Origin: Eledone cirrhosa
Lineage: Eukaryota
Direction: 5' to 3'
DNA: 64,000 bases
NCBI GenBank assembly: GCA_964016885.1
Contig: OZ024740.1
Coordinates: forward strand, 102,548,001-102,612,000
The position numbers were made by a program, and so were the translations under genes. Below are positions 1 through 64,000 of the stretch, piece after piece. The notes below the pieces were generated by a model, which was given only the letters and a program-made list of their open reading frames with translations, was not told the origin of the DNA and made no database searches. The stretch's first letter is position 1; each line of letters opens with the position of its first letter.

Positions 1-54
1 TAACATATTACCAAAAATATTTGTGGCTGATATTTTAAAACATTTCTTTTGCTT

Positions 55-270
55 TTCGACCCATGCCTTTTGTGTGAAATTCAGTAGATGGAAAATACTT
101 AGAAGTTTATCAGATGGACTATATCTGTAATATAAAGGGTCAGCTTTCTTCCTGAGAATTCTGTTAAGAGTACACCTCTGTGAAATGCTCAACCACTTAC
201 ATGTTAATTTCATGAGCAGGCCATTCCATTGATCAAACAACTGGAACACTCATCATCGAAACCAACAGGT
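55..270 (+). mobile_element. Degenerate SINE 3' portion
   Basis: Shares blocks (gtagatg-aaa, atggact-tat-tgtaat, cacttaca-gttaatttcatgag, aaacaactggaacactcat) with the tRNA-headed SINE at 54175-54525. Confidence 0.5.
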
Positions 271-1231
271 CCAGCAACTAAGTTTCTTTTGCTGTTTCAT
301 TTTGTTTTTAGGGCATATAATGCCTGCCCTCTATTAATTGTTGCTTAACCCCCACCCCATCTTTCCCCAGTCGAGTCTGATAAAGGAGACCATTATCAGA
401 CTCGTCTGATAAAGGAACTTAAAGATATTCCAACCATGAGTATCATAGAGGACTGTAATTAACTGATATGTGCTTCCTCTTTTTAGGACAGTAGATTGTT
501 ATTAGAGGGAGATTTTGTTGCTATTTTTAGCAAGTTTAGTGACCTCATAGAGACTTTTTAGTTGTTAATGTTTAAATGTGCTGAAAGGATTCTTTCATTT
601 AACTATTTACCAAAGATTGAAATGATTATTTATTTCTTTTTATAGAAATTATAATGACCTTTTATCTAAACTCAGCAAACTTGAATTTTAAACCAGCGAA
701 AGATTTAATGTTCTATGATATGTCAGTGGTTCATATACACTTGAGTTGTATGGATTTGCAAATTTAGGTATATTTTTTAACTGTTTAAGTTATTGAACAG
801 CTGCCATGCTGGAGCACTGCTCTTCCAGGTGATAGTCAATTACATCTACTCCAATACATATTTTACCTCGCCTTACCTCAAGTCGTTGGGGCATGTCTTG
901 AGCATTTATTTAACTTTAGTTCATATCAACTATAAAAGACCAAATGGAACTGGGTAGGTTTTAACTCTTAAAACTACATTAATAAGGCATTCTTGAAAAG
1001 TAAAAAAACAGCATTATGACTGCATCACATTAAAAATTGTCTTTATTTTATAAATTTCTACAACAATCTGTCCACTGAATTAACAAACCTATATATATAT
1101 ATATTGTTTTTTTTTCCCTGCTTTTACATTTTCTGCTAAGTCATTACAGGATGTTGAAAGTATTATGTCTTAGATATTCATATGAGATCTTTGAAGAGGT
1201 ATTCACTATAAGCTATTATAAAGTCTCTTAA

Positions 1232-1451
1232 CCCTTTAATGTTCAAACCGGCCAAAGCCGGCCAGAATTCTCTACCTCTTTCTGTTGAAACTGGCTGTAA
1301 CTGGTCACTCAAACTGATGTTAAGGTATTGTTCTCAAAATAAATACTTTCAAAATCTCATAGATTCGATATTATGTGAGATAATTATACGAGGTAAAGCC
1401 TTTACCATGAAAATATAATAGTATATCTAGAGTAATGTGAATGCTAAAGGG
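1232..1451. mobile_element. piggyBac-like MITE (220 bp)
   Basis: TTAA at 1228-1231 and 1452-1455; ends CCCTTTAatgTTCA ... TGAAtgcTAAAGGG form imperfect TIRs starting CCC. Confidence 0.6.
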
Positions 1452-1584
1452 TTAATGTAATTGAAGTAAAAAATAATAATATACCTAACTCAAAAGACCA
1501 GTTTCAATCCATTGCTACTTGACCACTCAAATGCTATATTTCCAATAAATATAAGTACCCAGTCCAACTTGTCAGTTGGTAGTT

Positions 1585-1775
1585 TTAGTGCCATGATAAA
1601 AAGCACCTAATATACACAGTAATGTGTTTGGAAATAGGAAGGGCATCCAGCTGTAGAAACCAGGCCAGAAACAGTTCTGTATGAGCAAGATACAGTCATT
1701 TGATCTGACTTGTCTCACAATGGAATAAATCTAATTCATGCTAGCATGAAAAATGGACATTAAACAGTGATGATA
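1585..1775 (+). mobile_element. RTE-tail / SINE 3' fragment
   Basis: aggaagggcatccagctgtagaaa ... catgctagcatg ... ggacattaaa ... gatgat, the same tail as the RTE copies at 47-63 kb. Confidence 0.65.
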
Positions 1776-2724
1776 AGTACCTATAAAATTGGAAATGATT
1801 AAAAGAAAAACACCTGTCACAAGACTAGAAATACACCAAGCTTGTGCTTATACTGGAATCATTATCAATAACCAACAGAAGATGCTAGTCTGTCACAAGG
1901 TTAGCCGCCATGGTACCATGTTACTCATTTTTTTACTTGAGCATAAAAATGAAGTTTCCTGCTTGCCCAATGACAAAGCGCACCACCTGGTTCAGGTTTT
2001 GAACCCAATACCCTAACCACTACACTACATGCCATCACTTCCTAATAATTGAAAATAACGAGTTAATGTATTCATTATATATGTTAAATTGAATTCACCC
2101 AGTATAAATCTTATTGAGGTCCACTTTGCCTTTCATCCTTTTGGAAGGATATTAAAGTAATGTACTGGTCCATGGTGGTGGGTTAACAGAATTATTAGAG
2201 CACCGAACAGGATGCATGGTGGTTTCTGTTCTGGCACTTAGTATTCAGAACTAAAATTTCGCTTATGGGTTCAAATTCCCTCAATGGCCAGGGCTAATCA
2301 CCTGACCTTGGGTCCAGAAGTGATTATGAAAGCTGCAATGGATGGAAGAGGATTGTGGCTGTTTGCTTCTGCAGTTAAACGATGATGACACCCAATAAAT
2401 TTTGCTTTTCTTCCTCTTTTGAGCCCAATAAAGTAAGGAGTAGACAAAGCAATGGGGATTAATCAAATAAAACCCTTTGTGGTGTCCAAGCGTGGCTGCA
2501 GTCAAATGATTAAACCAGTGAAGGTATAAAAGAGTATGTCACCTTTTCTGTCTCCATGCTGGCTTTCTAGAGTAGAAGTGCAACAAGAAGAACAATAAAT
2601 AACAGATTATGTTATACCTTGTAGGTTAGGTGATGTATTAAATACTTATCCAACCCATGTTAACATATAGAAAAATAAATATTAAAATAGTATTATTTAT
2701 CAATGTTTAAATATATATTTATAT

Positions 2725-2735
2725 TTATATGTATG

Positions 2736-2796
<61 letters not shown>

Positions 2797-3265
2797 ATGT
2801 ATGTATGTATGTATGTATATGTATGTATGTATATATGTATATGTATGTATGTATGTATATATGTATATGTATGTATGTATATGTATGTGTATGTATATAT
2901 ATGTATATGTATGTGTATGTATATGTATGTGTATGTATATATGTATATATATGTGTATGTATATATATATATATGTATATATATGTGTATGTATATATAT
3001 ATATATGTATATATATGTGTATGTATATATATATATATGTATATATATGTGTATGTATATATATATATATGTATATATATGTGTATGTGTATGTATATAT
3101 ATATATATGTATATATATGTGTATGTGTATGTATATATATATATATGTATATATATGTGTATGTATATATATATATATGTATATGTATATATATATATGT
3201 ATGTATGTATATATGTATGTATATTATGTATGTATATATATATGTATGTATATATGTATGTATAC
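2725..3265. repeat. Compound (TA)n/(TATG)n/(TG) microsatellite
   Basis: Directly visible. Confidence 0.97.
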
Positions 3266-3955
3266 ATGTCGAGATTTTGGAAAGCTCTATGTGTGACAGT
3301 ATAGAAGCTCTTGTGCTTAAGCAACGATTCCATTGGAGTGGTCACCTTGCCAGGATGAAGGATTCTAGAATACCAAAACAACTCTTTTATGGAGAGTTGG
3401 TTAAAGGAAAACGACCGCCATATAAACCAAAAAAGAGGTATAAGGATTCCTTGAAAGCCTCTCTGAAAGACGCTGACATCTCTGCTGATACATGGGAGAA
3501 TATTGTTGCTGATCGTAATAAATGGAGAAAGACTGTATATGAGGGAAAAGTTGCCTTTGAGGCATCTCGAATCGCATACGAGAAAGTAAAGCGGGATGTG
3601 AGGAAGGGCATTGCTGTTGCACTTAGGACGGCGAGGGTCCTCCTATGTTGCTGACATGCAGCGTATGTACGAGACTCTGCCTAAGCAAAGCTGGACTCGA
3701 AAGTCATCTTCGCAGTCATAAAGTAAGACCAGTGGTTGACTACCAGGCTGCTGTTGGAGATGCTACTCATCATGCTTGCCAAACATGTGGTAGGGAATGT
3801 AAATCAGCAAGAGGGCTCAAGCAACATGCAAAATTACACAAACTCCAACCACAGCCGACTATTCCCAGTGAATGTTTTGGTTGCCAACTCTGTGCAAGAC
3901 ATTTTAGATCATTGGCTGGGCTAAAAAGCCACATTCGATCGCAGCGCTGTTAGTT
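3262..3955 (+). pseudogene. RTE-clade LINE 3' fragment: post-RT domain plus three C-terminal zinc fingers, one frameshift near 3645
   Basis: [25 protein letters not shown]...KRYKDSLK...DRNKWR is the RTE C-terminal signature; the next frame gives CSVC..HLRSH, CQTC..HAKLH, CQLC..HIRSQRC. Confidence 0.85.
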
Positions 3956-4124
3956 GCTATCGTGTGTGTGTGTGTGTGTGGATATGCTTATGTGTGTGTA
4001 TATATGTATATGTATATTATTATTGTTGTTGTCATTATTATTGTTGTTATGATGATTATTATTATTATTGTTATTAATGTATGTGTGTGTATATGTGTAT
4101 GTATATGTATATATTATCATTTCA

Positions 4125-4452
4125 TTTTCATCATTTCATTTTACGTCCGCTTTTTCCCTGCTTGCAAGGGTGGGACGGGAACTGATTCTGGCTTGATTTC
4201 TACAGCTGGATGCCCTTCCTAACACCAACCTCATTTACAGTGAGTGTTGGGTGCTTTTTTGCCGTGGCACCTCCACGACCACTTTACAGTGGAATGATAG
4301 GGACCCCAGTCCCTATCATCTCATTTCTACAGCTGAGTAAACTGGAGCAATGTGAAATAAAGTGTCTTCCTCAAGGAAACAACACATCACCCGGTCTGAG
4401 AATTGAACTTACAACCTTTCGATTGCAAGGCCAATGCTCTAACCACTAAGCC
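4125..4452 (-). mobile_element. tRNA-derived SINE with RTE-derived tail
   Basis: Minus strand: A box TGGCTTAGTGG, B box GTTCAATTC, CORE-like ccttgag-aagacacttt, tail ggtgttaggaagggcatccagctgtagaaa ending in gat-type repeats; near-identical to 18082-18417. Confidence 0.85.
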
Positions 4453-4483
4453 ATATATATATCTTTTTTATTTATTTATTTTT

Positions 4484-4516
<33 letters not shown>

Positions 4517-4581
4517 TATTTTATTTTTTTTCTTTCTCCTCGTGCAATGGCCATACTCGATAACGAGGGGGCAGCCATCAT

Positions 4582-5802
<1,221 letters not shown>

Positions 5803-6374
5803 AAAAACAGGGGGGAAGAAAAAAATGGCTTCACTTGTGCTTTCAACAAATTTATTTTCTTCACAAAATCCAAAAATAATTTTTTTCCGGATTAGAAAAA
5901 ATTTTTTTAAAGTTTTTTTTATAAATTAAGTCGTTGGTTGTTGGTTAGGTCTTAGGAGTTCTTGGTTAACGTAGGATGTATTGTTTCGTTTTTAGAAAGA
6001 CCTTTCACGCTGAGGTGCGCTTGTCAAACTGATGTGTATGTGGTGTGTTCTATATATAGGGATTTAACATGTCTGTGGTGCGGTGGGGTTTTTTTTTTCC
6101 TCCCCCTTTAATAAGTGTAGGGGTGTAGGTGTGTTGAAAAAATGTTAATAGCAGTAATGAGTTGAGACAGTGAGTAGGGTTGGGTGGGGAGAAATGTAGC
6201 AAGCGCGGCCTGCCTCGGTCATTCTCGAAAAATTCCTTTATTCAGGGGAAAAAGCTTTTAGTATTCCTTTGTATCGAGAATGGTCATCGGCAAACCGCAC
6301 CTGCCAAGCTTGTAAACAATTATTTTTTTCTGAAGAATTTTTTTTACGTCCATCCCAAAATTAGTCCTTTGTTC

Positions 6375-6742
6375 AACACACACATATGTGCGTATACACG
6401 TACATACACACACGGGCATATGTAGGAATATATAGGCACACACCATCAATCACACACCCATGTACATATACATCCACATACATACATAAAAACATATAAA
6501 GACACATATACACATACGTACAGACATGAATATGTACTCATACCTCCACATGGGTATATATATACATACATATACATATATATACACACATAAAGATACA
6601 AAACTAAATATACATATATACAGATACACACACACACACATATACATGTCCGTATATATACATCCGTTCACACATACATGCATACACACACATATATATA
6701 TATATATATATAGAGGCATACACACACACATACACACATATA

Positions 6743-6776
<34 letters not shown>

Positions 6777-6805
6777 AACACATACAGACACATACACACA
6801 TATAC

Positions 6806-6846
<41 letters not shown>

Positions 6847-6964
6847 TACATACATACATATACACATACATATACGTACACACATATATACATATATGCA
6901 CATACATACACACACACACATATAGATACATACATATACATACACACACATATAAACGTATATC

Positions 6965-7004
<40 letters not shown>

Positions 7005-7190
7005 CAAATATACACATACATACATATACATATATATATATATATACATACACACATATATATATATATATATACACACACATACATACATACACACATC
7101 CATACATATATATACATACACATACACACACCCACATACATATATACCCACACGTACATACATCCATACATACCTACACATATATGCGTG
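6375..7190. repeat. Degenerate (CA)/(TACA)/(TA) microsatellite
   Basis: Directly visible; opposite strand polarity to neighbouring TATG arrays. Confidence 0.9.
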
Positions 7191-7284
7191 TGTCTCACCG
7201 TTCACTCAGATATTCATGTGTACACATAAGAAGATGGGGGGGGGGGGGGTTAGTGAAATAGAATTTTACCTCCGAGTGTTAATT

Positions 7285-7285
7285 C

Positions 7286-7336
<51 letters not shown>

Positions 7337-7709
7337 ATATATATATATGTATATATATGTATATATGTATATATATGTATATATGTATATATGTATATAT
7401 ATGTATATATATATATATGTATGTGTATGTATGTATGTATGTATATGTATGTATGTATATATATATGTATGTATGTATGTATATATATATGTATGTATGT
7501 ATATATATATGTATGTATGTATATATATATGTATGTATGTATATATATGTATGTATGTATGTATATATATGTATATATATATGTGTATATATATGTATGT
7601 ATGTATGTATATATATGTATGTATGTATATATATGTATGTATGTATATATATATATATATGTATGTATGTATATATATATATGTATGTATATATATATAT
7701 ATATGCATG

Positions 7710-7756
<47 letters not shown>

Positions 7757-8086
7757 TTATATATGCATGTATATATATGCATGTATATATATGTATGTAT
7801 ATATATGTATGCATGTATATATATGTATATATATATATGCATGTATATATATGTATATATATATATATATGCATGTATATATATATATATATGCATGTAT
7901 ATATATGTATATATATATATATATGCATGTATATATATGTATATATATATTATGTATATGTATATATGTATGTATATATATATGTATATATATATATATT
8001 TATGTATATGTATATATGTATGTATATATATATGTATGTATATATATATATATGAATATATCTATGTATATATATGTATGTATGTA
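7285..8086. repeat. (TA)n/(TATG)n microsatellite
   Basis: Directly visible. Confidence 0.97.
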
Positions 8087-8658
8087 TCCCAGTACAACCT
8101 GTCCCATGGTCGGGTCGTTGGCGACTAAACCACCAACCCCGCCAAGGTTTCTTGGTGAGGAGGGTGACTTTGGACATCCTGCAGGACTAAAAACAAAACC
8201 TGTCAAAGGGCAAAGGAGCTCTTAAGAGTCAATGGTCATCCAAAATCACCGGGAGAGATGACCCCTTAGCCTTTGTCAAGGCAGAATTCTAGGAGAAGGA
8301 AAACTCTGATATAACACCTGCAACCCTGATAGTATCCAATGATGTTGACTTGTTCTTCTTTTGGTAAATATCATCTTGGTTAAGAGAGTGGGACTGGCTT
8401 TGTTCAGTGCCTTTGCTCACTATAAAAGCTTCACGGCACAGGCATTGCTTTGTATCTGGAGATCTCTCTGCACTTGTCGTCACATGGTACCATGGACCCA
8501 GCACTATGTGTCAATAATTGTCACAAGTGTAGTGTTTGTAGCAGAGTTTTCAAGTCGCAGGCTGGACTAAAAAGTCACACTCGTTCAGCGCATCGGTAGG
8601 GGTTCTCCTACATGAATATAAAGTAGTGGCCGTACTCGAAAACGAGTTGGCAGCCACC
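8087..8658 (+). mobile_element. Non-autonomous bipartite RTE-derived retroposon (5' UTR-like part plus zinc-finger-coding 3' end)
   Basis: CTAGGAGAAGGAAAACTCTGAT RTE 5' UTR-type motif; 3' part reads [23 protein letters not shown]; ends in a stem-loop then microsatellite; shorter copies at 43342, 46290, 48922. Confidence 0.7.
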
Positions 8659-10687
<2,029 letters not shown>

Positions 10688-11468
10688 ACTTTGAATAACT
10701 TTGAAATGTTTTGGCCAGTATTGGCCCAGGCCATGTCTAACTTAATAGCACCACCTGGCGAAGTCTTTCAATTCAGGATTTGGGCACCATGGCCCATTCG
10801 AGAAGAGAATTACTGTTTGCGGAGACATATCCGGGTGTGGGTGGTTTGTCCGGGATTACTTGGAGGAATTTGTCCAAAGACTTCTTGAATTTTGAGTGGT
10901 CAGTTTCTGTTTTGACGTGTCCTGGTGTGATGTTGAAGAGAGCAGGGCCGATTGAGGTGAAATAATTGTGCCGTATTGTTGTTATGAGTTGCGATTTAGA
11001 TTTTTGAATGGGACGGATAGCACGGGGCCCAAGCCTTGGGTGTATCTTGAAGGCGATGCCAACATCATTTGGGCAGTGATGATGGAACATTTTCCACATC
11101 ATGCAGATAATATAACGCTCACGGCGACGTTGGAGTGAGTAAAGTTTCAGGTTTTCCAATCGACCCCAGTAGTCAAGGTCTGACATGCCATCTATCTTTT
11201 TCGTGATTGCCCTTTGAGGAGCTTCAAGTTTCATGATACTTTGTTTCGTGTGGGGAGACCACAGTGGACAACAGTATTCAAGGTGTGGTCGGGCGAAAGT
11301 AGAGAAGAGAAGGATAATGGTGCGGGAATCTCTCGACTGGAAGGTTCTGAGGATCCAGGAACACATTCTGCGGGCCATGTCAACTTTGCTGCTTATATGC
11401 GTGGTCCAGCTTATGTTGCTGTCCACGGTTACTCCCAAGTCTCTGATGTTGTTAGATGCCACGAGAGT
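10688..11468 (-). mobile_element. CR1-clade LINE 3' fragment (second family), open reading to stop at 10773
   Basis: [15 protein letters not shown]...[14 protein letters not shown]...PQRAITKKI...[19 protein letters not shown]; tail ttcaaagtta x2; inserted in (TA)n. Confidence 0.85.
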
Positions 11469-11473
11469 TATAT

Positions 11474-11550
<77 letters not shown>

Positions 11551-11676
11551 TATGTATGTATATATATATGTATGTATATATATATGTATGTATATATATA
11601 TATGTATATATATATATGTATGTATATATATATGTATGTATATATATATATATATGTATGTATATATATATGTATG

Positions 11677-11733
<57 letters not shown>

Positions 11734-11758
11734 GTATGTATGTATATATATATGTATG

Positions 11759-11789
<31 letters not shown>

Positions 11790-12163
11790 GTATGTATATA
11801 TATATGTATATATATATATATATGTATGTATATATATATGTATATATATATATATATATATGTATGTATATATATATATGTATGTATATGTATGTATGTA
11901 TGTATGTATATATGTATGTATATATATATATGTATGTATATGTATGTATGTATGTATGTATATATGTATGTATGTATATGTATATGTATGTATGTATATA
12001 TGTATGTATATGTATATATATATATATGTATGTATATATGTATGTATATGTATATATATATATATGTATGTATGTATATGTATGTATGTATATATATATA
12101 TATATATGTATATATACTTGTATGTATGTATATGTGTGTATATATACATACATATACATATAT
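11469..12163. repeat. (TA)n/(TATG)n microsatellite
   Basis: Directly visible. Confidence 0.97.
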
Positions 12164-12164
12164 A

Positions 12165-12420
12165 CTCCTCTTCCAGTTTGTCCATGTAGGGGCTCCGACA
12201 GGAGCACTGCTTTGCAATGTCAACTCTGGATGTCAGTGAGCATGTCCAGCTAACCTCAGTCCGAGTGAGTTTCTTGGTCAGTGTCCAAGTCTCAGACCCG
12301 TACAGCAGCACAGACTCCACTACAGCAATGAAGAGGCAGATTTTCAGGTCTTTACGAAGGTCCGACTTCCACACCGATCTCAAGCTGTGGCAAATTCAGC
12401 ATCTGATATCTTTTTCGCCT
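12165..12420 (-). pseudogene. RTE-like LINE internal fragment with internal deletion
   Basis: [34 protein letters not shown], then [14 protein letters not shown] in another frame. Confidence 0.7.
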
Positions 12421-12669
12421 TAATTCTCCGGCTCTGAGCCGGTGCTACAGTAAAGCCAGAGTCCTGGTGTTTCTCCGGTTAAAGGCACATACAATAGTCC
12501 ACTACGGTGATAAAAAGGTAGGGAGCCAAGGTTAACGTATGTTGATGCCCTACACTGGTCTGTTGGAGACGCATGAGATGGCAGCGATAATGAGGGACAG
12601 AGACCGTTGGAGAGAACTCATCCATGGATCTCGGGTATTTTAGCCGCCCTAGAAAGCCCTAGAATACAT

Positions 12670-12873
12670 ATATATAAAGAAGTGCCAAGAAATCCCAGTA
12701 GAAGGAAGACGCAGTAGAGGTAGACCACAAAAAACATGGGCGGAGGTGGTGAGAGCAGACCTCAGATCACTGAAACTCACCGAGGAGATGATGAAGGACC
12801 GTGACAAATGGAGAGATGCTGTGCTGAATAGGACCTGTCCAACCCTTGCAAGCAGGGAAATGATGATGATGAT
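12670..12873 (+). pseudogene. RTE LINE extreme 3' fragment
   Basis: VEGRRSRGRPQKTWAEVVRADL...DRDKWR followed by cccttgcaagcagggaaa(tga)n tail. Confidence 0.75.
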
Positions 12874-12944
12874 TTGTATATATATATGTGTGTATAGATA
12901 TATATATGTGTATATATATGTGTGTGTATATATGTGTATATATA

Positions 12945-13831
<887 letters not shown>

Positions 13832-13857
13832 TATATGTGTGTATATATATGTGTATA

Positions 13858-13918
<61 letters not shown>

Positions 13919-14094
13919 ATATGCATATATATATGTGTGTGTGTTATCGTTTAGCGTCCATCTATACCAGCATGGGTTGGACAGTTTTGTTCCACTCAAG
14001 GCGAGATTGGTCGGGAGACCATGTTCCACTTGTACAAAACTATGTATATATATTGTTATGCTTTGGGAGGGTCATGTTGCCAATAAGAAACACA

Positions 14095-14918
14095 TGCACC
14101 AGTTGCTTTCACTTCAATTTATTATAAATTTAGGAATTTATAAATTTCCGGTTGGTTGGTTGGTTCCACAACCAGACGATTGTTCATATATTGTCAAAGT
14201 TCTTTTGTCACATATTCTGTGACCTCTTCAGTGACTGGGGATTCTTTTCTTTGTTTTTGTATGTGTTGTGTGCTTAGTTTGCTCATGTGTTACATCCGGG
14301 TGTCTGTGTGTGTTTATATTTGTTATTTACATGTTATTGGTTGGTTGTTTGTTCTACGTGTGTGTGTGTTTTCATTTTGTCCTTAATTGTAAGTTGTGAT
14401 GTTGCTGTTCCATTCATGTTTTCTATTTAATTTTGGTTGGAGTTCATTTATGTTTATTGCTTCTGTGATTTGTCTAAACATTGCGTCTTTTCTGTGTGTA
14501 GATTCTATTTTTATTTCTATGTTCTCTAATTTACCCTCATGTTCTATTTTAACATATTGGTGGAGTACAGATGATTCTTTATTATCTTGAAGCTCTCGCT
14601 AGTGTTCATTTATCCGTTCCCCTATACTACGAGCTGTCTCACCTATGTACACTATATTCTTATCTCTACATTGTCCTTCAGTACATCTTATGCTATATAC
14701 TACATTTCTAGTTTTACAGTTAATATGGGGGCTTAGTTTACAGATTATACATTTCTTATCTATACAGGGAGGTCTTTGAAAAGGGTATGTATTGCTAATA
14801 AGTGTTTTTATGGAGGTACCTGGTCTTATTGGCAACATGACCCTCCTAAAGCATAACAATATCGGTTTCAACACACATTCTCAGATAAAGAATCTTGCTA
14901 AACAAATTCAGAAACGAA

Positions 14919-14920
<2 letters not shown>
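14095..14920 (-). mobile_element. Penelope-like element 3' part: GIY-YIG endonuclease (one in-frame stop at 14599-14601) and 3' UTR; Neptune-like
   Basis: CIDKKCIIC...CKTRNVVYSIRC..C..YIGETARSIGERINEH*...HQYVKIEH...RQITEAINI...LNRKHEW, final stop near 14383. Confidence 0.85.
14193..14235 (-). ncRNA. Minimal hammerhead ribozyme remnant (GAAA mutated to AAAA)
   Basis: GTCA-CTGAAGA-G-GTCACA/gaata/TGTGAC-aAAA-GAAC-T-T-TGAC; the paralog at 20483-20502 keeps GAAAGAGCTT. Confidence 0.65.
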
Positions 14921-14965
<45 letters not shown>

Positions 14966-16254
14966 ACTTATATAAGTCCTACTAAATTTTAAATATATAA
15001 AAAACATTTATCAATTGATACAACTGATGTGGTTGATCTAAATATATGAATAATAGAATGCATGTGAAATACTCATGAATGGTTTGTAATTTAAGCAGTT
15101 GTATTATAATTCTTAATGTGTGCCTAGGAGATAATTACCAAACAGTAATTAATAAAATCATTTTCTTATCTAATTAACATTAAAATATTTTTATTCATTA
15201 TTTCTATTCCATTTTTTACTCCAAAAGAGAGCCCCTTGCACAGCATGGCAAGGTGTTATATATTTAAATAAACAAATGCATCTTGTTTCATATTCATCAT
15301 TTTTTTTTTATTTAAATAATCCAACTTTTGGTTTGCCAATAAGTGTATTATTTAATACAAAATTGTTATATTACCATATTCCAACATACTTTATTTGTAT
15401 TTTTTTTTTACTTCAAATAACTTTCAGTTATTAAAAAAAAAGTAATATTTTATATTTAACCATTGTATTTAATCTCTTTTTTTTTTTTGTATTCTTTTAT
15501 TCTTTTATTGGTTTCAGTCATTGGACTGTGGCCATACTTGGACACTACCTTCAAAGGATTTAGTTGTTCATATAAATCCTAGTATTGATTTTCAATTCTG
15601 GTACTTTTATGTTTATTGAATTGCTATGTTACCTTTTTTTTTTTTTGTTTTTTTTTCTTTTTTTTTTGCACTGATTAAACAGACACAAATACATGCATAT
15701 ATGTGGATGAATTAGGTGTTTTGCTTCAGCAAAACTTGAGTAGCAGTCAACAAAGGTGCATATATATATTAAGAAAGAGAAATTAAAGTTTCAGTTTAAC
15801 ATATTTTATTCATAATCACGTGTAGCACATTTCACAAATGAACCACTCGGGGCCTTAATTGATTACATTCTGCTTAGAATCTGGGATTAATTTGCTCATT
15901 AGAGACAGTGGAGATCAGAATCCAAATATCTTGATCTCTGTTTAGACTTGCCTATATGTAGGATTTTGACTATATCCAGAAGTCATGTTATGATTTGGTG
16001 GGATTTAGTGAGTAAGGTTGCCTCCATACTCTGATGAAGTTGAACAGGTGTAAAGATGAAAGTGGAGATCATAATGAAAAGAAAAAATACAATACAGTAA
16101 AATAAAGAATAAGGTTAGGGGGACACCCAGAGCTGGGGGTGTACAAACGAACATACAATAATATAAGATAAAAAAAACAAATAAAAAAATAAATAAATAT
16201 ATAAAAAAGTGAAAAGTGTCACAACAAAGAGCACCCAGCCCAAACTGTAATGTG

Positions 16255-16456
16255 GTCATATAGGTGTCATGACAAAAAGTGCCCAGTCCACACTAAATGT
16301 GGTTGGTGTTAGGAAGGGCATCCAGCCATAGAAACCAAGCCAAAACCAGTTCTGTATGAGCAAGACACGGTCATTGGACCTGGCTTGTTTCACAATGCGA
16401 CAGCTCGTCTAACCCATGCTAGTGTGGAAAATGGACTTTAAATGATGATGATGATG
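16255..16456 (+). mobile_element. RTE-tail / SINE 3' fragment
   Basis: ggtgttaggaagggcatccagc...aacccatgctag...(gat)n. Confidence 0.75.
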
Positions 16457-16464
16457 TAAGAATA

Positions 16465-17370
16465 TTAGCACCTTGCATTACCATTATGAACCACAAGCCT
16501 AAATTTGAAAGCAAGCTCCCAGTAAGACTGATAGCCCTCTACACTCAGACCTAGATAGGGTTAGCAAAGCTATTATCAACAGGATTTGGGCTGAACTTTG
16601 AATAAAACTTAATTTTAGTTCATGTTCATGTATTAAGGTTATCAACTGATTCTGTAGGTTAGATAGGAGGCATAATGGCAACTTCATTTGGGTGGATATA
16701 TCCAATTATTATGCAGCCATTTCTCCTGTCCTAATGAATAAGAGAAACTCTAGCTTACCCATTAGCAAAATAGATATTATTAAAATTTATAGGAAGGCAT
16801 TGATAGAATTCAAGGGCAAACTGGGAGTAAAAGGACTGACCAGATAGCTATAACACTATGATGGGGTCAAGTGACTCCATGTAAGTCACTGGCATTACAG
16901 AGATTTACATCCTACACAATGTCTGACATGAATTTCTGGGAAAGGAGGTGAATTGTTCTGAGACAACACCCATTTTACTGTCTACAATAACAGTGCTAAC
17001 CAATTAGAAAGAAAGCATTAAAAAACTTAGACGTTTCTTTAAGAACCTTGGATTGGACGTAAAATTTGAGCTGAGCACATGCACGGCTAATTTTTTAAAT
17101 GTGACATTGAAGCTAAGTACAGGATTATATCGCCCATTGCATAAACCCAATGAAAATTTACAATATGTTAATAGATATTCAAACTACCCCAAAACAATAC
17201 TTAACTCAATCATTAAAGAGGTATACCAACAGAGTATGCACAACATCAGCAGATTCCAAGATCTTTAATCAACATACTGAATACTGCAACAAGGGCAGGA
17301 TATAAAGAAAATATCGAAACTTCTACCAAAACCCATAAGATTGAAAATCCAAGCAATAAGGTGATGGTGA
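16465..17370 (+). pseudogene. Highly decayed Penelope-like RT fragment (Naiad-like)
   Basis: CITIMNHKPKFESKLPVRLIA..SDLDRVSKAII near 16475 and ANFLNVTLKLSTGLYRPLHKPNENLQYVNRYSNYP at 17085-17190 resemble PLE RT/thumb motifs. Confidence 0.6.
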
Positions 17371-17629
17371 GTAGGAATATGAGATGAATGGCTATCCTGG
17401 GTCACCCTGCAACATTTGAAGTAATCCATTAACATCATCAAAATAAAAATGAATCTATCCAGAAAATGAAAAGAAATATGCTGGACAAGAACCAAGCAAA
17501 CCCTTCCAAAAACATAGTTTGTGTGCGGCTTGTCTCTACCATATAAATTCCTTTGTTAACATTGGAAACAGATGCAAATGGTACAGCCAGTTGAAAAAGT
17601 CTCACTATGTGGAGAGCTTAATAATGGTT

Positions 17630-17810
17630 TTTGATTTAGGCCAGCAATTTTGGAGGAGGTGAATGTCAATTAAATTGACCCCTGTGCATGACTGGTACTT
17701 TATTTTATTGACCCGCAGCAGGATTTGAATTCAGAATATGAAGAGCCATAACTCTATGCCCTGAAACAGGGTGTCCAACGCTCTACCGATACTGCCAATC
17801 CACTGCCCTG
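17630..17810 (-). mobile_element. tRNA-derived SINE (second family)
   Basis: Minus strand tggcagtatcggtagagcgttggac...gaattcaaatcc...aataaagtaccagt; relatives at 33895, 36415, 38935 (+) and 53085-53268 (-). Confidence 0.7.
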
Positions 17811-18081
17811 GAGAGCTTAATAATAACTACAACAACAATAAATCAAAAAGAGGGGGAAAAAACAACAAAAACTGATGTATGTAAGAATTTACTGATTGTT
17901 GATGTATTACAAGCATTCATATGAAAACATGGAACAATAGGTAGGTAGTGAGACAAAGAAATCACTAACGAACACAGAGAACACTCAATATGAGATAAAT
18001 AAACACTATAATTCTGTAGAAAGCAAATAAAAATATGGTGGGCACATTCTGAATTTAAGAAAAAAATATACAGACTTATAT

Positions 18082-18417
18082 GGAGGCACATGGCTTAGTG
18101 GTTAGAGCATTGGCCTTGCAATTGAAAGGTTGTGAGTTCAATTATCAGACCGGGTGATGTGTTGTTTCCTTGAGCAAGACACTTTATTTCACATTGCTCC
18201 AGTTTACTCAGCTGTAGAAATGAGATGATAGGGACTGGGGTCCCTATCATTCCACTGTAAAGTGGTCGTGGAGGTGCCACGGCAAAAAAACACCCAGCAC
18301 TCACTGTAAATGAGGTTGGTGTTAGGAAGGGCATCCAGCTGTAGAAATCAAGCCAGAATCAGTTCCCATTCCACCCTTGCAAGCAGGGAAAAGCGGACGT
18401 AAAATGATGATGATGAT
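18082..18417 (+). mobile_element. Full-length tRNA-derived SINE with RTE tail
   Basis: GGAGGCACATGGCTTAGTGGTTAGAGC A box, GAGTTCAATT B box, CORE-like body, (gat)n end. Confidence 0.88.
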
Positions 18418-19890
18418 ATGTAGAAAAACAAAAACAAAAATACCAGTACCCAACAAAAATGACGTCATTATAAATGAAGGGTTGAACTTTGCCCCTGATG
18501 TGCCATAAATAAAACTGAAAATGGACCTGAGAGGAATATATTTCTATTCTATATGCATTTTTTATGGCAACACTGTACTTCGAAAATGTAAACACTACAG
18601 AATAAATATAAAATCTTGGTATTTAATAGAAGCAAAACAGTAAATGTAGCCAAAAAAGTTAAAGAGGTGTGAAGGATTGTGGGTAGCAAGGGTATCCCAA
18701 ACTACTTGTATTCAGATTTTGTAATTCAGTTTTCCTAGTTTAAAAACCAAGGAATTAACCAGAAATCAATAATTATCATAAGCTGCAAGCATGGACACAA
18801 GCATTTGTTCTTAAATTTAAATCTTTCAGGAGTAAAACAACCAATATAAGCACAAGTAGTTGATTACAAAATCTGAATATATTGACCCTGAGTTAAGAAT
18901 TAAACAAGCACATATACACACATACAAAACTTCATACTGAAAACCTGATTAAAAATTGTTGCATGTGAAAAATTACCCCTAATACAAACAAGCCTTTGTT
19001 GTTGTGATCGTTGTAGTAACAAAACCTATTTCCTCCTCCTTTCAGCTTACCCACAATCCACTGCGCATTCCTAACATCTCTCCAAAAATTAACTAATCTA
19101 TATATTAATTTCAACAATGTCAGTATTCCATGTGTCATAATTCTCGATTATCATTGGTTCATATGTTTCAAACGACTCCGCCCACCTCGACGACGCCAAA
19201 CTTAAATTAATATGCATAATGCCAATGAGGGAGTGAGAGGGGAGAGTAAGAAACGAAGAGGCAAAGTGTTGGATACACTATGTATATGTGTCAGTGTAGA
19301 GACATGTGTGTGTGTGATGTGTGTGGAAATAAGAGGGGAAGGAAAGCAATAACTATTAACATGTGTGCGTGTGTATGTACGTGCGCGTATGTTTATGTGT
19401 GTGTGCGTGCGTGCAGCGTTCCACAGAAAGTAAAAACTATTAACATGTGTGAGTGTGTGCGTGTGTGTAAGAGCACGGGTGCGTGTGTAAGTTTGCGTGC
19501 GTCGCTTCTGATTGCGGTGGTAATAAAACCTCATCATATGTTGAGTCTGGCAAAAAGGTTGGATCCTATGGCTGGCCAGGGCTAGAGTAATATTGAAAAA
19601 CGATTCTATTTTCGAAGTAGAAGGATCCGCCATTTGGAGTTCAAACCAGGCCACCTCCCCGAGTTGAACTCTGGGCAACATTGACTGTCTATTACTTAGT
19701 CGCTATGAGCCTGGAAATTACTGAATAAATTTTTGTGTCATATAAATTGTTGTTTTATTATTATAGCTGACCACTTATAGATAAGCATGTTATCCATATC
19801 CATATTAATTTGGCATTTGTATAAACCATTTCAAGTAAATAGGGACATTTTTTACTTTGACGGACATCTTTATATTTATCTATATCTATA

Positions 19891-20231
19891 TCTACATATA
19901 ATATAAATGATTGGAACTTCCATCATCCTTTTGAGACACGTGGAACAACCACGTCTATGCAATGATACACGTTTTACAGTCAGACAGAAGATGAACCATC
20001 TGCTAGAGGTCACTATTCTAGCTGGGAGCGCCTAGAATTGTTCATATACTATGCACAAACGGTACAACGAAGAATCTGGTATATCTGGAAGATTATTTTT
20101 ACTGTTTTTTGTATCACACCACGGACTCGCCTCATACGGTAACCAGACAAACATCCAATACAGTCATTTTCTCTTTTACCTGTCATCTCTTATCATCTGT
20201 TTACCCGGGCGAAGCTGGGTACGTCAGCTAG
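19891..20231 (+). mobile_element. Non-autonomous Helitron
   Basis: 5' A|TC start (tctacatataatataaatg), subterminal hairpin ACCCGGGC-GAA-GCTGGGT at 20203-20220, 3' CTAG|T at 20228-20232. Confidence 0.7.
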
Positions 20232-20394
20232 TAGCTACCTATTTAAACAAAATCATGCCTGATCGTAAATGATGCCACACTGTCCAAAAAATTGACATTG
20301 ACATGCAAACACCTTGTTGACAAATGAACTGTTTTGTTCCGTTTAAAATTATATATTTTCTATATATTTCTAGGCATTTATCTCCCCATATATA

Positions 20395-20548
20395 TATGAA
20401 TTTGTTTTGCAAGGTTTCTTATCTGAAAACGTGTGTTGAAACAGATATTGTTACACTTTGGGAGGGTCATGCTGCCAGAATGTGTGACGAAAGAGCTTTG
20501 ACAATATATAAACAACCATCTAGTTATCGAACCAACCAACCAGACATT
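20395..20548 (+). mobile_element. Collapsed copy of the 14.1-14.9 kb Penelope-like family
   Basis: First about 80 bp match the reverse complement of 14830-14908, remainder matches the reverse complement of 14145-14218. Confidence 0.7.
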
Positions 20549-20854
20549 TCCCTATTTAGCAGCTATTTCTAGCTCACTTATGGTCTACCCTAATGTTCCG
20601 CCTATTCAGTTGCAATTTCTAGCACACTATGTGTTTCCTCCTATTTAGCTGCTTTTTCTAGCACACTTATGGACCACCATGATGTTCTCCCTATTTAGCT
20701 GCTATTTCTAGAACAATAGACCACTATGTGAATTCCTCTATTTAATTGCTATTTCTAGCACATTAATGGACCACTATGATGCCCCCCCCCCCTATTTAAA
20801 TGCTATTGCTAGAATACCAATGTACAACTATGTGGTTTCCCCTATTTAGCTATT

Positions 20855-22549
20855 TAATAATAATAATAATAATGAAATGATTGTGTACAGTGCTCAGGTG
20901 CACTACAACTCATCAAAGGTGCATGTATAGTACATAGAATAATGTACAAATGTCAGGAAAATGAACAGTGTATGAGTCATGATATAATAACAATAACAAT
21001 AATGAAATATTGTGTACAGTGCCCAGGTGCACCACAACTCATCAAAAAAGTGCATGTACAGTACATAGGGCAATGCACAAACATCAGTAAAATGAACAGT
21101 GCACGAGTCATGATACACACATGTGTGCATGTGTATGGAAGGGGTACATCAGGTGTAGTTTTGGCGTATTTCGGGAAGCATGAGTGTCTTAAAGGATGCA
21201 GTGTCTCGGCAGCTAACAATTGACGCAGGCAGTTTGTTCCATGCTTCAGCAACTCTGAGCGTGAAAAAATGTCTGCGAAAGTCATGGGAGCTGTGCTGTT
21301 TTCTTATCTTGTAGGCATGTCCACGTGTGTTAGACACATGGAGATCAAAGAGGCGCTCAGGGTTGCAGTTGGCGAGATGGTTAAAAACTTTGTGGGTATT
21401 CACCAAGTCCATTGCCAGACGTCGGAGCTTCAATGAATCCATGCCCAGGGAAGCAAGGCGTTCAGAGTATGGTAGGTGTCTGATGGAGGGTATGCGCTTG
21501 GTTGCACGTCTCTGAACAGTTTCCAGGAGGTCAATGTTCCGAGCAAGATAGGGGTTCCAGACTGATGATGCGAATTCCAAGTGTGGTCGCACCATAGCTG
21601 TATACAGTTTTAAATAGATGGCTGGAGAGCGGCTAACAAAGGTCTTGCTGAGTGATGCCATGACACCCTCGGCCTTCTTGACAATCTTAGAGACATGCTT
21701 TGTCCAACGCAAATCGTTGCTGACAGTAATGCCCAGGTCACGTTCACAAGAGGACTTTTTGATGTCAGTGTTGTGGAGGGAGTATGTGGACGCTGGATTT
21801 TTCCTTCCAAAATGCATGGTGGTACACTTGTCCACAGCCAGCTTCAGTTGCCAGTCTGTGATCCATTGCTGCATTGTGTCCAGGTCTGATTGTAGGAAAG
21901 AGTTGTAAATTTCAGGATCAGTCCTTTTGATTTCAAGGTACAGCTTGATGTCATCTGCATATTTTAGTACCGTGGCATTCTGTAAGTTGGCATCTATGTC
22001 ATTAATATATGCCACAAACAAAAGAGGACCAAGAACAGATCCCTGTGGTACACCAGATGACATCTCATATGGTGAAGAATGCTGTCCTAGAACCGTGACT
22101 ACTTCCTTTCGGCTGAGAATGAAGGATTTCAGCCAGTCGAAAAGATCATCCCTCACACCCATTGCAGAGAGTTTTGCCATAAGTCTTTTGTGTGGCACAG
22201 AATTAAAAGCCTTAGCAAAGTCAAGGTAAACAACATCCACCCATGAGCCGCTGTCAGTGATCCGGGTGATGTCCTCAAGGAACTCGATAAGCTGATCACA
22301 GCAGCTGGAGTTAGGGATAAATCCAAACTGTGAGGGCCGGATGAGGCTGTGAGAGCTCCAGAAGTTCCAAAGTGTTTCTCTGACACAGGATTCCATCAGT
22401 TTGGCCATACAGCTAGTAAGACTGACTGGACGATAGTTGACAGGTGACATGCGGTTGCCCTTTTTGAACAGGGGAATGACACTGGCAGTTTTCCACTGCT
22501 CCGGAGTAGCACCATTGCTGAGACAGTATTGAAAGAAAAAAGAAAGCTG
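20855..22549 (-). mobile_element. 5'-truncated CR1-clade LINE with duplicated 3' UTR and (TTA)n tail
   Basis: RT ORF plus two tandem copies of the tail gtgcacctg(a/g)gcactgtacacaat..ttcattatt. Confidence 0.92.
21149..22450 (-). CDS. Reverse transcriptase domain of CR1-clade LINE (uninterrupted; frame stays open to about 22549)
   Basis: NYRPVSLTS, QFGF, YLDFAKAFNSVPH, SGVPQGSVLGPLLF, YADD, ERDLG, VRPHLEFASSVWNP. Confidence 0.88.
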   Translation of the reverse strand: MSPVNYRPVSLTSCMAKLMESCVRETLWNFWSSHSLIRPSQFGFIPNSSCCDQLIEFLEDITRITDSGSWVDVVYLDFAKAFNSVPHKRLMAKLSAMGVRDDLFDWLKSFILSRKEVVTVLGQHSSPYEMSSGVPQGSVLGPLLFVAYINDIDANLQNATVLKYADDIKLYLEIKRTDPEIYNSFLQSDLDTMQQWITDWQLKLAVDKCTTMHFGRKNPASTYSLHNTDIKKSSCERDLGITVSNDLRWTKHVSKIVKKAEGVMASLSKTFVSRSPAIYLKLYTAMVRPHLEFASSVWNPYLARNIDLLETVQRRATKRIPSIRHLPYSERLASLGMDSLKLRRLAMDLVNTHKVFNHLANCNPERLFDLHVSNTRGHAYKIRKQHSSHDFRRHFFTLRVAEAWNKLPASIVSCRDTASFKTLMLPEIRQNYT

Positions 22550-22731
22550 CTAGCCTATATGTGGATCACCTATTTAGCTACTATTTCTAACACACCTATG
22601 TTCTACCATTAGGTTCCCCCAAATTAGCTGCTATTTCTAACACACTTATGGACCACTATGGGGTCCCCCCTAATTTTTTCTGCTATATTTAACACACCAA
22701 TGGACCACCACGGGGTTCACCTAATTTAGCT

Positions 22732-23955
22732 CCACACAACCGCACATACACGCGTACGCAAACGCACACAATGTGGCACGCACACGCATATACACCGGCA
22801 CAAACACACGCAAACGCACGCACACAAATTCGTACATAAACACTCACATTCGTACACACATACGCACATAGACGCGCATAAACACGTGCACACAGACTGA
22901 CACTCACACGTGCACATAGATGCGCATGCACGCGCGAGTACACACGCACACAGACGCACACACATTAGCACACACACGCGCGCACTCAACTGCGCACGCA
23001 AATGCGCAAACATACATGCACATACACAAGCACAGACACGCACACACAATCGCTTATACATATGCGCACGCAAATTCGCACACATACATGCACACACAGG
23101 TGTGCACACATGCACTCACACAGCGCACAAACATCCAAGTATTCGCATATACACGTGCACACATTGGCGCACACAAATGTTCACAAAAAGGCGCACACGA
23201 ACGCAAACAAAGACGCGCGATCAGTAGTGCACACATATGTGTATAAACGCGCACACACAGTCGCGAAGACACTTGTGCAAACACACAAAACCACACGCGC
23301 ACACACAAACCTACGCATCCGCTCAAAAATGTGCCCACAAACGCGCACAAAATCGCGTGCACTCAAATTAACACACAAACGTACACACACACGCGGACAC
23401 ACACAAACACTCATATACACGAACATGTACACTCTCACGCACACATACACGCGCAGACACGCGCGCAAACTAATGTGCACACACAAACACACGCACTCAC
23501 ATGCTCATGCACGCGCACACAAATATCCGCATATACATACGCACACACAGGCGTACAAAATTGCACGGACACACAAATGCACACACACACAAGCACATAT
23601 ATAGGTGCCCAAATATGCACACAAACGCAAAAGCACATGCACACAGCCACACATACACGCCAACACACACGAGCACATAAACGCGCGCACACGAACACAC
23701 ACACGTCCCAACCTACAAATACACATAAGTACACTTACACGCGCGCACACATGTGCACACATACATGCACACAGTGGTGCACACAAATGCATACATAAAT
23801 GCGCACAAAATCCCGTACACACATGCACACAAACACACGCACACACAAATACACACACTCACACACATGCACACAATAGCATATACATACTCTCAGACAA
23901 ACGCGCGCACAAACAACCGCACAATCATACGCACACTAATGCGCACACACGCGCA
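22732..23955. repeat. Degenerate (CA)/(CACG) low-complexity tract
   Basis: Directly visible. Confidence 0.92.
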
Positions 23956-24413
23956 CTTATTTTCTCTTTATTCTCCTCCCCACATCTTCTCTTTCTTTTG
24001 TTTTTATTCCTCTTTTCTCTTATATATTTTTTTCTTCATTTCTTCATTTCTTCATTTATTTATTCATTTAATTCATTTATTTATTTATTTATTTATTTGT
24101 TTATTTCTTGCCTTTTCCTACTTTAAGTTTATCATATTATTTGTGGTATAAAAACGTTGAGATTTGGTGAAATACATCACTGCCAATACTGGAATAGAAT
24201 AATCAAAACCGTAACGGTATGTCACATATCAAATCTTATATTTTGTCTGATGAAAACGTAGTTAAACACCAGTGTACCTTTGAAATATGTATAATAAAAT
24301 ATATATTTTGATTATGAGAATATTTTTCATTAATTAACATTTTGAATAATATGTATGTGTATATATATATATATATATATAAATGTGTGTGTGTGTGTGT
24401 ATATATATATTAT

Positions 24414-24872
24414 GCCGGGTCACTCTTGAGTGCTACTGGTAACATGTAACCCAGTACAACCTGTCGCATGGTCGAGTCGTCGGTGACTAAACCGGCAACC
24501 CCACCAAGTTTACTTGGTGAGGAGGGTGATTTTGGACACCCTGCACGACAAAAAACAAAACCTGACAAAGCGCGGAAGAACTCATAAGAGTCAATGGCCA
24601 TCCAAAAGTGTGTAAATATGTATATACACATGTACATATGTATGCATATGCGCGGGAACATAGAAATAGTCGGGCTGGGCACTCGATCGCGCGGTTAAAC
24701 CACTAGGAGTGAAGAACTCCTAGCCTTTGTCAGGGCATTCTTCTAGGAGAAGACAACTCAGGAAACTGGGATAACTCCGATATAAAACCTGCAGCTCAGT
24801 AGTTACCGATGATGTTGATCTTTTCTTCTTTTCGGGTTATAGCTACTGTCGCTCAGAGAGTGGGATTAGCTC
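24414..24872 (+). mobile_element. 5' part of a sister subfamily of the bipartite RTE-derived element
   Basis: cccagtacaacctgtc..ccaag-ttt-cttggtgaggagggtga..gagtcaatgg..tagcctttgtca..ctaggagaag aligns with 8087-8395. Confidence 0.7.
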
Positions 24873-24889
24873 AATGCACAGTGCACAGT

Positions 24890-25033
<144 letters not shown>

Positions 25034-25405
25034 ATATATGATGGCTGCCCCCTCGTTATCGAGTATGGCCATTGCACGATATACCATTATTAATAATTAT
25101 TAATTAATTCTATCGTGCAATGCCTGTGCGTAAAGATATGTTTTAAAGTGAAGAAAGACTGTGCACTGAACCAATCCCACTTTCTGAAAAGATATATATA
25201 TATATATATATATATATAAAGAAGAAGTTTATGAAACGGAAATGCAGGTATAAAGAATTTATTAGGTAACAATCTCTACTACTCTGACAGTCTTAAATCC
25301 TAAGACTCCCTCCCCCTTACTCGCTTCCCTCTTCCTCTTCCCTTCCTACCTCCTTCTTTCTCTTATATCTAGTGTATAAAATATTTTCATATCATTCTAC
25401 TACAA

Positions 25406-25522
25406 AGGTCTGACGACATGGTGTGTTTTCTTACAGTGTACCTACGATTTATGATAATATTTTTATATTATACAAATAGCGAGGTATAGGTAACCCGTAC
25501 ACTATAGAAACAATTGTTACCT
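25406..25522 (+). ncRNA. Type I hammerhead ribozyme with long stem II insert
   Basis: AGGT-CTGACGA-cATGGTGTG...TACACTATa-GAAA-CAATTG-T-T-ACCT-AATAAA; stem III ACAATTGT is palindromic. Confidence 0.72.
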
Positions 25523-25707
25523 AATAAATTCTTTATACCCGCATTTTCGTTTCATAAACTTCTTCATATTTTCTCCGGATTTTAAAACACACTTTATTAT
25601 ACGTTGAGCAATCTCCGACGTCGGTTGACTCCATCCAATGCGACTACTTAGCAACATTGGAATACAGATTTATTAATTATATATATATAGATATAGATAT
25701 AGATATG

Positions 25708-26136
25708 TTTCTTTATTAGCCACAGGGGCTCAAAAGAAGGGGACAAATACAAAGGGGGAAGTTTACATACAATAAAAACGTGTAAAATGTTATCACAAAT
25801 ACAATTTAAAAAAATTAGTCGATTTTCCCCAATAGGCGGAGACAGTTCATATGGGTAACACATACCCCCGAAAAAATGTGAAACCCTCATCTCCAGGAGT
25901 ACGAAGAGTTTGTACTCCTTTCCTCTCCTCCTCCTTTTCCTCAGCCTACAGGCTGATATAGAGAGAAGGCCCATTCACTCGGGCCATTCTCGCCACTTTC
26001 ACCCACCTTTCATAAAACTTGCTGGGGTACAGCACCTCTCTCTCCATCCTGATTCTTCTTCCAAAGTGGTATTTGAAAAAAAGAATCAGTTGTTGGCCGG
26101 AGAGAAAGGTGTCTGACCTCAGCCCTTTCAACCTTG

Positions 26137-26137
<1 letters not shown>
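25708..26137 (-). mobile_element. 5'-truncated 430 bp copy of the Tx1-like element 3' end
   Basis: Nearly identical to 26205-26635; bounded by GATA-type repeats. Confidence 0.9.
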
Positions 26138-26202
<65 letters not shown>

Positions 26203-26203
26203 T
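26138..26203. repeat. (GATA)n
   Basis: Directly visible. Confidence 0.97.
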
Positions 26204-26399
26204 ATTTCTTTATTAGCCACAGGGGCACAAAAGAAGGGGACAAATACAAAGGGGGAAGTTTACATATAATAAAAACGTGTAAAATGTTATCACAAATGGA
26301 ATTTAAAAAGTTAGTCGATTTCCCCCAATAGAGGGAGACAGTTTATATGGGTAACACATACCCCCGAAAAAAAATGTGCAACCCTCATCTCCAGGAGTA

Positions 26400-29300
26400 C
26401 GAAGAGTTTGTACTCCTTTCCTCTCCTCCTCCTTTTCCTCAACCTACAGGCTGATATAGAGAGAAAGCCCATTCACTCGGGCCATTCTCGTCACTTTCAC
26501 CCACCTTTCATAAAACTTGCTGGGGTACAGCACCTCTCTCTCCATCCTGATTCTTCTTCCAAAGTGGTATTTGAAAAAAAGAATCAGTTGTTGGCCGGAG
26601 AGAAAGGTGTCTGACCTCAGCCCTTTCAACCTTGTTCACCATAAACCTCTTTCGCCATAGCTATCACACAAAGGAAAACCGCCTCTCCTTCGTTTTTGAA
26701 GGAGGGTGGCGGTTTGATCATGACATTGGACTCGGTGGTCAACCGGATTGGTCCCACCCGCGACAATAGTCGTTCTACATATACCCACAGGTCAGTTGTG
26801 CCCGGGCACTGTATGAATGCGTGCGCGACGGTTTCTTCGTCTCGCACGCACCTCGGACAGATCTTTTTTGCAGGGTCCCTGCCCGGGCGCCCATGTCTGT
26901 AGAGCTTGTCTCGAACTGGTAGAGCTCCTCGGTAGCACTGCCAGGCCAGGGACTTTTGGAAGTTGTCCATCGGTCCCGGGCGGAAGGTCCTACCTTACAG
27001 ACTGGCCAGGTCATCTTCCTCTACGCCTAGAGTTTCACCGAGCGCATCGTCGCACTTGCTGCGGACCAACCCTCTATAGAATGACGAAGTGGAGTCTCCA
27101 CTGATCGCCGGGTCCGCCTGCCAGAGGGCTGTGAGCGCCTGAGCACATTCGATGTGCCAGTCGCCCATTTTCCTCGGTCTTTGCTTGACCCAGGACTGCA
27201 GCTCGGTCAGCGAGACGAGTCGTGGGAAGGCTCGCCTCACGAACGGGGCCCACACCGGTTGTCCGGTGAGGTATACGTAGAGATGCCGCAGCCTGAGCGC
27301 GTGTTTACGCATCGTCAACCACGGCATCCCCAGCTCTCCGTTAGAAGGGTGTTGGCAGCAGATGGATCTTCTCACCAAAGGAGCCCGCCTCTTCCAAAGG
27401 AATTGGAAGAGCGCGCGCTCCATTTTGGCGAGCGTTTTGGCTGGACAAGGCACGACGGTCAAGCGGTAGTAGATGGCGGACGCTATAAAAGTGTTCGCCA
27501 CCTCCGCTCGACCTTTCAAGGATAGTTTGCACTCGGCCCACTTCTGGGTGAGTGCAAACACCTTGGCCGTCACTTCGTTCCAGTTCTTCTCCACCTGGAG
27601 GTCCGGACCAAACCAGACCCCGAGCAGCTTTACCGGTCCTTCCGTCCAGCGTCCGACGACGCCATCGGAAGGCATCGATTTGCCTCTCCACGATCCGAGT
27701 TGCAAACCGATGGACTTATCCCGGTTCAGCTTCGCTCCTGTGAGACTTTCGTATTCCTTCAGTAAGGTGCCGACTTCCTCGATTTGCGAGGCGCTCGACA
27801 CCATTACTGTCACGTCGTCGGCGTAGGCCGACGCCGCTTTCCGCAGTCCCGGTTCCAGAGGGATGCCCTGCAATAGCTCCAACTTCCGCAGTAGTGGCTC
27901 GAGAGTCAGTACGTACAGAAGGGAGGAGAGAGGGCATCCCTGTCGAATGGATCGCGTAATATGGAACGGCTCCGAGAGGTAGCCGTTCACCTTAACCCTT
28001 GGGCAGATGTTGCTGTTGTGCATTGCAGTAATCCAGCCCCTGAACGCGGGTCCGAAGCCTGCCGCCTCGAGCACCGCATCCAGGTAACGATGATCAACCC
28101 TATCGAAAGCCTTAAACTGATCCAAGTTGATCAGGGCCCCACCGAAGCCGGGTTTACACCCTACACTCTCTATGATGTATCGCATGAGGTGGAGGTTGTC
28201 GTGTATGGACCTGGTCGGGATTGCGCATGTCTGCGCTTCTCCCACCAGGTTCTCGACGACAAGCGCCAGCCTCTTTGCCAACACCTTGGCCAAAATCTGT
28301 AACTCTGTGTTTAGCAGAGTTATGGGCCGGAAGTTGCCTATGTCATCCCCCTTATTCTCGTCCTTCCTGATTAGTGTGACCACGCCCCCGGTTACAGAAC
28401 TGGGAATTCTCCCGTTCTGTTGCCAGTTGCAGTAGACCGCTTCCAGGAGACCGGAGAATAAGTCCGGCATTGCTACGTAAAATTCGTAGGGTAGACCGTC
28501 GAGACCTGGAGATTTGCGTTTGCCGCATTGGCTCAGCGCGTCCCCTATCTCAGCGGCTGAAATCGGCTTTTCGCAGAACTTTGCCTTGCTGTCCGAGAGT
28601 CGCGGTAGGCCGTCGAGGTATGGACCGAAATCCATAGCCTCTCCCGGCGCGCCGCCCCTCTCGAACAGTTGAGCAAAGTGCCGCTGAAAAGCCGCACACA
28701 TCTGCTTCGGCTCACGTATCACGCGTCCGTTTTGGTCCTTCAAAGACCGAAACGTGGACTTGTTGCCACTTTTTGCCTCCGTCACTCGGGCCCAGCTAAC
28801 AGCTTTGGCTCCCTCGTTTCCCAGAGCACGTATTTTGCTTCTGACAACGCAGCCCTCGTGCTTTGCGTCGAAGAACTGGTCCAAGGCCATTCTCGTTGCT
28901 AGCACGCTGGCTACGTTGCCACTTCTAATTGCCTCTTCTACTTTATCTACCAGTTCCTTCTCGGTTCTATTTCTATCTAACGCTAATTCTTTACTAAAAA
29001 CTATCGAGTCTAATCTAACTGCCCTCTTGAGAGAGTACCATCATCTGTTGTTGACAATGGCCCCTGTCAAGTGCTGTTTAACTAAAGTGCTAATCCGTCT
29101 ACTGTAGGCTTTGCTTGTCGGTAACGACAAGTTCAGCTTCCAGTAGCCGGGTCCTTGTCTATGGGTTCTATCAAGGTTGGCCATGCAGGTCACTAGTTTG
29201 TGATCTGAATAGGCAACCATGAACATTTGTGGACAGCTTAACATGTCCCTATCCTTATTTCTAACTAGAACCCTATCTAGGTACGATCTAGATGTTCCGC

Positions 29301-29880
29301 TACGATTACTCCACGTCCACAGTGGCGCAGTCGGAAAATCTAGTCGATATCTATCGGCCAGGTCAAATCGGTCGATTAACTGTTTGAGGCTGTTACACCC
29401 CCCTTTATCGGGACATGCTCCCACATAGTCCCAACCTGCATCTAGGATTCCATTCCAGTCCCCCACTAAAAGCAAGGAGCGGGACGTACCCAGAAAAGTC
29501 TCTAGACGTTTGAAGAAGTCTGGCCGCGGTGTCCCGGATGGGGCATATGCGGCCACCAGCCTGAAGGCTCCACCTTCACTACCGTCAACGTCTAGAACCA
29601 CCAGTCGACCCTCCGGGTCCAGATGTACCGTATGTGTTACGAGGCCCAGGTGTTTCCGCAGCAAAACGGCAACTCCGCCCCCACCCCCCGGTTGACAGAG
29701 AGATGCGTAGATCTCAAAGTCATCGAAGATGGGGGCCAGCTGTCGCTCGCCGTGGGTCCTGGACTCGCAAATGGCTACCACATCCATACTGTGCGACCTG
29801 AGGTTGTTTAAGAGTTTGCCCTGTTTCCAGGGCATCCCCAGGCAGCGTACGTTCACACATCCAACTCTTATATTGGCCAT
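26400..29880 (-). pseudogene. ORF2 of Tx1-like element (AP endonuclease, RT, zf); TGA at 29041 and frameshifts near 26995 and 26630
   Basis: CVNVRCL, AICE, GDWN, YLDRV, YSDHK; KSPGLDGLPYEFY, NFRPITLLN, DQFKAFDRVDH, IRQGCPLS, AYADD; CPRC..EETVAHAFIQC. Confidence 0.9.
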
Positions 29881-29913
29881 GTTGGTGCTGAAAAGTTAAA
29901 AGAGGAAAAGAGA

Positions 29914-31623
29914 TCACTCACCCTTCGCCTCCTGGGGACCAGGCTGCACGATTTCCATGGGGGTGTTGGAGGGGTTGTCTGGATGGGTGGTGGTTTCCGG
30001 CGGGGTGGGGACGGAGATGTTTGGTGGGGTGGGGTCTGGTGGGATGGGGGTGTCTGGGGTGGGGAGACATTTGAGAAGGACGCGGTTGAGTGGTTTCACG
30101 CAGGAATTCCCCACATCCTTCTCAAATGTTTCTTTTAGGGACCTATAAGTTTGTATAGGGACCCTAATCAGTTTTAGGTTCAGTTTTTGCTAATTTTAAT
30201 AGTGGGCGAAAGTTTTCCCTTCGGTTTTCACCGAAGGGTCGTTCGTGATGGTCTCCATTAGTGTTTTGTTTTCAGTGTTTATGTAAGTGTAAGTGTAATT
30301 TTCTTGTGTTGTGTTTGTTTTTCTCTGTAGTTCTTGTGTGTGCTTTCGTTTTGTTGTAGGTATTTTGTTTTCAGGAGGTGGGGGTTTTGTTTGTGTTGGT
30401 GGTTGTATGTTTGTGGTAGTGTTTGCTGGTTTTTTGCTTTTGTGATGTCTTTTCTTTCTTTTCGAGCGATGGGGTTCTCCCTCGTCTTCACTGGGTGATG
30501 GCGAGATAGCCTCATCTGTTGTATCGTCTGTGTGATTGGGGAGGGGTATGTCTTGGGGAGCTGTTGTCTCTGTCTGTGATTTTGCAGTGGTTTTAGGTGG
30601 AGTGGGGTTGGGTGGGACTGTGTTTGTTGTGGTTATTTTTGTGTGTTGGTGTTGTTGTTGTTGTGGTGGTGTTGGTGGTTGTGTTGTTTTGATGGGTGTC
30701 GGCAGAAGAGCCTTTTTTTTATTCATTAATTTAGGACAGGAAGCCATCAGGTGACCCCTGCTAAAGCAATGGTAACATGAAGGCCGCCTACCCTCAACCG
30801 AAAAGTTTATGTAGGTGAGTCCGTCCAGAAGTACACGTTGTGGGATCATAGCTATTCGCTCTGGGCTCATCTTGTACAGATTGGATACAATTGGCGACAC
30901 AGAGTAATTTTGGGCCGTCAATTGATCCTTCATGAGTACCGAAATACTCCCAAAAAGTTTGCTTCTTTGAATGAATGCAATATCATTCATTGAATCTTTG
31001 AAAACCAGTTAAATTTCTTTCTGTGACAATTGGACTGGTTTTCGGGTAGAATTGGAAACTGTCCTAAAAACCATCGTTTTGAGAGCAGTTTCCTTGCGAA
31101 TTTCTACCGGAGAATTGATGCTGAAAGCACCATTTTTTTCGAAAGTGACATATTACCTAGCGTCCTTTAAAAGTTGTTCAGCATTTGTTATGTCGAGATA
31201 TATCAGTTCCTCCTTTTTTTTAACTGTCTCTGCAAAGGAGATTTTTGGTTTCTTTGTGGAATTATCCGTGTTGGTGGTGTTGTCATTATTGTTGTTGTTA
31301 TTCTTGTTGTCACCGATGTTGATATTATTCGTATTTTCCTTGGTGTTGTTGTTGTCTTTGATGCTGGTGTTATTGGTGTTGTCTTTATTTTTTTCTTTGT
31401 TGTTGTTATCATTGTTGTTTTTATCATCATTATTGGTGTTGCTGTTATTTTTGTTGTCATTGAACTGTTTGGTGTCATTTGTGTTGTTTGGATATGAATT
31501 TGTTTTTGCATTTTCATTTCGTCTTTCCATCTCTATAGTATCTAGTGAAGAAGACGATGTTGACTGCGAGCTTTGTAGTCTTACCGACTCTCCACCACCA
31601 TTATCGTTGGACGCAGCGTTCAT
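29914..31623 (-). pseudogene. ORF1 of Tx1-like element in pieces (Asn/Thr-rich N-terminus, CCHC knuckle, Pro/Thr-rich C-terminus)
   Basis: ISFAETVKK, VEGRRPSCYHCFSRGHLMASC; segments 31153-31623, 30196-30990, 29914-30114. Confidence 0.75.
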
Positions 31624-31842
31624 AACGTAATCAAACTTTTACAATATTTTTTCCAAGATTCGATGGAGAAAAAATTTTTGATTCGGATATTTCGCCCCTG
31701 TAGGGGCGAAAATGAGTTGACCCACCACCTGAAGGTCCAGACGGAGGGTCAAGTTACACAATAATATAAAATTTAACTGAAAACTCACGTTTTTTTCTTA
31801 CATAAATTAACGGAAACTTCTCCGCGAAGTTACACACGTCTG

Positions 31843-31868
31843 ATAGAGAGAGAGAGATAGATAGATAA

Positions 31869-31945
<77 letters not shown>
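31843..31945. repeat. (GA)n(GATA)n
   Basis: Directly visible. Confidence 0.97.
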
Positions 31946-31946
<1 letters not shown>

Positions 31947-32152
31947 TTCTTTATTAGCCACAAGGGCGCAACAAGAAAGGGGACAATATAAAGACATGCC
32001 GGGGATTTTACATACAGTCGTGTAAAAAATATAAAAACAAACAATTTCAACAATCGAAATCCCCAATAGGGGGGAGGCGCCACAAATGGGTTGTTTAATA
32101 CCCCGTCGATAGAACAACCCTCAACTCAAGGAGCGTGTTGTGCAAGTGCTTC
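31946..32152 (-). mobile_element. 3' end of a related Tx1-like family
   Basis: tttctttattagccaca-gggg-caa-agaa-ggggacaa shared with 26205; flanked by (GATA)n on both sides. Confidence 0.75.
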
Positions 32153-32174
32153 TAGATAGATAGATAGATAGATT

Positions 32175-33142
32175 TAGCGAGAATCGCATTTCTTGAACTC
32201 TCACAGTCTTATCCGGCCCTTGTAATTTGGATTTACCCCCCAACTCCAGCTGCTGTGATCAACTTATCGAGTTTCTTGAAGACATCACCCGGATCACTGA
32301 TGGCGGCTCATGGGTGGATGTTGTTTACCTTGACTTTGCGAAAGCTTTCAATTCTGTTTCGCACAAAAGGCTTATGGCAAAACTCTCTGCAATGGGTGTG
32401 AAGGATGATCTTTTTAACTGGTTGAAATCCTTCATTCTCAGTCGAAGAGAGGTAGTCACGGTTCTGGGACATCATTCCTCACCATATGAGATGTCATCTG
32501 GTGTACCACAGGGATCTGTTCTTGGCCCCCTTTTGTTTGTGGCATATATTAATGACATAGATGCCAACTTAAAGAATGCCACAGTACTAAAGTACGCAGA
32601 TGACATCAAGCTGTACCTTGAGATAAAAAGGACAGATCCTGAACACTATAGATCTTGCTTGCAGTCTGACCTGGACACAATGCAACAATGGATCTCAGAC
32701 TGGCAACTCAAGCTAGCTGTGGACAAGTGCACCACCATGCATTTTGGGAGTAATGCCAACAACAAGCCTGAGTACCTTTTTGATTTCCATGTGACTAACA
32801 CACGTGGGCATGCCCACAAAGTCAGAAAACAGTACAGTTCCCATGACTTTCGGAAACATTTTTTCACGCTCAGAGTTGCTGAAGCATGGAACAAACTACC
32901 TGCATCGGTTGTTAGCTGTCGAGACACTGCATCCTTTAAGGCCTCCATGCTTCCTGAGATTCGCCAACACTACACCTAATGTTCCCCCTTCATACACATA
33001 CACACATGTATATCATGACTCATACACTATTCACTTACCTGACATTTGTGTATTATACTATGTACTATACCTTTGACGAGTTGTAGTGCACCTGAGCACT
33101 TTACACAATAATTTCATTATTATTATTATTATTATTATTATT
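32175..33142 (+). mobile_element. CR1-clade LINE fragment with in-frame internal deletion
   Basis: ORF 32227-32979 is very similar to 21149-22450 but jumps from TTMHFG to ANNKPEYLF; (tta)n tail. Confidence 0.9.
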
Positions 33143-34600
33143 AGAAAAGGCGAAACGAAACGCAAGAATCAGAAATGATGCTGGCAAGCGCTCCATAGTT
33201 AAAAAACCAGAGTTAAACAATATGTTAAGAGGCCATACAAAACTGAAATAGCGGTCAAGAAAGCCACCTAAGCCAAAAAGCATATCAAGCCAAACAGGTC
33301 AAACAGTTTTGTAAAATTACGGCAACACCAGTGAAATAAGTTTTCTGGTGACTCAGGTAATGTTTGTAGTAGCAAAGAAATCTCTCTCTAACCATAGATA
33401 CATTTAATTTGTGAGAAAATGAAAGGAATATCATAGAAATATACCGTTAATCACATATACTAGTCTTGGTCAAATCTACTTTAAATTTATATATTATTTT
33501 CCAGCCCTGTAATCTTTAATATGTACCTCTACACTTTCATAAGTATGTCTATAAAATTGCAACAACATATAAGAATTATTATGAAATTTATGAAGAAAAT
33601 AAGTGATGTTACTATTTTAAAAAACTGGGGTAAATATCACGGTCAAAAGGAGGTAAATATGAAACTTTTGACATTGCTTGTGGACATCTAAATGGTTAAC
33701 AAAAATGCTAGAAACGGCAGCCGAACATTGAAATTTATATTTTTTTAAATGCTAGACACAACAGCCAAATCTCCTTCAAATCATACATTGTATTATATTC
33801 TATAATGATAGAAAGGAACCCACATCTCTGTTTTATTTATTTTAATGATGAACCAAGAAAAAAATATTCCCGTATACTTTCAATCAAAATTTATGGGGGA
33901 TTGGTAGTATCGGTAGAGCGTCGGACAACATGCTTTACAGCATGGAGTACGTCCCTTTCCATTCTGAGTTTAAATCCCGCTGAGGTTAACTGTGTCATCG
34001 CATTTGAGAGGTGAATTGGGCAACACACAAACACACACACACACACACAGACTCAGACACACACACATATATATTGCCCAATTGCACCTCTAAAAGGCGA
34101 TGGCACAGTACCGAGATCTCTGGCGTTATGCAGTAAAACAGAAGACATGACTTGCCATGGGCACAGGCCGAAGCTGAAGCATATATACAGTATACCCTGC
34201 CCCACCAACCCCTTCTACTGTATAGGGGTCGTGTAAATATGACGATGAAAAACACCCAGCCCACACTGTAACGTGGTCGTCGTATAGGTGTCACAACAAA
34301 AACACCCAGTCCATACTGAAAAGTTGTAGTGGGGGTATTACGACAAAAAGCAACCAGTACTCACTGTCAATGAGGACGGCGTTATGAAGGGCATCCAGCT
34401 ATGGAAACCAAGGAAAAATCATTTCTGTATAAGTACAGCATGGTCAGCTGACCTAGTATTGCCTATAACAGGACAACTCGTCTAACCCATACTAGCATGG
34501 AAGAATGGACGTAAAACAGTGATGATGATGGTGATATATATATATATAAAATGTTGCTTACATAACTGAGGTTAATTGTGTTTAGGTGATGACCAGGTAG

Positions 34601-35224
34601 GTTATGTCTGACATAACTGAGGCTGTGTTTATGTAAGGACCTGAGATGTTATGTCTGACATAACTGAGGCTGTGTTTATGTAAGGACCTGAGATGTTATG
34701 TCTGACATAACTGAGGCTGTGTTTATGTAAGGACCTGAGATGTTGTGTCTGACATAACTGAGTCTGTGTTTATGTAAGGACCTGAGATGTTGTGTCTGAC
34801 ATAACTGAGTCTGTGTTTATGTAAGGACCTGAGATGTTGTGTCTGACATAACTGAGTCTGTGTTTATGTAAGGACCTGAGATGTTATGTCTGACATAACT
34901 GAGGCTGTGTTTATGTAAGGACCTGAGAGGTTGTGTCTGACATAACTGAGGCTGTGTTTATGTAAGGACCTGAGATGTTGTGTCTGACATAACTGAGTCT
35001 GTGTTTATGTAAGGACCTGAGATGTTGTGTCTGACATAACTGAGTCTGTGTTTATGTAAGGACCTGAGATGTTGTGTCTGACATAACTGAGTCTGTGTTT
35101 ATGTAAGGACTTGAGATGTTATGTCTGACATAACTGAGGCTGTGTTTATGTAAGGACCTGAGATGTTATGTCTGACATAACTGAGGCTGTGTTTAGGTGA
35201 GGACCTGAGAGGTTATGTCTGACG
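34601..35224. repeat. 47 bp minisatellite, about 13 units, with internal palindrome GTTATGTC-T-GACATAAC
   Basis: Unit gtt(a/g)tgtctgacataactgag(g/t)ctgtgtttatgtaaggacctgagat; no spacers. Confidence 0.95.
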
Positions 35225-35950
35225 TAAAAACCCAGCATCCACATACTCCCTCCACAACACTAATCTCAAGAAGTCTTCTTGTGAACGTGACCTGGGCATT
35301 ACTGTCAGCAGCGATTTAAATTGGACGCAGCACGTTGCTAAAATTGTCAAGAAGGCTGAGGGTGTCTTAGCATCACTCAGCAAGACCTTGTCAGCCGCTC
35401 TCCAGCTATCTATTTAAAGCTGTACATAGCTATGGTGCGGCCACACTTAGAATTTGCATTACCAGTCTGGAACCCCCATACTCTGACCACCTTGCTTCCC
35501 TGGGCATGGATACATTGAAGCTCCGACATCTTGCAACTGGCTTGGTAAACACCCACAAAATTATTAACCATCTTGCCAACAACAACCCTGAGTACCTTTT
35601 TGATTTTCATGTGTCTAACACACGTGGACATGCCTACAAAATCAGAAAACAGCACAGCTCCCATGACTTTCGGAAACATTTTTCCACGCTCAGAGTTGCT
35701 GAAGCATGGAATAAACTACCTGCATCAGTTATTGGCTGTCGAGACATAGCATCCTTTAAAACCCGCATGTTTCCTGAGATTTACCAACACTGCACCTGAT
35801 ATCCCCTTCCATACACACGCACACATGTATTTCATGACTCGTACACTGTTCATTTTCCTGACATTTGTACATTATTCTATGTACTATACATGCACCTTCG
35901 ATGAGTTGTAATGCACCTGAGCACTGTACACAATAATTTCATTATTATTA
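35225..35950 (+). mobile_element. CR1-clade 3' fragment
   Basis: MDTLKLRHLA..NTRGHAYKIRKQHSSHDFRKHF..AEAWNKLP plus tail. Confidence 0.88.
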
Positions 35951-37120
35951 TAATTGAGGCTAATTGTGTTTAGTTGAGACCAGACAGGTTAAATCTACTT
36001 TAAATTTATATATTAGTTTCCAGCCCTGTAATCTTTAATATGTATCTCTACACTTTCATAAGTATGTCTATAAAATTGCAACAACTTATAAGAATTATTA
36101 TGAAAGTTATGAAGAAAATAAGTGATGTTACTATTTTTGAAAACTCAGGTAAATATCACGGTCAAAGGGAGGTAAATATGAAACTTTTGACATTGCTTGT
36201 AAACATCTAAATGGTTAACAAAAATGCTAGAAACGTCAGCCGAACATTGAAATTTATATTTTTTTAAAATGCTAGACACAACAGCCAAATCTCCTTCAAA
36301 TCATACATTGTATTATATTCTATAATGATAGAAAGGAACCCACATCTCTGTTTTATTTATTTTAATGATGAACCAAGAAAAAAATATTCCCGTATACTTT
36401 CAATCAAAATTTATGGGGGATTGGTAGTATCGGTAGAGCGTCGGACAACATGCTTTACAGCATGGAGTACGTCCCTTTCCATTCTGAGTTTAAATCCCGC
36501 TGAGGTTAACTGTGTCATCGCATTTGGGAGGTGAATTGGGCAACACACAAACACACACACACACACACAGACTCAGACACACACACATATATATTGCCCA
36601 ATTGCACCTCTAAAAGGCGATGGCACAGTACCGAGATCTCTGGCGTTATGCAGTAAAACAGAAGACATGACTTGCCATGGGCACAGGCCGAAGCTGAAGC
36701 ATATATACAGTATACCCTGCCCCACCAACCCCTTCTACTGTATAGGGGTCGTGTAAATATGACGATGAAAAACACCCAGCCCACACTGTAACGTGGTCGT
36801 CGTATAGGTGTCACAACAAAAACACCCAGTCCATACTGAAAAGTTGTAGTGGGGGTATTACGACAAAAAGCAACCAGTACTCACTGTCAATGAGGACGGC
36901 GTTATGAAGGGCATCCAGCTATGGAAACCAAGGAAAAATCATTTCTGTATAAGTACAGCATGGTCAGCTGACCTAGTATTGCCTATAACAGGACAACTCG
37001 TCTAACCCATACTAGCATGGAAGAATGGACGTAAAACAGTGATGATGATGGTGATATATATATATATAAAATGTTGCTTACATAACTGAGGTTAATTGTG
37101 TTTAGGTGATGACCAGGTAG

Positions 37121-37744
37121 GTTATGTCTGACATAACTGAGGCTGTGTTTATGTAAGGACCTGAGATGTTATGTCTGACATAACTGAGGCTGTGTTTATG
37201 TAAGGACCTGAGATGTTATGTCTGACATAACTGAGGCTGTGTTTATGTAAGGACCTGAGATGTTGTGTCTGACATAACTGAGTCTGTGTTTATGTAAGGA
37301 CCTGAGATGTTGTGTCTGACATAACTGAGTCTGTGTTTATGTAAGGACCTGAGATGTTGTGTCTGACATAACTGAGTCTGTGTTTATGTAAGGACCTGAG
37401 ATGTTATGTCTGACATAACTGAGGCTGTGTTTATGTAAGGACCTGAGAGGTTGTGTCTGACATAACTGAGGCTGTGTTTATGTAAGGACCTGAGATGTTG
37501 TGTCTGACATAACTGAGTCTGTGTTTATGTAAGGACCTGAGATGTTGTGTCTGACATAACTGAGTCTGTGTTTATGTAAGGACCTGAGATGTTGTGTCTG
37601 ACATAACTGAGTCTGTGTTTATGTAAGGACTTGAGATGTTATGTCTGACATAACTGAGGCTGTGTTTATGTAAGGACCTGAGATGTTATGTCTGACATAA
37701 CTGAGGCTGTGTTTAGGTGAGGACCTGAGAGGTTATGTCTGACG
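37121..37744. repeat. Duplicate of the 47 bp minisatellite
   Basis: Same unit variant order as 34601-35224. Confidence 0.95.
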
Positions 37745-38470
37745 TAAAAACCCAGCATCCACATACTCCCTCCACAACACTAATCTCAAGAAGTCTTCTT
37801 GTGAACGTGACCTGGGCATTACTGTCAGCAGCGATTTAAATTGGACGCAGCACGTTGCTAAAATTGTCAAGAAGGCTGAGGGTGTCTTAGCATCACTCAG
37901 CAAGACCTTGTCAGCCGCTCTCCAGCTATCTATTTAAAGCTGTACATAGCTATGGTGCGGCCACACTTAGAATTTGCATTACCAGTCTGGAACCCCCATA
38001 CTCTGACCACCTTGCTTCCCTGGGCATGGATACATTGAAGCTCCGACATCTTGCAACTGGCTTGGTAAACACCCACAAAATTATTAACCATCTTGCCAAC
38101 AACAACCCTGAGTACCTTTTTGATTTTCATGTGTCTAACACACGTGGACATGCCTACAAAATCAGAAAACAGCACAGCTCCCATGACTTTCGGAAACATT
38201 TTTCCACGCTCAGAGTTGCTGAAGCATGGAATAAACTACCTGCATCAGTTATTGGCTGTCGAGACATAGCATCCTTTAAAACCCGCATGTTTCCTGAGAT
38301 TTACCAACACTGCACCTGATATCCCCTTCCATACACACGCACACATGTATTTCATGACTCGTACACTGTTCATTTTCCTGACATTTGTACATTATTCTAT
38401 GTACTATACATGCACCTTCGATGAGTTGTAATGCACCTGAGCACTGTACACAATAATTTCATTATTATTA
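37745..38470 (+). mobile_element. Duplicate CR1-clade 3' fragment
   Basis: Copy of 35225-35950. Confidence 0.88.
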
Positions 38471-39535
38471 TAATTGAGGCTAATTGTGTTTAGTTGAGAC
38501 CAGACAGGTTAAATCTACTTTAAATTTATATATTAGTTTCCAGCCCTGTAATCTTTAATATGTATCTCTACACTTTCATAAGTATGTCTATAAAATTGCA
38601 ACAACTTATAAGAATTATTATGAAAGTTATGAAGAAAATAAGTGATGTTACTATTTTTGAAAACTCAGGTAAATATCACGGTCAAAGGGAGGTAAATATG
38701 AAACTTTTGACATTGCTTGTAAACATCTAAATGGTTAACAAAAATGCTAGAAACGTCAGCCGAACATTGAAATTTATATTTTTTTTAAATGCTAGACACA
38801 ACAGCCAAATCTCCTTCAAATCATACATTGTATTTTATTTTATAATGATAGAAAGGAACCCAAATCTATGTTTTATTTATTTTAATGATGAATTAAGAAA
38901 AAAATATTTCAGTATAGTTTCAATCAAAAGTTATGGTGGATTGGCAGTATCGGTAGAGCGTCGGACACCATGCTTCGCAGCATGGAATACGGCCCTTTAC
39001 ATTCGAAGTTTAAATCCCGCTGAGGTTAACTGCATCATCGCCTTTGAGAGCTGAAATTGGACAATAGACATACACACACCTATATATATATATTGTCCAA
39101 TTGCACCTCTAAAAGGCGATGGCACAGTACCGAGATCTCTGGCGTTATGCAGTAAAACAGAAGACATGACTTGCCATTGGCACAGGCCGAAGCTGAAGCA
39201 TATATACAGTATACCCTGCCCCACCAGCGCCTTCTACTGTATAACGGTCGTGTAAGTATGACGATGAAGAACACCCAGCCCACACTGTAACGTGGTCGTG
39301 TAGGTGTCACAACAAAAACACCCAGTCCATACTGTAAAGTGGAGGTGGAGGTATCACGACAAAAAGCATCCAGTACTCTCTGTCAATGAGGACGGCGTTA
39401 TGAAGGGCATCCAGCTGTGGAAACCAAGCAAAAATCAGTCCTGTATAAGCCAAGCATGGTCACCTGACCTAGTATTGCCTATAACAGGACAACTCGTCTA
39501 ACCCATACTAGCATGGAAGAATGGACGTAAAACAG

Positions 39536-39586
<51 letters not shown>

Positions 39587-39595
39587 AACATATAC

Positions 39596-39633
<38 letters not shown>

Positions 39634-39681
39634 GACGTAAAATAAGAAAATTATAAAAATTAACTTACTTACTAAAATTTC

Positions 39682-39764
39682 ACTCCAACTAATTAGTTTC
39701 TGAAAGGGAATAAGCATGGTTTCCGAATGGAACACATGGAGAATGCCTTTCGTCATCAGGAAGT
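39682..39764 (-). ncRNA. Type I hammerhead ribozyme with extended stem II
   Basis: ACTTC-CTGATGA-cGAAAGG...CCTTTCa-GAAA-CTAATTAG-T-T-GGAGT; stem III ACTAATTAGT is palindromic. Confidence 0.75.
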
Positions 39765-40309
39765 CAATTCTCAGCTAAGTTCCCAGGCGATGCGTGGACA
39801 TATATATATATATTGTTTTAAATTAAGATTGTATTACTTTTCCCTCATCTTACATTAAAATGTTTTCATCTTGATGGTATAGTCACTTATATGTCTGAAT
39901 TATTGTTGGCATTTTGCTTACATTAATTCCTCTATTTTTCATTTATATATTTATACTCGGAGTTTTCCTAGAGTGCTACTTAATATTTGTGACTAATCCC
40001 AGTTTATTTTTTTTTAAACTGCGATAATATTGCTTATGCTGAACTCCATATTTTTGTTGAGTTTTTTCAGAATGTTTTGACTGTTGTTTCTTGTAAACAG
40101 CTTTTCGTCTCCTCTAGCCATCACCAGCGTGTGTCGACGTGTGTTTTGTTATTTCAATTCTACACGCTGTCGCTTGCCTGCTTTTAATCTCCCTCCAGCA
40201 TTTTAGCTGTGGGAAATATAGTTAATGTGATGAGCACTACATATACATATATATACATATATATATATATACTTATATACATATATATATATGTATATAT
40301 ATATATATG

Positions 40310-40356
<47 letters not shown>

Positions 40357-40383
40357 GTATATATATATGTATTTATATATATA

Positions 40384-40723
40384 TAAAATTTGGCTTCGTT
40401 TATTACTGTTATATATATTTCGGTGGCAGCCATCTTTGGCTTTGACTTCATCAGGCAGTCCGAATTAGTGTAGTAGAGACGAGTGCACATGTTGTTGAGG
40501 TGTATAACTTTGTCAATACTCTGATATGCCCAGACGAGTACACATGTTGTTGAGGTGTATAACTTTGTCAATACTCTGATATGCCCAGTTCCTGGGCATA
40601 TCAGAGTATTGACAACATGTGTACTCGTCTCTACCACACTAATTCGGACAGCATGAAGAGGTCACAGCCAAAGATGGCTGTCACCGAAATATATATAGCA
40701 GTAATAAACGAAGCCAAATTTTA
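40384..40723. mobile_element. Fold-back (head-to-head) pair of PLE-type terminal repeats, each with a minimal hammerhead
   Basis: Arms 40384-40588 and 40592-40723 around a TTC loop; hammerheads at 40405-40459 (-) and 40648-40702 (+). Confidence 0.75.
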
Positions 40724-40748
40724 AACATTTGACTTATTTATTTTATTT

Positions 40749-41307
<559 letters not shown>

Positions 41308-42710
41308 TCATCATCATCATGATCATCGTTTAAGGTCCATCTTCCATGCTCATGGGTTTGGACGGGAGTATTCCCACTTGAGGCAAGAGTGGTTGTCTTG
41401 CTCGCATAGGACTGTCTGGCGGGTTTTCTATGGCTGGGTGCCCTTCCTAACACCAACCACGTTTACAGTGTGGACTGGGAGGTTTTTACCGTGTTACCTA
41501 CACGGCCACATTACAGCGTGGACTGTGTGTTTTTTTTTTGTCGTGACACCTACACGATCTCATTTGTTTTGGGCTGGATGTTGTCGTACCAACATAACTT
41601 TACATTGAAAGGGTTGGTGTGGATGGGGTGGGGGTAGTGGGACGGGGTTGTATTTTTGTTAGAGGTGCCTACTGACTGTAGTAGGTTTCACTTTGTACTT
41701 AGGTAAGGCGGGTCTTCTGTATTACTTTGTAGCGTCAAAGATCTCGGTCCAGTGACATTGTCTAGGAGAGGTGTAAGTGTGTGAGCTCGGAATTTATCAA
41801 GTCGTCCCAGGTTTTTCTGGGTCTGCCAACTCCGTGGCTACCGTCTATTTTTATTGGCCTGCACTCTTTTATACAGCTGTCGTCTTTCATGCGCATCACG
41901 TGACCGTACCAACGTAGTCTTCTCTCGAGTAAACAACATCTGATCCCTCTTATTCCTAATTTTTTCCTTAGTTCGTTTATGCTTTGCCGTTCACGTATAT
42001 TACTATTACACATCCAGCGGAGCATGCAAGTTTAGGAGATTAGTATCGGTGTACATTTAAAATTATTACAAAAGACAGTAAATACCGGTGTGTGTTGTGA
42101 TAATGTTTTTACTTCATAGAAGTCAAAGGTATTAAATATTAAGGATTCGTTACCCGATGGTCACAACTCCAGGCCGAAGTTGGTAGAGAAAAGAAGAGAT
42201 CTTTTCTAGCTGGTATTAACATCTTAGGCTCTCAGGCTGCAAGTTGCATTGTTCTTGGTGGCGAGTGATTATCAAAAGGGAATCATCTCAAGCTAAGGTC
42301 GCAGGTGTTACCACTTCGGAAATCAGGAGGCAAGAGAGAGATATCGTGGTGACCTGTTCCTTTTATAGGAGGTGACCGGAAGTGACCAACAGGGAGTCTG
42401 TCAATCCCAAAGGGAAGCAACTCCAGCTACTTCCTGTCTAGAGAGCGGTGATGAGATTGTCATGACAATGGACGCAACTCTTGCTACACAAGCTTCGTTC
42501 CTCTCCAGTCTGCGTATATCCTCTGCACACAATGCCCAGGTCTCACTGCCATGTAACATTGCTGTTCGTATGCAGGCATCATACAGCCTGCCTTTCATTT
42601 TTAGAGAGAACCCTTTAGCGGCTAATAGTGGGGTATAAGCTCTCTGAACTTTTTCCATCCAGTTCTGACTCTAGCTACTGTACTTTCAGAGCACCCTCCC
42701 CCACTGCTGA
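41308..42710 (-). mobile_element. RTE LINE 3' fragment (subfamily B) interrupted by a solo LTR
   Basis: KGRLYDACIRTAMLHGSETWALCAEDIRRLERNEAC | MLRWMC..RRLRWYGHVMRM..GRPRKTW; (gat)n tail. Confidence 0.9.
42031..42488 (-). mobile_element. Solo LTR (458 bp, 4 bp TSD, Gypsy-like)
   Basis: CAAG duplicated at 42027-42030 and 42489-42492; ends TtTAG...CTACA; TATAAAA on the minus strand near 42361-42367. Confidence 0.72.
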
Positions 42711-42736
42711 TATATGTATATATATATATATGTATA

Positions 42737-43038
42737 TATAATAACTAGAAATTGATTAACATATAAATAAACATGAATAGTCACAGGAGATAATTTTTAC
42801 AAGTGTGTAAGCACACATAGCTAGGTAGGTAACTAAATAAAGATAACCAGAACTTCAAAAATAGATACCTTATAATATGATAAGGGAAGATTAATCATAT
42901 TATAAGGTATCTATTTTTGAAGTTCTGGTTATCTTTATTTAGTTACCTACCTAGCTATGTGTGCTTACACACTTGTAAAAATTATCTCCTGTGATTATTC
43001 ATGTTTATTTATATGTTAATCAATTTTTAGTTATTATA
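42737..43038. repeat. Near-perfect palindrome, 145 bp arms, 12 nt loop
   Basis: 42737-42881 versus 42894-43038, two mismatches seen. Confidence 0.95.
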
Positions 43039-43153
43039 AAATGCTCGGACCTATTCGTTAGAATCTTAGAGCTTATTTTGCGGGTGATATGGCGCATGTC
43101 TTTCTGGCATGACACCCATAATTTTGATTATATTAATTTTGGATATAGATATA

Positions 43154-43196
<43 letters not shown>

Positions 43197-43199
43197 GTA

Positions 43200-43308
<109 letters not shown>

Positions 43309-43341
43309 GTGTATATATATATATGTATATATATAGATATC

Positions 43342-43749
43342 TCCGGGAGAGATGACCCCTTAGCCTTTGTCAAGGCAGAATTCTAGGAGAAGGAAAACTG
43401 ATATAACACCTGCAACTCTGATGGTATCCAATGATGTTGATTTGTTCTTCTTTTTGGTAAATATCATCTTGGTTAAGAGAGTGGGACTGGCTTTGTGCAG
43501 TGCCTTTGCTCACTATAAAAGCTTCACGGCACAGGCATTGCTTTATATCTGGAGATCTCTCTGCACTTGTCGTCACATGGTACCATGGGCCCAGCACTAT
43601 GTGTCAATAATTGTCACAAGTGTAGTGTTTGTACCAGAGTTTTCTTGTCGCAGGCTGGACTAAAAAGTCACACTCGTTCAGCGCATCGGTAGGGTTTCTC
43701 CTACATGGATATAAAGTAGTGGCCGTACTCGAAAACGAGTTTGCAGCCA

Positions 43750-43751
<2 letters not shown>
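43342..43751 (+). mobile_element. Bipartite RTE-derived non-autonomous element
   Basis: Copy of 8248-8658 embedded in (TA)n. Confidence 0.75.
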
Positions 43752-43807
<56 letters not shown>

Positions 43808-44024
43808 ATATATATATATGTGTATATATATATGTATATGTATCCTTTCAACTTGTGCTTTCGTCTGTCCATCCTCAACAGTTCTTTTAAGGGCTATATG
43901 CGACAACAGTCCTTTTAAGGGCTATCTTCAGCTCTGATCAGGCCGTATGCGATAACAGTCCTTCTAAGGGCTATTCTCGGATCTGATCAGAAGTAGTGAC
44001 TAGACTGACTAACCACGTCGCTAC

Positions 44025-44539
44025 ACATATATGTATGTACATATACATACTTATATTTAAGTAAAAGCCGTACTAAGAGTGGGAAATGAAATTTCGTTTC
44101 ATTTTTTCCGTTTATCGTTTTCGGTTCAACCGGCCGATTAACTCACTCGATATGCAAATTGGGCTACTTAGCCGTTAATATGCATAAGGAAAGTATATAC
44201 TCTCTGACGTTCAACTATGTGGCAGGAAGGTATACGTTGCTGACGATAGCTGACAAACTTGAAACTAGTACAGCGTTCCTTTGTCAGTGTTGAACAAATG
44301 AGCAACGGTGGTTGCTAGACACTACGGCTTAATACGGGATGTTTGTTTACAAACTCACCGAGCATTATAATAACTGTTTGGTGAATCCATACGTACATAT
44401 ATATATGTGTGCATGTATGTATATATACATACCACTGTACGTCTGTATACATATATGTATGTACGTATACATACTTATATTTAAGTAACAGCCGTACTAA
44501 GAGTGGGCAATGAGATTTCGTTTCATTTTTTCCGTTTAT
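44025..44539 (+). mobile_element. Terminally redundant 424 bp ORF-less unit carrying a hammerhead (retrozyme / PLE pLTR-like)
   Basis: 91 bp direct repeats 44025-44115 and 44449-44539 (4 mismatches) with a ribozyme motif between them. Confidence 0.65.
44234..44276 (+). ncRNA. Minimal type I hammerhead ribozyme
   Basis: ACGTTG-CTGACGA-tAGcT/gaca/AaCTt-GAAA-CTAG-T-A-CAGCGT; 6 bp stem I, palindromic ACTAGT stem III, weakened stem II. Confidence 0.78.
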
Positions 44540-46194
<1,655 letters not shown>

Positions 46195-46759
46195 TGTATG
46201 TATGTATGTATGTATGTATGTATGTATGTATGTATGTATGTATGTATGTATGTATGTATGTATGTATGTATGTATGTATGTATGTATGTCCGGGAGAGAT
46301 GACCCCTTAGCCTTTGTCAAGGCAGAATTCTAGGAGAAGGAAAACTCTGATATAACACCTGCAACCCTGATGGTATCCAATGATGTTGACTTGTTCTTCT
46401 TTTTGGTAAATATCATCTTGGTTAAGAGAGTGGGTCTGGCTTTGTGCAGTGCCTTTGCTCACTATAAAAGCTTCACGGCACAGGCATTGCTTTGTATCTG
46501 GAGATCTCTCTGCACTTGTCGTCACATGGTACCATGGGCCCAGCACTATGTGTCAGTAATTGTCACAAGTGTAGTGTTTGTACCAGAGTTTTCAAGTCGC
46601 TGGCTGGACTAAAATGTCACACTCGTTCAGCGCATCGGTAGGGGTTCTCCTACATGGATATAAAGTAGTGGCCGTACTCGAAAACGAGTTGGCAGCCACC
46701 ATGTATGTATGTATGTATGTATGTATGTATGTATGTATGTATGTATGTATGTATGTATG

Positions 46760-46820
<61 letters not shown>

Positions 46821-46832
46821 ATATATATATAT

Positions 46833-47899
46833 AGGGTAGGAACTCCATTCTCTGCCCCAAATGCAAACAATGGGTACACAAGAGATGTAGCGGGATTTCA
46901 GGAAGCTTAATTAAGAATGTAGGATTCACATGTGCTGAAACAGCAAGCAAACAGCCACAGGAAACAAGTACCACCAATCTCTGGGAGGGCCCTGTAGAAA
47001 CAGTAGACAGCTTCTGCTACCTAGGTGACCGAATTAGCAACGGAGGTGGGTGCTCAGAAAGTACAATAACTAGGGTAAGAACGGGATGGAAGAAGTTTAG
47101 GGAACTACTACCACTGCTAGCTGCAAAAGGCTTCTCCCTCAGAATGAAAGGCAGACTGTATGATGCGTGTATCCGAACAGCGATGTTGCATGGTAGTGAG
47201 ACCTGGGCGCTGAAGGTGGAAGACTTACGTAGATTAGAGAGAAACGAAGCCTGCATGCTCCGATGGATGTGTAACAGTAATATACGTGAACGACAAAGCA
47301 TAAAGGAATTGAGAGAGAGACTGAGCATAAGAGGAATCAAATGCTGCGTGCAGGAGAGGCGGTTACGCTGGTATGGACATGTGATGCGTATGAAGGATGA
47401 CAGCTGCATAAAAAGGTGCAGAGCACTAGAAGTTGATGGAAACCGCGGAGTGGGGAGACCCAAGATGACTTGGGATGAGGTGATAAAAGCCGACCTTACC
47501 CAACTACACCTCTCAAAGTCAATGACACACGACCGTGACTTCTGGCGTCACGCAGTAATACAGGGTACCCGACCTCCCATGGGTACATGCTGAAGCATAT
47601 AAACAATATGCCCCCCCCCCCCCCCCCCCACCGCAAGGTGGTCGTGGAGGTGCCACGGCAAAAAAGCACCCAGCCCACACTGTAAAGTGGACGTGTAGGC
47701 GCCACGAAAAAGCACCCAGCACTCACTGTAAATGAGGTTGGTGTTAGGAAGGGCATCCAGCTGTAGAAATCAAGCCAGATCAGTTCCTGTATGAGCAAGG
47801 CATGGTCAGCCGACCAGACACTGCCCACAACAGGACAACCCGTCTAACCCATGCTAGCGTGGAAGAACGGACGTAAAACGGTGATGATGATGATGATAA

Positions 47900-47900
<1 letters not shown>
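46833..47900 (+). mobile_element. RTE LINE 3' fragment (subfamily A); duplicate at 49470-50530
   Basis: ORF 47144-47593 MKGRLYDACIRTAMLHGSETWALKVEDLRRLERNE...DRDFWR; 3' UTR ending (gat)n. Confidence 0.9.
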
Positions 47901-47948
<48 letters not shown>

Positions 47949-47949
<1 letters not shown>

Positions 47950-48640
47950 ATATATTTAGAAACACACAGATACATGCGGACACACACATATATACATGAA
48001 TGCATCCGCACCCAACTGTGAGTTAAGGGTGCCAACTTCACCGATGTTGCTCAATGAATGACCGGGACAGACCAATTCAGTTGAACCAGACTGAACCAGT
48101 ATCAGAGTTAAAAATACATTATGAAGAGAGAAGAAACATTTAGATATAATTAGTAATAAAATGTATCATACCTAAACTGTTCCTAAATTCCTCGACTACG
48201 TAGTTTCGTGGCATAAACAAAAACAATATATCATAAAGATATAGAGTCCCTGCGAGGTCTGCCGACTTATCAAGAGACGCGTCTACACGACGTGAGAAAG
48301 AATCCCAAAAGGCGGAGGGGGAGATAGTCACGCGATATAACGGTCGAGAAACAGAGCTAAGCCTCTTATAACCACGAAGAAAATACCACGGAGGTGGAAG
48401 GGGTATTCATATCGAGGCCGCAGAAGAGGTGGTGAAGAAGGCTAGAAGTATGAGTAAAGGAAGCTTTCCAGTTGTCCTCACACTTCAAAGATTGCTCGAC
48501 CAGAGGGAGTTATTAACAATATATTTAGAAACACACAGATACATGCGGACACACACATATATACATGAATGCATCCGCACCCAACTGTGGATACATTTTA
48601 TTACTAATTATATCTAAATGTTTCTTCTCTCTTCATAATG

Positions 48641-48642
<2 letters not shown>
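47949..48642 (-). mobile_element. 569 bp terminally redundant ORF-less unit with inverted cap and degenerate hammerhead; duplicate at 50597-51290
   Basis: 72 bp direct repeats 47949-48020 and 48518-48589; 53 bp inverted pair 48115-48167 and 48590-48642; hammerhead-like motif 48190-48277. Confidence 0.62.
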
Positions 48643-48675
<33 letters not shown>

Positions 48676-48678
48676 GTA

Positions 48679-48710
<32 letters not shown>

Positions 48711-48800
48711 TATATATATATATGTATATATATATATATGTATATATATATATGTATATATATATATATGTATATATATATATGTATATATATATATATG

Positions 48801-48914
<114 letters not shown>

Positions 48915-49394
48915 TGTATGTCCGGGAGAGATGACCCCTTAGCCTTTGTCAAGGCAGAATTCTAGGAGAAGGAAAACTCTGATATAACACCTGCAACCCT
49001 GATGGTATCCAATGATGTTGACTTGTTCTTCTTTTTGGTAAATATCATCTTGGTTAAGAGAGTGAGACTGGCTTTGTGCAGTGCCTTTGCTCACTATAAA
49101 AGCTTCACGGCACAGGCATTGCTTTATATCTGGACTCTCTCTGCACTTGTCGTCACATGGTACCATGGGCCCAGCACTATGTGTCAGTAATTGTCACAAG
49201 TGTAGTGTTTGTACCAGAGTTTTCAAGTCGCTGGCTGGACTAAAAAGTCACACTCGTTCAGCGCATCGGTAGGGGTTCTCCTACATGGATATAAAGTAGT
49301 GGCCGTACTCGAAAACGAGTTGGCAGCCACCATGTATGTATGTATGTATGTATGTATGTATGTATGTATGTATGTATGTATGTATGTATGTATG

Positions 49395-49457
<63 letters not shown>

Positions 49458-50529
49458 ATATATATATATAGGGTAGGAACTCCATTCTCTGCCCCAAATG
49501 CAAACAATGGGTACACAAGAGATGTAGCGGGATTTCAGGAAGCTTAATTAAGAATGTAGGATTCACATGTGCTGAAACAGCAAGCAAACAGCCACAGGAA
49601 ACAAGTACCACCAATCTCTGGGAGGGCCCTGTAGAAACAGTAGACAGCTTCTGCTACCTAGGTGACCGAATTAGCAACGGAGGTGGGTGCTCAGAAAGTA
49701 CAATAACTAGGGTAAGAACGGGATGGAAGAAGTTTAGGGAACTACTACCACTGCTAGCTGCAAAAGGCTTCTCCCTCAGAATGAAAGGCAGACTGTATGA
49801 TGCGTGTATCCGAACAGCGATGTTGCATGGTAGTGAGACCTGGGCGCTGAAGGTGGAAGACTTACGTAGATTAGAGAGAAACGAAGCCTGCATGCTCCGA
49901 TGGATGTGTAACAGTAATATACGTGAACGACAAAGCATAAAGGAATTGAGAGAGAGACTGAGCATAAGAGGAATCAAATGCTGCGTGCAGGAGAGGCGGT
50001 TACGCTGGTATGGACATGTGATGCGTATGAAGGATGACAGCTGCATAAAAAGGTGCAGAGCACTAGAAGTTGATGGAAACCGCGGAGTGGGGAGACCCAA
50101 GATGACTTGGGATGAGGTGATAAAAGCCGACCTTACCCAACTACACCTCTCAAAGTCAATGACACACGACCGTGACTTCTGGCGTCACGCAGTAATACAG
50201 GGTACCCGACCTCCCATGGGTACATGCTGAAGCATATAAACAATATGCCCCCCCCCCCCACCGCAAGGTGGTCGTGGAGGTGCCACGGCAAAAAAGCACC
50301 CAGCCCACACTGTAAAGTGGACGTGTAGGCGCCACGAAAAAGCACCCAGCACTCACTGTAAATGAGGTTGGTGTTAGGAAGGGCATCCAGCTGTAGAAAT
50401 CAAGCCAGATCAGTTCCTGTATGAGCAAGGCATGGTCAGCCGACCAGACACTGCCCACAACAGGACAACCCGTCTAACCCATGCTAGCGTGGAAGAACGG
50501 ACGTAAAACGGTGATGATGATGATGATAA

Positions 50530-50597
<68 letters not shown>

Positions 50598-51288
50598 ATA
50601 TATTTAGAAACACACAGATACATGCGGACACACACATATATACATGAATGCATCCGCACCCAACTGTGAGTTAAGGGTGCCAACTTCACCGATGTTGCTC
50701 AATGAATGACCGGGACAGACCAATTCAGTTGAACCAGACTGAACCAGTATCAGAGTTAAAAATACATTATGAAGAGAGAAGAAACATTTAGATATAATTA
50801 GTAATAAAATGTATCATACCTAAACTGTTCCTAAATTCCTCGACTACGTAGTTTCGTGGCATAAACAAAAACAATATATCATAAAGATATAGAGTCCCTG
50901 CGAGGTCTGCCGACTTATCAAGAGACGCGTCTACACGACGTGAGAAAGAATCCCAAAAGGCGGAGGGGGAGATAGTCACGCGATATAACGGTCGAGAAAC
51001 AGAGCTAAGCCTCTTATAACCACGAAGAAAATACCACGGAGGTGGAAGGGGTATTCATATCGAGGCCGCAGAAGAGGTGGTGAAGAAGGCTAGAAGTATG
51101 AGTAAAGGAAGCTTTCCAGTTGTCCTCACATTTCAAAGATTGCTCGACCAGAGGGAGTTATTAACAATATATTTAGAAACACACAGATACATGCGGACAC
51201 ACACATATATACATGAATGCATCCGCACCCAACTGTGGATACATTTTATTACTAATTATATCTAAATGTTTCTTCTCTCTTCATAATG

Positions 51289-51410
<122 letters not shown>

Positions 51411-51470
51411 TATATATATATATGTATATATATATATATGTATATATATATATGTATATATATATATATG

Positions 51471-51535
<65 letters not shown>

Positions 51536-52163
51536 TTCTACTGAGTTAGGAGTAAAGTAGACTAATAAGACCCAATTCACAATAATTTTTGCTTTAATGA
51601 TTTGCTGGCAACATTTTCATCAATGATGGGTCAATTTTATACAACAGTTATTTTGATCCTGGTGTTCCTTTCAACCAATTAACCATATAAGGGAAATGAT
51701 AAATCTGTCATCAACCAAGCAGAAGTAATGTACCTTTATGAAGGAAGACCAACATAATGATTTCTAATTTAGGCACAAGGCCAATAATTTGTGGGGAAGG
51801 GAAAGTCCATTACATTGATCTGAGTGATTAGTAATATATTTTATCAACCCCAAAAGGATGACACAGCATCATGTGTCAACAGTTGAAATAACACCATAGA
51901 TCACATTCAAAAGGAAGCTATTGGCTGGTTGGCAAAGACCTACCCACACTTTTGAACCTCTAGCCTAGAGACTTAACTAAAAGATCCTCCCAACCCTTAC
52001 AATTATTAATAAATGACAATAATATTTAACTTCTTTCCCATCTTGTCAATATGAGACTGAAAGTGTTAGTTTACCTACAGTAAATTATAAGATTTAGAAA
52101 TGATTTTATATTTTGGTTATTGGTTAGTAAATGAATGATTAAAGTGTGCTAATACTGTGTTAA

Positions 52164-52393
52164 TTCTTTCAATACCAAGCTACTTGAAACCACCCCTGAT
52201 TTTGTGATATAGTGCATATTTTTATCTAAATAACCTTCCATCATAATTTTATTTGAGAGCCTTTGTTAAATTATGCACCAAGGACCAACTTATTAATGGA
52301 AAAGTTAGTTATATTACTAAATTCTTGATTATTCTCAAAATTATTTGAAAATTGTAAACAATGTCATTCATTAGTTACATGATAATGAAAGGG
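52164..52393. mobile_element. Degenerate piggyBac-like MITE, followed by an inverted partial relative to about 52530
   Basis: ttaa-ttctttcaatacc ... gataatgaaaggg-ttaa. Confidence 0.5.
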
Positions 52394-53084
52394 TTAACTA
52401 TATTTCTAATGAAATGCACTGCCTGTAATTTTCAAATCATTTTGAAATTAATAAAAACAAAATGGGAGGGATTTGGTAATGTAACTAACTTTGCCATTAT
52501 TATCTGGTGTTTGGAACGTAACTTAACAAAGGTTCGACATTATTGTTCCATGTAAAAAAAATTGTGTGACGTAGACACAAGAACATATGATGTGTGTGTG
52601 CACGCACCTATGTGAGTGTATGGGTGAGTGAATAAACTATATCCCATATACTCTTTGCGTATTGTTGAGGCCTGATTGCTTGGGATTAATTAGCATTAGC
52701 ACTAACACAGCGTGATTCCTAATAGAGGTGTACATGAGGACATATATGATATATTTCATCATCATCAATATATGTCCCCAGGCTGGCATGGGTTGGACAT
52801 GATATTTTGAAACAATGTTTTACAGATAGGTGTTCTCCTGACACTAACCCTTTCAATCACTTCATACAGTGTATAATAAATATATATAAGTTTCACTAAG
52901 AATGTTTTAAGCAGTGATCATGTCACAGCTATCTTGATAGCAATGTGAGAACCCCAGACACTAAAGTTCCAGAATTTTTTAATCCTTCATCAAGCCGTTT
53001 ACTCTTTTAGTACTGAGACAAGAATAAGCTATTGTTATACATGAACATATTGTATATGCCTTCATATACACCTCTGTTATAATT

Positions 53085-53268
53085 GTTTCTACTTTTGGCA
53101 CAAGGCCAGCAATTACCCAGTGTATTACTGGTACTTTATTTTATCGACCCCGTAAGGATGAAAGGCAAAGTTAACCTCGGCGGGATTTGAACTCAGAATG
53201 GCAAAGGCCGTAACTCTATACGTCAAAGCATGGCATCCAACCCTCTACCGATACTGCCAATTCACCAG
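53085..53268 (-). mobile_element. tRNA-derived SINE (second family)
   Basis: Minus strand tggcagtatcggtagagg...gagttcaaatcccgccgaggttaactttgcctttcatcc..ggggtcgataaaataaagtaccagt. Confidence 0.78.
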
Positions 53269-54006
53269 GTATTTGGACGATACCTACATATGGTACATAT
53301 TTTCAGCTAGAAAGCTTGCCAAACAAAGGGTTGGGAGGACCCTTCAGTCATGTCAAGGATATGACAGCTTCCCTAGTGTTGGTGATCTACACAATAAATA
53401 GATCCAGTACATGCTGTAAAGTGGTTGGTGATAGGAAGGGCATCCAGCCATAGAAAGCTTGCTAAACAAAGGGGTGGGAGGACCCTTCAGTCGTGTCTGA
53501 CTTGGTCTATGTAGACCCATCCAACCCTTGCTAGCAGGGAAGCAGACGTTAAAATGATGATGATGATTTTACTTTTGTACTCCCATTTGATACCTACTCA
53601 CAATGTACCACAGGAGAGGGATTTATATGTCTTTATATGCATGTGCTATAATACTTTTCAAGCAAATACATATTTGAACTCTATATATCCAGTCTATACT
53701 GAGAGTTATATATAAATAAAATATTGAATGGTGTATAGCCAGTTAAATACTTGAGGGTGTTCAGCCAGTTTAATATAGGAATGAAATACACACACACACC
53801 TATATATGAAAACATACATACTCACGCATACACACACACATGCATACATACATACATACACACATACATGCATACATACATATGATATACATATAAATGT
53901 ATATACTGAGTTTAATACTGGAAGGAAATATTGAGAAGTATATAAAACTGTTTACTATTGAGTTGATATATTGACAGGGTTGTGTCCTGAAATTGTTCTT
54001 TATCAG

Positions 54007-54092
54007 GTAAAACTTACAAATACTACGACTGTAAATGGCATGAAATCCAATCAGCTGAAGACAACATCAGACTGACTAAAACTGAAGGACAG
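54007..54092 (+). CDS. Candidate isolated host coding exon (KTYKYYDCKWHEIQSAEDNIRLTKTEGQ), product unknown
   Basis: Pyrimidine tract gttctttatcAG acceptor, 86 nt with an open frame, strong CAG|GTAAG donor, non-repetitive sequence. Confidence 0.35.
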
Positions 54093-54174
54093 GTAAGGAA
54101 TAGGGTTGATTTCACAGGTGTTAGTCAACACCATTCTTAATGATTCATTAACAACATTATTAATTATTGATTGC

Positions 54175-54525
54175 GGACATAGGTATTGTTGAATGATGAA
54201 GAAGTTTACTCCACAGTCATGAGGTACCAGGTTCAATCTTACTACAGGGCATCTTGCGTAGGCACCTTTTACTCTAGCCCTGGGTTGATCCAAATCTTCT
54301 CAGTGAAACAGGGTAGATGAAAACTGTTTACAAACCTGTCAAATGGACTGTATTTGTAATTTAAAATGCTAGCTTTGCCAAAGAATGTGTCAGACTAATA
54401 CATCTTAAGAATGATGCTAAGGGTAAACATGTCAGTGGAATACTCACACACTTACAGGTTAATTTCATGAGAAGGTGATCCTATGAAACAACTGGAACAC
54501 TCATTGTTGAAACTGATGGAGGTCC
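54175..54525 (+). mobile_element. Old tRNA-derived SINE (third family)
   Basis: Degenerate head with ggttcaatc B box; body and tail shared with 55-270. Confidence 0.55.
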
Positions 54526-54684
54526 ATTTATTTTACTTTCCCATTGTTGATTAACATTGTTGTTAATTTTTGTATGGTTAACATAATTTAATTTTTGGTG
54601 TAGTTAACAGTGTGATTAATTACTATTAGTATAGTTACAAATGTTAATTATTATTAATTATTAGTGTAACTACTATTACAGTTT

Positions 54685-57600
54685 TCATCATCATCATTTT
54701 ACATCCATTCTTTCCACGCTAGCATGGGTTAGAGGGGTTGTCCTGTTGTGGGCAGTGTCCACTTGGCTGACCTTGTCTTGGTCATACGGGAACTGATTCT
54801 GGCCTGATTTCTACAGCTGGATGCCCTTCCTAACACCAACCTCATTTACAGTGAGTGCTGGGTGCTTTTTTTTCCGTGGTGCCTACACGTCCACTTTACA
54901 GTGTGGGCTGGGTGCTTTTTTGCCATGGCACCTCCACGACTACTTTGTAGTGGGTGGGGGGGGGGGGCATATTGTCTATATGCTTCAGCTTCAGCTTGTA
55001 CCCGTGGGAAGTCGGGTCTTCTGTATTACTGCATGACAGAGGTCATGGTCCTGTGTCATCGCCTTTGAGAGGTGCAATTAGGTAAGGTCGGCTTTTATCA
55101 CCTCATCCCAGATCTTCTTGGGTCTCCCCACTCCACAGCTACCATCGACCTCTAGTGCTCTGCACCTTTTTATGTAGCTGTCATCCTTCATATGCATCAC
55201 ATGTCCATACCAACGCAACCTCCTCTCCTGCACATAGCATTTAATTCCTCTTATGCTCAGTCACTCTCTCTCAATTCGTTTATGCTTTGCCGTTTGCATA
55301 TATTATTATTACACATTCATTGGAGCATGCAAGGTTCATTTCTTTCTAATGTACACAAGTCTTCTACAGACAGCGCCCAGGTCTCACTACCATGTAGCAT
55401 TGCTGTTCGTATACACGCATCATACAGTCTGCCTTTCATTTTGAGGGAAAAGCCTTTTACAGCTAGCAGTGGTTCCCTGAACTTCTTCCACCACGTTCTT
55501 ACCTTGCTTATTGTACTTTTCGAACAACCACCTCCACTGTTAATTCGGTCATTTAGGTAGCAAAAACTGTCTACTGTTTCTACAGAGCCCTCCCAAAGTT
55601 TATTGGTACTTGTTTCCTGTGGCTGTTTGCTGCTTGCTGTCCCGGTACAGCTGCTACATGTAAAGCCTACATTCTTAGCTAAGCTTTCTCAGATCCCACT
55701 ACATCTCTTGTGTACCCATTGTTTGCATTTGGGGCAGAGGATGGAGTTCCTACCTACACCTTTGCTACATACTGAGCAAGGCCATTTCCCTGAGGGGATC
55801 TGACTTCTGTTTTCTTGTCTATTTACAAGGACCTTAGTGTTTGTCAGGTTGACTTTGTAGTTCCTGCTTCCATGTTTGGAATTTCTTCACTAGAGTCAAA
55901 AAGCCTTAAAATTAACTTGTCTAAGACTAAAGTTCTAGTATGTAGGAAGGAAAATAGGGCACTGGTCCCATCTGGGAAATGGCCATGCTTAGTTTGTAGG
56001 AAAGGAGTAGGCAGAAACTCCATTTTATGTCCCAAATGCAAATTATTGGTGCATAAAAGATGTAGTGGGATCACAGGTAAGCTAACTAAGAATATAGATT
56101 TTATATGTGGCCGGTGCTCAGGTGCAATAAGTAGCAGCAAGTGCTCACAGAATACTAGCTCATTCCATTGCCCAGATTGTTCTATAGAAATAGTGGACAC
56201 CTTCTGTTACCTGGGTGACAAAATCAGCAGTGGTGGAGGGTGCTCTGAAAATACAGTAGCTAGAGTCAGAACAGGATGGAAAGAGTTCAGAGAGCATATA
56301 CCACTATTAGCCGCTAAAGGTTTTTCTCTAAAAATGAAAGGCAGGCTGTATGATGCCTGCATACGAACAGCAATGTTACATGGCAGTGAGACATGGGCAT
56401 TGTGTGCAGAGGATCTATGCTGACTGGAGAGGAACGAAGTTTGCATGCTCCGTTGGATGTGTAATGGTAATATACGTGAACGGCAAGGCATAAATGAACT
56501 AAGTGAGAAATTAGGAATAAGAGGGATCAGATGCTGTTTACTCGAGAGAAAACTATGTTGGTATGGTCACGTGATGCGCATGAATGACGACAGCTGTATA
56601 AAAAAGTGCAGGGCGATCAAAATAGACGGTAGCTATGGAGTAGGTGGACCCAGAAAAACCTGGGACGTCTTCATAAATTCCAACCTCATATACTTACACC
56701 CCTCCAAGATAATGTCACTGGACCGAGATCTTTGGCGCTATGCAGTAATACAGAAGACCTGCCCTGCCTAAGTACAAAGCGAAACCTACAGTCAGTAGGC
56801 ACCTCTTAACCAAAATACACCCCCATCCCACTACCCCTACCCCCACCGCCATCTACACCACCCCTTTCAATGTAAAGTTATGTTGGTACCACAACATCCA
56901 GTCCTAAATAAATGAGGTCGTGTAGGTGTCACAACAAAAAACACACAGTCCACGCTGTAATGTGGCCGTGTAGGTAACACGGTAAAAACCTCCCAGTCCA
57001 CACTGTAAACGTGGTCGGTGTTAGGAAGGGCATCCGGCCGTAGAAAACCCACCAGACAGTCCTATACGGGCAAGACAACCAATCTTGCCTCAAGTGGGAC
57101 AATTCCCATCCAAACCCATGCTAGCGTGTAAGATGGATGTTATACGATGATGATGATGATGAGTTCCACCATAGATTCAGCTATAAGTGCGAGGTCATCT
57201 GCATACAGGAGTTCCCATGGGCATCCGGTCTTAAACTCCTCCGTTATTGCCTGCAGGACTATGATGAATAGGAGAGGGCTAACAACAGAGCTCTGGTGGA
57301 CACCGACCTGTACACTAAATTCCTCGCTATACTCATTGATAATCCTAACTTTGCTGACTGCTCCCCTATACATGGCTTGTACAGCTTTCACAAGCCATTC
57401 ATCTACTCCTAGTTTTCTAAGAGCCCACCAGATTATAGCAAGGGGAACTCTGTCAAAGGCTTTCTCGAGATCTACGAATGCCAGGTAGAGCAGCTTACTT
57501 TTAGCTAGGCACTTTTCCTGTAATTGCCTCACAAGGAAGAGGGCATCAGTGGTGCCTTTTCCTGGTACAAACCAAAATTGCATCCCATCTAGTTTTACCT

Positions 57601-57760
57601 GGTCCCTAATCAACTGTGCACTTTCCATTACTTTCATGATCTGGTCCATCAGCTTTATACCTCTATAGTTTCCTCTATCTAGTGCATCATCTTTACCCTT
57701 GTAGCAGTTGACAATGATGATGATGATGATGCACCAATCCCTTGGTATAACACCCTCTAG
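54685..57760 (-). mobile_element. RTE subfamily A copy, split at about 55890/57160 by an antisense subfamily B insertion
   Basis: 57161-57760 encodes RT (DLEKAFDRVP, LLYADD..ESMVEL); the sequence resumes near 55889 with KKFQTWKQ. Confidence 0.85.
55890..57160 (+). mobile_element. RTE subfamily B 3' fragment nested in the A copy
   Basis: LESKSLKINLSKTKVL..PHD-like finger..GSETWALCAED..; (gat)n tail. Confidence 0.88.
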
Positions 57761-57794
57761 TATTATGAATTATATCTTTACTGACCGAGATTAA

Positions 57795-57962
57795 TGAAAT
57801 AATGAAATTATTGTGTACAGTGATCAGGTGCACTACAACTCATCAAAGGTGCATGTATAGTACATAGAATAATATACAAATGTCAGGGAAGTGAATAGTG
57901 TATGAGTCATGATATACATGTGTGTGTATGGAGGGGGAATATTATGTGTATTTTTGGTGAAT
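57795..57962 (-). mobile_element. CR1 3' UTR fragment
   Basis: Matches tail at 20870-20985. Confidence 0.75.
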
Positions 57963-58141
57963 GTAGTTAACAGGCTTAAGTTTGGTTAAAATCTTTGCTA
58001 GAATGGTTAACCCAATGTACAAGATGTTAGTTCAGAGCTAAGGCATGTAACTCAGTGAACAAATGTTGGTTAATACGAACATTAAAATGGTGAACTCAGT
58101 GTACAGTTGTTAGCAGTTTAATAACCTGGATATAATGGTGG

Positions 58142-61055
58142 ATCATCATCATCATCATCATCACCGTTTTACGTCTGTTCTTCCATGCTAGCTTGGGTTA
58201 GACGAGTTGTCCTGCTGTGGGCAGTGTCCACTTGGCTGACCATGCCTTGCTCATACAGGAACTGATTTTGGCTTGATTTCTACAGCTGGATGCCCTTCCT
58301 AACACCAACCTCATTTACAGTGAGTGCTGGGTGCTTTTTTCCGTGGCGCCTACACGTCCACTTTACAGTGTGGGCTGGGTGCTTTTTTGCCATGGCACCT
58401 CCACGACCACTTTGCATATTGTCTATATGCTTCAGCTTGTACCCATGGGAGGTCGGGTACTCTGTATTACTGAGTGACGCCAGAGGTCACGGTCGTGTGT
58501 CATCGCCTTTGAGAGGTGTAATTGGGTAAGGTCGGCTTTTATCACCTCATCCCATGTCTTCTTGTGTCTCCCCACTCCGCGGTTTCCATTGACTTCTAGT
58601 GCTCTGCGCCTTTTTATGCAGCTGTCATCCTTCATACGCATCACATGTCCATACCAACGCAACCACCTCTCCTGCACACAGCATTTGATTCCTCTTATGT
58701 TCAGTCTCTCTCTCAATTCATTTATGCTTTGCCATTCGCATATATTACTATTACACATCCATCGGAGCATGCAGGTTTCGTTTCTTTCTAATCTACGTAA
58801 GTCTTCCACCTTCAGCGCCCAGGTCTCACTACCATTGTAACATAGCTGTTCGTATACACGCTTCATACAGTCTGCCTTTCATTTTGAGGGAAAAGTCTTT
58901 TGCAGCTAGCAGTGGCAGTAGTTCCCTGAACTTCTTCCATTCCGTTCTTACCCTAGTTATTGTACTTTCTGAACATCCACCTCCGCTGCTAATTCGGTCA
59001 CCTAGGTAGCAGAAGCTGTCTACTGTCTCTACAGAGCCCTCCCAGAGATTGATGGTACTTGTTTCCTGTGGCTGTTTGCTGCTTGCTGTCTCAGCACAGC
59101 TGCCACATGTGAAACCTACATTCTTAATTAAGCTTCCTGAGATCCCATTACATCTCTTGTGTACCCATTGTTTGCTTTTGGGGCAGAGAATGGAGTTCCT
59201 ACCTACACCTTTCCTACATACTGAGCAAGGCCATTTCCCTGAGGGGATCTGGGTTCTGTTTTCTCGTCTACTTACAAGGACCTTAGTCTTTGTCAGGTTG
59301 ACTTTGAGACCCTTTCTTTCTAGTCCCTGCTTCCAAGTTTGGAATTTCTTCTCTAGTTCTACCATAGATTCAGCTATAAGTGCGAGGTCATCTGCATACA
59401 GGAGTTCCCATGGGCATCCGGTCTTAAACTCCTCCGTTATTGCCTGCAGGACTATGATGAACAGGAGAGGGCTAAGAACAGAGCCCTGGTGGACCCCAAC
59501 CTGTACGCTAAATTCCTCGCTATACTCATTGCTAATCCTAACTTTGCTGACTGCTCCCCTATACATGGCTTGTACAGCTTTCACAAGCCATTCATCTACT
59601 CCTAGTTTTCTAAGAGCCCACCAGATTATAGCACATGGAACTCTGTCAAAGGCTTTCTCGAGATTGACGAATGCCAGGTAGAGTGGCTTACTTTTAGCTA
59701 GGTACTTTTCCTGTAACTGCCTCACAAGGAAGAGGGCATCAGTGGTGCCTTTTCCTGGTACAAACCCAAATTGCATCTCATCTAGTTTCACCCGGTCCAT
59801 AATCAACTGTGCTATAACTCTTTCTGTTACTTTCATGACCTGGTCCATCAGCTTTATACCTCTATAGTTTCCTCTATCTAGTGCATCACCTTTACCTTTG
59901 TAGCAGTTGACAATGATGCTACTGCACCAATCTTTTGGTATGACACCTTCTAGTATTACCTGGTTAACAATACGTGTAGTTATAGTGTGACCTACAGACC
60001 CAGGTGCCTTCAGCATCTCAGCAGCTATACCCGATGGACCGGTTGCCTTCCCCATCTTCATATCTTTGATTGCCTTACTTACTACGCTACTGCTGGCCCC
60101 TCTATAGGGTCTACTTGAGGTAGGGTCTCTTCTTCCCATGCATTCTCCTCATTTAGTAATCTATCATAATGGCTCTTCCATGCATCTTTCTTCTCAGCAC
60201 TTGTGAGGGCAAGCTCACCTTTATCATTCCAGATACACTTCTCTCCAATGCCATCACAATTCTCTCTGACACACTGCCTCGCAATCTTGAACACTTCCTG
60301 TTTCTGGTCCTCACGTTGCAAAACATGCTTGAATTTTCTATCCTCTGCTTCCCTCCTAGCTAAGTACACTTGTCTCCTAGCTTCCCTCCTGGTCTCTATG
60401 TAATGTACCCTGCTTCCCCCATTCTTCCATTCTTTCCATGCCTGTCTCTTGGCCTTAACTGCCTCATCTACCTTATTGTTCCACCACCAAGTCACTCTCC
60501 TCCTGCTTGTGGTCTTACTCCAGTCACAGATCTCATCCGTCGCCTCTAGTAAGTTATTTTTTAGGAACTCCCAGTGCTCTTCTACATTGAATGTCTCTAT
60601 CTGTTCTTCTTTACTGTCATAGGTGTCGAGTAAAATATCTTTAAATCTGTTACTGGCTGAGGGGTCTTTCAGCTTCCAGATCTTTCTTCTCCAGGTTGCC
60701 TTCTGTTTCCAGGTTTGTCTAGTTCTGACCATGAGGTCGCTGACAACTAAGCTATGTTGGGAGGTACATTCCTCACTAGGGAAGGCTTTTGTGTTTACGA
60801 CTGTCCATCTGTCACGTCCTCCGATGAGGATAAAATCTATCTGACTAGAATGCTCCCCTGATCTATAAGTGATCAGGTGGTTGTCAGGTTTTTTGAAGTT
60901 TGTGTTACATATCATTGGCGTCGCAGAATTCTAGAAGTCTGAATCTTTCTTCATTTCTTGTGCCAACCCCATGGCCTCCATGGACTCTATTGAAGCCGTC
61001 ACAGTGTTTACCTACGTGTCTGTTAAAATCTCCTGCAATGATTAGGAAGTCATAG
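58142..61055 (-). mobile_element. Long RTE subfamily A copy (part of APE, RT, PHD-like finger, 3' UTR), three frameshifts
   Basis: AGDFNRHVG, SQIDFIL, SQHSLVV, NYRGIKL, QFGFVPGKGTTDA, GVHQGSVLSPLLF, YADD across ORFs 60905-61162, 60082-60915, 58829-60139, 58432-58866. Confidence 0.93.
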
Positions 61056-61207
61056 TAAGAACAATTAATTACACTGGAAATTATGCCAGCATTATGAAAT
61101 ACCAACAGAAAAAAGATGGTACAAACACACACCAGAAAAAGTGTTAGAGAATGATAAAGCAACCATTCTCTGAGTATGCCAATACATACAGACAGAGATA
61201 TGATAAA

Positions 61208-61752
61208 ATAATAATAATGAAATTATTGTGTACAGTGCTCAGGTCCATACGACTCATCAAAGGTGCATGTATAGTACATAGAGTAATGTACAAATGTCAG
61301 GAAAGTGAACAGTGAATGAGTCATGATATACATGTGTATGGAGGGGGGATATCAGGTGTAGTGTTGGCGAATTTCAAGAAGCATGGAAGTTTTAAAGGAT
61401 GCAGTATCTCGGCAGCTAACAACTGATGCAGGTAGTTTGTTCCATGCTTCAGTAAGTCTGAGCGTGAAAAAATGTTTCCGAAAGTCATGGGAGCTGTGCT
61501 GTCTTCTGACTTTGTTAGACACATGAAATTCAAAAAGGTGCTCAGGGTTGTTGTTAGCAAGATGGGTGGCAGAGCTTCAATGTATCCATGCCCAGAGAAG
61601 CAAAGCGTTCAGAGTATGGTAGATGCCTGATGTAGTGTATTCACTTGGTTGCATGTCTCTGAACAGTTTCCAGGAGGTCAATGTTCTGAGCAAGATAGGG
61701 TTCCAGACTGTTGATGCATATTCTAAGTGTGAACGTACTATAGTTATATAGA
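61208..61752 (-). mobile_element. CR1-clade 3' fragment with small deletions
   Basis: Homologous to 20870-21610. Confidence 0.85.
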
Positions 61753-61756
61753 GTTG

Positions 61757-62437
61757 TGTAATACACGAATGTCAAAACATAAACGAACTGAGAAATTATG
61801 AATAAAAGGGATCAGATGCTGTTTACTTGAGAGGAATTTACTTTGGTATGGTCATGTGATACACATGAAAGATGACAGCTGTATAAAAAAATGCAGGGCG
61901 ATCAAAATTGATGGAAGTTACGGAGTAGATAGACCCAGAAAAACCTGGGACGACATGATAAAATATGACCTTGCACACTTACACCTCTCTAAGACAAGGT
62001 CACTGGATCGAGACCTTTGGCACTATGCAGTAGTATGGAAGACCCGCCTTCCCTACGTGCAAAGTTAACCTACAGTCAGTAGGCACCTCTTAACCAAATA
62101 TACACCCCTACTCCATCCTCCTGCTCCTACCAACCACCACCCTTTCTCTGTAAAGTATGTTGGAACCACAAAACATCCAGTCCAAACTAAAGAGGTTGTG
62201 TAGGTGTCACAATGAAAAGCACCCAGTCCAGGCTGTAAAGTGGTTGTGTAGGAGACACAGTAAAAAGGCTCCAGTCTACACTGTAAATGTAGTTGGTGTT
62301 AGGAAGGGCATCCAGCTGTAGAAAACCTACACGAGCGAGACACAGTCACCCGATCAATCTAGCCTCAAGTGGGACAATTCCCATCTAACCCATGCTAGCG
62401 TGGAAGATAGACGTTAAACGATGATGATGATGATGAT
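61757..62437 (+). mobile_element. RTE subfamily B 3' fragment
   Basis: WYGHVIHMKDDSCIKKC..RPRKTW; (gat)n tail. Confidence 0.85.
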
Positions 62438-62446
62438 AATGATATA

Positions 62447-63682
62447 TCTAAGACTAAAGTTCTAGTTTGTAGGAAAGAAAATAAGGCGGCGGTCCCTTCT
62501 GGGAAATGGTCGTGCTCGGTGTGTAGGAAAGGCGTAGGTAGAAACTCCATTTTATGTCCTAAATGCAAAGTATGGGTGCATAAAAGATGTAGTGGGATCA
62601 CAGGTAAGCTAACTAAGAACATAGATTTTACATGTGGGCGGTGCTCTGGCACAATAAGTAGCAGCAAGTGCCCACAGAATACTAGCTCTTTCAACTGCGC
62701 AGAGGGTTCTATAGAAATAGTGGACAGCTTCCGTTACCTGGGCGATAAAATCAGCAGTGGGGGAGGGTGCTCTGAAAGTACTGTAGCTAGAGTCAGAACT
62801 GGTTGGAAAAAGTTCAGAGAGCTTATACCACTATTAGCTGCTAAAGGGTTCTCCCTAAAAATGAAAGGCAGGTTGTACGATGCCTGCATACGAACAGCAA
62901 TGTTGCATGGCAGTGAGACCTGGGCATTGTGTGCAGAGGATATACGCAGACTAGAGAGGAACAAAGCTTGCATGCTCCGCTGGATGTGTAACAGTAATAT
63001 ACGTGAACGGCAAAGCATAAACGAACTAAGGAAAAAATTAGAAATAAGAGGGATCAGATGTTGTTTACTCGAGAGAAGGCTACGTTGGTATGGACACGTG
63101 ATGCGTATGAAAGTCGATAGCTGTATAGTGCAGGGCAATAAAGATAGACGGTAGCCACGGAATAGGCAGACCTAGAAAAACCTGGGACGAGCTGATAAAC
63201 TCCGACCTCACACACTTACACCTCACCAAGACAATGTCACTGGACCGAGACCTTTGGCGGTACTCAGTAACAGAGAAGATCCGCCTTACCTAAATACATA
63301 GTAAAACCTACTACAGCCAGTAGGCATCTCTAACAAAATACACCCCGTCCCACCACCACCACCCCCACACCACCCCGTTCTATGTAAAGTTATGTTGGTG
63401 CCGCGCCATCCAGGCCGAAACAAATGAGATCGTGTAGGTGTCACGACAAAAAAACACACAGTCCACGCTGTAATGTGGCCGTGTAGGCAACACGGTAAAA
63501 ACCTCCCAGACCCACACTGTAAATGTGGTTGGTGTTAGGAAGGGCATCCAACTGTAGAAAACCTGCCAGATAGTCCTATGCGAGCAAGACAATCACTCTT
63601 GCCTCAAGTGGGACTACCCCCGTCCAAACCCATGCAAGCGTGGAACACGGACGTTAAACGTTGATGATGATGATGATGATGA
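62447..63682 (+). mobile_element. RTE subfamily B 3' fragment, head-to-tail after the previous copy
   Basis: ORF 62519-63154 with PHD-like finger and GSETW motif; (gat)n tail. Confidence 0.9.
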
Positions 63683-63781
63683 TATATATTAGTAGAAATA
63701 GAAGCTTTCACTGTATTTTGACTAAATAAATCAATATATATACATTTATACACACACACATGTATATATATATGTATAGAA

Positions 63782-64000
63782 CCATGTGCATCACAAGTCC
63801 ATACCATCGCAGTCTTCTCTCCCGCACACTACAACTTATCCCTCTAATACACAGTTTCAATCTCAACTCATCTATGCTTGGTCATTCACGCACACTGACA
63901 TTACACATCCAATATAGCATGCTTTCATTTCTCTTCAGCTGTCGCATATCCTCTGCAGTTGTCTCACTACCATGCAGCATCGCGCATCTCACATAGGCAT
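63782..64000 (-). pseudogene. RTE fragment of a further subfamily, running off the window
   Basis: Minus strand AMLHGSET..EDMRQLKRNESML..RRLRWYGLVMHM. Confidence 0.75.

What the first reader, a model, noticed from the sequence alone, without database searches (positions are those of the whole stretch)
44025..44539. Monomer-plus-overlap unit resembling a cDNA of a circular ribozyme RNA
A 424 bp non-coding monomer whose first 91 bp recur at its end, with a minimal hammerhead (predicted cut after GUA at 44270) in the middle. This is the pattern expected from reverse transcription running slightly more than once around a circle, or from a partial tandem pLTR. Octamer-like ATGCAAAT occurs at 44152.
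Basis: partly seen in the sequence, partly recalled or inferred. Interest (0 to 1): 0.7.

Follow-up and report, generated by a model that had tools for sequence, protein, structure and literature searches.

The report
Decayed Penelope-type hammerhead retrozyme copy
This is one aged copy of a small non-coding repeat with a predicted self-cutting RNA motif, present thousands of times in this animal genome and likely written into DNA by Penelope-type jumping-gene enzymes; its 90-base overlap was likely set by a later, unrelated insertion, so it does not show that a circular RNA was copied.

Summary
The repeat is real (424-bp period, 87 of 91 bases alike) and so is the type I hammerhead. It is one copy of a family with thousands of copies. 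The copies are not free circular permutations: 3' ends fall at two fixed sites about 59 bp apart before (TA)n, and 49 of 55 two-armed insertions pair one end of each kind, the Penelope 'tail' signature. An intact young Penelope-like element in this genome shows the same grammar, but shares no sequence with the unit. 5' ends are scattered, with no pile-up at the predicted cut site, so the RNA template likely had that junction intact (circle or uncut multimer). This copy cannot decide: its 5' end is the exact end of a Ty3/Gypsy-like LTR, and one helix II pair is broken. In a very young sister family some insertions fit one circle, others need mixed templates. Verdict: a new member of the metazoan non-LTR retrozymes; expression, cleavage and circles untested. 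The scan found this family and its sisters before on other DNA of this genome.

The parts
43752..43843 (.). (TA)n run left of the LTR piece
43843..44025 (+). Last 183 bp of the ~500-bp LTR (TGTA...TACA) of a Ty3/Gypsy-like retrotransposon; its end abuts the retrozyme directly. The rest of the LTR and the internal region are not in the window
   Evidence: 98.9% to the LTR of L071; L071 has two LTRs 4854 bp apart around RT, RNase H and integrase frames
44026..44115 (+). Partial retrozyme unit (unit positions 335-424), the 'overlap'; 4 differences from its twin, none shared as private variants
44116..44539 (+). Full 424-bp retrozyme unit, about 4% from its best relatives; folds far better than shuffles (z -5.8)
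44152..44159 (+). Octamer ATGCAAAT, kept in 179 of 202 family units whose flanks were found and at the same place in two diverged families; promoter role inferred
44227..44281 (+). Type I hammerhead: helix I 44234-44239/44271-44276 with upper extension, core 44240-44246, helix II 44247-44260 (U.U at the base), GAAA 44261-44264, palindromic helix III ACUAGU, predicted cut 44270|44271. This copy has A at 44257 where 292 of 301 family units have G, which breaks a helix II pair
44476..44483 (+). Short 3' end site (unit 365-368, ...CATACTT|ATAT), read through in this copy
   Evidence: 2805 exact hits of the terminal form
44481..44539 (+). Optional ~59-bp 'tail' ending at the long 3' end site (...CCGTTT|AT), where this copy ends
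   Evidence: 3650 exact hits of the terminal form
44540..45524 (.). (TA)n run, the likely insertion target
   Evidence: 87 of 91 long ends and 79 of 86 short ends have a TA-rich 3' flank (partly by selection)

Best explanation
This is an aged, probably dead copy of a high-copy 424-bp non-coding hammerhead repeat (a non-LTR retrozyme) that was likely inserted by the reverse transcriptase/endonuclease of a (TA)n-targeting Penelope-like element, and whose left part was likely cut off by a later Ty3/Gypsy-like LTR insertion. Steps. (1) Shown: thousands of dispersed copies, monomer fragments to long arrays. (2) Inferred: arrays are transcribed, probably from an internal octamer-containing promoter upstream of the ribozyme. 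(3) Predicted: the hammerhead, with its 2-bp palindromic helix III, cuts efficiently only as a dimer, so multimers yield unit RNAs that may circularise. (4) Shown as a footprint, enzyme inferred: copying starts at one of two fixed internal sites joined to (TA)n, often at both, one from each side of the break, giving two opposed arms with one long and one short end. (5) Shown: copying crosses the cut site without a pile-up of ends and stops at a near-constant rate (about 0.3 per 100 nt); so the template likely had intact junctions. I judge that circles serve in some insertions and uncut or mixed multimers in others. (6) Shown: an LTR end sits exactly at 44025|44026; inferred: the LTR element integrated into this copy and the left part was later lost. 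With a single, damaged hammerhead this copy would not release a unit RNA.
For: Copy number: 7107 exact hits of a 23-mer, 0 for the reversed control; 2710 of one 31-nt hammerhead variant. Ends: of 117 uncensored insertions from 120 loci, 55 are two-armed; 49 of 55 pair a long with a short end, none has two of the same kind. Same in the young sister family, 14 of 15 simple two-armed loci, and in a young autonomous element with a 785-codon frame, 5 of 5 loci with both outer ends in view. Published PLE traits match: tail on one end only, inverted 5' copy, (TA)n target (PMC8557442 passages); two internal RT start sites explain the tail and uncut RNA is the main substrate in vitro (PMC11167929 parts 1-2). 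5' ends: 5 seen against 5.3 expected at unit 150-165; 94 of 151 arms cross the cut site, 16 twice. Ribozyme: 7 of 16 pairs change on both sides in 10 hand-picked sequences, 0 of 500 shuffles reach this, slid controls far lower. LTR: 4-bp target duplications; in L120 the whole element lies inside a retrozyme copy with family sequence on both sides; L153 and L154 have the LTR end against the same CATATATG.
Against: No autonomous partner identified: the one family tested shares no sequence with the unit, and a profile search of the fetched loci showed only further non-coding relatives in the 40 of 84 rows printed. The end census was drawn with terminal patterns, so one end of each insertion is fixed by selection; only the second arm is a free test (drawn with an internal pattern, shows the same ends but was read by eye). 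All census loci are the first hits on one contig. The minimum-energy fold of this copy's ribozyme region is not the hammerhead (5.3 kcal/mol above it). Much of the covariation comes from one sister-family sequence, and relatedness inflates the shuffle test. The left side of the LTR insertion is missing, so its target duplication cannot be seen here. No RNA data.
Confidence: 0.85

Rival explanations
1. Template sub-model A (first reader, and Cervera and de la Pena's proposal): every insertion is copied from one monomer RNA circle, the enzyme going round more than once.
For: No pile-up at the cut site. In the young sister family one dimorphic letter is uniform within 12 of the 13 loci that carry it; L313 has two private variants in all 4 covering units of both arms, L275 one in 2 of 2. 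In the window's family units of one insertion swap alleles at 18 dimorphic sites in 61 of 758 (same arm) and 51 of 870 (opposite arms) comparisons, against 37% expected for random pairs. Unit folds stably as a circle. Circles are shown by northern blot for coral, mussel and axolotl retrozymes (PMC7229834 parts 2-4).
Against: 8 of 20 sister loci carry a variant in some but not all covering units, and in 3 of them (L295, L299, L309) it is in both arms, which one monomer circle cannot give without template switching or later DNA exchange. This window copy's overlap shares no private variant between its two copies. Uncut linear RNA is the main substrate of the one PLE tested in vitro.
Confidence: 0.3
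2. Template sub-model B: only uncut linear multimer transcripts of existing arrays are copied; arrays grow by DNA-level duplication, and circles, if they exist, are a by-product.
For: Explains variants carried by runs of adjacent units and by both arms, dimer-periodic arrays (L076, L299) and the crossing of the cut site; agrees with PMC11167929.
Against: L313-type insertions (all units share new variants) and the uniform dimorphic letter need a way to multiply one unit. No 5' flank carried along from a source locus was demonstrated (one search found none for this copy). The ribozyme fold is kept across three diverged families, so cutting matters at some step.
Confidence: 0.25
3. The LTR piece and the retrozyme came in together as one 5'-transduced insertion, copied from an LTR-driven read-through RNA of another locus; this would prove a linear uncut template for this copy.
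For: LTR piece plus 1.2 units lie between two (TA)n runs; the LTR is cut short on its 5' side; no left part of the LTR or of the retrozyme lies in the 43 kb upstream.
Against: A junction search with 1 mismatch found only two other places, both with other LTR variants or orientation; the best other family copy is 96% alike while the LTR piece is 99% alike to its family, so no recent source locus is in the assembly (40 of 2048 candidates scored).
Confidence: 0.12
4. Cut linear monomers are copied, with the enzyme jumping from the 5' end of one to the 3' end of the next.
For: Would give mixed units within one arm; a weak A>G over T>C excess on the ribozyme strand (166 vs 106, ratio 1.5) fits an RNA stage.
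Against: No excess of 5' ends at or just after the cut (5 seen, 15 expected at unit 156-199); 3' ends lie 210 and 269 nt inside the unit, not at the cut; G>A over C>T is skewed about as much (1.4), so the spectrum is not specific.
Confidence: 0.1
5. A local tandem duplication or an ordinary satellite/SINE fragment with a chance hammerhead-like string.
For: No Rfam hit; this copy's minimum-energy fold is not a hammerhead.
Against: Thousands of dispersed copies with fixed ends; compensatory changes in helices I and II; same core in diverged families.
Confidence: 0.02

Closest known systems
Metazoan non-LTR retrozymes (Cervera and de la Pena 2020, PMC7229834, parts 2-4 of 6 read; Li, Clavereau and Pollet 2026, 10.64898/2026.07.22.740005, parts 1-3 of 5 read)
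   Same: Tandem and dispersed non-coding units of a few hundred bases, low GC, one type I hammerhead per unit, highly paired fold, co-occurrence with PLEs. The axolotl HHR_Amex2 motif has the same U.U at the base of helix II and a 2-bp helix III.
   Different: Here the insertion footprint (two fixed 3' ends, opposed arms, (TA)n target) points straight at a PLE enzyme; the parts read argue for PLEs from shared motifs, co-occurrence and pLTR homology. No pLTR homology to an autonomous element was found here, and no RNA was seen.
EN+ Penelope-like elements, especially the Hydra clade (Craig et al. 2021, PMC8557442, passages) and the anole Poseidon studied in vitro (Frangieh et al. 2024, PMC11167929, parts 1-2 of 4)
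   Same: Partial tandems, inverted 5'-truncated second arm, tail on one end only, two internal RT start sites downstream of a hammerhead, AT-rich or (TA)n target.
   Different: No ORF; tail about 59 bp rather than 30-40; canonical rather than minimal hammerhead; whole element is the repeat unit.
Non-autonomous Chlamys elements such as MRC1 (PMC8557442, passage)
   Same: Non-autonomous PLE passengers with head-to-tail multi-copy insertions.
   Different: Those resemble their partner at the 3' end and the clade lacks canonical hammerheads.
Newt satellite 2 (seen only as cited in PMC7229834 and PMC2220036; the original, PMC308520, is not held)
   Same: Hammerhead satellite with weak helix III that cleaves as a dimer; reported internal snRNA-type promoter.
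   Different: That its promoter includes an octamer is recalled, not read; no promoter test here.

Membership tests
Metazoan non-LTR retrozyme | Short (150-450 bp) repeat unit in tandem and dispersed copies | tested here: met
   424 bp; arrays of 2 to over 30 units and thousands of dispersed copies
Metazoan non-LTR retrozyme | One type I hammerhead per unit with intact core and three helices | tested here: met
   Core letters 91-99% conserved across about 200 units; covariation. This copy has one helix II pair broken
Metazoan non-LTR retrozyme | Non-coding, no LTR/PBS/PPT of its own | tested here: met
   Longest ATG frame 49 codons; the adjacent LTR belongs to a separate element. PBS and PPT were not searched separately
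Metazoan non-LTR retrozyme | Self-cleavage | not testable with these tools
   Predicted only; 8 of 9 predicted Xenopus elements did not cleave in vitro
Metazoan non-LTR retrozyme | Expressed as linear and circular unit RNAs | not testable with these tools
   No RNA holder listed; no evidence either way
PLE-mobilised element | Two fixed 3' ends (tail on one end), inverted second arm, random 5' truncation | tested here: met
   49 of 55 two-armed insertions; sister family 14 of 15
PLE-mobilised element | Microsatellite (TA)n target | tested here: met
   166 of 177 classed ends have TA-rich 3' flanks (one end per insertion chosen so)
PLE-mobilised element | Active EN+ PLE in the genome | tested here: met
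   117 scored matches at 97-100% aa identity, many in a 785-codon open frame; RWK, DKT, CxCx5C motifs as described for Hydra; Atlas neighbours carry PF26215, RVT_1, some GIY-YIG. Pfam itself hit only 1 of 9 PLE-like fragments, weakly
PLE-mobilised element | Homology to the pLTR of an autonomous partner | tested here: inconclusive
   One family tested, no similarity above shuffles; many other PLE families seen only as fragments
Autonomous PLE / pLTR of one | RT plus GIY-YIG ORF joined to the repeat | tested here: not met
   Copies end in (TA)n, in an inverted arm or in unrelated flanks; PLE frames nearby are separate insertions across TA runs. A rare ORF-bearing copy elsewhere in the genome is not excluded
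Minimal PLE hammerhead (PMC4209133) | Long helix II (7-8 bp), short helix I, no helix III | tested here: not met
   Helix II 3 bp plus U.U, helix I 6 bp plus extension, 2-bp palindromic helix III

The most novel reading that the evidence does not exclude
A self-transcribing ribozyme replicon: an octamer-type internal promoter kept across three diverged families drives multimers, the hammerhead makes unit RNAs and circles, and a Penelope-type enzyme pair with no sequence kinship to the passenger copies them from both sides of a (TA)n break, rolling round one circle in some insertions and switching between different RNAs in others. Young insertions in this genome then record the template type unit by unit, which makes the long-assumed circle-to-DNA step testable from sequence.
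Probability: 0.35. Interest if true: 0.65.

Novelty: new member of a known kind. Interest (0 to 1): 0.38.

Why it matters
How animal hammerhead repeats return to DNA is proposed rather than shown in the papers read. The family's ends give direct genomic support for a Penelope-type enzyme, and the young sister family offers material to test circle against linear template. This particular copy adds little: it is old, damaged and truncated by another element. It is a useful warning that 'one unit plus a short overlap' is not a fingerprint of a circular template.

Tried and rejected
Rfam: no hammerhead family hit. RNA runs: no RNA holder listed; three runs of unknown kind, one sample, hold family and LTR words, show the long 3' end running into (TA)n and confirm that this copy's A at 44257 is a minority letter, but no listed piece bridges the LTR junction, which proves nothing. 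The upstream 180 bp as part of an autonomous Penelope partner: rejected, it is a Ty3/Gypsy-like LTR. Source locus for a transduction: not found. Pile-up of 5' ends at the cut, which a small sample seemed to suggest: gone in the larger census; there is instead a mild excess at unit 111-155 (21 vs 13.5, p 0.035 uncorrected) and a deficit at 156-199; the ruler was this aged copy, so some 5' ends (for example at 15 and 55) may be alignment artefacts. Partner search by profile and by local alignment: nothing; the high local scores were an artefact of masked letters matching and were corrected, and the rows labelled END_short followed by TTTTT are internal sites. RNA-editing signature (lead from e1-8803865): weak and unspecific. 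Rows dropped: 5 edge-touching insertions of 122; 13 complex insertions and ends outside the two classes from the 5'-end count; TA-rich columns 268-368 from variant counts; L296 from the sister tally because it continues L295. Literature: 7 searches; none listed a paper describing this family or the tail signature in hammerhead retrozymes, but subscription journals, repeat databases and supplements (bioRxiv ones closed, others not opened) were not seen. The newt promoter paper was not held.

Full report
Observation. The repeat is as described: 44015-44115 recurs at 44439-44539, period 424, and 44025-44115 matches its twin at 87 of 91 bases. The hammerhead core lies at 44240-44270 and the octamer at 44152-44159. 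Rfam has no matching family. The unit has no frame over 49 codons and folds much better than shuffles (z -5.8, 0 of 100), partly through a long TA-rich hairpin.

A large family. A DNA search of the own genome scored 40 of 2048 candidates; the best other copy is 96% alike. A 23-mer from the unit has 7107 exact hits (reversed control 0) and one 31-nt form of the ribozyme 2710; a second loop form is about as common in the fetched loci. Copies range from fragments to arrays of over 30 units.

The ribozyme. Typical copies have helix I of 6 bp with an upper extension, helix II of 3 bp over a U.U pair, and a 2-bp palindromic helix III. That is the canonical metazoan type I shape, which needs two copies to cut well (PMC4209133 passages); axolotl HHR_Amex2 has the same U.U (PMC7229834 part 3). 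In 10 hand-picked sequences from subfamilies and one sister family, 7 of 16 pairs change on both sides, 0 of 500 shuffles reach that and slid controls are much lower; relatedness and the single distant sequence weaken this. The window copy has A at 44257 where 292 of 301 units have G, which breaks a helix II pair, and its best fold is not the hammerhead. With one damaged ribozyme it is probably dead. Cleavage is untested.

The ends. Copies are not free permutations. 3' ends fall at unit position 365-368 or 424 and run into (TA)n; the two terminal forms have 2805 and 3650 exact hits. I mapped 120 loci drawn with these two patterns: 122 distinct insertions, 5 dropped for touching an edge, leaving 55 two-armed, 49 single and 13 complex. 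In 49 of 55 two-armed insertions one arm has the long end and the other the short end; none has two alike; 6 have one unclassed end. One end is fixed by selection, the other is a free test. This is the Penelope tail found on one end only (PMC8557442 passages), which in vitro equals the stretch between two internal start sites of the enzyme (PMC11167929 parts 1-2). A very young 469-bp sister family, 285 of 479 columns alike, repeats the pattern in 14 of 15 simple two-armed loci. A young autonomous element with a 785-codon frame and Hydra-clade motifs (Atlas) does so in 5 of 5 loci with both outer ends in view. It shares no sequence with either unit, so it is a positive control for the grammar, not a named partner.

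The 5' ends. Among 151 arms, ends are spread at roughly 0.3 per 100 nt; 5 fall at unit 150-165 around the cut against 5.3 expected; 94 arms cross the cut and 16 cross it twice. 46 of 151 are longer than one unit, as a constant stop rate predicts, and 22 are 424-560 nt long like this one. The template therefore likely had intact junctions: a circle or an uncut multimer.

Why this copy's overlap is not diagnostic. Bases 43843-44025 are the last 183 bp of the LTR of a Ty3/Gypsy-like element, and the LTR's terminal TACA abuts the retrozyme at 44026. This element makes 4-bp target duplications at TA-rich sites; in L120 it lies wholly inside a retrozyme copy, and L153 and L154 show its end against the same CATATATG stretch. 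The LTR piece is 99% like its family, the retrozyme 96%, so the LTR likely came later. The left part of both is missing from the window. Transduction from another locus is the alternative; no source was found.

Circle or linear. In the window's family, units of one insertion differ by 3.3-4.2% against 7.1% for random pairs (overlapping loci counted more than once in places) and seldom mix subfamily alleles, so both arms come from one RNA or one locus, but age blurs the rest. In 20 young sister loci, chosen for being multi-unit and near-identical: one dimorphic letter is uniform in 12 of 13 carriers and L313 has two private variants in all four units of both arms, as a circle predicts; but 8 of 20 carry a variant in some units only, 3 of them in both arms, which needs mixed templates or later DNA exchange. 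I commit to a mix of circles and multimers and hold a pure monomer-circle model at 0.3. Earlier notes of this scan lean more to the circle; this is where my reading differs.

The octamer. It is exact in 179 of 202 units whose flanks were found and sits at the same place before the ribozyme in the sister family and a third, more distant one. Newt satellite 2 is reported to use an internal snRNA-type promoter (citing passage in PMC2220036). A promoter role here is inferred.

Verdict. A new member of the metazoan non-LTR retrozymes, with a clear Penelope footprint at family level. The class and the circle model are in print; my 7 searches listed no paper giving the tail evidence for hammerhead retrozymes, within the limits of the library. 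The scan had already noted this family and its sisters elsewhere in the genome; nothing near this place. The host species was not determined here. Interest 0.38.

Noticed in passing
L234:1218-1856; L295-L314: Very young 469-bp sister retrozyme family, copies 99-100% alike, arrays up to about 15 units, ends at 224-231 and 296-299 nt after the cut site.
   Followed up: yes
L242:130-480; L004:2215-2395: Third, more distant hammerhead family with two octamers in L242 and the same block before the ribozyme.
   Followed up: partly
L328:1865-8873; L327-L341: Young autonomous Penelope-like family with Hydra-clade motifs, 3578-bp unit, 785-codon frame, minimal hammerhead-like motif upstream of the frame, two 3' ends 116 bp apart, (TA)n target.
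   Followed up: partly
L071:1930-7282; L120; L153; L154: Ty3/Gypsy-like family with ~500-bp LTRs and 4-bp target duplications that sits in (TA)n and repeatedly inside retrozyme copies, three times at the same CATATATG palindrome; L154 also seems to have a second LTR type nested in the first.
   Followed up: partly
window 43341-43752, 46290-46702, 48922-49332: Three copies of a ~410-bp piece that looks like the 3' end of a LINE (zinc-finger-like end recalled, not tested), all starting at the same base and flanked by (TA)n or (ATGT)n.
   Followed up: no
window 46290-50700 and 34601-38590: Near-identical tandem blocks of about 2.6 kb and 2.5 kb (each of the latter with a 47-bp minisatellite); recent duplications or assembly effects.
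   Followed up: no
window 24248-24293: Another minimal hammerhead-like motif followed by an AT-rich tail and (TA)n; dozens of related motifs occur in the fetched loci.
   Followed up: no
window 7098-7290; L264:223-382: A repeat end shared with another locus, running into (TA)n and weakly matching the retrozyme profile (E 2e-4); possibly the tail of a further family.
   Followed up: no
window 46021-46078: tRNA-like match on the minus strand (32 bits), probably the head of a SINE.
   Followed up: no
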